Notes under the pieces: generated by a model
Seen by the model: only the letters and a program-made list of their open reading frames with translations
What the model was told of the DNA's origin: nothing
The model's database searches: none
In this document: positions 1 through 64,000 of the stretch, in pieces
Position numbering within the stretch: position 1 is the stretch's first letter
Layout: every line of letters begins with the position of its first letter
Position numbers and translations under genes: made by a program
Assembly (NCBI GenBank): GCA_040285825.1
Contig: JAUPSS010000005.1
Location: 248,001 to 312,000 of the forward strand
Direction of reading: 5' to 3'
Length of the DNA stretch: 64,000 nt
Origin: Eukaryota sp. TZLM1-RC
Lineage: Eukaryota; Protista; Metamonada: BaSk clade

Positions 1-1005
1 AATGGGACGATAATCATTGAACCAAGATTTCCTCTACAAAATCTTGATCTGCTTGCCGTCTAGCTAAAGCTTCTCTTATTCGATTGAAAAACTGTGGTGA
101 TCTATTAATAATGGCAAATTGAATCCGTGAACGCCATAAAAATATCAAATCTTTTCATTGTTTTTTCTTGCACCATTTTTTGGAAATCATCCAAAAAAGT
201 TTCTGCTTCAACTGTTAATCTTCCATTTATCGAAAATGGGAAAGTAATAAAAACCAGCTGTGTATTTCTATCGACATTAGCCTCTTCAATATCTTTATCA
301 TATTTTCTATGTTTCTCTTTTGTTTTAAAATCCAGAACAGCCACAGGATTAAGTTTTCTTCCGTGAACCAAAGTATCGTTTACAACATTACATGAGACAA
401 AGTCAACAATAGCTTCAGAATTATCAATCCAATCACAGTATACATCACCTCTATCATCAGAACCAAAATTATTCAGAGAAAGTGTTTCCTTCAGCAGGGG
501 CTCTTTGATACACGATATTCTTGCAGTTTGAGCCATATTGAAAACAGTGTCTCTAACAGCATCATGTAATGAAGAACGATAAGTTATCAATTTAGAACAA
601 TTCAGAGCATGGCGCAAAGTGAGTTGAGGTGAATTCGAACAAATACATTTTTCTTTTGATAATAATTGATTAATGGGGATATTCAAATATAATCTAATTT
701 TTGTTACAAATGCTTCATTAGTGGCACACAATCCAAATCTTCGTGGTACAATGGTTACAAAAAGTGAAGAATCTGATGACTTACTTTCACAAACACCCTT
801 TTCCATTAACAATGAGTGAAGATCTTGATTTAAAACAGCCGAGCTGTATATATTATCATAAAGATCATTTTCATACCTTCCAGTCAATCGTTTCTGTAAT
901 GTTCGAAGAGTGTACTTCAAATTTAAAACATTCTTTTCTGGAATATTGCCATTGAATGATTGGGGAAAGCATCGACCCCATTTTTCTGTATCAATTTTTG
1001 AAAAT
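1..1005 (-). mobile_element. CRE-like RLE non-LTR retrotransposon, family A, 3' fragment (runs off window start)
   Basis: ORF 105..1031 has a CxC..H..C zinc motif, HDAVRD, and RGD..D..K..KY restriction-like endonuclease motifs. Near-identical to 7164-8180 but frameshifted near the C-terminus. Confidence 0.85.
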
Positions 1006-1139
1006 CTTTGAGTTCTTTCTTTTGACTCCATTGGAATCAGAAACTGATTCAGGCATCAACAAGAAAGAATAGAAGCAATGATCGCAGTTCAGCCAGGTTT
1101 TAAGTTAAACGGTTTTATGTAGAGGAATGAAGAAAGAAA

Positions 1140-3730
1140 ATATTTTCAAAATATTTGTATGACCTTGATGTTGCCATTAATAAAATTGCACCATAAATTT
1201 GGTGTCAATGTTTTCCCGACTCAGTTCAAGAGATTCCTCCACGAAATTAAGTTAATTTAAAATATTGTGTGAAGAAGCTTCAACAAAAACTGACAGTAAT
1301 ATTTGAAGGCTTGGATTATGAAGTACGTCTTGGCATGGCCACGCGAAAAAATCCCGCTTCTGCAAATTTTTTACTGGATGCTTGTGATAGTTCTGCCTCT
1401 TGTTTAATTAATCAAGTACCAAAAGTTTATGGTTTGTTTCTCAATAACCCTTGTTTTTTATTATCTATGCGTCTTCGATCTTTTATTTGGCCTGTCAATC
1501 TTCCTCATAAATTAATTTGTAAATGTGGAAAGACTGTCACTCCAACCAATTTATTTAATTGTAATTTTTTTTCCTTATTTATTTTTATTCAACAACAAAT
1601 ATGAAATACACAATTAAAACTCCACATCCTCAAAACCTGCCTCCCCTACATCAAAACAATTAATCGCTAAAGATTCAGAAAATTTCCCAAAAGAAGATAG
1701 TGAATCAGAAATTAGTGTTACCATTCCCTTAAAAATAGAAAATACAATCCTGTTTTGCCAGTAAACACGATTGAAAATTCTTCCAGTTCTTTCCTTTACA
1801 ACTACAACAAAATCCTCAAGGAAAGCCATAGCAGCCTTACCTAGAGATCCAAGCAAAGAAAAAACAAATGGACATAAATTATATTGGGCATGAGAATTTT
1901 CATTAACCGAGGAAATGGGTTTCGCATATTTAGCAATTTTATATTTTTCGCCTGCAAGAAGAGGATTATTTACATCCGAGTTAATGAAATGTTCGTTAGA
2001 GGAATTACAAGGGTCAATAGACATGGCGTCCAAAATAGTAAAACTACCATTTAAACCAGGAACAACTAGATCACCTCTAGTCAGACCCATAGAAGCTCTG
2101 TTGTAACGCGTACTATCAATATTGGGATCATCAAGAATTAATTTTGATAACAGCGGTTCTAAAAAGGAATCTACTCGATATGATTTGCACATTACATAAA
2201 TTTGGTCCCTGACGTTATTATGCACTTTGTTTCTAAACGTAATGAAATGTTTACAGTTCAAAAGATGAGTAAACAAAAGAGGTTTACCACATTTACAAGT
2301 TAAATGATTGGGCAAATTGTTTGGCCACAGAAAACAACGAAAACGCATGTTTAGAAGCCATTCATTGTCTTTTAACAAAAGTCCATAAACAGAGGGAACT
2401 TGAGTTACTAAAGCAGCAGCTGAACTATCACGAATATCCTTTAAAGAATTACCGAAAGCGGGATTTTTAGTTTTGGCCAAGCCAAGTCTTACTTCATAAT
2501 CCAAGCCTTCTTATAATTTAACCAGATGGTGCTGAAGCTTTTTCAAGCAAAAACGTAAATTTGGAAGTGATCGGGTGGGAATTTCTTGAACATTTTGAGG
2601 AAAACACTGAATCCAGATATCACTAGGCAAATTATCTAATTCGATTTGAAGTTGATTCAAATAAAAATTTGATTCACCATTGATCAGATGAACATCAAAA
2701 GGGAACCTTTGGAAAAATTCAAAAACAAAATTTTTACCACCTCCCAAAAATGCTGCTTTACACAGAATCGAAGATTTGGTGAATCCAATGCCACCCAAAT
2801 CTGCTGAACAAAATACATGACTTCGAATTAAAGATTCATTTACTTCTAATAAAAAAGAAAAAAATTTGACTCGAAGTTTGTTAAAAGATCTGCAAAAATT
2901 GAGAGATACCGAAGGGGGAGTTGACCTTAAAATATGAGTGAATTTTCCAGAATAACAAATTTTTAAAATAAAAAATTTGATGTGTTTCTCAATGTCACAT
3001 TCAGCAATAAAACTAAGATCCTTGTCAAACTTCTCCAATAAATTGTTTAACCGGGAATAAATTTCATCCAAATTGCCAAATTTAATTGTAATCGTTTTAT
3101 TACTTTTATATGAAAAGTGCATGATGCAGTTCGTGATCAGCTTTATTGTATGTCTCAAGTGCTACAAGATTGAATCTTTTTTAGAACCTTTGCTTTCAAA
3201 TTTGGCTGATGAATCTGACAGAAATTCTTTTGGTGACAACCGTGGTGATGTGCTAGTTCCCGGACTTGATGGATCAATGATCATTATTGATGTCAGATCT
3301 ACTGATGTATCAAACAGCTCAAATGAAAAACTGGCACAATCTTATAATTCACCTTTACGAAGAGCTGAAGAAACGAAAATTATTAAGTACACAGAAAAAA
3401 TCAATAATCTGAATTCCAACTCACATGCTCAATACATTCTTTGTCCTTTTGCTTTTTCTTTATTTGGAACCTTGGGTAAAGCTGCGTTATCTTTTTTGGA
3501 CGATTTCTCATCTATTGTCAATAATGGAACTGGAAGAATATTTGACCGAACCTTTTGGCAAAACAGAATTGTATTTTCTATTTTTAAGGGAATGTATAGT
3601 CTTGTTTCTAGCTCTTTGTTATCACTAGGAAAATTTTATGAAGAAAGAGCTGTAGGTAAGTTTTCAATAGTAGATGTGGAGTTTGAGGAGATTGATTTTT
3701 AGTCTTTTATAATTTTGTTTGAATAAAATA
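1140..3730 (+). mobile_element. CRE-like family C 3' fragment, split by a family B insertion (pieces about 1140-1565 and 3080-3730)
   Basis: Peptide ...CKCGKTVTPTNLFNCN resumes as FNCNRFITF..KVHDAVRDQL after 3080. ATTTAATTGTAAT is duplicated at 1553-1565 and 3080-3092. Ends with a stop and AATAAA. Confidence 0.85.
1566..3079 (-). mobile_element. CRE-like family B, 5'-truncated insertion with 13-bp TSD and A-rich tail
   Basis: ORFs 2511..3158 and 1614..2504 carry the post-RT LGGIG motif, zinc motif and RLE. T-run at 1566-1572 is the poly(A). TSD flanks it. Near-identical copy at 55665-56520. Confidence 0.88.
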
Positions 3731-3796
3731 TGTATCAAGAAATATTTATCAGAAATGTCAATTTCCAATAATTCAACCACATCCACATGTTTAAAC

Positions 3797-3985
3797 TTAA
3801 CCATCCGCAGATGATTTGTAGATCAAAATTCGTTGGATTTAGAGACTCTTATTGAGGTCTTTTAAAAGCTAGAGGTCTGTTTTCAAAAAGTACTCGCTTA
3901 CTGCAACCTCCCACTGGTTTCTTGATGCAGAGATATCTCTTGACCAAACCATCCCACATTCTGGACATGTAAGATAGACTTTACT
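3797..3985 (-). pseudogene. Fanzor (TnpB-like) C-terminal remnant with probable right end
   Basis: YLTCPECGMVWSRDISASRN = CxxC plus RuvC-III (W-x-R-D-x-x-A-x-x-N), then RPLAFKRPQ* after a frameshift and a short tail ending GGATGGTTAA. Confidence 0.7.
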
Positions 3986-4110
3986 CCAGATTTCAGGAGG
4001 CAAACAATCAAGAGCATTTTCAAGGTCTCTTAAATAATTACTTCTTGTAGAATTCAATAAATTAACATCATTTGGAAAACGGTTGCAAAATTTGAAAACA
4101 AAATTTTCTT
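3980..4110 (-). mobile_element. CRE-like family F internal fragment
   Basis: CNRFPNDVNLLNSTRSNYLRDLENALDCLPPEIWSK matches 42900-42926 and 44901-45000. Confidence 0.7.
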
Positions 4111-4396
4111 AACTCTTTGCTATTTTTCTTATAATTTAATGTACAGGAACAAAGAAAACACTGAGACCACACTTGCATTTGTAATCCAACATAACATCGC
4201 CATAAGTTACCACTATAAGTATTGATATTGTACCCTCTCCTTGCTGTCTTACAATGTTGCTTTCATTCATTATTAAAAGCATCTTGGTAGAATGTTCTCC
4301 GAATAACATCTGCATATAACACCGTTGTCACAAACTTTTCCATTGGGTAAATAAAGAAAACCACAGTTATGAACAAACTTTATTCAAAATAAATAA

Positions 4397-6527
4397 CTAC
4401 AAATACTTTTTAAACCAGCCATCTTCATGGAAAATAATGTCCATCCAATGAAGCCAGTCAAGAGGATGAGTGACCCAATGGGATCCTCGTTCGAAGAAGA
4501 CCAATCTAGAGGGAACTCCACGCCTCTGTAAACCTTGGAATAACATCATGTTTTGGTGTTTGTCAATTCGGAAATCATTATCACCGTGAATTAAAAGCAT
4601 GGGAGTATTGATGTCATTAATATAATTGATTGGTGAACATTTCTTGTAACTTTCAGGCTCAACAGGGTCCATTGGAGAACCTCCAAATTCATGTTCAGCA
4701 AAGAAAAGCTAGAGTTAGAGCAAGAAAAACTTGACAAACCTCTTCAGTAGTGTAATAAAATGAAGTGAAATCTACCAATCCACAGTGAGAGACGGCAGCC
4801 TTGAACTTACCAGTGTTAACCAAAAAGTTGGTGGAGAAACCTCCATAAGAAGCACCCATGATACCAATGCGGGAACCATCAATCCAATCAAACTTCTTGA
4901 TAGTTTCCGTTAAGAATTCCATATCATCAACCATCAAGGGTTCATTACACCATCTACCAGAAACAGCGTCAGTAAACTCTGTTGAATAACCAGTGCTTCC
5001 ACGGGGATTGACTAAAATGATAGGATAATGGGCAGCAAAAACAGCTACTGGCCAACGATAAGAAAAGGGACTGCCCCAGAAACCTTGGGGACCCCCATGG
5101 AGGGTGAGGATAGCAGGGTGTTCTTGTCCTTTATCTAAATGGGGAGAAGAGAGGATCCATCCTTGAACATCGGTCCCATCAGAGGTGGTGAGCCACATTT
5201 CCTCAATGATTGTTTTGTCAATTTCCGATAAGAATTTAGTATTGACATGGGTAACTTGGGTGGATTCAGCGGTCTTGGTATTAATAACAAAGACTTCATT
5301 TGGTCTATTCCAATCACTGGACAACACGTAAGCATTATCATCAACAACAGTGACGATTCCGAGAACTGAGCCATTTTCAAATGAAATAGGTTCCCCGAAA
5401 GGACGGTCAATTGGCATGCTGAATAATCGTTGGTGACCTCTATCAGTGGCAGTGAAATAAATAACATTGCCATCAACGTAATAACTATCAGGAGACTTAG
5501 TCCAAGCGTCCAAGAAGCGACGAACTTGACCAGTTTCAAGATCCAACATTACCAAGGTGTTCTTATCGGCTTCCATTTGCTCACGACTCATTGTCAAATA
5601 GAACAACTTCTTTCCGTCAGCAGAGAAAGAAGGTTGCTGCTTACGAGCCCTGTTCTGACAAGTAATACATTGATGGGGTTTGGTTTGGTTTACGGGGGCC
5701 ATAAAGATGTTCCAATCAGTGTTCCAGGCATAGTCTTGTGTATCTAATTGATAATTGAGCACGATTTTGGGTTCCGTGGGGTGGAAATTAAAAGCTTCAG
5801 CCCCGCTGAAAGGGCGAGGACCACAATTGGCATTAATGCCATGCATCACATTAAATGGTTTTCCCTTGAGTTTAAACACACCTCTGTGAAACTGAATCTC
5901 TTGGGTGTAAACGTGATCATAAAGGGGTCCATGCTGCAGATCGCTACTTCTCCATTCACTCCAATGGCGAATCATTAGTTTATCGTACTCTCTGGTTTTG
6001 TGCTTGAGGTTGGATCTGCGGTCGATTTCCTTCCGGGTTTCGTCCATGTCCAAATTGGCAAAAGTACTTGCGGAGAAAGCAATCATTTTCTTATTGGGAT
6101 GAAATTTGAGATTGGAAACATCAAGGGGATAATCAGACACCTGGCGATGTTCAGAGGCTTCATGGTCACTGACAACAGTGTACCAGATTTGCGAAGACCC
6201 AGATTTGGTGGATACATAGAAGAGGGCGGCCTGTTGACCATTCATATGTATGATGTTGAGGTCCCCATAAGAAACACCAACCTCTGGGCGAATAATTTCG
6301 TAAACACGGGTGTTGGACAAGTCAATGCCGTAGACGCCAGTAGCGAAAGCTTCAGCTTTGTGGTCCCAATGACTGCTGGTATAAGCCATGAACCTGTTGG
6401 ATCCAGGTACATCATGAACAGCAACAGAACCAAGTCTTCCAAGATCTATTACGTCTTTGGTCTCCCAAGGACGTGCAGTCACGTTGAGAAGAACCAACGA
6501 AAGAAACACTAGAACAAATTGATGCAT
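4397..6527 (-). CDS. Secreted S9 family (Dpp5-like/acylaminoacyl) serine peptidase; exons 6527-4740 and 4708-4397, about 699 aa
   Basis: Signal peptide, beta-propeller region, HGGPQG, GASYGG nucleophile, HGDNDFR and GSHW. Removing a 31-nt intron joins the two ORFs in frame (TTEE|LFFAEHEFGGSP). Confidence 0.9.
4709..4739 (-). other. 31-nt spliceosomal intron
   Basis: GTTTGT...CTAACTCTAG, phase 0; restores the catalytic Asp/His exon. Confidence 0.9.
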
Positions 6528-6969
6528 ATAAATGGTAGTCTAAGAAATTACTGTGAATTTAACTTATCATGCATTCCCCTATGAAATTCACTCCTGTTTT
6601 CAACTTTCTCAATGTCTACTCACAGGCTGTAAGAGACATATAGCGTCATTTGACAAAGACAATCATGATCTTCATCAAAGGGCTACCTCACTTAAATACA
6701 CCTACTGCTTTCACAGAACAAAGCCTTGCGACTTGAGGTATCTAAGTGGATCTACCAAATGCTACTAAGGCATTTATAGATCTGTCTCAAAAGTTTTTAA
6801 AAAAAATTAAAAAACTCAAAATAAAATATAAGTTTTTCAAAAGTTTAGTTTCTGTATGCACAGGTTTCCCATTCATCTCCTCAACAGAGCTTCTGGGACA
6901 ATGTATCTTTCTGACCACAATTGAAATAAAATTGAAATTAATAAATTTGAGGAATTTAAGAAATTAAAC

Positions 6970-7110
6970 ACGAAGAGGAACTATTTTGGACACCTAACAA
7001 AATATGCGAAAGCGGGATTATCATTTTTGGCCAAGCCAAGACGAACATTGAAATCCAAGTCCTCAAAAATTATTGTTAATTTTTGTTGCAATTTTTTAAC
7101 ACAATACCTG
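6970..7110 (-). mobile_element. CRE-like family F fragment
   Basis: RYCVKKLQQKLTIIFEDLDFNVRLGLAKNDNPAF matches 45050-45190. Confidence 0.7.
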
Positions 7111-7119
7111 TAATATATT

Positions 7120-8300
7120 TGTATTTATTGAACATGCACACTTAATTAAATTAACTCATAACTAATGGGACGACTATCATTGAACCAAGATTTCCTCTAC
7201 AAAATCTTGATCTGCTTGCTGTCTGGCTAAAGCTTCTCTGATTCGATTGAAAAACCGAGGTAATCTATTAATAATGGTAAATTGAATCCGTGAACGCCAT
7301 AAAAAAATTTCAAATCTTTTCATTGTTTTTTCTTGCACCATTTTTTGGAAGTCATTCAAAAAAGTTTCTGCTTCAACTGATAATCTTCCATTTATCGAAA
7401 ATGGGAATAAAAAAATGGCAATAAAAACCAGCTGTGTATTTCTATCGACATTAGCCTCTTCAATATCTTTATCATATTTTCTATGTTTCTCTTTTGTTTT
7501 AAAATCCAGAACAGCCACAGGATTAAGTTTTCTTCCGTGAACCAAAGTATCGTTTACAACATTACATGAGACAAAGTCAACAATAGCTTCAGAATTATCA
7601 ATCCAATCACAGTATACATCACCTCTATCATCAGAACCAAAATTATTCAGAGAAAGTGTTTCCTTCAGCAGGGGCTCTTTGATACACGATATTCTTGCAG
7701 TTTGAGCCATATTGAAAACAGTGTCTCTAACAGCATCATGTAATGAAGAACGATAAGTTATCAATTTAGAACAATTCAGAGCATGGCGCAAAGTGAGTTG
7801 AGGTGAATTCGAACAAATACATTTTTCTTTTGATAATAGTTGATTGATGGGGATATTCAAATATAATCTCATTTTTGTTACAAATGCTTCATTAGTGGCA
7901 CACAATCCAAATCTTCGTGGTACAATGGTTACAAAAAGTGAAGAATCTGATGACTTGTTTTCACAAACACCCTTTTCCAATAACAATGAGTGAAGATCTT
8001 GATTTAAAACCACCGAGCTGCATATATTATTATAAAGATCATTTTCATACATTCCAGTCAATCGTTTCTGTAATGTTCGAAGAGTGTACTTCAAATTTAA
8101 AACATTCTTTTCTGGAATATTGCCATTGAATGAGTGGGGAAAGCATCGACCCCATTTTTCTGCGTCAATTTTTGAAATTTCTTCATTTAATGCAAAAACA
8201 GTGGAACTTTGCGTTGTCATCAATAAATCTTCCCAATCTGCAAAATTTTCGGTTTGCATGTTTTCTTCAATTCAAAACCATCATTCAAACTTATTCCAAG
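7120..8300 (-). mobile_element. CRE-like family A 3' fragment
   Basis: ORF 7177..8259 has the zinc motif and RLE and ends ..QDFVEEILVQ*. Direct repeat of 1-1005. Confidence 0.85.
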
Positions 8301-9431
8301 AACAATCTTCATTGTTAAGATCCTTTACAGACGTCCTAGAGTCCTCGAATAATTGGCCACCAATCTTTGTGAGCCCATTTCTCCTCTAGAACAATACGTA
8401 GCTTTGAAGCTAGTTTCTTTGTGGTCTCTGGAACGCTACTGGTCTTCACTCAATTGAATTCCAAGAGTCTATGATTTCTGTGAATCCAAACAAGAATTCG
8501 TGACATTAACGTCAAAGTATTTGTGGAAAACGTAAAATCAATAAACCCACATTCTCAATTATTATTAAAAAAAGCGAGATCGTCTGGCGTTGAAGAAACA
8601 GGTACTGGAGGAGCATTATCCACAGAGTGAATAGATCATTCAATAAACGTGCTGAAACAGGTGTAAAGTTGCCGTCTCAGTCCTGAATTCAAATCATAGA
8701 ATATCCAGCCAGGTATATGAGGAGTATGAGTATCTCTTATTTCCCCAAAATGCGAAAGAAAAGGCATGGGGAGAGGTCTAAATAATTTTTATGATGATTT
8801 TCTGTACCATCAGCTTGTATTGATAAAAGATTGTTATTATCACATAAAACTTGTTTTGCATTTGGTTTCTTTGTTGTTAATTAATTTCCAAGTAAAGTTC
8901 TATTTTTATGAATTGAAAAATCTGCCAGCTGGTAAGTCACCAATGCAGTTTGATGGATATAAGCTATATAAACGGAACTGGAATAATAAAAAAGATACAT
9001 TCAAGACTGTTGCAAGGTTGGCTACCTTACTCTGAATTCAACCACATGTTAAAAAGAACCTATATTTCATTTACACAACTTTCTAATTAACATCATCTAT
9101 TAATAAAACAAAATGGTTACTTTTACACACTTGTTACATTGTTATCTTTTCAAAGTGTTCAAGTATGTACTTTTAGAAATACATACATGAAATAACAAAT
9201 CGAATTAATATGTTGATTTGTTGGTATGTAGAAATTCAATTTGCAGGTTGAAATTCTAATAACAATTATTGAAATGTATTAATGATGTCTGTAAGTTGTG
9301 CTGGGAGTATTTATCAAACAGTGAATTTTGGAAAGAATTTGACACATTTATCCAGGAGACAATCAAATTACGGTGAATGACATAAACTAGCAGGTCGCTT
9401 ATAGCAACACAAAATGAAGTTCAATTATTGA

Positions 9432-9640
9432 ACAATCAAACTTGCCTCATTTTATCTACATCCACCACTAGTCTCAACGTGTTACTACTATTTGACATTT
9501 TTGTGCTAATAGCCGATGTCCTACGAAGATCGTTCATCGTCTTTGATGTTGTCAGATGATGATATAGGTGAATTACCCCTGTCTAGGTCACCCTTCAATG
9601 AAACACACATGAGCATATCCCAGTCCGTTCGTTCTTCTCA
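9432..9640 (+). pseudogene. Inverted duplicate of the upstream region and first ~41 codons of the 34984..35958 gene
   Basis: ATG at 9516 reads MSYEDRSSSLMLSDDDIGELPLSRSPFNETHMSISQSVRSS versus MSNEDPSSPLMLSDDDIGELPPPRSSFNETHRNISQSVRSS. The upstream ~80 nt also align. Confidence 0.88.
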
Positions 9641-10140
9641 AGAAATAAACAAGAAAAAGGCTGAAATGGAGAGGAAAAATTAGTTCTTTGTTTTTTGTTG
9701 TATTTATTATTTTGCAATAAAAATTTGTAATTTTTTTGAACGTAATTCCCAATTTTTACTAATTCTTGGACAACACAATAATTTTCAACAAACAACCGGT
9801 TTGTTATTCAAATGTTTACAAACAGAATGAAAAAGAGTCCAGTTGAATAGAATTTAAAAGTTTCACTGACCATTTGGCTTTCATGTGTGTGTCACAATGG
9901 AGCAGGTTTGGCAATTTTTCTAAAACACTACACCTTAATTTGGTTAGAAACAAAAAAGATAATGCTGATACATTAGTTTATTTGCAGCGAAAACAATGAC
10001 AAAATATGGGACAAATACCAGTAAAATGACGCAATACGGAAATGTATTTTTTTCCATTACGGTGTGTCTTTTTGACTTTGTCGAATAAGATGTGTTTAGT
10101 GGAGAAGAATTTATCACCCCTTTCTTTCGTTTCACTTAAG

Positions 10141-10262
10141 GTGTGTTCGAGTTGCTTTTATTCATGTGATGATCATCCATGCTCTTGGTCCGTGTTTCTG
10201 AACTCTGATGAGAGAGCGTTCATCTCTGATTCTTTCTTCTTTTGAGAACGAGCTAATCTCAG
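10141..10262 (+). other. Predicted 122-nt 5'-UTR intron of eEF2 (snoRNA host)
   Basis: AAG|GTGTGT donor; CTAAT-CTC-AG acceptor with the same spacing as the 4709-4739 intron, ending 4 nt before the ATG. Confidence 0.72.
10162..10233 (+). ncRNA. Box C/D snoRNA, U18/snR18 type
   Basis: Box C GTGATGA 10166-10172; guide TTGGTCCGTGTTT 10185-10197 complementary to conserved LSU rRNA AAACACGGACCAA; D' CTGA 10198-10201; C' TGATGA 10206-10211; D CTGA 10226-10229. Confidence 0.88.
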
Positions 10263-10266
10263 AACA

Positions 10267-12798
10267 ATGCCCAACTTTACCAAGGAACAAATGAGATCCA
10301 TTATGGATCACCCTGAGCGTATCAGAAACATTTCCGTCATTGCTCATGTCGATCACGGAAAATCTACTCTTACTGACTCCCTCATTGCCAAGGCTGGTAT
10401 TATTGCTTCTGCCAAAGCCGGTGATACTCGTTTTACCGATACCCGTCAAGATGAACAGGATCGTGGTATTACTATCAAATCCACTGGTGTTTCTCTCTAC
10501 TATGAAGTGTCTGAATCAGTTGTTTATAACCGTGATCCAACTGCCGAAGACAAAAACATTGGTCATTTGATCAATCTTATTGATTCTCCTGGTCATGTTG
10601 ATTTCTCCTCTGAGGTATCTGCCGCACTTCGTGTAACTGATGGTGCTCTTGTCGTTGTTGACGCTATCTCTGGTGTCTCTGTTCAGACAGAAACCGTCCT
10701 TCGTCAAGCCCTCGCTGAACGTGTCAAACCTGTACTCATGCTTAACAAAATGGATCGTGTCCTTCTTGAATTGAAGCAAGAACCCGAAGAAGCTTACCAA
10801 TCCTTTGCTCGCACTGTCGAAAACACCAATGTTTTGATTGCCACTTATCTTGACGAGGCTCTTGGTGATGTCATGGTTGATCCCTCAAACGGTACTGTTG
10901 CTTTTGGTTCCGGTCTCCATGGATGGGGCTTCACTCTCACTCACTTTGCCAACATGTATGCTTCCAAGTTCGGTATTGAAAGATCAAAACTTGTAAACCG
11001 TCTTTGGGGTGACAACTTCTTTGATTCTCCAGCCAAGAAATGGAAGAATAGACCAGTTGGTGATGATGGAAAACCATTGAAAAGAGCCTTTGTTAGTTTC
11101 GTTCTTGATCCCATTTATAAGCTCTTCGATTCTGTCATGAACAATCAAGCTGACAAAGTCAACAAAATGCTCAAAGTTTTGGGCATTAAGCTTACTCAAG
11201 AAGAACGTGATCAACAAGAAAAGAAGCTTTTAAAAACCATTATGCAAAGATTCTTGCCAGCTGCCGAAGCCCTATTGGAAATGATTGTTGTTCATCTTCC
11301 TTCTCCCAAGTTTGCCCAAAACTACAGAGCTGAAACTCTGTACACTGGTCCTGCTGATGACGAAATTTGCCAATCCATTCGCAGATGTGATCCTGAAGGT
11401 CCTCTCATGATGTACGTATCCAAAATGGTTCCCACCTCCGATAAGGGTCGTTTCTATGCTTTTGGTCGTGTTTTCTCTGGTACAATCAAATCTGGTCAAA
11501 AGGTCCGTATTCTTGGTGCCAACTACGAATTTGGTGGCAAGACTGATCTGTACCATAAAAACATTCAACGTTGTGTCCTCATGATGGGTAAATCTGTCGA
11601 AGCTGTCAATGATGTTCCATGTGGTAACACTGTTGCTCTTGTTGGTATTGATCAGTTCTTGACCAAGAATGGTACCTTAACCGACAGTGATCAAGCACAC
11701 CCCATCCGTGCCATGAAATTCTCTGTTTCTCCCGTTGTCCGTGTAGCTGTTGAACCCAAGAACGCTGCTGAATTACCTAAATTGGTCGAAGGTCTCAAAC
11801 GTTTGTCAAAGTCCGATCCTTGTGTCCAATGTTATACTGAAGAATCTGGTGAACATATCATTGCTGGTGCCGGTGAACTCCATCTTGAAATTTGTCTCAA
11901 GGATCTTCAAGAAGATCATGCTGGTATCCAACTCCGTGTTACCGATCCAGTTGTATCATACAGGGAAACTGTCACTGCTGAATCCGAAGTCGCTCTTTCC
12001 AAATCCCCCAACAAACATAACAGAATCTTTATGGTTGGTAGACCACTCGAAGAAGGACTTCCTGAAGCCATTGAAGATGGAAAGGTTGGTATGAGAGATG
12101 AACCCAAGGTCAGGGCTCGTTATCTCACTGACAATTTCGAATGGGACAATGATGAAGCTCGTCGTATTTGGGCAATTGGTCCAGGTCTTGATGGAACCAA
12201 TATGATCGTTGATACCTCCAAGGGTGTCCAATATCTTAATGAAATCAAGGACTCCGTTGTTGCTGCTTTCGGATGGGCCACTCGTGAAGGTGTTCTCACT
12301 GACGAATATATGAGAGGGTGCCGTTACGACATTAATGATGTTACCCTTCATGCTGATGCTATTCATAGAGGGGGTGGTCAAATCGTTCCCACTGCTCGCC
12401 GTGTCATCTATGCTTGCCAATTGATGTCCGAACCAAGGCTTATGGAACCTGTTTATCTTGTCGATATTCAAGCACCCGATACCGCCATGGGTGGAATTTA
12501 CTCTGTTCTCAATCGTCGCAGAGGACATGTCATTGCTGAGGAACAACGTCCTGGTACTCCTCTCTATGCTATCAAGGCCTACCTTCCCGTCGCTGAATCC
12601 TTTGGTTTTACCGCCGATCTCCGTTCGAATACATCTGGTCAAGCTTTCCCTCAATGTGTCTTTGATCATTATCAACTCGTAGGTGGAAGTCCATTCGAAG
12701 AAAACACCAAACAATGGGAAATTGTTAGAGGTGTCCGTACACGTAAAGGATTGGATCCTCAAATTCCTGGATTGGACAAGTTCTTTGATAGACTTTAA
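10267..12798 (+). CDS. EEF2: Eukaryotic translation elongation factor 2
   Basis: [31 protein letters not shown], and diphthamide motif [12 protein letters not shown]; 843 aa; strong codon bias. Confidence 0.99.
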
Positions 12799-13631
12799 AT
12801 TTTATTGTCTTTAGTTTTTTGCCGGTAGTCTGAATAATCAAATAAAAGGTTTGCTTACATCTACATTCATGTTATTTGTAGTGCAAATGGTCGATGTTTT
12901 GAAAATAATAAAAACAGTTTTTGTAACAAAATAATCTTTTATGTGAAGAATCCTCATCTCATCCTTTACTTTAAAAATTCACTATGTCAAGTGCCAATGT
13001 GTAATTTTGTTGATTAGTTATTCATAAGTTGTCATTATTATTAACAGTATTCTTTCAAATAGAGCATTATTCAAATCAGATCTCGTCATCAGAGGCCCTA
13101 TTAAAGGTCCTTTTAAACCCTTGATGGCCAGATTTTAAAAGACCACAATTGATTTTACCTTTATCATTATTATTATCATTTCGGACCATCACCTCAGAAC
13201 TTTATGTGAACCTGGCAGGAATGAAAAAATGACCATGTTATCAATGATGGAAAGCTTGTGTGGCTTCTTCAATAGTTTTTATCACATGATTCAAGACTTG
13301 TTTCTATTTTTAAACTACATTATGTTGTTAATTTATACAAAATTATGAAATAATATCTATTGATATTTGGAAAACTGTGAAAAGAGAACAATCCACCATT
13401 TTTGTCTTGCTGGTTCAGTTAATAAATTTTAATTTTACAGCATTCTGTGTTTGAACTAGAATCTGCATTGAAGTTATAATTTAACAGTTGCTTTAATGCT
13501 AAAGCCAGGCGACAGACTGAAACTATCAATTAAGTTTTGATTCTGATTATTGTAAAAGAACCTTTGATTAAAACACATTCAAAACTACAGTCAGTAATAG
13601 TGATTCAGAATTTGAACAAATACGAAAGATT

Positions 13632-14060
13632 TTATTCCTGGAACATTTTGAAACTCAACCAAAAACCGTAACTAATACTTTCACCAACTAAAACCCCATA
13701 AATTGAATGGCGGGAGATTTCGCTATTTACTTGAATAGCAACTGGCATATTATTAAACTCCGTAATATTGTTCAATATGGAGTTAATATATCGACAAAGA
13801 GTTTTCAATAACAAAAATACGATTCTGTTCTTCCAAATCAAAATATCAAATGTACAACCACTTCCTTTGAGAGGTTTTCCTAAATGATCTCAACACTTGA
13901 GACCTTCAATTCCAAGGGTAGCCAAAATTGATGTAGCAATTGGGACAAAAATGATGTTTCTGCCTCTTGCACTCTTACGACGTTGTAGAAGGGCTTCGGA
14001 TTTTGATTTCTTGGAAAGCTCTGCAACTTTGAGAAAATCTTGAATGTCAGAATTGTCAGA
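13632..14060 (-). mobile_element. CRE-like family E 3' fragment
   Basis: Reverse complement aligns with 27890-28090 and continues into IWKNRIVF, the RLE C-terminal motif. Confidence 0.75.
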
Positions 14061-14190
14061 ATTTTGTGACCTTCACTTCAAATGGTACCCAAAATTGAAA
14101 CAACAATCAAATTTGTATCTAAAAAGTTCGACGAATATTCAACAAAAAAGAATTAAGAATTTAATGTATAATACAACCAAACAAACAAAC

Positions 14191-15888
14191 TTAAGCCACA
14201 AACTGCTTCTTTGTACAAACTGACGCTATCCTGGACGCAAACCCCAAAGTACTAACAGTTTCCTGAACATCGTCTACATGAGCAGAAACATTTGCAAACA
14301 CAACTGTTTTGCTTTCTCCAGATAAGACATCCTGGAGCAACCTAGTTAACTTAGAATTTCTATAGGGTACGTGTGGAGACTTGAGGGCTAGAGAGGTGAT
14401 AACGTCGCCCAAGGCTGAAAGGGATGAATTTATTGATTGCGTTTCCTTCATCAAACTTTTCGACCTATCAGTATGGGATCTTGAAATCCTCTCAGATCCC
14501 GCAAGGTCTACAATAACCAACTTTGAAGTAATTGGTTCGTTTTCCCTGCCCACAAAGCTCTGTTTCAGACTCACACTGAAGAAGCAATGTGATCGTGATG
14601 ATGTTGCATTAGCTGATGTTGTTTTTTGGGATCTTCGGCTCAGAGCTTCTTCAAGTACAGTACTAGCTTCACTGCAAGAGTCGACAGTAATCCACTTCTG
14701 AGGACTAGCGAAATAGGATTGATCCGGGCGTTGACGAATTCTAAGCTTCTGTCCATCGATAAGGTCATAGACCTCGTCGTTATAGAGTTCAGAGATACCT
14801 ACACACAAGAGAAATGTTGATGTGACCTTTCCTTTGGCGGAGGGACGATGTTTGGAAGATAGGATTGAGTAAACGGATTCCAAAAATCGATGAGCAACTC
14901 CTACATTGTTGGGAATTCCACTGACGGTGTATGTCTTGCCACTGCCCGTAGCTCCGTATGCGAGTATTGAGACATTATAGCCATCCACAAATGAATGAGC
15001 AAGTCCTTCTATTGTAGAGAATGTATCTAGCTGTGAAGATGTAGATTTTAGAACACCAGAAAACTCAAAACTTCGAATCCCATTCTTTGCTTTAACAGAA
15101 ATAGAGGAGTCTGAAACATTACTAATACAAGACTGCTGAGGTGGCATGACGTCACCAGAACGAGTCAATAAAGGTTTTATTCGTACAATCACTCGTATAT
15201 TACCCTTTATATTTTCCAATTCATTCCTCAACAAAATATTTGATTTTCGTTGATGGAGTAACAAATTTTCGGTTTCTGATAGTTTTTTTCGAAGCAGTCG
15301 AGCTTCTGAGGAATTAATTGCATCATTAGGATTACTAAAACTGGATTTTAAGCAAGAATTTTCATATTCTAATTGCTTAACCTTTGCTTGTAATTTTAAA
15401 ACAATTGATGAATTAATCAAATGTTCATCGTAATTAACTTGAAAAAGAGATTGGGATTCATAAAATTCACATAATTTGCTTAACGTAATTAAATCCTTCA
15501 GTAACTCCTCTACAGGAGGCTTTTGCTTCAGTGAACCAGAATGTGCAGGCATAGGAGGAGTGGAAACAGGAGGAGGTTTTGGTTTAGTGACAGGAGGAGG
15601 AGATGGAGTTTGGGGAAGGATGGCAGTTGGTTTGAATGTCTGTGGCGGTTTCTTGAGGACCAAGAGAGCACCGTCGTAAAGAGCGGCTTCACTGGCAGAT
15701 AGAGAATGTGATAACGGAACATTATCAAGAAGAAGTGTACATTGAGATACGGGATGATCAATACAAGATTGTAACTGTTTAAGTATTTTGGAGATTTTGA
15801 GGCGAAAAAGATCAGTCTCAGAGGCAACAACCCTGTACCGTTTGTCGGTCCAGTTGCATAGGATATGGAAGGAGATCTTACCGCTCAT
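14191..15888 (-). CDS. Kinesin-14 (C-terminal motor) with N-terminal ubiquitin-like segment
   Basis: Neck ELENIKGNIRV, P-loop GATGSGKT, SSRSH, DLAGSE, HVPYRNSKLTRLLQ; coiled coil and Pro-rich linker upstream. Confidence 0.93.
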   Translation of the reverse strand: MSGKISFHILCNWTDKRYRVVASETDLFRLKISKILKQLQSCIDHPVSQCTLLLDNVPLSHSLSASEAALYDGALLVLKKPPQTFKPTAILPQTPSPPPVTKPKPPPVSTPPMPAHSGSLKQKPPVEELLKDLITLSKLCEFYESQSLFQVNYDEHLINSSIVLKLQAKVKQLEYENSCLKSSFSNPNDAINSSEARLLRKKLSETENLLLHQRKSNILLRNELENIKGNIRVIVRIKPLLTRSGDVMPPQQSCISNVSDSSISVKAKNGIRSFEFSGVLKSTSSQLDTFSTIEGLAHSFVDGYNVSILAYGATGSGKTYTVSGIPNNVGVAHRFLESVYSILSSKHRPSAKGKVTSTFLLCVGISELYNDEVYDLIDGQKLRIRQRPDQSYFASPQKWITVDSCSEASTVLEEALSRRSQKTTSANATSSRSHCFFSVSLKQSFVGRENEPITSKLVIVDLAGSERISRSHTDRSKSLMKETQSINSSLSALGDVITSLALKSPHVPYRNSKLTRLLQDVLSGESKTVVFANVSAHVDDVQETVSTLGFASRIASVCTKKQFVA

Positions 15889-15958
15889 TCATATGTAGGT
15901 GTTAGTGGAGCAAAATGGATTGGACAGTTAATAACAATACCAAACAATCTTTGTTTCA

Positions 15959-16297
15959 ATGTACCGGTTCAAGACATATCCATACCGTTACAATTCAAAG
16001 TCTCCCCAGCTGTCTTTTGCTAATGTGGATCACCGATCGTTAACTTCATCACCAGTTCCAAGGACTCAACACTGGCAAACATCATCAATCCCAGTACCTA
16101 AACCACGCTTTCAGAGCCCTTCTCCTAGCCCTATATCCAAGTCACCTCTTCCTCCTGTTCCTAACACACCAGCGACACCAGGGATGACCAAATATAAGGT
16201 CAACTTACTATCTAATTCTTTGTCAGGCTTTAAGACACCACCCCCACCCAAGGTTGTGGCAAGTCCAGAGATATTACAACGAAAGTTAAAATCTTAA
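15959..16297 (+). CDS. Small Pro/Ser-rich hypothetical protein, divergent from kinesin (70-bp spacer)
   Basis: ATG-started 112-aa ORF with GC above the flanks; start context GTTTCAATG as in VPS52. Confidence 0.55.
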   Translation: MYRFKTYPYRYNSKSPQLSFANVDHRSLTSSPVPRTQHWQTSSIPVPKPRFQSPSPSPISKSPLPPVPNTPATPGMTKYKVNLLSNSLSGFKTPPPPKVVASPEILQRKLKS

Positions 16298-16899
16298 TTT
16301 TTTATGGTTTTTATTTGTACATACTAATTGTTTTTCAACAAGTGCATTTTTTAATTTCATTTTTTATAATAACAACCATTCGTACCCGTGAAGATGGTTG
16401 TCATCGTTATTTGAATAAATTTACTTTAATATTAAATTCTTCATCAAATCAAGTTGAAGTTTGAAAAATAAAGAAAAAAGCCAAACTTGAAGACCATTAT
16501 CAAGTTGATCTGATGCATTAATGTTATATTATGGAAAATCAATTGTTTCAAATGGTTTTTTGCTTCATTTTTTTCCAAATAGTTATATTCAGTGTTTGCA
16601 TTTTTCTATGAGGATAACAATGATGATGAAAATCAACAGTATGGGGAACTGACAGAAATTTGTTTGTAATTGGTTGTCAAAGCACTTTTGTTCAATTAAA
16701 GCTCACAAAATTGTTGGAAACATGAAAGGCTTGAATGGCTTTATAAGGGGTCAATTGATGGAAACGGTTATTTAATTTGTTTCTACCAATATACGAAACA
16801 TTATTACTACCATTGTACATGTCACAATTACGTTGAGGGGAGGAAGACCTGTAAGATACAAAGATAAGATAAGGTTGCTTCATGCCCTAGATATTCTAG

Positions 16900-17090
16900 A
16901 TCAGTCATTCGAAGGATCTCTGACCAAAAAGAACATGATCAGTAAATGGTGACTTCTCTCAGGTGATCATTTGGAGTAGTTCATTGGAGTAATTCTCTAT
17001 GAATTACTTGCTAATACAGTAGCCTTTGGAATGGAGTGATTCTGTCACACTACATTGAATGTTGGTTCATATAGCAAAAGAAAAGGAAAA
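16900..17090 (+). pseudogene. Highly decayed protein kinase remnant
   Basis: TTGGAGTAATTCTCTATGAATTACTT (GVILYELL) and downstream sequence align with 17980-18080. Confidence 0.45.
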
Positions 17091-17159
17091 TAACAACACA
17101 ATTAACAACCCAACAGCCGAGACCAAATACACTCTAATATAGTGTAAACACTCACACGC

Positions 17160-17480
17160 AGTCGTTTTAAATCAACATCTTCATTAAATGTTAGTAGAAA
17201 AAGGTGCATGTGAGAATCAGTTATCAGATTCTTTACTGAATGACACCATTGTGTCACCAAGGTTTGGAATATGTGTCTATAGTGAAGCTTTTGTAACAAA
17301 AATGAGACTATTTCTGAATATCTCTGATAACCATTTTCTACTAAGGGAAATATGTATTTGTTCTAATTCATCACAGCTCAACAAGAAAACTTGAACCTGT
17401 AGGTGCATTCGAACACAAAGCGAATGGAAAACATAGAAAATATGACAAGGATATCGAAGAAGCTAATGCTGATAGAAATA
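17160..17480 (+). mobile_element. CRE-like family A degenerate, internally deleted fragment
   Basis: VEKGACENQLSDS..RFG..EAFVTKMRL..CICSNS, then HRKYDKDIEEANADRN. Confidence 0.75.
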
Positions 17481-17779
17481 ATGTTGGCTGATTACTGCTA
17501 AAATTAGAACAATAAAAAACTGAAATTAAAATAGAAAACAGTTGTTAATTTAAAACTTAGATGTTTTGTGATCAACACTCCATCAAAAAACTATTGATGA
17601 TGTAACATGAGAGAAACAAAAGGAGAATTACTTGGAAAAGATAGTCGAAACAAAAACTTTTTTCTGTAACCTATTAAAATCTGGCCATGAAAAATAATTC
17701 AAATTGTTTCAAGTGAGTCTTGGCTTCCATTGCATTAGTCATGAAGGTGTTAATGCGAATGCACGTGCTCTGGAGAGCA

Positions 17780-18060
17780 ATCCATTGTAGATCAGTCATT
17801 TAAGGACACTCAAACCTGAAAAAATGAAGTTAATGGTCAACTAAGAATAGCCGACTTTGGTACTTCCAAAATTATAGCTAACACCACCCGAATATCCACT
17901 TCTCTTACCTTTACCCCCAAATATGCAGCTTTAGAGGTTTTTGATAATAGAATAACAGAAGCTTCCGATATTTATTCTATTGGAGTAATCCTCTAAGGAT
18001 TACTTACCAATAAATTAGTTTTTGGAATGTACGACTCTGTCCCACTAGATGGAGAGTTGG
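17780..18060 (+). pseudogene. Protein kinase pseudogene fragment (subdomains VIb-IX)
   Basis: LKPE.., GQLRIADFGTSKII..FTPKYAALEVF..SDIYSIGVIL followed by a stop. Confidence 0.8.
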
Positions 18061-18074
18061 TTCATATAGCCAAA

Positions 18075-19480
18075 GAGAAAAGAAGAAACAACAAACTTGA
18101 GCTTGGGTAAATAAATGTACTAATGAAAGCTGTTGACTAAAGGTAATAGCAATGGTGATTCGGCGTAAAATTAATGACGTGGCGTGACGTGGCATTGGTT
18201 CTTTTGAGGATTGGTGTGTGATCGGAGGCGGAGCTCAATGGGTACAGACGTGATGAACGGGCATGAACTAAGGAGCAGTGGAGAGGGCAAACATTCCTTG
18301 TGCAGTAAATCTGTTACAAAGTTCTCGGCAAAGAGTGGTCCGTATTGTGACGGCAAAGAGGAGAGACCAATGGCACATCTATAAACCCTTGACAAGACGT
18401 TGATCAAAAAACATGTAAGTTTTGTGGGTCCTCATGAAAAGAGAAAACAAAAACAAGGGTGTACTTTACCAAATGATTTAATTTGTCACAGCAAGAGTGT
18501 TGTTACGCTTTCCCATATTTTAAACTGTAAGTATTTCATAACTTATCGCTCAATTGTTCATGACTCAGTTCGTGATCAATTATATGCTATGTGCAAAAGT
18601 TTCAATATAGAGGCATTTATTGAGTCATTAGTACGTAAGCTGTCTTCAGATCAAACTGATGATTCCTTTGGTAAAAGAAGGGCAGATTTAGTAGCTCCAG
18701 GGATCGATGGTGTTCTCAATGTTGTAGATGTTGTCTCAGTTGATGTTTGCAAAAATTCTGCTGCTCGTTTAGTGTATTCCGCTGATTTGCCGTTATCTAA
18801 CGCCGAAAAAAAGAAGACAAAAAATATGAAGAATCTTTGGCACAGTTAGGTAGAGTGGAACATGTGAAATATCAGTTTGTGCCGTTTACAGTTTCTCTTT
18901 TTGGCAATATTGGACCTTCAGGGTTGCCCTTTTTTGAAAATTTCAAAAAAGTGTTACTGAATACGTCTGGTAAAACAAGAAATTCCACTTTCTGGTTAAA
19001 TAGAATTGTTTTTTGCATTTTCAAGTCTATTCCAACAATGATTTCAAAGGCACTTTTAGCTATTGGTGTAGAATATGAACGTAATGCTGTGAGTAGGTTT
19101 AGTAATAGTGACGCTTGTTTGGAGGATATAGAATTCTAGATGAGTTTTTTTATCTCAAAAAATTAAATAAATGAAAAAAAGGCAAAAAAAACAAGGGTTG
19201 ATTTGCGGTTTCGAAAAAAACAATATCGATTAAACTTCTGTTCCACACTAAATGAACTGTCCTCATGAAAGAGAAAACAAAAACAAGAGTCTGGTTGATT
19301 TGCGATTTCTAAATTCAGGATGCTCTCAAATTCAATTTGCTAAATTTTATCGATTACCACGGTATTTTTATCTGATTAAAGAAGCAATAGCGAGAAAACA
19401 AGCAGATAAAGATTTTGTAGAAGAACATTTGGTTCACTGAATTGACGCCCATTAGTTCTCATTTAATTTTATTGAATAAT
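18075..19480 (+). mobile_element. Candidate bipartite non-autonomous retroelement, copy 1 (non-coding head 18075-18460, family A tail to about 19480), interrupted by family D
   Basis: Head aligns with 29828-30174. Tail EAIARKQADKDFVEEHLVH* matches the family A C-terminus. Confidence 0.55.
18461..19186 (+). mobile_element. CRE-like family D 3' fragment with ~12-bp TSD
   Basis: Zinc motif and RLE ending ..CLEDIEF*. AAAAACAAGGGT at 18449-18460 and 19187-19198. Close copy at 62940-63770. Confidence 0.85.
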
Positions 19481-20162
19481 GTTCTTGTTCTTCCTTCTTC
19501 CATAGGTCATTTTTGATACTCCTTCCTTGGCCTTGAATTTTTGTCCATCCAGGAAGTCTTATAAATAAAGTTCAGAATTTGCTTTTGAAGAAACATATCA
19601 AATTTCATGTTGATAGGTTATGTTTTGGTTCAAAAATTAACCACTTAATTCTTTCCATTCCTCCAGATTTGAGCACTCACCTTGTCAAACAGTATTTGTC
19701 TAAGAGAACTCAATTTTAGGGTTCAGTACTGAACATCAATATTATTGATGATATTCCCCTTCAAGCTTTGAAATCGCATAAGCATGGTGGTATTGGCCTA
19801 ACACGTTCATCTATTTCATCAAATGTTGCGTTCTTAGGTGGAATCATGAACTTCCCCTATGAACTTGCTCTACGGTTTCCACATCAATGTATTTATTTAG
19901 TGTATAACTCTTTTTCAGTTGCAATGAAAGTATTACGTAATTTCCTAGAAAATTGTTCCAATGAGTCATTGGCAATGACTGTTGGAAATCATGATTTTCT
20001 GCAAAAAATTGACTTTACCTCGATTGAAACTAAAGATTTGCCAGACTTTTTGACATTTCTTAAACCACAGAAGAAGATTATTATTTAATGAAAAGCAGAA
20101 TCACTGAACAACCAAATTAGCTTGGCTAACAACTCCGGTGGTTTTTCCTTGAAATTATGTTT

Positions 20163-20241
20163 TGTTGGCGCCCTAAGGCTTATATAATATGAATGGAAAA
20201 TAAATCAGACTTTTCTTTACTACAATAGACTTTAGGCAACA
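20163..20241 (+). repeat. 5' LTR (79 bp)
   Basis: Identical to 27268-27346; contains TATATAA and AATAAA. Confidence 0.95.
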
Positions 20242-20318
20242 ATAATTATTGGCCATTTTAAAGTCAAAAGGTATACCATAACTTCAGCATTAGCGAACAT
20301 CTTCAGACACTTTACAGC

Positions 20319-23300
20319 ATGTCAGACATCTCCCAACCAGATATCTCTGACTCTAATCCACCACTTAATATGCAGCAGGTACCAGCATCACGTACACATG
20401 ATATAGAGGGCAACGAGGCAACGGACCCGGATCCCACCTCCCCCTCCCTTAATGTAGACGAAGATGAAAGAGTGGACGAGGTCCCTCCATCTTCAACAAC
20501 AGAAGAGGTAACGAGAACGGACCCGGCTCCCTCTCCCCTCAGGAAAAAAGTAACAGATGAGGTTACGAGAACGGGCCCGGCTCCCTCTCCCCTCAGGAAA
20601 AAAGTAACAGATGAGGTTACGAGAACGGACCCGGCTCCCTCTCCCCTCAAAGCAATGGAAGAGGCAACGAGAACGGACCCGGCTCCCTCTCCCCTCCCAA
20701 TTCTAGAACCTGTCTCAAAGGGAACGGATGGAGATCCCACCTTAGACACGTCTTCCCCATTAGGAGAATATGAAGAAATTCAATCTCAACTAGATGAAAT
20801 GGAGGGAGAAGACGACTCTTCTGAGGGGTTCTACAGGTTATTAAGAGAGGACGCGGAGGCTTACCTCGAACCAACAGATTTCTGTCTGTTCGAGCAACTT
20901 CCCCCTTTATGGAGTTACGTTCAAAAAAGAGGCAGAAACGTTGGTTTCCAGACCCTCGGAATGATTGGGGATACCCAAAAGGTATTGGAAATTCCCCTCA
21001 ATGAAAGGAATGAACTCATAAAGGCACTCGATAAATTGAGTAGAGAGACATTCGGGCGTAACGCAGAACGCCGCCCCAGAATCTCTGGAATGGACAAGAG
21101 AATCAATGAATTGATGTCTCTTCCCATCAAAGATAGATTGGATTGGAAGGCCTCCTTCCTAGATCAATACGGCAGGAGAATAAGGTTTCTCTCCATCGAA
21201 CAGAGAAGTAGGACCGACTCGGAAGACATCCTACAATCCAAATTGCCTGCCTGGTTTGATCCTAACTTTGATACGGAAATCCAAAATTACACGGAGCTGA
21301 CAGAGGGTGCTCCCACATATTTTAGGGAATTTATGGAGCAGGAGGATAGTAGTGAACAAGACAAGCTTGAACCAGTAACCCCAGTAGGGGAACCAGTAGG
21401 GGTTTGATGCAGACGCTCTAAATAACATTCATACGGAACGATCAGCTGTATCCACGTATAGGAGCCGTCCTAACAACTACACCCAACAACATGGTAACTC
21501 GTTCACAAAACAACGAGAGTTTAGACAATGGGTAACGGGAGATCCATCCACATCTCTCCACCTTCCCAAACTGCCTGTTGTAGCCCCTATAATTTCTGAA
21601 AAAAGCCAACCAATACAGGTCTGCTCTATCGACAGCATACCCGATCATGTTCCAACAGTGAACGTCCCGGAACCTGTAACAAGACAAAACGTTGCACCTC
21701 AGGAAGAACCAACTTCCTCTCAACCCATGGAAAGTGAATTTGGAGAAGACATTGAGTTGAACGGGCCAGTCGTTGGAGAAACGGCTCCTCCTCAACCCTC
21801 AGTAAGAGACTCTTCTTCCGATAGACCTACGCGTATTGAGGACCTACAATCCTCAAGAAGAGCTATTGACATGAGCATAGCTAGTAGCCTTCATAGACAG
21901 ATTGATCCACGGTCTAAGGATATCGACTATAAAAGACCTCGATTATCCGCTGATGACCCTATTAACAAAATGTCATAGCTTTTCTTTTAAAATATCAAAC
22001 TTGGGATAAATACGGGCGAAAGATAGCTAATAGAAGCTTCGAAGCCCCAGGTCAATCAGATTGGACCAGAGCCTTTATGATAGCTACCCAGCTATTTGGA
22101 GAAGGCCAAGCAGAAATAACCCAAGATAGGATTAAAGATCTCCCCAAACATATACGCGACGAGATCACCAGGGATACAACACAGCCTTTGGTAAGGATTG
22201 ATCCAGCTATAACAGATAAGCTCGGACCCCCAATCCACCATTATGATTTATTTAGGAGCATGATGATGAGCACTTGCCCCACAGGAATATCCAGCATGAT
22301 CGACCCTAGCCTTCTATCTAGATGGCAGAGTCAAGGTTTACTCGGTGTTGATTATACCGACGCCGACGTCATGGTATTTCTGTTAAAAAGAACGCAATTC
22401 ACATCATATCATGAGGCTTGTACAGCTCTAATGAAGCCTAGAATAAATTGGAGGAAAATCCACAATAGGCATGAGGCTGACAACGAGTTTGGTCGTTATG
22501 TAGAAGATTTTGGAGACGTCTTGAGAATGACCACCTACATGACCGACCTAACCATCCCCGATTTAATTAGAGGAAGCAGTGGGTTGATAACCAGATCTCC
22601 CGCTCTAATAGCCGAGTACTTCCTTATGGGTCTGGATAACTTTGCTATATCAAGCGAACTCCTCCCAGTATGGACTAGGGAATCCTTGTGGGACTCACCG
22701 AACAGAACAACTCTACTCGATTTGATATCGACAACGAGAAGACATTTCCTCGCTTGGTGTTACACAGCAGGAAACAAGCCCACAATGGATGTACTAAGGA
22801 ACAGGGCTAACGAAGAAGATATTCCTTTGGGACTCACGGCAATGAGAACTTACTCAAGAGGAGTAACACCATCAGCCCAAGCTCCAACAAAACGAGCAAG
22901 ACGATCAGGTGGAAAGTCACGAAAAACCCCTCAACACAAATACATCCCTGAAAAGCATGAACGAGAAGGGTCAAAATTCTGTACATTCTGCAGCAACGTC
23001 GAAGGTAACAATCCTGTTGGCCACACTGTATTCGAATGCAAAGATCCTCGTTGCGCTAGAAGCAGAGTTCCCAAAGAAGAAAGATTCAGATTAGGAGAAC
23101 AGGAGGCGCCTGCTAGTAGAGGCAGTGTAGAAAGGGGCCGAGGTGGCCGTGGTAGACGTGTACATAGATTCAAATTTAGAGGCCGTGGAGGCCGTTATAG
23201 AGGTCATAAAGGAAGAGGTCAGTACAGACCTATACATAACATAAACACAACAGAGGACATATCATCAAACGCATCCCCTTCTGAGTCAAAACCGACCCGT

Positions 23301-24018
23301 TCGAGTACGGTTCCTCACAGACGGATCAACAACAGCAACCGGAACAGCAGGACAGGCAACTTTCCTAATCGGGTACATATCAACGCAATCAATCACAACC
23401 AATCAACAACCGATTTAGGAAACCCAGTCAACAACTTTCCAACAGCTCAACAAAATCTTTTAATTCCTCTACAAATTCACCAAACCAGCTCTGATATCAA
23501 TAGCATTTTTGATATTAATTCTACGGTTAGTGAAAACCACGTCAGGTCCCAGCGTTCTCCATTTCTAAGACTGGAGATATCAATAAATGATATTAAAATG
23601 ATTGCGACTATAGATTCGGCTGCGTTTTTGTTCAGTTATTACTGCAGATTTAGCTGAACAATGCCATATGTCAATCAATAGCAAGGATACTATTAAGTTC
23701 TTACCAGCTAATAACGTATCCACAAAATCGCTAGGGAGTGCAACTGGTATTCTGTCGTTCAACGTAGGAAGCATTGCGCAACAAGTTCACTATAAACATA
23801 CTCTTCCCATAATCCCGGGTTCGAACAAATTATTAATAGGGACAGACATGTTAAAAGCACTTGGGCTTCAGACGGATGATGGTCTTTTCATTAGATTAGA
23901 CAAAGAACACCGCACTTTGCTAAATGCAGAATCAGAATTCGACTCTAGGATCGCTCAACATTCGATTGGGAACTTAGATAACCAATCACCAAGTCTTCTG
24001 ATTTTGAGGAGCAATTAG
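20319..24018 (+). pseudogene. Gypsy gag-protease region broken into several ORFs
   Basis: Acidic repeat-bearing N-terminus; CTFC-x10-H-x4-C knuckle; RG-rich tract; protease ATIDSAA..LLIGTDML split by a frameshift. Confidence 0.75.
20505..20697 (+). repeat. Coding tandem repeat, about 3.7 units of 48-54 bp (EVTRTDPAPSPL...)
   Basis: ACGAGAACGG(A/G)CCCGGCTCCCTCTCCCCTC occurs 4 times. Confidence 0.92.
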
Positions 24019-24212
24019 CAAGATCTGGATGTGAGATAAATTTAGATGATAGTAATAATAAATTAAAATTAACGAGTCTACTAAAATTATTCAGCGATGT
24101 TTTTAGTGAAACTCCTAATAGAAAAGGAATCGATTGTAATCCTCTAACAATCCCCTTTAGAGATGAGAATGCTATAGTACATAAACCTGCTAGACGGTTA
24201 AATCCCAGCAAA

Positions 24213-27137
24213 ATGGAAATAGCAAACAAAATATTTGATGAACTGATCGAAATGGGCTATGCAGTTGAATCTAATTATAAATTCAGCTCTCCTATTGTCT
24301 TAGTTATATACCCTGACGGCAAAAAACCCAGGTTAACTGGAGACTTCAGCGGTAAAGATGGAGTTAAGGCCCACACGATTTCAGTAGAGCCTAATCTACC
24401 TAGGATTAGTGATATATTAGAATTTTTGAGTAGAGCAAATTACATCGCCACGCTTGATTTACCAAAAGCTTTCTGGCAGATGAATGTTGCTGAGAAGGAT
24501 ATTGAGAAAACATCAATTTCAATCCCTGGAAGATCAATTATGTTTAAAAGAGCTTGCTTCGGATTAAAGAACATCCCAGCAGTTTTTCAAAATGTAATGA
24601 TGGAAATATTCCAAATTGATGGCGTTTTTATATATATTGATGATATCATAATAGTTGGAACGACTTTCGAAGAATTCTATAAGAGATTACAAAGAGTCCT
24701 CCAATGCGCCAGAAATAGACGTGTAAATATAGGCTTACGTAAATGTAAATTCGTAACATCAAAACACCCTATCGACATTTTAGGAAGTACCTTCCAGGAT
24801 AAAACTAGATTTATAAGTAAGAAAAAAATCGAAGCCTTGATGAGAATCCCTAGACCAAAAACAGTGAAAGAAGTTCGCTCATTGGTAGGATCCATCAATT
24901 ATATTAGAGATTGGCTTCCAGGTATATCTGAATTAATTGCTCCAATTAACGAGCTAATTAAAGGAAAACCCAGAATAATTAAATGGACTTGCAAGCATGA
25001 CGATTACTTAAAACAAATAAAAGACCTAATAGTAAACCACATGCCCCTTGAATTACCAGCTCCGGGCAAGCGAGTATTGATAAGTACTGACGCTTCAGAT
25101 GTAGCAGTAGGAGGTGTTATTTGGCAAGAAATTGAACCCTACTCCCCTGCAGGAACCCCGCTAAATAAAAGGAAAGTGAAACCTTTGTCATTCTATAGTA
25201 GATTACTTACAGAAACACAAAGAAAATGGTCCACTTTACAAAAAGAATTATACGCAATACTTCTGATTTTAACTGAAAGTTGTTTAGAAAGCTACTTGTT
25301 AACTAGACATTTAACAATTTTCACAGATCATAAAAACATTGCATTCCTGGCTACAGCCCCAGAGAAAAATAGAATTGTAAAGAGATGGCTGCCGATACTA
25401 TCTGAATTCGACTTTGACATAGTCCACGAACCTGGTGAAGACAACCATTGGGCAGATATGTTATCGAGGAATATTGATTTGGATCAAAACGAGGAAACTC
25501 CTTCTATTTGTAGTATAAATATACCAGACACTTTACTTTCAAATTACGAGATACCTCCACTAGACGATGATTCTGATTCGGATCTTGAAGACATCCCTTC
25601 AATCTCATCTCTAAGTAGACACCAAGACCTACCTATTTTTTCTTCTTGGCTGACTAAGATAAGATCTGAACAACAAATAGCCAAAAACAACAACGACTCT
25701 TTATTTGATAACGCAATTCTAGATGTAAACACTCAAATTTGGAAAAATAATAAAAACAAAATTTTGATTCCAAAGAGCCTCAGAAAACAGGCACTATTAT
25801 TAATACATGGTTTGGTTCAATCTGGTCACCCCAGCAAAAACGATAGTTTACACAAACTGTCCAAAAGCGATTTCTACTGGCCCAATATGAGAAATTACCT
25901 TATTAATCATGTCAAAAGATGCCCAACTTGTCAAAAAACGGCTCCAGTTAAAAGATCAAAAACACCTTCCACTGGATCTTTATGGGCAGATCGTCCTTTT
26001 GCCAGATTAAATGTCGATACAATTGGACCCCTAAATTCTGACAACGAAGGAAATAAATATCTATTAGTATTTGTAGACTCTTTTACTGGATATACAATTT
26101 TAGTCCCTCTAAAAGAACTCAATGCCTTAGAAACCGCAGATGCCTTGATTTGGAATGTTTGCGCTATCTTCGGCATACCTATGTTAATTCATAGTGATAA
26201 TGGACCTGAGTTCGCCAATGAGACTTTCAAAATAGTGTGTAACAGATTAGCGATTGAGATGAGTAACTCAATTCCCCACTATTCAGAAAGTAATGGACTT
26301 GTAGAACGTAAACATAGAGACGTTCTTCAATGCTTAAGGAAACTATTAATAGATTTCAATGATTACGGAAATTGGTCTACATACGTACCTGTATCCCAAC
26401 TATTAATAAATTCTACTAAAAGCAGAAAAACTGGTTTTACCCCATACGAACTCATGTTCGGTTCTTCGATTAGTCCAAGAACAGACCCTGCTAATATATT
26501 AGGAAATTTATCCAAATTTGAAACTAATATCCCTTTATTAGATGACTTCAAAATGAAAAACACTCGTCTACAAGAAAAAAGGGAAGAAGCAGAGCGTCAC
26601 CAAACATTAAATACTCCGTCTTCAGTAGATAATACTAATTCGTGTTTTATAGTATTTAATATTGGTGACTACGTCTTACGTAAAACCAAGCAAAATAATA
26701 AATTGCATGGATCTTGGAATGGACCATTTTTAGTTATTGACCTTCCTTCCAAATCCACTTTATTATTGAAGAATCTTACTACTGGCACAGAATTAAAAGC
26801 TGCCAAGAAAGATTGCAAAATCTATAACGCAGAAAATCCACAGGACATTGAATTCCTCAAGGCAGTCGCTGCAGGCGATTCCGAAAAACACGTTATAGAG
26901 AAAATCCTCTCAGAATACCACTCTGATTCAGGTAGTTTCTGTACTGTTCAATGGTTTGGCGGTGAGACAACAGAAGAGCCACTCCATTCGGTTAGACACT
27001 CAGAAGCTTATAAGTTATTTAGTAAGGATAACAAGAAAATTGGTAAACGTACCACTAGTCGACGACAAGGTACCTCCAATGAGTCTACGCCTTCTAAGAA
27101 GCCTAGACGCAGTAATAGAATTAGGAAGAGGAGCTAA
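24213..27137 (+). CDS. Gypsy pol: RT, RNase H, integrase, chromodomain-like C-terminus
   Basis: LDLPKAFWQ, YIDD, TDAS, HHCC, D..DNG..E, and IEKIL..VQWFGGETTEEP. Confidence 0.95.
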   Translation: MEIANKIFDELIEMGYAVESNYKFSSPIVLVIYPDGKKPRLTGDFSGKDGVKAHTISVEPNLPRISDILEFLSRANYIATLDLPKAFWQMNVAEKDIEKTSISIPGRSIMFKRACFGLKNIPAVFQNVMMEIFQIDGVFIYIDDIIIVGTTFEEFYKRLQRVLQCARNRRVNIGLRKCKFVTSKHPIDILGSTFQDKTRFISKKKIEALMRIPRPKTVKEVRSLVGSINYIRDWLPGISELIAPINELIKGKPRIIKWTCKHDDYLKQIKDLIVNHMPLELPAPGKRVLISTDASDVAVGGVIWQEIEPYSPAGTPLNKRKVKPLSFYSRLLTETQRKWSTLQKELYAILLILTESCLESYLLTRHLTIFTDHKNIAFLATAPEKNRIVKRWLPILSEFDFDIVHEPGEDNHWADMLSRNIDLDQNEETPSICSINIPDTLLSNYEIPPLDDDSDSDLEDIPSISSLSRHQDLPIFSSWLTKIRSEQQIAKNNNDSLFDNAILDVNTQIWKNNKNKILIPKSLRKQALLLIHGLVQSGHPSKNDSLHKLSKSDFYWPNMRNYLINHVKRCPTCQKTAPVKRSKTPSTGSLWADRPFARLNVDTIGPLNSDNEGNKYLLVFVDSFTGYTILVPLKELNALETADALIWNVCAIFGIPMLIHSDNGPEFANETFKIVCNRLAIEMSNSIPHYSESNGLVERKHRDVLQCLRKLLIDFNDYGNWSTYVPVSQLLINSTKSRKTGFTPYELMFGSSISPRTDPANILGNLSKFETNIPLLDDFKMKNTRLQEKREEAERHQTLNTPSSVDNTNSCFIVFNIGDYVLRKTKQNNKLHGSWNGPFLVIDLPSKSTLLLKNLTTGTELKAAKKDCKIYNAENPQDIEFLKAVAAGDSEKHVIEKILSEYHSDSGSFCTVQWFGGETTEEPLHSVRHSEAYKLFSKDNKKIGKRTTSRRQGTSNESTPSKKPRRSNRIRKRS

Positions 27138-27267
27138 TTCTTAGTTTATATCGAATATTTATATTATATCGATTATATGTATTTATTTATAGTTATTTCG
27201 TTATTTGTATATAGTTTTTGTTTCATATTCATATAAGCTGATTTATTTTGAAAAAGGGAAGAAGCAG

Positions 27268-27346
27268 TGTTGGCGCCCTAAGGCTTATATAATATGAATG
27301 GAAAATAAATCAGACTTTTCTTTACTACAATAGACTTTAGGCAACA
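27268..27346 (+). repeat. 3' LTR (79 bp)
   Basis: Preceded by polypurine tract GAAAAAGGGAAGAAGCAG and followed by TSD GTTT. Confidence 0.95.
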
Positions 27347-27588
27347 GTTTGTCTTCTTTTCGCAGTGTTCTTTTCAAAATAGTTCATCTTGTTTGATAAC
27401 GAAAGTTCCTCGCCGTTTTGGATAACTGCTCTCAGATATTCTATTTTTGACAGTAATGCGAATCAGACTTAATCTACCTCCTCATCAATGCTTATCAGAT
27501 ACGAAATGTAAATGTGGTGCTTATGCTCCTTTTGAAACACATTATTTTCTGTTGTAAATTCATTCAAAAAAGATCAATTATCCACAAA

Positions 27589-27701
27589 TGTTGCATTATG
27601 GAGGATGAATTTATTTTACCCTTCTTCTTAATACACTTTTGACCCTATGGCGTTGTTTAGGACCCCTCCAAAATCATCTCAGGGATTCCTTGGAGCCAAC
27701 A
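27589..27701. mobile_element. Probable solo LTR (113 bp)
   Basis: TGTTG..CAACA ends; flanks CAAA/CAAT; removal restores the CRE peptide IIHNTVRD. Confidence 0.75.
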
Positions 27702-28096
27702 CAATACAGTTCGTGATTGTATTTATGTCTCTTAAAGTGTGCTTATCATCCAGTTTGTTGAGAACCTCTGTTTGATAAATTAAATTTAAGCTTGGGCCAA
27801 AAACAAGCTGATGTTGAATGTGCTTGGTATGATGGAACTTAAGTAATTATCGATTGTACTACCGTATCTCCCTGGAAAAGAAGTTCCAATTCTGACATTC
27901 GAGATTTACTCAAATTTGCAGAGCTTTCCAAGAAATCAAAATACGAAGCCCTACTGCAACGTCTTAACGGAGCAAGAGGCAGAAACATCAAATTTGTCCC
28001 AATTGCTACATCAATTTTTGCTACCCTTGGAATTGAAGGTCTCAATTTTTTAGATGATTTAGGAAAACTTCTCAAGGAAAGTGGTCGTACTGATGC

Positions 28097-29820
28097 TGTT
28101 GACATAATAAACAGAAAAAGGATAAGAATTTTTATTAAATTCACTGGCCGTCACTAGTAAAGTCTATACTAGACTAATTGTCTACAGTACAACACTACCT
28201 TTCCCCTCTCTTAGATCTCATACAACAGCTATAAGAATTCACTGCAAAGGGTTTAGTCTTAGATTTAGAATCGGAATTCACTTTCCGTTTTCTGGAAGTG
28301 CGAGGGCCAAGGGTACGCAAATATGATTGGTATGCCTCAGTGCTTTTGACGTCAGTAACTGGGACAGACAATGTCCCGCCGCCATACCAAACTGCGGTAC
28401 AATAAGGAACTTTATTATTATTCGAGTCTATAAGATCGAAGTGATCTGTAATCTTAATAATTATTGATTCCTCCATATCACCGGCAGCAATGTTGTTATG
28501 CCAATCTATATCTTCTTTGGGGAAGTCAGAGAGGTGTAGTTTACAATGATTACTTGCCATAGACATCGACCCAGTGACAAGATTCTTGGGTAATAAACTT
28601 TTATTGGATTTAACTTCAATGAGAAAAGGGCCAGCGAAGCAACCATGGAGTTTTCCATTAGTCTTTAATACCAAAACTAAGTCACCTTTATTAAAAGGTT
28701 TCTTATGTTTGTTAAGTTCAGGCAGTTGATGAGCTTGCCTGAGCTCTGCCTCTTTTTTCTTTTTTGAAATCCTTTCAAGTTTTGCTTCAAGATCTTAAAC
28801 CAAGGGAATATTAAAACTAGCTGATTTTATTAGTTCAAACATATCACTAGGATCAGCTCTAGGGCTGTGATCGCTACCAAACATTAAATTGTAGGGTGAA
28901 TGACCAGTAACTTTACTAATAGTTGAATAAATTTGAAGTTGTACAATTGGGATATATTCGCTCCAATTGCTGTAATCCCCAGAGTCCACCAAAATCTTTC
29001 TTAGACTTTGTAAAATGTCTCTGTGACGTCCTTTTACTAGACCGTTGCTTTGTGCAAAGCCAGTTAGTGAACGACTTACTTCAATATTTAATAGATCGCA
29101 TAACCCTTTGAAAATGGCATTTGCAAATTCAATACCATTGTCACTGTGAATTAACAGTGGGATACCAAAAACTGATTACTACACTCCATAAAAGGTGATT
29201 AATTGCCTCCACTGCATTCAATTTCTCTACAGGGCAAATGATCGTATACCTAGTGAACGAATCTACAAAAACCATTATCATCCTGTTGTAATGGTCCAAT
29301 AGTGTCTGTGTTTAATCGTGCAAAGGACGATCAGCCCAAAGAGAGCCAGATGATTGAATGAACTGTAGTACGTATTACTAACGTATTCATTACCAGTACG
29401 TTGACCGGACTCCATAAAAACTATGCCATTCTGCGATAACCTTACTTTCGATCATAACTCCCAAATATAAAGGGTCCTATCCGAAAAACATTGATCTAAC
29501 AAAGTCGTACTGATGAACAGGTGGATCATATTTGGTGATCGTTGTAAATGCTTTGGTGGGTCCATCGCTATTCCTAACCGTTTTTGACAAATTGCCAAAG
29601 TTAAGTACGAAGTCGAAGATCTTCTTCGCATCAAACGCTTCGTTTAACTGACTTAGACATCTGAGTTTGTCGTCGATTTTTTTCCTCAATTTCTCCTCGT
29701 GTGTTACAGGTGTTCTGTAAAGACCGAGGGTGTCGACAAGAGAATCTCTAGGAACATTCGTTTCTAGGGGTGGCGTAGGTTTAGTGGGATTATCTACAGA
29801 TGCTTGTGTAGGAGTTACTT
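28097..29820 (-). mobile_element. Second, internally deleted Gypsy (gag remnant, integrase/chromo remnant, ~98-bp 3' LTR at 28097-28194)
   Basis: YDPPVHQYDF resembles gag GPPIHHYDL; IHSDNG, GHSPYNLMFG, KLHGCFAGPF, AAGD; purine tract GAGAGGGGAAAGGTAG then TGTTGTA. Confidence 0.85.
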
Positions 29821-29827
29821 CACAAGA

Positions 29828-30420
29828 AGAAAAGAAGAAACAACAAACTTAAGCTTGAGTAAATAAATGTAATAATGAAAGCTGTTGACTAAAGGTATTA
29901 TTAATAGTGATTCGGTGAAAGACTGATGACGTGACATGACGTGGCATTGGTTCTTTTAAGGATTGGTGTGTGATAGGAGGCGGAGCTCAATGTGTACAGA
30001 CAACATGAACGGGCATGAACTTCAGGAGCAGTGGAGAGGACAGACTTTCCTTGTGCAGTAAATCTGTTGAAAAGTTCTCGGCAAAGAGTGGTCAGCATCG
30101 TGACGGCAAAGAGGAGAGACCATTGACACATCTATAAACGAGACGTTGATCAAAAAAACATGTAAATTTTGTGGAACCGCAACACGGTTTGATTTCCAAT
30201 TGTTAAAGAGCGAATTTCAAATCCAGACAGGTTTTCACATCATGACCACTTTTGTCCAAGACATAATGACACTCTCAAATTCAATTTGTTGTAATTTACG
30301 AATTATTACGGTTTTTTATCGAATAAGAGAACCAATGACCAGAAAACAAGCATATCAGGACTTTGTAGAGAAAATTTTGGTTCACTGATTTTAGTCAGCT
30401 TATTTTAGTTCAATAAAATA
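29828..30420 (+). mobile_element. Candidate bipartite non-autonomous retroelement, copy 2
   Basis: ~350-bp head homologous to 18075-18428, then the family A tail (RIREPMTRKQAYQDFVEKILVH*) and AATAAA. Confidence 0.6.
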
Positions 30421-30911
30421 TCTTCTGGTCATCACAAACTTACTTCTACTTTAGTGCTACAAAAAGTCTTAGTTGAACCGTAGAATTTACAGATCATTAC
30501 CCCTCCAACTCGCCACCTTTGTTTCAAGCTCAATGTATTCTCATGTTTACTGAATCGTTGATTATTTATTTCAGTGTGTGTTATGGGACTTGAATAGAAC
30601 AAACAACTTTTGTGTTTACATCAGCTTAGGTCACAAACACTGGTGATATGCCATAAAAATTTTTGATTAATATTATTTGAAAAAACAATTTATTGGTGTT
30701 CAGCAATGGCATTGTGCGACTGTAAAAAGATCCGCAATTAAGCCAACCTGCAATAATGCATATAGTTTCCACCTTTGGTGCTTGTTTGTTATAATTTTGT
30801 TAGTGATCAGTTAGGGAAAGTGTTTTTCAAGCCTACTTTGAATGTAAAGATTATTAATAATCGATCGTATTGAAATTCATTTATATATTTTGCCTTAATG
30901 ACTAAAACTGG

Positions 30912-31205
30912 TTATTTTAAACCATAAACAAATTCTTCAACGTATTCGTGTTTACAATCACCAGAATTTTCACAAGAATAAATGAGTAAAGAGGTAAAAT
31001 CTACATAGTCTGTGTTACCTAAATAAATAATTGATGGTAGAACTTGAAATTCAAATACCCTTTTGGAGCCACAAAAGGAACAATTAGGAACTGAGAAATT
31101 TGGTTGTGGACAAGGCCACAAAGGTTGACCATCAAAACACTATCGAATAATTTGTTTAGAGTTTCGGCAAAATCGCGTGGAAAATTCAGCAAAAAATATT
31201 ACAGC
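30912..31205 (-). pseudogene. PDCD2/TSR4-like C-terminal domain fragment
   Basis: FAEFSTRF..QIIR*CFDGQPLW..CSFCGSKRVFEFQVLP..DFTSLLIYSC..YVEEFV; in-frame stop and no N-terminus. Confidence 0.75.
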
Positions 31206-31525
31206 TCCAGACACTATTGAGCTGCCACATCGTTTAAGATGGACTGATATCTTCTTGACTACCTTCTTTTTAGTTCCTCCCTGTCTTCTGTTAGCACTTG
31301 ATGAGGATATGCAACTTTTAATAATATAATATAACAATACAATAACTTGTGATATAAACAATCTGAAAGATATGCAATTTTTTTCTAAAGAAAATGTTCC
31401 TCGTTTTTGCTCTTGGATCATTTCTTTTTCATCTTTTTTGCTTTCTTTCATTCTTTTTTGCCAGAATTATATCCTTAGACTAATTCTGTACTGAGACTTA
31501 TTACTTCCAGCAGTGTATTTTTCTC

Positions 31526-32422
31526 ATGTTATCAAGGAAACGACGGGTTGTCCTTGATTCCGATGAAGAAGACTATACCCCGACACAAAAACTTCATGTA
31601 ACATCTGTATACAGCTCTTCAGAGGAAGAACCGTCTACTTCTTCATCTTCTGAGGATGAAACAACTTCCTCCATTCTGTTCTATAGGCAAATAGATATGG
31701 GTTCTCCTAAGCAGGAGGCAACCCCTTCAGAACCTTTTGAGAACTCGTTTGCTATTTTCTTGAGGTTTATAGCTTACGTAGTATCTCACAATGGAGTGTT
31801 ACAGGAGTTTAAGGACGATTCATTACAGTATATAAAAGTACATGTTAAGCGTGTCCAAGAACAATGTACAACGTTGGCCAGAATAGCAGGATCAAATACT
31901 TGGAATAAAAAGTACACAAAAATGCTTCGAACTAGACCCTACATGCAGTTGGTCTATACTGACACAGGACCTTTAAATGAGAACTGTGTTGCGTGTAATA
32001 GACCACTTGTCTCAAAGGAACAATTTCAGTTACGTCTAGATGGACCAGAAATTAGTCCAAATGCCAGCTGGTTTGATTCTTTCGACAATAGCCTGGATGA
32101 GACCTTTGAACCTCCAACACAACACTATCTGGGTGAAAACTGTGCATATCGTACCTATAACTTTCATAGATTATACCATTTTATACACATGATCTATGAG
32201 CAAATAGCGGAGTTCAACCTGACACTTCACGAGATAGACCACATTGACTTAGACTCTGTTGTTTTTGCTAGTATGTTTCGCCGGTACAAGAAGATAAAGA
32301 AGTTGCCGGAACCGAAGTCAGACCAGCAGCATCCTCTCCTCAGAATAGGTGTATCATCCTTTAGTTCAATTCCCAATATTGTTCAAGTGTCTTCTGAATA
32401 TGGTGAGGAAGATTCTGATTAG
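31526..32422 (+). CDS. DUF4211/CCDC82-like protein
   Basis: Acidic N-terminus; W....KMLRTRP, CVACNR, YLGENCAYRTYNFHRLYH. Confidence 0.7.
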   Translation: MLSRKRRVVLDSDEEDYTPTQKLHVTSVYSSSEEEPSTSSSSEDETTSSILFYRQIDMGSPKQEATPSEPFENSFAIFLRFIAYVVSHNGVLQEFKDDSLQYIKVHVKRVQEQCTTLARIAGSNTWNKKYTKMLRTRPYMQLVYTDTGPLNENCVACNRPLVSKEQFQLRLDGPEISPNASWFDSFDNSLDETFEPPTQHYLGENCAYRTYNFHRLYHFIHMIYEQIAEFNLTLHEIDHIDLDSVVFASMFRRYKKIKKLPEPKSDQQHPLLRIGVSSFSSIPNIVQVSSEYGEEDSD

Positions 32423-33539
32423 CCTTTTATTTACCAATATTGATACTGTATTTGAATGTATCCAATGTATCCAGCAAACTTATATATTTAAATTTTTCAG
32501 TCAAATTAGCTTTTAAAAATACAACTCATAAAACTCTATTGAAATTAACAAAATGTTATGTGGACCAAGGGATTTCCCCGGATTTGCCCAATGTAATTAC
32601 ATTTTTCAACGAATTATTCCCTAAAATCATGGACCCAATTTGTTGGTAGTAATAATGGTTACAAGTGGATGTTCTTATCTGTGAATGCTCATATTAGCAA
32701 ATGCCTTCGAACATAGTATTTAAAACAAATAAATGTCAATTGAATCTTCGTCAAAGTTCTCTTCACCACCACAGACACCTGCTTTATCCTCTTTCACTTC
32801 ATTTCGACAAGGAGAAAACACAGAGAACACTGTGGTGTTTAGGGAATGTTGATCAGAATTTGATTTACCTATAGCATGTGTCTAGGTTGCTTTACACAGC
32901 GTATCTATTCATCAAGATTTAAACTGACAAAATTATTAACAAGAAATGTACAGACGCTTTCAGAAGGTGAAATTTGAGATTTTTGATCAACTATTATAGG
33001 AAAATAGAGTTGGCTGAATTTGAACCATCTGTAATTATTAAAAGTAAATTGATCAATGTAGCTGCGTCAACTATCATTTGATTATTTTGGAAATTCACTT
33101 ATACAATTCTGTCCTGCTCCTCAGACAGAAGCCGAATGCAGAAGATTTATAAAAGAGTTAGCAAAAGAGAGGTGAAAGGAACAGAATAAAGGAAAAGTTC
33201 AGCAAAACTTGGTTGAGGGTCAAAAATTTACTAGAGTGGGTAACTTGGGTTACGTTGAATGGTTTGTAGTATTTTCCTTACGTGTCAAATACCCTTTATA
33301 TTGCTTAACCTGTGTGTTGACGCTCCCATTATTGTTTGTCTGACAATTATTTCAAAATTGACAGTCAAAGGCCCTTTTTCAAAACTACAAAAGATAAATT
33401 GAATCTTAAAGAAACTTTTGTCACATAACTGTTAGGCAGTAAATGTATGCATTGCGGACATGAACTATAAAAGGGACAAACTTGTAGTTAATGACAGTAT
33501 TGGGAATAATCAAGGTAAAACTGTACGAGAATCTAATTA

Positions 33540-33890
33540 TAGAAACCCTCTTTTAGAAACCTGCTTTTGCTAATTTTTTGATTGATTTGAAGGAGAGTTC
33601 ATCTGCAGTTTTGTTGAATCAAATTCTCCAAATTTTGGCTTATTTTTAAATGACGACCAATGGACTATTGCAATGATAATGCGTTGTTATTTGTAGCTTT
33701 GTAATTTACCCAATGATTTGTTTTGCAAGTGTGTAGCTGGTTTGACATTATCACATTTATTCAAATGCAACAGCTTTACTTCATATTGTTGTACTTTGCA
33801 TGATGCAGTCAGAAATCAAATCCATGCAATGTGTAATTCCTGTCATATTGAATCATTTGTAGAACCTTAGTTGAGGTCCCTTCATGTAAA
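33540..33890 (+). mobile_element. Degenerate CRE-like fragment (family D-like)
   Basis: FGLFLNDDQWTIAM..LPNDLFCKC..LSHLFKC..HDAVRNQIHAMC with stops. Confidence 0.75.
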
Positions 33891-33955
33891 TGAAAACATA
33901 AGAGATTCAGAATATTGCAGAATTAACATTCCCAAATTCTGTCTCCTGAATTAGT

Positions 33956-34026
33956 TTGATTCATTTCAACTATATCACCACTAATCTTAACAGCATTACA
34001 ACTTTTTGTGATATTAGCCGATGTCC
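33956..34026 (+). promoter_or_regulatory. Shared promoter/leader module upstream of NSE1, including ATGTCC
   Basis: Homologous to 35953-36032 (minus strand) and 9442-9521. Confidence 0.65.
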
Positions 34027-34734
34027 GGTTTTCCAAAAGGCTGTAGCGAGGCCTTTTTCAATCTTCTAAACCGGGGTACACTTTCTTTATCCGAGTTTGA
34101 CTCTCTTTTGGCTGATGACTCTCTTAATGCTCTCTCTGCTGTCACAGGCATCAACACCTTCCTTCAGGAACTTCACTATTCCACTCGTATTGTCAACACA
34201 ATTTGTCCCTACACTGAGAAACAGTTCGTCACCATTACTTATCCTTCTAATAAGGTGTATAAAACTAATTTCTCTCCTGCCCAAGTACTCTACTTTCGCG
34301 AGATTCTCACTCACTTCCTCAAGATGGACAATGAAGACAAGCTGGCTGACTGGGGTGACGTTCTTTCTCTTGTTGATGAGGTAGAGGGGTTCAAGATAAC
34401 CTTAACTCAAGCAGAAAGCTTTCTCCAACAGTTTATCACACATCATTTTCTAAGAGAATGCCATATCGGTAATGGAACTCAACTTGGCCTTGGTGTACGG
34501 GCTCTCAGTCAGTTTGAAAAGGAAATAGATGAGTCAAGTCCACGTTGCTTGATTTGTCACGAATCGTTATTCACAGGAGTTAAGTGTAATGAGTGTTCAG
34601 CAATTCTTCACAAGTCTTGCTTTTTTGACCTATTCCAGGCCAGAAATGGTAGAGTTATGAACTGTCCACAGTGTCGACAAACGTTTAAACCATTGGAAGA
34701 ACTTGAAACTTTAGCAGCTTCTTTGGCAAGGTGA
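34021..34734 (+). CDS. NSE1: NSE1 (SMC5/6 RING subunit)
   Basis: Winged-helix region with QAESFLQQF and LGVRAL; C-terminal C4HC3 RING CLICHE..C..C...HKSC..CPQC. Confidence 0.85.
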   Translation: MSGFPKGCSEAFFNLLNRGTLSLSEFDSLLADDSLNALSAVTGINTFLQELHYSTRIVNTICPYTEKQFVTITYPSNKVYKTNFSPAQVLYFREILTHFLKMDNEDKLADWGDVLSLVDEVEGFKITLTQAESFLQQFITHHFLRECHIGNGTQLGLGVRALSQFEKEIDESSPRCLICHESLFTGVKCNECSAILHKSCFFDLFQARNGRVMNCPQCRQTFKPLEELETLAASLAR

Positions 34735-34983
34735 TTTTGTTTTCAATTAAATTTGATTTGTTTATTTTAATTCAAGTTTAATTTTTGTGTTTTATTGGCA
34801 GTTGTTGAAAAAACGATTTGCTGATTTTGATTAAGATTCTCAAAACAAATTATTACCAACCATGATGGTGTTTAAGTATAAGATTATTTTAAAATTTGTG
34901 TATCTCTATAAATTCAGGCTATAAAAATATTATTTAGTTAAATAATTTGTTATTAAAATACATATATCAAAAAAAACTTGGCA

Positions 34984-35958
34984 TTATTTCGCCTTACTTA
35001 ACACTTTCCGCGCACGAGCAACAACCTTTCTTTCACTTGGCTTTAGTACATTACTGACTTTCTTCTTCTTCTTAGTTCTGTCGTCTCTTGGTGTGGGATG
35101 CCTGGCATGTCTTTGGGTCATGGTAGCGGAAGGCATCACATCACCAAGGTCAGAATCAAACGTGATTTCATTGAGAGGTTCATCAACAACCGTAGAGTTT
35201 ACAGTCGAATATAACTGACTGATTAGGTCATTGAAACGATGGTCAATAAAAGTCTTGATTGATGACGTTTGCCTTGTTGAATTTTCAACTTCTGATTTGA
35301 TTGATTTCAAAAGTGTCAATATTGAACTAGAATTTTGATCCAAAGATGCTGATTGTGATGAATTCTGATATTTTGCCAACTCTTTGACACAAATTTGGTA
35401 CTTTTCATTTAGTTGTTGGTATTTTTCCTGTTCAGCGGAAAGTTGTTGACCGTAATCATAATCAACTTTTTTGGCAGCTTCCATCAATTTTGATAGTTGT
35501 CCTTGTAATTGAGAAACTTTTTCAGCAAATGATTTTTCCTGAAAAGTCAACGACTTTTTGAGCTCATCACGTTCGCTGCTGACGTCATCTAGTTGACCAG
35601 ACAAGATTGAACACTTTTCTTCAAGTAATGATATCTTGGATTGACTCTGAGACAATTGGTGCTCCAGTTGTTCGACTTGAGATGGATCCGAATGTGAGTC
35701 TCTTGGTTTGACTTGTTCTTTGGATGTGTTTTTGAGATGGGGCATGTTGAGAATGTCAGTGGCTCGGGAAAGTTCACGTTCAAGGTTGGTCATCAATGCT
35801 TGAGTTTCCGCATCAAAGCCAAGAGAGTCTGAATGAGAAGAACGAACGGACTGGGATATGTTCCTATGTGTTTCATTGAAGGATGACCTAGGCGGGGGTA
35901 ATTCGCCTATATCATCATCTGACAACATCAAAGGCGATGAAGGATCTTCGTTGGACAT
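34984..35958 (-). CDS. Coiled-coil protein with basic NLS-like tail, unknown function
   Basis: 324-aa ORF with heptad-rich middle and KKKKK tail. Confidence 0.8.
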   Translation of the reverse strand: MSNEDPSSPLMLSDDDIGELPPPRSSFNETHRNISQSVRSSHSDSLGFDAETQALMTNLERELSRATDILNMPHLKNTSKEQVKPRDSHSDPSQVEQLEHQLSQSQSKISLLEEKCSILSGQLDDVSSERDELKKSLTFQEKSFAEKVSQLQGQLSKLMEAAKKVDYDYGQQLSAEQEKYQQLNEKYQICVKELAKYQNSSQSASLDQNSSSILTLLKSIKSEVENSTRQTSSIKTFIDHRFNDLISQLYSTVNSTVVDEPLNEITFDSDLGDVMPSATMTQRHARHPTPRDDRTKKKKKVSNVLKPSERKVVARARKVLSKAK

Positions 35959-36032
35959 CGGCTATTAGCACAAAAATGTCAAATAGTAGTAACCCGTTGA
36001 GATTACTGGAAGATGAAGATGAAATGAAGCAA
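35953..36032 (-). promoter_or_regulatory. Shared promoter/leader module upstream of the coiled-coil gene
   Basis: Inverted homolog of 33956-34026. Confidence 0.65.
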
Positions 36033-36040
36033 GATGATCG

Positions 36041-37250
36041 TCTTTCATTTCCTTTAAGATACTGGTCCACAAAATGATTCATATTAAGAACAGCATTGGC
36101 ATTACGATTCCATAGACATCCACACTTCTTGCAACCGAGTAATCCATGTCTAAGGACCGTTGGAGTCTTTGCTCTCCTGTAAGGTCTTGGGTTAGGTACT
36201 CAATGTTTCTTTACATTTTCTCCTTCTTTTCCCTCGACTACACATGCATGATATCGACAATTTGTTCTATATCCCTGCACAGTAATAGACGGAAGTTAAG
36301 TTTTTTAAACATCTTTCGATAACCAACAATCTTTGTAGGTGCTTGATGTTTGAAATTGGTTTGATAATAGAAATGCTTCATGTTGTAGAGTTTTTTTGAA
36401 AATTGTTTTAGTTTTTCTTCCGATTCCTTTACAGTTTTGTTTTGATAAATCCATGATTCTTTGGCATCATTATAGAATTTTTGATGGTCTTTGTTCAGAG
36501 TTTCTGTTCTCTTTGAGGAGCAGTGAGCCTCTTGAAAGTATATTCCTTTAGTTTTGTTTTCATGTTTTCATTTGGAGGAGGAGGATTTTGTTTTGACCCG
36601 AAGTCTAGAATCTTTTGTTTTGTCTTTTTGTCTATTTTCATTCTGTTAATAAAACCTCTAGTTCTTCCTTTGTTTTCTTCATGACGCTATTCGTCCCATT
36701 TAGTCTTGAATCTGTTGGGGTTGAGTGGTGTGGTTCAGTTAACATGTTGGGATTTGGACAATTTATTTTTCGTTTCTCAGCCATCAATTGGTCGCTAAAG
36801 CCAGGGTCAATTACTGTGAAGGTGATATTTATCAGCTCATCTCGTGGAAGATCAGTCAAGTGTGGATCTTTTTCACTTTTTCTGGCTTCTTAAGACGACC
36901 CTACCCAGCTTTATCTTTTCTTATAAGGCAACTTACACCATCAGTCCTGATAGAAAAATTAAAGCAATAATCTTTCTGTTGAAACGCCCTTTTAACTACT
37001 CGAAATATCCATTTCCAATATTGATGTTGAAATGTTTCAATATCTCCATCAAGAAAAGCTTCACAGTTTCTCGGGTAATTGGATTCATCAGGGATCAAAA
37101 TTTTGTTAAATGCATGTGTGTCCCAGAAAGCATGCGCAGGTATTACAGAGGTCTGAAGTGGAAATAGGTTATACTTAATTGGTTGTGATTTTGGCAATCT
37201 CAAATGACAATTTGCCTTCTATAAGCAAAAAAAATTTCTAAACATCTCAA
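36041..37250 (-). pseudogene. Fanzor1-like pseudogene
   Basis: LFPLQTSVIP, IRTDGVSC, RuvC-I TVIDPG, KHQAPTK..GYRKMFKK, NPRPY..RHGLLGCKKCGCLWNRNANAVLN; many frameshifts. Confidence 0.85.
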
Positions 37251-38044
37251 AGGCTCATCCATTAAAATATTATTTAATCCTTTGCTTCACCGCAAATTCA
37301 CGTGTACATTGGGTAAAAATAAATGTAGATTATGAAAAAACAATTTAAGGTTCTTACCAACAATAACTGTTTCAAATCATAAGTAATTTCGGATTGATCT
37401 GGTAAACCTGTTTTCAGCTTATATAATATATCAATTAAATCACATTAAACTATAAACAGAAATGGAATCCATTTCGAAGAAGTTGAAACAATATTTCCAT
37501 AGCGTTTGCAAAGTTACCCAAAATTTCGTTCAGCTGTGTTCGTCAGAAATAGAGGTCGAGAAATTCATTCAACAATTCTTTGAAGTTATGGCTTACTGAT
37601 AATGCAATCAAATCTAAATATTCTGAAACACTTTATCTTGTGGACCTCACTAGAGATTTGAGATTTAAATCTGGAACCCCTCAGTTACAAAAATTATGGA
37701 AAAATTCCTTAGCTTTCTCCTTTGAAAATTTTCTTAATAGTAGCATGTGGAATTCTACAGTGCATTGAGACCTTGACATTATCAGTAGCAGCAGTTTCCT
37801 CTTCCAAAGCAGATAATATAGCAGTAAACAGTCTGGGACGGCCTGTAATGTTGACGAATCTGAATCATTAGTTTTGATTGAATTAAGAAGAACGAATCGG
37901 TCAGTAGCTGGAAAAATTGTACCAGACTCAGTGGTGTCCAAAAAGAAGGCATTGAGAAAACTTTGGTCATGTCTTAAAAGTTGGTGGTGGGTGGCAACGT
38001 AATCATACAGAATTTGTTCTGTTATTTTATTATTTTGCTTCGAG

Positions 38045-38500
38045 TCAACTCTTGCTGAAATTTCAAAAGGAAATGATTCAACCAAAAATGTAGATTTTGA
38101 CAATAACAATTCAAAACTCTGATATTTCGTACTTTTTGATGTCAGTCTACTGTCTAAATATTCTTCCATCGGTGATGTTAACTCACAAATCAGAACTGTC
38201 TTTCTTCTTGTTGCATCTGTATTTTTTGTCATAAGAATTAGATCAGGTCTTAACTCAGTCAGAACCAAAGGAAAATTTACATAATGATACGTGTCATAAG
38301 GTAAATCGCAGTAAACATCATAATGATCTAGGAAAGGAAGTAAGAGGTTAACAAAATAATTTATGATGAATCATGTCACCATTTAGGTCCATTAAATACT
38401 TTACATATTTGATAACCTGAACAATTGCAAAATTGTGACCCAAGGTAGCAGTTTATGCTGTGTTCTATGTTTTTGTTAAAAAGAAGTCTCTTTAACCTCG
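38045..38500 (-). mobile_element. HERO/NeSL-type RLE retrotransposon fragment
   Basis: LRPDLIL..VLICELTSPMEE..KSTKY..PFEISAR, with an eroded TLGH..W.HDS knuckle upstream. Confidence 0.7.
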
Positions 38501-39485
38501 CTTTTTTGGTCTTAAAAAGGGTATTATACTGTCAATGTTGGAACGTATATATGATTGCTGAATATCATTTAAGTCTAAGTACTTCGGTGCACCAGAATCA
38601 TCTTCACGCCAAGAAGAGAAAGTGGAACAAGATTTAGGGAGTGGTTCAATGGGAGTGTGCAGCAGCGAACCAACACATTTCATGTCTTCTTCAGACCTAG
38701 GAACAGGTCAGAGTACACAATGATAGGTGGGTCAATACCCAAGTTCAGCGACACAGGGGAGGGGTGTGTGCGACACAGGAGGGAGAATAATGAGCTCAAC
38801 TATCAAATTTTACACTTGTCATCAAATTTTCGACTGCTGGTTGAAAATCACCTCTTCATTCGACATGGAAACTCAGCGAGTTATAGTACAAACTGCAACT
38901 GATGATAAACTTCAATTATGTGCGATTTTTTGTGTCTCTGCTGTTTTGTACGCCGGTCAGTCATACAATAGAGTGGCTATTAATATCTTGGTACTTCTTG
39001 CTTACGTTATGTTCAACAATGAAACAGATTTTGAATATTACTGGGATCTTTCAGTTTTGACAAGTCAATATGAATTCAGGAGTATGCTTCAAATTCAGCA
39101 AAGAAGAAATCTATATTATGACAACTAAACAGATTGACATTCCAAACTAACGTGCCATGAAGAGTCATGTCGGTCCAATATTATACAACTTCTGTTGTAC
39201 TCAATTAACTGACTTACACTCTTAACAAAAATTTTTTTAAGAACAGGTTTTTCAAATTCAATACAATACTATTTCATTGGCCAAGCAATCTTAAACTACT
39301 TTCAGTTTTACTTTTATTAAACTTACATATTTGACAAAATTAACTCATAACTACTTTCAGTGGAAATAGGGCTTTGCTTAATACTTGTCAATCAAAAGTT
39401 TTGCTGATCTACAAATCAATTTCTCACGAATCACAACAACAGGTCCAAACAATGATGTGTACAATTGAATCAACCCACATTTTGC

Positions 39486-39610
39486 TGTTGTAGACATGAT
39501 AAACAGTAGAAGAATAACAATAATTTATTAAATTCACCGGCCCTGATAAAGGCAATCACTAGTGAAGTATGTATGATAAATGTACTAGACTAATTGTCCA
39601 CTGTACAACA
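39486..39610 (-). mobile_element. Solo LTR (125 bp) related to the 28097-28194 LTR
   Basis: TGTTGTA..TACAACA ends; shares TTTATTAAATTCAC, TCACTAGT and TACTAGACTAATTGTC blocks; no clear TSD. Confidence 0.8.
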
Positions 39611-39953
39611 ATGTTTTGAATCAATTTTTTATTTTCCAAAATGAATTCTTCAAAACATTAATAATCAATTGTTTCAAACCCCACATCTACTATAGAAACC
39701 TTACCTACAACTTTTCATATTTTCTAAGTAATAACTATTAGCTAGAAACCAGGCTGTAAAACAAGATACAATTGAAATTACCAGACAGTTTGGTCAAACA
39801 TTCAGTCCTAGATTTGTGTCAAGAATTTTCTCTCTTGCATTAAAAAGCATAGATAAGAAGTAAAAATAAGAAAACAATTCAAAAACTCAAAACAAGACGC
39901 AAAAAACATTTATTAACAAACCGAAATCGCAAAAACAGACTGTAGAGAACAAT

Positions 39954-41837
39954 CTACACAAAATCTTCTTCTGTTTCCGCTAATGGCAATGGTGTTGACC
40001 TTCTGCCACATTCAGGAAACAAATCTTTCACCGATACATGTTGATGAGCCTTGTCGGCGGAGGGCCTTCCTCTTTTATCCACATTTGGGGGTTCAAGACA
40101 TGGTTTTTCTACTGGATCAACCTTAAATCTTTGAAGGTCCATTAAATCTCTCTTTTTTACTATTCTTTTTGGAGGAAACGTCATGTATGGAGCAAAAAAC
40201 GTAACAGAATTACTTGAATTACCATTATTTTGTAGCAACTCCTCAAGTTTTGGATCAAGTGCAAAACCATTTGAGGAAATGTTCAACTGACGACTCCTGA
40301 TACCCATTTTCCCCAATGTCTCGTGTGAGAGCAGTTGAAGACAGTCTTCAGGACATCCTTTGAATGTGTGTGTAGTTACGGACTTGTCTACGCATGAAGG
40401 AAGTCTACGTTGACGTGCGAAAAGCATGGTTATCATGATACACACCTTACCCACGCTCGGGAGGAAACCCGCAAAGCTGGTGTTCACAAGGGGGTCTGGG
40501 TGTCCAATCGATAACCCAACGGTCCCATATGCTGAGGCGACTTCAAAAAGCGAGCGAAAGAATACCACGTCTGCATTATAGCCAATAGAGGTAGTCACAA
40601 TGAACAGAGAGAGGTAAGTCCAAAACACATCCCTAATCCAAAGTTCTTCAGTCTGTGTTCTCCAAATGAGATTAAGTGCAGACTTGAATCCCTTTTCAGG
40701 ATCAGCAGTAGACTTTACTTTTTTGGAGGATGATCTCAGTATTGAAATAAAGGGAACAGGAGCGAGAATCATCAGCAAAATCGTTACCATCAAAACTGAT
40801 GGAGAGAGAACATCATAGTCAAAGGAACTCAGTCCACAGGTTCTGGTCATAAATGAAGCAAACACTGCATTAAGAATTTTGACAGAGGCAACTTCACCAG
40901 GTAGATTGTCAAAGTCCAACCAAACAAATGCACCAAAGTGAGAGAAAAAGAAGACAGCGAACCAGAACAGCAAAGAGAGGGTCTCTACTCTGCTGAAAAG
41001 ATGTGTATAAACCTCACGACCGTGATCTAAAAGGAATTTATAAACAGGAGAAAACTTACTAGTTTTGAATTTAATATAAACTAAAACTCGAAGCAGAATG
41101 GGAAACCCTCCCTGTCCTGCAATGACAAGGATAATGATTGGAATTAAAATAAAGAAATCATCATGAAAAATTGACAAAGAGCTACTAAACAGCGATAGTC
41201 CAGTTCCATTGAAGGCAGAAAGAACGTGGAAAAACGAAAACCAAGCCCATCCGCCCACAACATCAGCTTTTTCACGGGCAGCAGAGGAGAATGCAAAACG
41301 TAAAGACAAACAGATAAAAGCAAAAGTATAAAAAAACAAAATATAAAACAAAATTAAAAATACTAATCTCGTCATACTCCAAAATTCTAGGGAATACTTG
41401 TAGAGAGGAATTGGTTCATAAACTTCTGCATCAGTATTTGGTATTGATAATTGAAAAGAAATATCGTCTTCTTCAGTAGTATCTGGGTCAACTTCAAGAA
41501 TGGTTTCAAAATGTTTTTGAGAGATGACCAGGTCTGAAAACTGTTTTATGAGGAATCTTCGGCGAATAATGACAGGAACGATAGTCCACAGAGTGAGTGC
41601 ACCACACTGTGAAAGAAGTAGAGCTACAATTTTAGTGGATGTGTTGAGTTCTTGGAAGTTAACAGTGAGAAGACCTGTAGAAGTGACACCGGAGAAAGAG
41701 GTGAACAAAGCATCAACAAAAGAGAGAGAATTGTTTTCTAGTAACATGATGACAATTCCACCTATGAAGGACATGGAGAAGAAACATAGAAGATGAAGCG
41801 CAGAGAAACCGAGTGAGTCAAGGACTTTGTTGGTCAT
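39954..41837 (-). CDS. Trk/HKT family K+ (cation) transporter
   Basis: Four MPM units with pore glycines: SGVTSTGL, SAFNGTGL, MTRTCGL, SAYGTVGLSIG. Confidence 0.92.
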   Translation of the reverse strand: MTNKVLDSLGFSALHLLCFFSMSFIGGIVIMLLENNSLSFVDALFTSFSGVTSTGLLTVNFQELNTSTKIVALLLSQCGALTLWTIVPVIIRRRFLIKQFSDLVISQKHFETILEVDPDTTEEDDISFQLSIPNTDAEVYEPIPLYKYSLEFWSMTRLVFLILFYILFFYTFAFICLSLRFAFSSAAREKADVVGGWAWFSFFHVLSAFNGTGLSLFSSSLSIFHDDFFILIPIIILVIAGQGGFPILLRVLVYIKFKTSKFSPVYKFLLDHGREVYTHLFSRVETLSLLFWFAVFFFSHFGAFVWLDFDNLPGEVASVKILNAVFASFMTRTCGLSSFDYDVLSPSVLMVTILLMILAPVPFISILRSSSKKVKSTADPEKGFKSALNLIWRTQTEELWIRDVFWTYLSLFIVTTSIGYNADVVFFRSLFEVASAYGTVGLSIGHPDPLVNTSFAGFLPSVGKVCIMITMLFARQRRLPSCVDKSVTTHTFKGCPEDCLQLLSHETLGKMGIRSRQLNISSNGFALDPKLEELLQNNGNSSNSVTFFAPYMTFPPKRIVKKRDLMDLQRFKVDPVEKPCLEPPNVDKRGRPSADKAHQHVSVKDLFPECGRRSTPLPLAETEEDFV

Positions 41838-41869
41838 GGGTCAAATGATAAGAAGTGTTGAGAGCGTTT

Positions 41870-44800
41870 TGAACTATCAAATGGATTTCGTTTGTTGGCT
41901 AATCAATTACTCGTCTTTTTGCTTCAAAAGTGTTTAATCGTTTTGCTTCCAAGGCTGCAAAATTTTTAGCACCTTTTCAATTTGGAATTAAAACAATTGA
42001 AGGTGCATCAGTTGCTGCATTGACTTCTGATTTATTTTTTAAATCTAATGATCAGAATTATATTTTCACTTTAGATTTTAAGAATGCTTTCAATTCTGTG
42101 CATCGAATTGCAGTTCATGATGTTATCCAAAAAGAATTTCCAGAATTATCCAGCTATTTTTATTTATCTTATGGTAAAGCCAGTGAACTAATTTCTGAAT
42201 CTTATACTTTATTTTCGTCTTCCGAGAGTTCAGCAAGGTGATCCCCTTGGGCCATTACTCTTCTGTTCAGCAATTCACAAGTCTTTGATTCATTTCAGTA
42301 ATCGCTATCCGATGTTGAAGATAGTAGGATACATGGATGATATCTCAATTATTGCTCCATTAAATGTTTTAAATGAAATTGCTTCTGAAGTTTCACTGTT
42401 TCACAGAGATATTGGTCTTTTGCTTAATGCCGACAAATGTCTCCTCATAGGAAAGGTAAAAAATAGATTATCCATTGATGGTGTTGAAATTCCTTTTCTG
42501 AACTATTCCCCAGATGCTTTTCGTTTCCTAGGATGCTGGCTTGGAAACGTTCCAAAAATTACTGAAGAATTGAATAATCTATAAATGAAATTGGGTTCTG
42601 AACTTGATACAATTTCGTCATTTGAAATTGAGAAACATATTAAGTTTATTATCTTAAAAATTTGCTACTCCGGTAAAATTACTCACATTTTAAGAACAAC
42701 ATCTCCTGATTTTTCACGTGAGTTTTGCCTCTCATTTAACTATTTGAGAACAAAACTTTTTGCATCCTTGATTGATGTCAATCCTGAACTAATTCGAAGT
42801 CATGTATTTTCATCATCTAATGTTGGTGGAATTAATTTCACTAAATCGTCTATTCTCTGTCAGGCTGCTTTTCTTGGTGGAGGGAAAAATTTTGTTTTTG
42901 AATTTTGCAACCGTTTTCCCAATGATTTTTTAATGCAGAGGAAAATAATTTTATTTTTAATCTCGACTTTAAAAATGCTTTTAATTCTGTAAAGCGAGAA
43001 GCAATTTTTGAAGTTATTAAATCTGATTTTCCTGAGCTATCGAGTTTTTTTCTACCATTTTTATGGGAAAGAATCAGATTTAATTTTTAATTCATTTGGT
43101 CTTAAATCATCTTCTGGAGTGAAGCAGGGAGATCCTTTAGGCCCATTATTGTTTTGTTTAGCTATTCACAAAACTTTAAATATCATTAAGCAAAAATACC
43201 CTTCTATAAAAATAGTTGCTTATATGGATGATATATCCTTGATTGGTTCATTTGATTTACTAGAATTGGTTGCTCAAGAAATTGCCGATTCATATGAAAA
43301 TATTGGGCTTCATCTTAATGCCAGCAAATGCCTTCTGATTGGCTCTTCTGCTCAAGACCTCGTGATAAACGATTCTATTGTCCCTTTTACTAATTATAGT
43401 AGTGATGCTTTTTAAGTTCCTTGGTTGTTGGTTAGGAAATGTGCCTCAAATTCAGAATGAGTTGCAAGTTATTTTGGAAAAATGAAAATTGAACTTGATT
43501 CAATTTCTTCTTTAGATATAGAAAAAGCATATTAAATTTTTCATGCTTAAAATTTGCTACACTGGGAGAATAACCCACATTTTGAGATCTTGTGCTCCTT
43601 CCATAGCATTAGATTTTTGTCGTTCATTCAATTCATTGAGAACAGAATTTTTTGCTGATTTATTGGATGTAGAACCAGGAATGTTGAAAAGTCACTTATT
43701 TTCTTCAGCAAATTTGGGGGGTATTGGATTTACTAAATCTTCAATTTTGTGTCAATCAGCATTCTTGGGTGGTGGCAAAAATTTTATTTATGAATTTTCT
43801 CGTAGATTTCCTGATGATTCTCATCTGTTAGTCCCCAATTGTAGTCCCTATTTGTATGAGTTATCTTGTGAACTTGAAAAATTACCGCCACAAATTTGGA
43901 CCAAATGTTTTCCTCAATCAATTCAAGAAATTCCAAACCGATCTCTTTTGAATTTACAGTTTTGCTGTAAAAGCTTCAACAAAAATTGTCAAAGATTTTT
44001 GAAAGCTTGGATTTTGATGTTAGACTTGGCTTGGCCAAGAAAAAGAATCCCGCTTTTGCAAATCTTTTACAAGATATGTGTGACAGTACTTCTTCTGCCT
44101 TATTAACAACAATTCCCCAAGTTTATGGTACTCTCTTAACTGATTCTGCTTGGACTCTGAATATGAGATTTCGTTCCTTTATCTGGCCTGATAATTTACC
44201 TCATAATTTAATTTGTAAATGTTCTCGAGAAATTACAACTACTCATTTGTTAAATTGTAAACATTTTATTACTTTTAGAAGCAAGGTTCATGATGCTGTA
44301 AGAGACCAGTTATATTGTATGTGTAAATCTCATAGAATTGAATCCTTCTTGGAACCTCTGTTGTCAAATCTGTTTGATGCTGAAAATGATTTTCATAAGA
44401 ATAATAGAGGTGATGTCATATTACCTGGATTAGATGGAAGCTTCATTTTATTGGATGTAATGTCTGTTGATCCTTGTAATGCCTCAAATGAAAGGCTTGT
44501 TAATTCTGAAATTCATAATCCCCTTTCAAATGCTGAAAATTTTAAAGTCAAAAAATACAATGAACCTTTGTCCAAATTGGCCAGTCTACAACATGCAAAA
44601 TACAATTTGTATCCATTTGTATTTTCCCTTTTTGGTTCACTTGCACCAACTGCTTTACGTTTTTTGGATGATTTTGAAATGATTGTAAAGAGAAGAACTG
44701 GCAGAAATTTCAACAGATTGTTTTGGCAAAATAGAATTGTGTTTTCTATTTTTAAGGGGATGTTGAAGATGGTTTCTGATGCTTTGCTTTCTCTTGGATC

Positions 44801-45990
44801 TCACTATGAGAGAGTTGCATCTAGTGTTTTTGTTTTGGGAGAGATGGATTTTTTAAATGTTGATTTATTGGTTTAGAATAAAATTAAATTTAAAAAAAAA
44901 GTTTTCCCAATGATATTAATTTATTGAATTTTACAAGAAATAATTTTCTCAGAGACCTACAAAATGCTCTTGATTGTTTGCCCTCTGAAATTTGGAGTAA
45001 ATGTTTTCCTGACAACGTACAGGAAATACCATCTAGAACACTAGTTTATTTGAGGTATTGTGTTAATAAATTGCAACAAAAGTTAACAATAATTTTTGAT
45101 GGCTTGGATTTTAATGTTCGTCTCGGCTCGGCTAAAAAAGATAATTCCGCTTTCGTAAATTTTTTGTTAGCTGCCCAAAACAGTTCCTCTTCGTGTTTAA
45201 TTACTCAGATTCCTCAAATTTATGGTCTTCATTCAAATGATACCGAATTTGCTTGTACAATGCGCCTTCGTTGTTTCATTTGGCCTGATAGCGTGCCCCA
45301 TAATTTGATTTGTAAATGTGGATCAATAATTTCTCCAAATCATTTATTCAATTGTAAACATTTTATTACTTTCCGATCAAAAGTTCATGATGCGGTCAGA
45401 GATCAACTCTATTGTATGTCAAAATCACATAGAATTGTTTCCTATTTAGAACCATTACTTTCCCGTTTGGTTGATGAAGAAACTGTGAATTCGTTTGGTC
45501 GAAGTAGAAGTGATTTAATGCTTGAAGGTCTTGAAGGTATTACCATTATTACAGATGTGAGATCCACTGATGTCTTTAATGATTCTTTTATTGCAATGGC
45601 TCAATCCAAATACAGGGACCCCTTAACTGTTTCCGAAAAGCCAAAATTGACAAATACAAAGCAAAATTGTTATCCTTGAATGCAGAATCGCATACTCATT
45701 ATGTCCTCTGTCCTTTTGCAGTTTCCCTTCATGGCACGCTTGGACCTCTTGCTTTGTCTTTTCTGGATGATTTTGTTGAAATTGCGAGACAACGTACTGG
45801 AAGAGTTTTTGGCAAAACAGAATTGTATTTTCAATTTTCAAAGGTGTTGTTCCCTTATTATCTTCAGCTTTGTTATCTCTTGGACGCGTTTATGAAAGAA
45901 AAACCTCCAGTCAATTCTTCTTGGCTGATTTGGGTTATGAAAACATAGAATTTCAACCTTGTCGTATAGTTTGTTTTGTTGGAATAAATA
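41870..45990 (+). mobile_element. CRE-like family F (RT through RLE), split by family G (pieces about 41870-42926 and 44901-45990)
   Basis: PFQFG, LDFKNAFNSV, QQGDPLGP, GYMDD, FLGCWLG; the peptide resumes after 44901. Confidence 0.88.
42927..44900 (+). mobile_element. CRE-like family G, 5'-truncated, with poly(A) and 14-bp TSD
   Basis: GVKQGDPLGPLLF, AYMDD, zinc motif and RLE; A9 at 44892-44900; GTTTTCCCAATGAT at 42913-42926 and 44901-44914. Confidence 0.92.
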
Positions 45991-46943
45991 CAAATATATA
46001 TATAAATTTGGAGTGCATAATGATTTTCTAAAGGATGGAGGTTACCTCCACCATCTTCCATTGCTCCACGAACTTCTCTCCATTTTTCTGTGTTCTTCAT
46101 TGCACCGTCCGCCCCACAACTATGATTTTCTTATGGAAAGGGAACGAACAGCAAGCTTGTCGTGAATCCAGGAGCTAATTTGGCCATTATAAAGAGTTCC
46201 TACTAAATAATGAGTTCCCGATGAAAAAGTCCTCAACGGAGAAGTGTGTGGCCGAAGAGCGAAAAACACCATTGAGAAGGTCATAACAAGAATTGAAGAT
46301 ATTCGTTATTTAATAGATCATTTGAATGATCTTGGCTCTGATCATGATGCCTAATTGAAGCGCTGCTAATATGGCTGCTGATGCTTGGCCAGCAATACAA
46401 GTCCTAAACGAAGGGCTATCCACAATAATAGCTTTACTTTCAAATCTAACTGGCTGCAGGGTTCAAAGGCTCATTCAGGTACATGTTCCGTGGATCTTTG
46501 AAGAGGTGGATTTCTTGTAAACAACTGAATTCTTTAATGAATCTCTTAATTTGGTGTAGTCGTTTAAATCAAAATGTCATAAAATTTCCTCCATATTTAA
46601 TATTTAAAGCATACCGTCAATTTGTGAAGAAAAGTGGACAAATGTTATGAAAAAGAGTATTTCCCAAAACACTGCCAAAAAATGAGAATTTTGAGAATTG
46701 AGAATTTGGATTTATTACATCAAGAATGTTTAGGAATCCTGACCAAAAAGACGGAAATAATGCTCTTTCAAGCTTGTATGACAGAAGAAGAAAAAGAAAA
46801 AGTTCTATTCAATTCTTAGAGTCTAGGATCAGAATTTATTGAATAGTGAAAATCAGAAGGTAAAAGGAAAGAAAAATACAACAGCAATCAGAAAAATGAC
46901 TGCAAATCTATTGTTGTCCACAAAGCAACAATCAAAGTACCAA

Positions 46944-48959
46944 TCACTCTCCTAAGGTTTTCAAGTAATTCACAACATCAGAAACCGGAATTAAATCAAC
47001 ACAATTTTCAGAATTTAAAACAGAAAACTTTTGGTAATTAACCACCAACTTACTAAAAATTCTTTTTAAAATAACATTTGATAATTCAAAAGAATTGAAT
47101 AATGTAATAACCTTTCTTTTAATTTGATCTAATTCAGGTTTCCAAATATTTGAAAATTCCGAAGCTACTGCCCTGTAAGAGTTCAAATGGAAATTTTTAC
47201 CAGAGTCACATTTGTTTACAAAAGAGATCATTGCACCAAAAGAAGAGCTCAGTTTCCGTGTCACAAAGAGATCAACATTTTGGGAGCAATAATTGTCGAA
47301 ATACTTAAATATATCAGAGTCTATATTATTAATGGAAAGATAGTCTTTAATGAAAAACGAACAATTTGCTAAAATCGCCACTTGAACACTAGGGTCGTCG
47401 GCATTTGAACCAAAAACTGACCGATTTTCAGTAAATGTTATAATTGAATCTCGTAATTGAAGCAAAAGATTTCTTAAATAGTCAAGATTTGATGAGTCAG
47501 CATTATGTTCTAAACAATGATTTGAAATGATTGAATCCAGAAATGAAATCAAATACACCGCAGATTTCAAAATTGATGGAATCTCCGCAATTACGTGTCC
47601 AGGGTCAAAATTGCACGTGATCAATTGATTGATTGATTGATTGAACTTTTCCCTGAGAGTTGGTATCACTCGACTGTAAACAATGTCGAAAAGTCCAAAA
47701 TTGACATCCACAAGCTCAGAATTGGAGACAAAACTCATGAACCTTCGGAAAATAGCATGTCGGATTAATCCCACGATTCTAACAATAAATATTAATAAAT
47801 ATTCGGAATAATTATCAAAATTTGGTAACAATTCCGAAAAAAGATGATTTAATTCAAATAAAATTCTGGAAAATACCAAGGAAAATTGATTGCCGAAAAA
47901 GATACTCTCAAAAGCTGCTTCGGAAGTAATCACGTCAGCATAGATTAGTAAAAGCTCAAAAAACGGAAGTTCTGAACCAGAAAATGTTTGAATTCGATCA
48001 ATCAATTGGCTACACAAAACACCTCTTCCATGGGTCAAAAAAACGTCATTGATGACGTCATCAGAGTCAAAATATTGGTAAAAACCGGAAACCAAAGTCA
48101 ATAATCTGTTTTTGTCAAATTTTTTGATCGATTTATTGCCTCTGATTAGGAACTTTCTAAACAAGTTTCTGTACTTTCCTAAAATGGAATTCACATAAGA
48201 GTCAATAATTGACCCTAAATCAAATCCAACTTCGGAAACACACGTGATAACTTCCGATAAACTAATCAATTCAGTGTCTTGAAGGTCAAAAATAGATAAA
48301 AGCCGAGATTTATCAATTTTTTCTATGGATTTTTGGGCATATAGTCTTGCTCTGTCAACTGAATTTGATTGAAGAATTGATAGGTTTTCAAGAGCTTCTG
48401 CTGTGCACTTGTGATTGTTGCTTTTCAGAAATCGTATTTTGGTATCTAACCGTCTGAGAGTAGCACAAAAACGGCTATTGATTGGACTGTTACTAAGAAT
48501 AGTAACAGAATTCTGATCAATCAAAGAATTCGACACTAATTCATCAATTACAGGGAAAGCTGCTTTCTTGTTATCCAATTCAGTACTGGTTTCTATGGTA
48601 ACGTCTCTGAGGTCAGAGATTTCCTGGGAAAGACCTTGTATGTTACCAGTAAAAGAATCAAGGAAGTTTTGAATTGAAGTAAGTGAAGCATCCGCAGAAG
48701 AGATTACAGAGTTTAACTGGTGGAATTGTTCTTCGTGAGATGCTATTTGTTCAGCACATTGAAGTTCAGAGGAGAGGAGTGAAGAATGCAGAGAGATTAT
48801 GAAAGAACGCAGGTCCACGCCCTCTTCTAAAGCTTTGGAGACTTCTGGTATAGAAACAGTGGATTGAAGGGATTGTGTGACCATAGAAAAGTCTGTCACA
48901 TCATGATCAGAAGGAGCTGTACGTGCAAGGAAATCATCTACTGTTGAGTTCAAGTCCAT
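46944..48959 (-). CDS. VPS52: VPS52 (GARP/EARP subunit)
   Basis: ALEEGVDLRSF..L..F...I..LSQEI..L....L.NK N-terminal signature and FSNIWK near the C-terminus; 671 aa. Confidence 0.85.
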   Translation of the reverse strand: MDLNSTVDDFLARTAPSDHDVTDFSMVTQSLQSTVSIPEVSKALEEGVDLRSFIISLHSSLLSSELQCAEQIASHEEQFHQLNSVISSADASLTSIQNFLDSFTGNIQGLSQEISDLRDVTIETSTELDNKKAAFPVIDELVSNSLIDQNSVTILSNSPINSRFCATLRRLDTKIRFLKSNNHKCTAEALENLSILQSNSVDRARLYAQKSIEKIDKSRLLSIFDLQDTELISLSEVITCVSEVGFDLGSIIDSYVNSILGKYRNLFRKFLIRGNKSIKKFDKNRLLTLVSGFYQYFDSDDVINDVFLTHGRGVLCSQLIDRIQTFSGSELPFFELLLIYADVITSEAAFESIFFGNQFSLVFSRILFELNHLFSELLPNFDNYSEYLLIFIVRIVGLIRHAIFRRFMSFVSNSELVDVNFGLFDIVYSRVIPTLREKFNQSINQLITCNFDPGHVIAEIPSILKSAVYLISFLDSIISNHCLEHNADSSNLDYLRNLLLQLRDSIITFTENRSVFGSNADDPSVQVAILANCSFFIKDYLSINNIDSDIFKYFDNYCSQNVDLFVTRKLSSSFGAMISFVNKCDSGKNFHLNSYRAVASEFSNIWKPELDQIKRKVITLFNSFELSNVILKRIFSKLVVNYQKFSVLNSENCVDLIPVSDVVNYLKTLGE

Positions 48960-49000
48960 TGAAACAGATGATGTCTATAACAATGAAATAAATGTCCTTT

Positions 49001-50790
49001 TTACACCGATGTAGAGCGACTGAGTTTTTGAGAGGTGGAAGATTTTCTCCTTGATACCTTTTTCTTTGAACCTTTGTCAAGGTTGGCTCTCTGCAGGTAT
49101 TCCGGTCTATCTCCACCATTTACATGTGCTTCCATCACTGCCAACTTATTCAGCGAAGCATTTCGATCTCTATTCCACGAACTTTCACATGATTTACACA
49201 TGGTGAGCCCGTGACGAATAGACATCTCATGCCTCTTTCATGGCCTAGGATGTCTGCACCATCGGAATGTTTCAACTGTTTTCTCCGCTTTTTTACAGTT
49301 GAAACAACAGCAACTGGTTCGAAACTCATCAATCAAAAAGACCTTATAACCAACCTTTTTAAATAAAATTCTCAAACCTTTTTTTGGTAGGTTCTTTGAA
49401 TTTCTTGTGTTTTCGTTGTTTCCTGTCTCCGATTCCAATAACTACTTGACATGGATCACCAATTACTGATTTGAATCTCTGAATCATCTTTGCTTCAGAT
49501 CTTGTGCGATTAATCTCAGCCCACCATCTTAGTTTCCTAAATATTTTTTGATGATAGACTTCACCAACAATACTATTTCACATAATTCTTTTGTTTAATA
49601 TACTCCATAAATCTATCAAACCTGCGGCTTTTGGAGTTGAATTGGGATAAAGTTGCTTCCCATTCTGCTACAGATTTAGTCGTGTGATCATCATTTCTCA
49701 AATTTAATGAGTTATCAATTTCGTGGGGAATATTGATTTCTTGAGGTACTTTTCCTCTTAATAAACTAATTGTTCTTTCAGTCATTTGATTAATTATACT
49801 GCTGTTTAAATCCATCCTTTGTTGTTGCTTTTCAAATGGTTGTTAATTGGATAGATCAATCACTCTACCAGTAGAGTTACTTATTGTGATAAGAGTGTCA
49901 TTCCGTATGTTGTCTCTTATTCTTTTGAATTTGTAACTTGTCGACTCAAATCTTCGTTGATTTTGAGTGCACCTGAAATGAAAATATTTACATCTCCCAG
50001 GTTGTTTTTGAATGAGTCATTCCAGTAGCTAAATTGGCAGAAAAATAGAGTAGATCAAATTTACCTGGATCAGCAGCAGCAAGGGTCATATCCTTGAATT
50101 CAGAAGGATTGATGCTGGGATCATCAATATATTTTCCTTAATCTTTCATTTCTTTTGCAGTTACTTTGTACTTTTTCCAGTCCATTCTAGGTTGAATGAA
50201 ACTTACTGCTATTCCATAAGTCTCGATACTAGACATGAAGAACTTGGAATTTTCTGAATAAAGTTTAGTGTTTTTAATCTCGTCCATTTTCAAAAAGATA
50301 TTCCATAAAACCAAATCAGCAGCTTGATCACTACATTGGTGGGAGAATTTTGACCAAGAATGTCCTTGTATTTGGCAAAAAACAAGTCCAATAAACTTGT
50401 CTTGTCAATTCTGATATACGAGGGAATACAAGAATTCTTCAAAGGCAGAGCATGAAAGAGTTTGCTCTCCTCATCTTCTAAATAATTATGAATATAAAAC
50501 ATTGCTCTCAAATAGTAATTTGATTTTGATGAAAAATCAAATTTTGAATACTTGAATACCCTTTTGGAATGATTGGGAAGCAAAAGAGGGATCCGGTCAT
50601 TAATGAAAAACGAATTCATTGATGAGACTTTGTTTCTCATTGCAGAAGTTTCGCCATCAATATTTCTACATCCTTCTAGAAGGAGAGATTTAACATTGTT
50701 GATGAATGATGAGAAGTTTTTCTTATCTTGCATTTTCATAACACTGTTTTTCTACATTATTACACAATAGACATCGAAAGGGTCCTGTGA
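49001..50790 (-). pseudogene. Fanzor1-like gene, nearly complete but frameshifted, with probable right end
   Basis: LPLKNSCIPSYIRID; RuvC-I AAADPGKFDL; FRCTQNQRRFES; RuvC-II LIDEFRTSCCCFNC; RHGLTMCKSC..WNRDRNASLN..RPEYLQR; ends CATCGGTGTAA. Confidence 0.92.
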
Positions 50791-51840
50791 CGTTGAAGAA
50801 ATGATCGCGTCTACTTGATGCACAATTTTATATGCCTCACAGGGAAGCGACGAGATCGAAAACCATAACCGAACAATGAAGAGAAAAAGTTAAAGAAAAA
50901 AGAAAGTAGTTCTGGTCACTTGAATATAATTGAATCAAATTTGAGCCTTAAGTCTAAAGTTAACTCAATACCATCTGTAATGAACTGTTGCAAACCCTGG
51001 TTTTCCATAGGTTGATGCGTGTATGAATTGAGATGATTACACAAAAATGGCTAAAAGGTCACATGTAGGAGAACTTACAAAAGGTGCTGCTGGCGTTGAA
51101 GTTGCTGTAATGCTGTTGAGTGTTTTCTGCTGTAGGGATCTTTCTGCTTGTTCTGTGTTTTATTAATATGTTATTAGATTTTTTTTCAGCGTTTTTGATA
51201 CATTTTTCATTTTTGAGCACAATTTGTGATAAGCTTTGTAATATTCCTTCCATTTTTTTAAATTCAATCTCTTTAAGCAAAATCTTCTGATTTCAATAGG
51301 TAATTTTAAATTTGCAGACCTTTACCATTTCCTGATTGTTCTAATTGAGACAATGGTTATTCAAATCAAAAACTTGTCTGGTAATGAAGAAATTTTTCCC
51401 CAGAGTGTTTCTTAACAGAAGGAAGAATTGAACAAGGCTTATGTCAATTTTATTGGGCTTTGTTATTATAGTGCAATTATAAAACATTACCAATACAAAT
51501 TGTAATAGTCAGTTTAACCTAAAGAATCATGTTGATGAAACAATTTACAAGCATGACCATCTGTTATGTTACAATATTTTCTTGAACTTTTGAATCAGCG
51601 ACATAGAAAAACGCAAGTTCATTGTTGGAATAGCTGATATAACTCACTAACAAGACAAAACTCAAACCTCCAAAGCTGTTGTTCAGAATTGATTTACATT
51701 AACCATAATCAGGTGATCAGACCAATAGCAGAAAAGGTAAGAGAAATGGCAACAGAAGAGTTCACTTTGGGATTTCATATCGAGAGCATAATGATTTTCT
51801 GAATTACTCTTTCAGACTCTTTCAGACAACATTTATAAGA

Positions 51841-52518
51841 ATGACAAACGATATACCCATAGACTCCTCTCAAATAGCTTTCATGGCAGAAGAGATGATA
51901 CTTGTTGACGAACAAGATGTACCTTGTGGAACTGCTACAAAAAAGGAAGCTCATCTTCTGGAGTCTCTTAAACTTCACAGAGCTTTCAGCCTTTTTCTAT
52001 TTAATTCCAACAAACGTCTTTTAATCCAGAAACGTGCTTCCTGCAAGGCTACCTTTGCTGGACTTTGGGCTAACACTTGCTGTAGTCACCCTCTCTACGT
52101 GGAGAAGGAAATGAATGGTACTGAGGGAGTGAAGAACGCAATCCAACGTAAACTTCAACACGAACTAGGTATCCTGTCAGGAACCATTCCCCATGCCTCC
52201 CTCCACCCTCTCACTCGCATCCTCTACAAGGCCAGTAGTGATCAGAATTGGGGTGAATATGAACTGGACCATTGCATTGCTGGCTTTGCTCCAGACGATA
52301 TTGACATTTATCTTAATCCCAAAGAAGTCGAGGAAATTAGGTGGGTAACCAAGGAAGAGTTGAGAGACGAAATGGAGAGAGAGGACCCCAGAGGAAGTGT
52401 TTTTGCTCCTTGGTTTCGTCATGTTTGCGAATTGTTGTTGTTCAAGGTTTGGGATTCAATCGATGATGGTAATGTTCCATCATTTGACAGTCAAATTCAT
52501 CATGTTGGTGATTTTTAG
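51841..52518 (+). CDS. IDI1: Isopentenyl-diphosphate delta-isomerase type 1
   Basis: LHRAFS, WANTCCSHP, WGEYELDH, PWF. Confidence 0.97.
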   Translation: MTNDIPIDSSQIAFMAEEMILVDEQDVPCGTATKKEAHLLESLKLHRAFSLFLFNSNKRLLIQKRASCKATFAGLWANTCCSHPLYVEKEMNGTEGVKNAIQRKLQHELGILSGTIPHASLHPLTRILYKASSDQNWGEYELDHCIAGFAPDDIDIYLNPKEVEEIRWVTKEELRDEMEREDPRGSVFAPWFRHVCELLLFKVWDSIDDGNVPSFDSQIHHVGDF

Positions 52519-52586
52519 CTTTATAAATTATAATTAAAAATCTAAAACTATTCAAACATTAAATTAAAACAATAAGAATGATTTAT

Positions 52587-55500
52587 TTATCTAATCTTTA
52601 CTACACATAATGGACAATCAACATCTTCACCTGTCTCTTCATTGTAGCAAAGGACCACCATATTGATAAATTTAGTTCCCTTGGCAAGTGGCTTCTTCTG
52701 GAACTCTTCTACAACCTTTGAAATGGGGGTTGCCAATCTCCTTGCCTGAACTTCCTTATTAGGTGGCCATTCACTATAAACCATAAAGTTACCAACAGTG
52801 AGCATACAGACAGATAGCTTATGGGTTTGTTGGAAAATGTTGATAAACTCTTGGAGAGAAACATCACCGCAGTCAAAGAAGAGCTTATCCCAGATAGTGA
52901 ACTTCTTCCCCATCATTTCCGTTGTTGGGGCTGATTCAGGGGTTGATCTAGCAACAAAAGGAAGAGCAAGGTTCAAAAAGGAATCACAATAAGCGTCTAA
53001 GTCTTGGCGTCCATCTACGAGCTTGTACATTTCGATAGCTACCAGACCTACTACCAAAGCAGTAGTGGTGACCATGGCAGGGACGATCTTACCGGCAATT
53101 CCCCTTGTTCTATGCTTATCCGCAGGTGGAATGTAATAGTTGCATGCTCTAAGATTAGAGCATGCAGTGATAAAGTCCATGTGGCCAAGTTCATCCTTAT
53201 CCTTGTCCAATTCGATTGGGTTAACCATAACATGAGACAGCTGCTCTGCAGGAGGGATGGCGTTACAAACCTCGTCAATAGAAGGTCCTTGCTCATTCTG
53301 CATTGGAGTGGTGCTTTCCTGTTTCTCTTCCGTCTCAATCTGTACATTCGAGGAAGGAACGAAGGGAGGAATATTAACCTGAAGAGCAAGATTGATGATT
53401 TGGTTGGGGTTGATGTTTGAGTGAATTCCATAAACATCACCAAGCAATTTTGCACCAAAAACTACAAAATTAACATGATCATTATTACTAGGATCAAACT
53501 CAATGGGTCTAGGAGCCCTCTTTGAACCAGACCAGAAAGGAGTGCCACCTTCAGTAAGCATATCGGGGGGAAACATGTACAAAAGTTGTTGAATTTGGTG
53601 GTTGAACAATTCTTCAAACTTCAATCTGGCCCATTTAACACAATCTTCAAAGGAATTTGGTTTAATTTCGACTAAATAATGATGAATGTTTTTCAGAGTG
53701 GGAATGGCTTGAGGACCCTCTGTTCTGAGTTGGTAAAGCATTGATGGATTCTTTAGATACTTGCTGGCATCAGCGACTGTATTAGTGAAGGTTTCCTCAA
53801 AGAATTGTCTCGACCATTCAATGGTGTGTTCAATTTGATAAGGGAAGTTCTTCAATGTACACATTGGAACTGATTTTTCTGGCGGATCTTGAGTTTCTCC
53901 ATAACTCTTGGTTAAGTGAGGAATGACCACCTGAACGTTACCCTTTGTGCCTAAAGTTCCACTTTCCAATAAGGGTTTTCCATAATAAACCGCCTTTGAA
54001 TCCATAAATAATCTTGCCTTAACATTGTCCAGAGCATTTACAATTAAATCAATAGAATCAAAAAATTCGTCATTATAGACATCTTCAGTATCAACACCGA
54101 CAGGAACTTGAGTGGCGGTGATATTGAGATCGTTATTCATTTGTTTAGCAGCTTTGGCAGCAACTTCGGACTTTGGTTTATGAATGTCTTCAAATGTAAA
54201 TAGAAATTGGCGGTTCAAATTGCTTTTTTCTATAGTATCCATGTCAGTTACCAAGACATTACCATTAGGCCCACAAGCAACTCCCATCATTGACATTGAT
54301 TTTAACATTTCACAACCAATGGCTCCTGCCCCCACAAGAAAAGTCTTGACCGAGTTTAATTTTGATTGGAAGTTCTTTCCAAAAACGGCAATCTGACTGT
54401 CATAACGTGAATTGATTGGTAGACGGTCAGCAATGGGAACGTCATCCTTTCCCAGAACTTCAACACAATCATAATAGAAATACTGAGAAATTGGGGAAAA
54501 CTTCCCACTACAGGCCTTTAAGACTTCCTGGGCCGCTATGCCTCCCAGGACAGCACAAACAGGAGAGAGCTCGGCAAAGGAGATTCTAATGAGGGAAAGA
54601 AGGAGTGGACGGAGGCTATCAGAAATGTTAACGTTTAGGTCAAAAGTGGAGGTCAAATTGGCAAGAATTTCCATGACTGATATGCAATCAGTTTCCGAAT
54701 CAATAGCGGGATATCTATTTGTTTGGCTAATGAAAACATCGAGAGCAGAGTAAAACAAATGCAAAACCTCAGTATCAATAGTTGAGCCAAGATAACTCAA
54801 AAGGGAAGGTTTCTTGACCTGCTTTGACCAGGGCTCAAAACTCATGACTTGCTTTGACTTTACTGGGGTGACGTAACCAGTCTTAAACTCAGTATTAGCC
54901 AAAGTTACATTGATTCTGAAACTAAATGGAGACAAAACCTCAGTTTCAAAAGACTGATCATTGAGTTCCGGATGACCAACAACTCCATTGAACGTAACCA
55001 AATCCCCACTTGACCACGAGATCTTTTCACCATGGTCATCTGCAAGGAAGACAATGGTGTGGTTGTTCTGGGACTGAAGATCGGTGATTACATATGTGTT
55101 GACGGCTTCCCCATCAGGGTCTACTACGGTGTGAGCTGGGCCAAGATCCACAAAGATACGTCCAGTGACACCGCGTGTATCAGCTACGATGAGTTTAATG
55201 TTGTTGTTATGGCAAAATTCTCCAATGTTGAGGAGAGAAGATTCATCGTTGTGGGTGAGGACGACCACGGTGAACTGGGAGAGTACTTCTTCTGTGAGGA
55301 TGGAGGATATGGCATTGACTTCAACGTAAGAGTTGAGAGACTTGAATCTAGGGAGACATGCCATGGCCCGGTTCTGACCAATCATGGAATCATCGAGGTA
55401 GAAGTTTGCACCGAGATCTTGATGTTGCACAGTGTCAGCATCATGAATGGTGACAGACTTCATTCCGCTGAGGATGAGGTTCTTGGCGATTTCAGCACCG

Positions 55501-55613
55501 ACACCAGTCATTCCAGAGATTAGGACAGATGTTTCAGACATCTTCTTCAGGGCTTCATGGCCCAGAACGTACAGAGATCGGGAGTATAGAGATTCGTCGA
55601 TTGGCTGACTCAT
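52587..55613 (-). CDS. UBA1: Ubiquitin-activating enzyme E1 (1008 aa from MSQPIDESLYSR)
   Basis: IDESLYSR.LYVLG, GAGAIGCE, SNLNRQFLF, catalytic PMCTLKNFP, C-terminal UFD. Confidence 0.97.
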   Translation of the reverse strand: MSQPIDESLYSRSLYVLGHEALKKMSETSVLISGMTGVGAEIAKNLILSGMKSVTIHDADTVQHQDLGANFYLDDSMIGQNRAMACLPRFKSLNSYVEVNAISSILTEEVLSQFTVVVLTHNDESSLLNIGEFCHNNNIKLIVADTRGVTGRIFVDLGPAHTVVDPDGEAVNTYVITDLQSQNNHTIVFLADDHGEKISWSSGDLVTFNGVVGHPELNDQSFETEVLSPFSFRINVTLANTEFKTGYVTPVKSKQVMSFEPWSKQVKKPSLLSYLGSTIDTEVLHLFYSALDVFISQTNRYPAIDSETDCISVMEILANLTSTFDLNVNISDSLRPLLLSLIRISFAELSPVCAVLGGIAAQEVLKACSGKFSPISQYFYYDCVEVLGKDDVPIADRLPINSRYDSQIAVFGKNFQSKLNSVKTFLVGAGAIGCEMLKSMSMMGVACGPNGNVLVTDMDTIEKSNLNRQFLFTFEDIHKPKSEVAAKAAKQMNNDLNITATQVPVGVDTEDVYNDEFFDSIDLIVNALDNVKARLFMDSKAVYYGKPLLESGTLGTKGNVQVVIPHLTKSYGETQDPPEKSVPMCTLKNFPYQIEHTIEWSRQFFEETFTNTVADASKYLKNPSMLYQLRTEGPQAIPTLKNIHHYLVEIKPNSFEDCVKWARLKFEELFNHQIQQLLYMFPPDMLTEGGTPFWSGSKRAPRPIEFDPSNNDHVNFVVFGAKLLGDVYGIHSNINPNQIINLALQVNIPPFVPSSNVQIETEEKQESTTPMQNEQGPSIDEVCNAIPPAEQLSHVMVNPIELDKDKDELGHMDFITACSNLRACNYYIPPADKHRTRGIAGKIVPAMVTTTALVVGLVAIEMYKLVDGRQDLDAYCDSFLNLALPFVARSTPESAPTTEMMGKKFTIWDKLFFDCGDVSLQEFINIFQQTHKLSVCMLTVGNFMVYSEWPPNKEVQARRLATPISKVVEEFQKKPLAKGTKFINMVVLCYNEETGEDVDCPLCVVKIR

Positions 55614-55664
55614 GTTAAGAAAAAAATTGGAAAATTTAAGTAATTTCAAAACATAGTTGAAGAC

Positions 55665-56520
55665 ATAGTTCAGCTGCTGCTTTAGTAACTCAAGTTCCCT
55701 CTGTTTATGGACTTTTGTTAAAAAACAATGAATGGCTTCTAAACATGCGTTTTCGTTGTTTTCTGTGGCCAAACAATTTGCCCAATCATTTAACTTGTAA
55801 ATGTGGTAAACCTCTTTTGTTTACTCATCTTTTGAACTGTAAACATTTCATTACGTTTAGAAGCAAAGTGCATAATAACGTCAGGGACCAAATTTATGTA
55901 ATGTGCAAATCATATCGAGTAGATTCCTTTTTAGAACCGCTGTTATCAAAATTAATTCTTGATGATCCCAATATTGATAGTACGCGTTACAACAGAGCTT
56001 CTATGGGTCTGACTAGAGGTGATCTAGTTGTTCCTGGTTTAAATGGTAGTTTTACTATTTTGGACGCCATGTCTATTGATCCTTGTAATTCCTCTAACGA
56101 ACATCTCATTAATTCGGATGTAAATAATCCTCTTCTTGCAGGCGAAAAATATAAAATTGCTAAATATGCGAAACTCATTTTCTCGGTTAATGAAAATTCT
56201 CATGCCCAATATATTTTATGTCCATTTGTTTTTTCTTTGCTTGGATCTCTAGGTAAGGCTGCTATGGCTTTCCTTGAGGATTTTGTTGTAGTTGTAAAGG
56301 AAAGAACTGGAAGAATTTTCAATCGTGTTTACTGGCAAAACAGGATTGTATTTTCTATTTTTAAGGGAATGGTAAAACTATTTTCTGATTCACTATCTTC
56401 TTTTGGGAAATTTTCTGAATCTTTAGCAATTAATTGTTTTGATGTAGGGGAGGCAGGTTTTGAGGATGTGGAGTTTTAATTGTGCATTTCATATTTGTTG
56501 TTGAATAAAAATAAAATATA
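55665..56520 (+). mobile_element. CRE-like family B 3' fragment
   Basis: Near-identical inverted copy of about 1570-2430, including the 3' UTR and AATAAA. Confidence 0.9.
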
Positions 56521-56829
56521 ATAGATTACACTCAAACCCAATTTGTCATGACGTCATGACAGCAGTCTGCATGGAGTATTACTCCTTGCAAATTATTGCT
56601 TCTTTATTTATAAATAATCTTTTCAATATAACTATAAATGAATGCGAACTAGATCTATAAGACCAATAATCGTATACGAAATCATAAAAATCGTGGTTGT
56701 TTCGATGTGAGAGATAGTTCCCCGGACATAGAAATAAATGGTCAATTGGTAAAAATTTGCAAATAGAACCATTGCAAAATTCATGATTTGTAATGTCATC
56801 ACGATGTAATTTTCATCTGTGCCTTCAAA

Positions 56830-58010
56830 ACTATACATTGTTTCTCAATTTTCGCATTTGCCACTCGTGATATGTATTGAGGTTTGGTTGTTGAATCGGA
56901 CTCATTGGTGTACCATCACCTTCAGAATCCTTATCAACATCTCTCTGGCTTTCATCGGTGGGTTCAATAACTGTGGTTTGAGACTATTGTCTCTTGAACA
57001 CCTCTGATCTCTCTCTTCCATCCAGAATGTCTTCAGCCAACAAATGAATATTTAGTGCAGAATTAGTATCTCGATTCCAGTACGTTTTGTATTGACTACC
57101 CTTGATATCGTTGATTCTTCCAACTTTTCTTTTGCTTTTACTTTCTTTTTTCTTTCTGACATGAATATCCCGTTTAATTGAGTTTAGTTTTTTCGTAAAG
57201 TTGGGATCATCGTGTTTGTAGGAAGTTTCTGTGTTTTCTCCAATTGTACCCTTTCGGGCATGAATATGGATATTTTTGAAGCATATGCCTCATTGACTCA
57301 ATATTCAACGTATCTGACTTGTCTCAATACTTTTGTTGTATTTGTACCTTTAGATGGATACTTGCCTTTTCTTTTAAATCCAGACTCTTTACTCCAATCG
57401 CCAATGTCTATCATACAATCCCCAGGTTCACGAAAGTTTTGTTTAATTTTACGAATCAACCTTATGACACCTTTTTGTTTTTCCTTGTGTTGGGAGAATT
57501 TTTCTTTTCGATATTGTATTTGGTTAAATAAATTCCAAGTTTTCATTCTAAATATTTCCTTTGCATTAATAGACTCACAAAATTCATCTAAATTGGTTGA
57601 TTTTGATTGTTTTCTCATTTCCCCCTATCACTTTCTGTAATACCGTTGAACAAGTATTCATCTTGCCGCTTCTTTGTATCTCTCTGATGTTTGAGAAGAC
57701 CAAAACAAATTTCGTTCACCTTGAGTAAAAGACAAGGAGTCAATATTATGAATATCTTGTTTTTTGCGCTTTTTTTTGTTTGTTTCCTCATCTAGCTCTG
57801 CTTCTTCTTTTACAATTCACATTTGGTTACAGCAATTACCATGGTTTAATTTTTTGGAAACAGCATGAATCAAGTCATATTCATTTGTATCTGTAGCGAC
57901 TAATTTTCTAGAATTTAAGGATGCTAATTTTCCATTGAAAGGTATTCATGTAATGATGTCTAGTTTTGTCTTGTTTTGTTATATTCGGGTTTTGTTTTCA
58001 ATTCAGCAAG
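56830..58010 (-). pseudogene. Fanzor-like pseudogene (distinct family)
   Basis: RuvC-I LVATDTNEYDLI, IGDWSK..KGKYPSKG, RuvC-II VNEAYASK, RuvC-III YWNRDTNSALNI..RSEVFKR. Confidence 0.8.
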
Positions 58011-58228
58011 TCTAGATTTTTTTTGAATGAATAATTTAATAGTGTATAGTAGGTGGTCTACAAAATGTTTTTTCAAGTTAACACTGTAATTAGTTACCAC
58101 TTCAGATGCCAGGTATTTTGATATTTATTCAAAGACTTGCCGCAAACATCACTGAATATGAATTAAATAAGTAAATTAATACATAAATTAATTAAAAATT
58201 TACAGAAAAAAACCATCAAATAAAAATA

Positions 58229-59479
58229 CTATAGATTTAAATCTAAATCCAAATCATCATCCTCTATTCTGGGAACTGACATAGGAGGTTCAAAAAGTGG
58301 TCTCATTACCCTCTTCTTTAACAAACTCTTTTCATTAAATAATTCATCGTCCTTCTTCTTTTCCTCTTTTGATCTTCCCAATGGAGTGTCTGGATCGATT
58401 GAAAACTTAAATGGTGTGGGTTTGAGAGGTGTGGAAGGCTGAGGAGCAGCAACACGTGATGAAACGTGAGGGACAGAAATGATTGATTGGGGATTTGATT
58501 GGGACAGGCAGGCTGAATTGAGTCTAAAGTTTTCAAACTGTTCTTGTGAAATGTACGCGCAAAGTGGAGGTTTTTCGTTAAAATTCACTGTATGACTACA
58601 CTCTTCAATTTCCACTTCACTATCCAAAAATTGGGCAACGAATTGCGTAATTGATTGATCAATTGCTGATGTTAGATTACTATTCATATGAAGCCATTTA
58701 GTAGTGATATTCAATGGAGAGTTGAAGATAAGATAATTTCCTGGGGAATGGCTTCGAGTACGAATGTAATCAATCAAGCAATCATTATCACGTGACTGTC
58801 TGACTGTTTGATTGGAAATGGTTCCAGTCAAGTACTCCAATTGCAAACGTGCCAATCGTAGCAGTTTTTTTCGTGTCGAATACAATTGATCAAGGTAATA
58901 GTGATACTGCGAAAGATTTGCCAATATTGTCGTTTGGGGAACTATAGGAGAAACACAACCTCCAGCATCTCTCTTGACCAGGCCCAAAGGTTCGAGGATG
59001 TTAATTGCAGTACTGATCCTTCTTCTGTCATGGGATGTCAACTGTTCTAGCTGGCGTCGTGAGAGAGCTGTTGGAGTATGGGAAATGAGTGCTTTGAACA
59101 CGTCCTGACCTACGACCTCCACACTCTTTTTGTCACGTTTTCTGCGTGTTGAATCTCGTTGAGATGGTTGTGAAGATTGAGAGGGTTGTGAAGAGGGTGT
59201 TAGGGGTGTGGGTGGGGGTCTTGCACTTGAGCTCTTGACAGATGTAGGAGGAGTGAATGCCGAAGATGGAGAGGTTTGAACAGTCCCAGTCCTCTTGTGG
59301 GTAGGTGGGCGTGTAAAAAGGGCGTCAGGCATTGTCAGGTATGCCGGTAATAAAACCGGCAAAATACTTTCCCAACTATCAATATTGTATATTTCAGTGT
59401 TCATTTCACTGACGATAGCATTGGAGGCACAGGCTACGTGGATGACTTGAGTTATAAATGACTTGTCTTGACAAATCAT
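58229..59479 (-). CDS. E2F/DP-like winged-helix protein (start may be 59332)
   Basis: RRRISTAINILEPLGLVKR resembles the E2F motif RRIYDITNVLEGIGLI; S/T-P-rich N-terminus and basic patch. Confidence 0.65.
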   Translation of the reverse strand: MICQDKSFITQVIHVACASNAIVSEMNTEIYNIDSWESILPVLLPAYLTMPDALFTRPPTHKRTGTVQTSPSSAFTPPTSVKSSSARPPPTPLTPSSQPSQSSQPSQRDSTRRKRDKKSVEVVGQDVFKALISHTPTALSRRQLEQLTSHDRRRISTAINILEPLGLVKRDAGGCVSPIVPQTTILANLSQYHYYLDQLYSTRKKLLRLARLQLEYLTGTISNQTVRQSRDNDCLIDYIRTRSHSPGNYLIFNSPLNITTKWLHMNSNLTSAIDQSITQFVAQFLDSEVEIEECSHTVNFNEKPPLCAYISQEQFENFRLNSACLSQSNPQSIISVPHVSSRVAAPQPSTPLKPTPFKFSIDPDTPLGRSKEEKKKDDELFNEKSLLKKRVMRPLFEPPMSVPRIEDDDLDLDLNL

Positions 59480-59534
59480 GCTTTGTCATATACAAACTGT
59501 ATATTAAAGAAAGCCTGTAATCTCAATCATCATC

Positions 59535-59978
59535 ATGTACAGTTACAATACAGGTCATGTTTATGCGGAGACACAGCCACTCATCGGTTGTGGAGAGAGG
59601 TCTACTTATCTGACGTCTGACGTTGTTGGGAATTACAAGGAAACACTTGAACCAACTTTAGAAACGTGTGTATCCATCAATTCAAAACCGAATCAACAAG
59701 ACCCTTGTCTTCAACACTCAGAAGGTCTTTACCCAAATGTTGAGGTTCAATCACCCATAGTAATACCACAACAAGATCCTGATGGAGATGATTTGACTGG
59801 TTCAATCGTGTTATCACTGTTTGGACTCTTCTTCCCTCCACTATGGCTCTTACTCTTACAGTACCTCTCGAGTAACAACAGAGTGGCGAGAACCTTGGGA
59901 CAAATGAGTTTAGTTTGCTTTGTTATAGTGCTTTTTGTAATGTTCAGCTTTCTATTCTTTGCCATGGAATACACTTGA
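59535..59978 (+). CDS. Small membrane protein with two C-terminal hydrophobic segments
   Basis: 147 aa; LFGLFFPPLWL..Y...N..ARTLG..S..C motif. Confidence 0.7.
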   Translation: MYSYNTGHVYAETQPLIGCGERSTYLTSDVVGNYKETLEPTLETCVSINSKPNQQDPCLQHSEGLYPNVEVQSPIVIPQQDPDGDDLTGSIVLSLFGLFFPPLWLLLLQYLSSNNRVARTLGQMSLVCFVIVLFVMFSFLFFAMEYT

Positions 59979-60037
59979 ATATACCAATTTATTAATTAAT
60001 TAACACAAAAAAAACTATTTATATTAAATAAAACAAA

Positions 60038-62743
60038 CTAAATTACTAATAAACCTAATGCATTTTCTATCAATGCCTGTGATTCCATTAGATTGTGATT
60101 AAATGACTTTGATATAGTGTTCTTTCTGGTCTTAACCAAAAGATCAAGTTTATCTGGACAAAGATCCTTGACATGGGATGCATGGTGTTTAAGGAAACAA
60201 GCTAACCAAGACTCAATCAAATCAATCTTGACTGAACAAGACTGACTGTAAAGATTAATGAAAAACTCCATCAAAAGGTCAATTTCATGGTCATCACCTT
60301 CATATAGTGGAGTAGAAATCGAGGCAAACAAAGAAAATACAAAAGAAATGTTCTGGGATTGAAGGAAAGGAATGACAGAGGAAACATCATTATTAATCAT
60401 TCTGCCCAGTACTGAAGAATTCTTTGAAAGTCCTGATATTTTTGATACTTTAGGGACCATGGTTGACTCATCTTTCTGTTTGAAATCCAAAAAGAAAGGC
60501 GCAGTTGGAGTTTTTGCCGGCACAACTGGTTGATGACGTGATTTGATGACGTCATACATTGGCAAGTCTTTCCAAGTCCTTGAATCATTAGTGAAACCAA
60601 TCAAATCTGATTGAGAAGCAGCAATTTCCTCAAAGGCAGTAATAACATCCTTTTCCGACATATAAACCGTCCCTTCATTTTCTTCAATCATAACGTCATC
60701 CATCACGTGACCACTTTCCTCCTCTCCAGGAAGGGAAACCCTCACCATTGTTTCTACCTTTCTTCTACTCAAAACTTCATACTTTTGACGTGAATACCAT
60801 TCATAAAGTGCAGATTTGCCTGCATGAATTGAGATAATGCTATCAGTATCTAGTGTTAAAAGACCATTAATTGGGCAATTTTGACCGTTTGAAGTGGCGA
60901 TGAAAGCATCAATTAATGATGATGTTACAAGATCAAAAACAAAAAACTCTCCGAATAATGACCCACAAATAAGAGCTGATGACGTGGCATTAAACGTCAT
61001 TGAAGAGATTGGAGCTCGGGAGGAGATCTTTGAATCACGGATTAATGCCTGCCTGAAGGTATCAAAAACCAAAAGTCGACCCTCAATTGTGGAAACACCA
61101 ATCAAATTTGACTGACTACATGACGTCATTGACGTGATAGTTGCCCCTAATTTGATTGAAGTTTTGATAGATTTTGAACTTAAGTCAACAATATAAAGAT
61201 TACCATCAACTCCGGCACAGAAAACAAACTTATTCAAAAGATCAAAATTCAAAGCGATTATTGAGCTAGGAAGCTTGACTTCAAAAGACTTCAAACGAGA
61301 CTGTAATCTATAAATCTCTAATGTAGAACCCTTGACATTTGAGTGGGAAACTGCGACAAATTCTGACCTATTGCTGACATCAACACAATCAATTTGCCCG
61401 TTAATTTTGATTGACTTGACCTCTATCCCACTCTTTGAATCCCAAACCCTAACCCTACTTTCTCCTTCATGTATTGATACCACTGAAGGCCACTCCTGAG
61501 ATCTTCCCATAGCAGCATCTAAACAAGGGGGAAGAGAAGATTCGGTTGACCAGAATCTGGACTGATGGGAAGCAACAAGAGAAAGTTCGAGTGGAGACCC
61601 AGAAGAAAAGGTCAAAATTCGGGTGCCTGCTGACGTGTCAAGCTCAAAAAGAGGAATGATGACGTTGGGGTTGCTTGAAGTTCCAAGACGATGACGTAGC
61701 ACACGTGGATTGATTGAATCTTCAAACACCAAAACAGAAAGTATTCTATACCCTGAAAAGATCAATAAAGGTCGACCATTAATACCAACCAGGTCAGAAT
61801 AAGCTTGACCATCACGTAAATGTTGACGTGATTGTTCAAAAGTCTTTGGAAGTCCAACTATTCTACTAATTTCAGAGGTTCGTTCTTTTAAATTAATAGT
61901 GATTAATCTGGTATTAGCTGTCAACACGTGTAAAAGTGGAGAATTATCTGTTCTGAAAATCATTTTGATTCCAGTAAAAGGTAGTGAGCTTCGTAGAACA
62001 ACTTCACCAGAAAAAATATTAATCAAAGCTACCTGTGGACCAGTAATCACGTCATCAATCACGTCATCAACTGCCTCCTCACCACACTCAGATACTTGCG
62101 GGGAAAAGGCAACTGCAATAACAGAAGTACAAGGACTTTGGGCCAATGAATTGACCACAAAAGACGAAGGAAACAGAGCAGAATCAAAAGAATAAATGAC
62201 TTTTCCAGTCTTGAAATTCACCAAATTGAGAAAACAATCTCCTCCAATTATAACTTTATTTACCAAACCTGGAGGGTGAAGTAAACAAGTACCATTGGGG
62301 GTAGTAGAATGGGAATGGTGAAGGGAAAAGGTTTGCTGGCGAGAGGAGGAGGGATCGTCGACAGTGGTGGAAAGTTCATAGAGGTTAAGTGTACCGTCAG
62401 TAGAGTAAGAAAGGAAATGGGTGTTGAGGGAGAGTAGAGAGGCTATGTGGGCATGAGAAGAGAGGACGACAGAAGTTGTTTGAGATCCAGGTGTCCACGA
62501 GTAGACAGAATTGGATATAGAAAAGACTAAAACTCGCTTCACCCATATCATGTGACTGATAGGTCCAGGAAGAGGAGGACCAGTGTAGAGTATGTGTAAT
62601 CGATCTGTGGAGTAAACAATGAAGGAATGTTCAACTGCCGCAGCAATCATAGATGAGTTGCCTTGGGTATGAAGTGCCAGTGGACCAGTGGCAACAGCCC
62701 CATGTGTTCGTAAAGGTGCATATAAAGCTGATGAAGCAACCAT
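60038..62743 (-). CDS. UTP21: WD40 protein UTP21/WDR36 (SSU processome)
   Basis: N-terminal LYAPLRTHG, LLHPPGLVNKVIIG, late APFFL motif, helical C-terminus; 901 aa. Confidence 0.85.
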   Translation of the reverse strand: MVASSALYAPLRTHGAVATGPLALHTQGNSSMIAAAVEHSFIVYSTDRLHILYTGPPLPGPISHMIWVKRVLVFSISNSVYSWTPGSQTTSVVLSSHAHIASLLSLNTHFLSYSTDGTLNLYELSTTVDDPSSSRQQTFSLHHSHSTTPNGTCLLHPPGLVNKVIIGGDCFLNLVNFKTGKVIYSFDSALFPSSFVVNSLAQSPCTSVIAVAFSPQVSECGEEAVDDVIDDVITGPQVALINIFSGEVVLRSSLPFTGIKMIFRTDNSPLLHVLTANTRLITINLKERTSEISRIVGLPKTFEQSRQHLRDGQAYSDLVGINGRPLLIFSGYRILSVLVFEDSINPRVLRHRLGTSSNPNVIIPLFELDTSAGTRILTFSSGSPLELSLVASHQSRFWSTESSLPPCLDAAMGRSQEWPSVVSIHEGESRVRVWDSKSGIEVKSIKINGQIDCVDVSNRSEFVAVSHSNVKGSTLEIYRLQSRLKSFEVKLPSSIIALNFDLLNKFVFCAGVDGNLYIVDLSSKSIKTSIKLGATITSMTSCSQSNLIGVSTIEGRLLVFDTFRQALIRDSKISSRAPISSMTFNATSSALICGSLFGEFFVFDLVTSSLIDAFIATSNGQNCPINGLLTLDTDSIISIHAGKSALYEWYSRQKYEVLSRRKVETMVRVSLPGEEESGHVMDDVMIEENEGTVYMSEKDVITAFEEIAASQSDLIGFTNDSRTWKDLPMYDVIKSRHQPVVPAKTPTAPFFLDFKQKDESTMVPKVSKISGLSKNSSVLGRMINNDVSSVIPFLQSQNISFVFSLFASISTPLYEGDDHEIDLLMEFFINLYSQSCSVKIDLIESWLACFLKHHASHVKDLCPDKLDLLVKTRKNTISKSFNHNLMESQALIENALGLLVI

Positions 62744-62939
62744 TATTGAGGATGTTCAATTTTTGTTCAACTCCACAAAACAGATGCAAAAATCTCAATT
62801 AAATTCAATTGTGGTTTTCGTTTTGTGCGCATAATTATTAAATCATTCTTTCACCACACCACTTCTTCCACCAACACTGTTCTGTTTACCAACACTTGAA
62901 CGAACACTATAATAAAAGATGAATCGATAATATCATGTT

Positions 62940-63770
62940 TTTTTTTCAAAAAAACTGGAATATTTATTGAGATAAAAATAACCATCTAGAATTCAATATC
63001 CTCCAAACAAGCGTCACTATTACTGAACCTACTCACAGCATTACGTTCATATTCTACACCAATAGCTAAAAGTGCCTTTGAAATCATTGTTGGAATAGAC
63101 TTGAAAATGCAAAAAACAATTCTATTTAACCAGAAAGTGGAGTTCATTGTTTTACCAGACCTATTCAGTAACACTTTTTTAAAATTTTCCAAAAAGTGCA
63201 AGCCTGAAGGTCCAATATTGCCAAAAAGAGAAATTGCAAACGGCACAAACTGATATTTCACATGTTCCACTCTACCTAACTGTGCCAAAGGTTCTTCATA
63301 TTTTTTTATCTTCTTTTTTTCGGCGTTAGATAACGGCGAGTCAGCGGAATACACTAAACGAGCAGCAGAATTTTTGCAAACATCCACTGAGACAACGTCT
63401 ACAACATTGAGAACACCATCGATCCCTGGAGCTACTAAATCTGCCCTTCTTTTACCAAAGGAATCATCAGTTTGATGTGAAGACAGCTTACGTACTAGTG
63501 GCTCAATAAATGCCTCTATATTGAAACTTTTGCACATGGCATATAATTGATCACGAACTGAGTCATGAACAAGTGAGCGATAAGTTATAAAATACTTACA
63601 GTTTAAAATATGGGAAAGCGTAACAACACTCTTGCAGCGACAAATTAAATCATTTGGCAATGAACAAGGCCATAGAAAACATCTCAATCTCATTGCAGTG
63701 GTCCATTGGTGATCATTAAGTAGAAGGCCTAGTTTTGGAACTATTAGTTATGTGGTGAGTATTAGCACTT
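62940..63770 (-). mobile_element. CRE-like family D 3' fragment with A tail
   Basis: ORF 62986..63693 has the zinc motif and RLE; close copy of 18461-19186. Confidence 0.88.
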
Positions 63771-63881
63771 TTAGTTACAATTTAAATCACCTCAAATACT
63801 ACCATCACTAATATTATATATTATTATATACATTATTATATAAATATTATTCAATAGTATTTACACACATTATTATCAACC

Positions 63882-64000
63882 ATGCACATTCAAAACAGTG
63901 AAGGTTCAGAAATAGGTAATTGCCCAGAAAATCTTCCTTCTCAAGAGTCCGAACCTGAATCCAAGGGAATAGGTTTCACTCATAGCAGCGTGGACGTCTT
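63882..64000 (+). CDS. Possible start of an ORF running off the window
   Basis: ATG 63882 is open to the end (MHIQNSEGSEIGNCPENLP...), and GC rises after an AT tract. Confidence 0.3.
   Translation, partial: MHIQNSEGSEIGNCPENLPSQESEPESKGIGFTHSSVDV

Follow-up and report, generated by a model that had tools for sequence, protein, structure and literature searches.

The eEF2 gene of TZLM1-RC, which we take to be Skoliomonas litria, lies on the plus strand of the 64-kb window analysed here (the whole stretch of DNA, from JAUPSS010000005.1 of assembly GCA_040285825.1) as an uninterrupted ORF of 843 aa, on record once, and the sequence 5′ of its start codon carries a box C/D snoRNA of the U18 family within what we predict to be an intron of the 5′ UTR. 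A protein search placed the full-length eEF2 of GEM-RC1 (85%) and TZLM3-RCL (82%; hereafter RCL) closest to that of S. litria, and these two sister-species loci (L001 for GEM-RC1, L002 for RCL) were used for comparison. S. litria is a free-living metamonad of the BaSk clade, the sister of Fornicata (PMC11316075). The features that the following sections draw on, all on the plus strand, are:

10117-10140 (+): predicted first exon of eEF2, a CCC-led, pyrimidine-rich (TOP-like) leader, from aligned leaders
10141-10262 (+): predicted 122-nt spliceosomal intron of the eEF2 5′ UTR
10141-10146 (+): predicted 5′ splice site GTGTGT after the exon end AAG, fitting the GTNTGY of short introns
10161-10233 (+): box C/D snoRNA of about 70 nt, homologue of SNORD18/snR18 (U18), Rfam RF00093
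10166-10172 (+): box C, GTGATGA
10184-10197 (+): D′ antisense element against the LSU site of yeast 25S A649, from surrogate rDNAs
10185-10197 (+): D′ guide TTGGTCCGTGTTT, whose pairing reaches C10184, with a G·U pair added at 10183
10198-10201 (+): box D′, CTGA
10206-10211 (+): box C′, TGATGA
10212-10225 (+): D-side segment of 14 nt, able to pair internally with 10179-10184
10226-10229 (+): box D, CTGA
10230-10243 (+): pyrimidine tract 5′ of the branch point; in a rival reading, an alternative eEF2 start region
10253-10262 (+): CTAATCTCAG, a predicted 3′ splice site fused to the branch point, with branch A 10256 placed at −7 as in the control introns
10267-12798 (+): eEF2 coding sequence, an ORF without introns, single copy in the protein collection

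The first-pass annotation had described the gene as otherwise intronless, which the unbroken ORF bears out, and had placed it in a genome with almost no introns, which is true only in part: the S. litria genome is intron-poor, with the housekeeping ORFs in the window mostly uninterrupted, but it is not almost intronless, having short introns of 29-31 nt. The window also holds mobile elements, namely a broken fragment of a CRE/RLE-type non-LTR element with a zinc knuckle and an endonuclease region at 18400-19139 (+), and a Ty3/gypsy-like LTR element at 20319-27137 (+) that comprises pieces of gag along with a pol ORF for RT-RNaseH-integrase. The CRE/RLE-type family is dispersed over the S. litria assembly in 69 match clusters, of which some comprise dozens of members, and the same search returned no matches outside that assembly.

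The snoRNA and its predicted rRNA target

Boxes C, D′, C′ and D follow one another with consensus sequences at 10166-10229, spanning 64 nt from box C to box D, and every landmark position given by the first-pass annotation proved exact. The C..D′..C′ pattern had a single occurrence in the window and none in 100 shuffles, the 16-mer composed of guide and box D′ had an expectation of 1.6e-5 in 128 kb, and Rfam SNORD18 (RF00093, clan CL00047), the top ncRNA match of the window, aligned over the full length of its model (1-71/71) to 10161-10233 with 32.6 bits and E-values of 2.7e-4 locally and 0.034 window-wide; together, these observations argue that the snoRNA call is not a product of chance. 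The proposed check by an Rfam search for SNORD18 hence returned a full-length match, though one under the family's gathering score of 41 bits, a level that nothing reached, as is to be expected in a divergent lineage. The U18/snR18 identity is borne out by this match, by the perfect boxes and by a guide identical to the Rfam consensus, and as far as sequence can tell 10161-10233 is confirmed as a divergent SNORD18/snR18 C/D snoRNA. Elsewhere in the window, at 33903-33987 (-), a weak match to Rfam SNORD96 (29.8 bits, E 0.15) without good boxes is probably a chance one.

Aligning the snoRNA to the SNORD18 model revealed no terminal 5′/3′ stem, with 3 of 4 terminal pairs being non-canonical. Because intronic C/D snoRNAs without a terminal stem exist, its absence does not exclude membership of the C/D class. 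A near copy of box C's own reverse complement (TCATC) lies directly 3′ of box C, within 10166-10177, and TCATC also lies directly 5′ of box D, such that these copies could act as alternative pairing partners for box C in naked RNA.

U18 is a LECA snoRNA family (PMC3511168), and approximately 70 distinct metagenome homologues, selected by the guide plus D′ pattern, carried a guide and box D′ identical to those of the S. litria copy, whereas their D-side segment was variable. Loci that were possibly human or other vertebrate (L005, L007, L012, L021, L026, L050, L059 and L083) were excluded from this set, and vertebrate-looking U18 rows (L084, L086, L095, L104 and L120) were set aside. A single viral contig that matched the LSU pattern was a chance match.

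The target of the D′ guide was evaluated against 15 surrogate eukaryotic rDNAs selected for carrying the site, after exclusion of two high-GC contigs (L139 and L173, possibly human/vertebrate); S. litria rDNA was absent from the CRE-like ORF region of the window and from three further S. litria loci. The antisense element before box D′ is complementary to the LSU Am649/Am1313 site, with 14 Watson-Crick pairs and one G·U pair in these surrogates, and the D′+5 position, T10193, lies opposite the target A of the surrogate LSU that is equivalent to yeast 25S Am649, just as the D′+5 rule had been used to predict before. Am649 is a known target of snR18 in yeast (10.1101/2024.08.07.607065). An inserted antisense fragment of rDNA was rejected as the source of this complementarity, as the sequence runs on into box D′ after the guide and a full set of C/D boxes surrounds it.

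The segment in front of box D is probably not a guide. The first-pass annotation could name no target for it, and the surrogate rRNAs likewise offered no supported site: no match of at least 10 bp recurred at one site across them, and the top recurring match consisted of 8 pairs, one of them G·U, to a conserved LSU sequence, GGAUGAAC, some 480-600 nt downstream of the Am649 site. That match is only a lead as a D-side target. It recurs at the same LSU position in 12 of the 15 surrogate rDNAs, and the segment sits as a 14-nt spacer between canonical C′ and D boxes, both of which speak for a second functional guide, perhaps directed at the G in the LSU GGAUGAAC sequence, or at an snRNA or tRNA. 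We nonetheless judge such a function unlikely, with 8 pairs falling short of the usual 10 or more, longer matches never recurring at one site across species, the segment not being conserved among U18 homologues, and its own pairing with the spacer after box C (10179-10184) reaching -6.9 kcal/mol, a stability that 6% of shuffles equalled.

The predicted intron of the eEF2 5′ UTR

Splice signals were read against four S. litria control introns, found in genes for an S9 peptidase (31 nt; window 4709-4739, minus strand), RPL19 (29 and 31 nt; L125 941-969 and about 804-834, minus strand, with its leader at 974-1002) and SMC (29 nt). Intron ends were located by reading-frame tests and the spliced genes were scanned exon by exon; in the S9 peptidase, whose intron has a fused branch point/acceptor, the Pfam match covers profile positions 2-110 on one side of the intron and continues exactly on the other side with 112-209. 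All four controls have a GTNTGY donor and an A at −7, counted from the final G, and together with four annotated introns of the sister species the branch A stands at −7 in 8 of 8 control introns from three Skoliomonas genomes. The candidate eEF2 intron follows this Skoliomonas consensus with a GTNTGY donor and a branch A at −7 fused to YAG. It departs from the controls in the G at +3 of its donor, where the four S. litria introns have T or A, and in its length of 122 nt, about four times the 29-31 nt usual for the genome.

Comparing leaders revealed that the CCC-pyrimidine motif precedes the ATG by 31 nt in GEM-RC1 eEF2, by 25 nt in RCL eEF2 and by 29 nt in S. litria RPL19, and that in S. litria eEF2 it lies 150 nt 5′ of the ATG in the unspliced sequence and 28 nt once 10141-10262 is removed. 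Within the window, the motif has one occurrence in 128 kb. We infer that eEF2 transcription starts near 10115-10120. The motif is common to S. litria RPL19 and the eEF2 genes of all three Skoliomonas species, where it is possibly an initiator or a 5′TOP element of translation genes.

Left unspliced, the eEF2 leader holds four upstream ATGs, one of which is out of frame and overlaps the ORF. That the interval from leader to box C should hold a donor, and the interval from box D to the ATG an acceptor, both by chance, has a probability of 4e-4 when computed from window densities and of 1.7e-3 when local shuffles are used. The 5′-UTR intron predicted by the first-pass annotation thus gains from the leader position, from the splice consensus of the organism's own genome and from the removal of upstream ATGs. 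With the low probability of chance placement added, these lines favour an intron, and 10141-10262 is very probably an intron of the eEF2 5′ UTR. Two other stretches of the window look intron-like: one of 125 nt at 50954-51078 (-), which is bounded much as an intron would be (GTAAGT ... TTAACTTTAG), encloses a further intron-like unit of 42 nt and has neither C/D boxes nor a clear host gene, and one of 26 nt at 28330-28355 (+), GTATGC ... TTGACGTCAG, within transposon debris, which is possibly a chance occurrence.

The geometry of the candidate intron is compact. The donor lies 25 nt from box C, box D lies 33 nt from the acceptor, and the acceptor is predicted to end 4 nt upstream of the ATG at 10267. 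The spacing of about 27 nt between box D and the branch point that had been noted earlier measured exactly 27 nt to A10256, against an optimum of approximately 50 nt between snoRNA and branch point in mammals (PMC8162545). An external stem between the intron flanks was no better than in shuffles (22% as stable), and folding of the whole intron gave z = +1.2. In the long introns of diplomonads and parabasalids, folding cuts the distance from donor to acceptor to about 25-45 nt (PMC6679479); in the S. litria intron, closing the C/D core leaves flanks that sum to 58 nt. Assembly of the snoRNP may in this way help the spliceosome to handle a 122-nt intron.

Possible routes of expression and origin of the predicted intron

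A real but non-intronic snoRNA would be made from its own start, or from a dicistronic ncRNA-ORF precursor of the Giardia kind cut by nucleases, with eEF2 starting after box D. Giardia ncRNAs are indeed mono- or dicistronic, including ncRNA with a downstream ORF (PMC3510501), and the pyrimidine tract at 10230-10243 would, at 24-37 nt from the ATG, give a leader of normal length. That tract, however, does not have the CCC start common to the four leaders, and the consensus donor after the leader and the perfect branch point/acceptor would have to be there by chance, at about 0.2% or less. The 12-nt 3′ processing motif of Giardia, furthermore, had no match near 10229-10262, its count in the window being at chance level, which speaks against a Giardia-type ncRNA unit. 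We therefore hold non-intronic expression to be very improbable. We would say the same of a spliced intron in which the U18 copy rides along as a passenger, either non-functional or redundant, and yields little mature snoRNA: the spacing of 27 nt between box D and branch A, as compared with ~50 nt in mammals (PMC8162545), and the want of either a terminal or a significant external stem are what one might expect of a passenger, but four perfect boxes and an intact guide suggest purifying selection, making this a highly doubtful reading.

As for how the intron came to be there, the first-pass annotation had suggested that it persists in an intron-poor genome to produce the snoRNA, a suggestion that the sister species do not support. 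The eEF2 introns of GEM-RC1 follow CDS nt 18 and 82 (L001 10019-10048 and 10113-10143) and that of RCL follows CDS nt 6 (L002 10007-10037); neither gene has a UTR intron at the S. litria position, and neither has a U18 within 10 kb of eEF2 (22 kb around the gene searched). None of the metagenomic U18 loci had U18 beside eEF2 either. Protein searches brought up no eEF2 from Barthelona, a result that carries no weight as to its absence. Because the sister eEF2 loci are without U18 and have their introns at other positions, the simplest and most likely reading is that the intron arose by gain or relocation in the S. litria lineage. The eEF2 introns of the three Skoliomonas species all differ in position and are confined to the 80 nt or so next to the ATG, a pattern suggestive of rapid turnover of introns at 5′ ends.

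Retention of an ancestral eEF2 5′-UTR intron through massive intron loss, as the source of U18, strikes us as rather improbable. Introns that carry snoRNAs do resist loss in yeasts, where they are retained in intron-poor species (PMC4202332), and the S. litria eEF2 CDS is without introns while its sister species keep one or two. The eEF2 tree, moreover, leaves the branching order of the three Skoliomonas unresolved, with pairwise identity favouring S. litria + GEM-RC1, such that two independent losses may explain the pattern in place of a gain. Set against this are the missing U18 and the differently placed introns at the sister loci, and a genome that, though poor in introns, is not almost intronless. 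These observations are better explained by the gain of a snoRNA-intron cassette in this one lineage than by the persistence of an ancient intron.

LECA snoRNAs are mobile among broadly expressed hosts (PMC3511168). As to how such a gain could come about, we offer only tentatively the idea of a mobile or duplicable cassette of ~120 nt (donor, snoRNA and branch point/acceptor), of which a complete copy entered the 5′ UTR of eEF2 after the species split, with collapse into a snoRNP aiding splicing and coupling eEF2 expression to snoRNP biogenesis. If this somewhat unlikely scenario is true, the copy would be a recent, snoRNA-carried intron gain in an intron-poor metamonad. A spliceosome tuned to ~30-nt introns may then cope because snoRNP assembly collapses the oversized intron, and eEF2 expression, through the removal of the upstream ATGs, would be coupled to snoRNP biogenesis.

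The explanation that we prefer, and consider likely as a whole, is that of a spliced U18 intron acquired in the S. litria lineage. The eEF2 pre-mRNA would start at the CCC-pyrimidine leader (about 10117) with a first exon of ~24 nt, and the 122-nt intron, of U2 type and with its branch point fused to the acceptor, would be removed 4 nt before the ATG. Debranching of the lariat followed by exonuclease trimming would release the ~70-nt U18 snoRNA, its ends protected by Snu13, Nop56, Nop58 and fibrillarin, and its D′ guide would direct 2′-O-methylation of the LSU A equivalent to yeast A649. Translation of eEF2 would depend on splicing, because the intron holds the four upstream ATGs including the one overlapping the ORF. 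The compact snoRNA-intron unit of ~120 nt would have been acquired lineage-specifically by a highly expressed translation-factor gene, in the manner of host switching or 'constrained drift'. Counting against this explanation are the sub-threshold Rfam score, the G at +3, the 27-nt spacing, the lack of stems and the second pyrimidine tract 24-37 nt before the ATG.

Known systems and significance

Intronic C/D snoRNAs in translation-factor genes, host switching of U18 and 5′-UTR introns are all already known. Yeast U18 (snR18) resides in the intron of EFB1, encoding eEF1Bα (10.1101/2024.08.07.607065; PMC9351541), and chicken U18 in introns 2, 5 and 6 of RPL4, with U37 in intron 6 of EEF2 (PMC2653536), in agreement with the yeast EFB1 and vertebrate RPL4 hosts given by the first-pass annotation (10.1101/2024.08.07.607065; PMC2653536 for chicken). 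Yeast snR18 resembles the S. litria snoRNA in family, D′ guide, Am649 target and having one snoRNA per intron, as well as in an elongation-factor host and an intron-poor genome; S. litria differs in that the host is eEF2 and that the intron lies in the 5′ UTR, is only 122 nt long, has a fused branch point/acceptor and spaces its donor 25 nt from box C and box D 27 nt from the branch point. Vertebrate SNORD18A/B/C in RPL4 are likewise intronic U18 copies in a gene of the translation machinery, and SNORD37 (U37) shows EEF2 already serving as a snoRNA host, as S. litria eEF2 would; vertebrates have ~50 nt to the branch point (PMC8162545) as opposed to 27 nt in S. litria. No report of U18 paired with eEF2 was found in the searchable literature.

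Closer relatives offer partial parallels. The GlsR series of Giardia and its Trichomonas counterparts are, like the S. litria snoRNA, metamonad C/D guides for rRNA 2′-O-methylation, and the introns of these organisms have the same style of fused branch point/3′ splice site. Their C/D snoRNAs, however, come from mono- or dicistronic units and carry a 3′ processing motif of 12 nt (PMC3510501) that the S. litria snoRNA lacks at its end, and Giardia and Trichomonas were considered highly unlikely to have intronic snoRNAs (PMC3228867). In Spironucleus vortens, a 5′-UTR intron has been verified in the translation gene Rps15 (PMC6679479); like the one predicted in S. litria eEF2, it lies just 5′ of the ATG behind a very short first exon. 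The long introns of diplomonads and parabasalids contain plain stem-loops (PMC6679479), whereas that of S. litria contains a snoRNA and has no significant external stem. The BaSk genome paper makes no mention of snoRNAs (PMC11316075). What is new within the searchable literature is the lineage, the pairing of U18 with eEF2 and the compact spacing; a new mechanism is not shown.

As predicted here, the locus brings a protein-coding gene of Metamonada into the range of intron-encoded snoRNA expression. With it come a deep-branching U18 and a host for which no report of U18 was found, in keeping with snoRNAs still being mobile. The locus can further serve as a compact test case for two questions: how a spliceosome of ~30-nt introns, with a fixed distance from branch point to AG, accommodates snoRNP assembly with only 27 nt left to the branch point, and whether new introns can arise from snoRNA-intron units.
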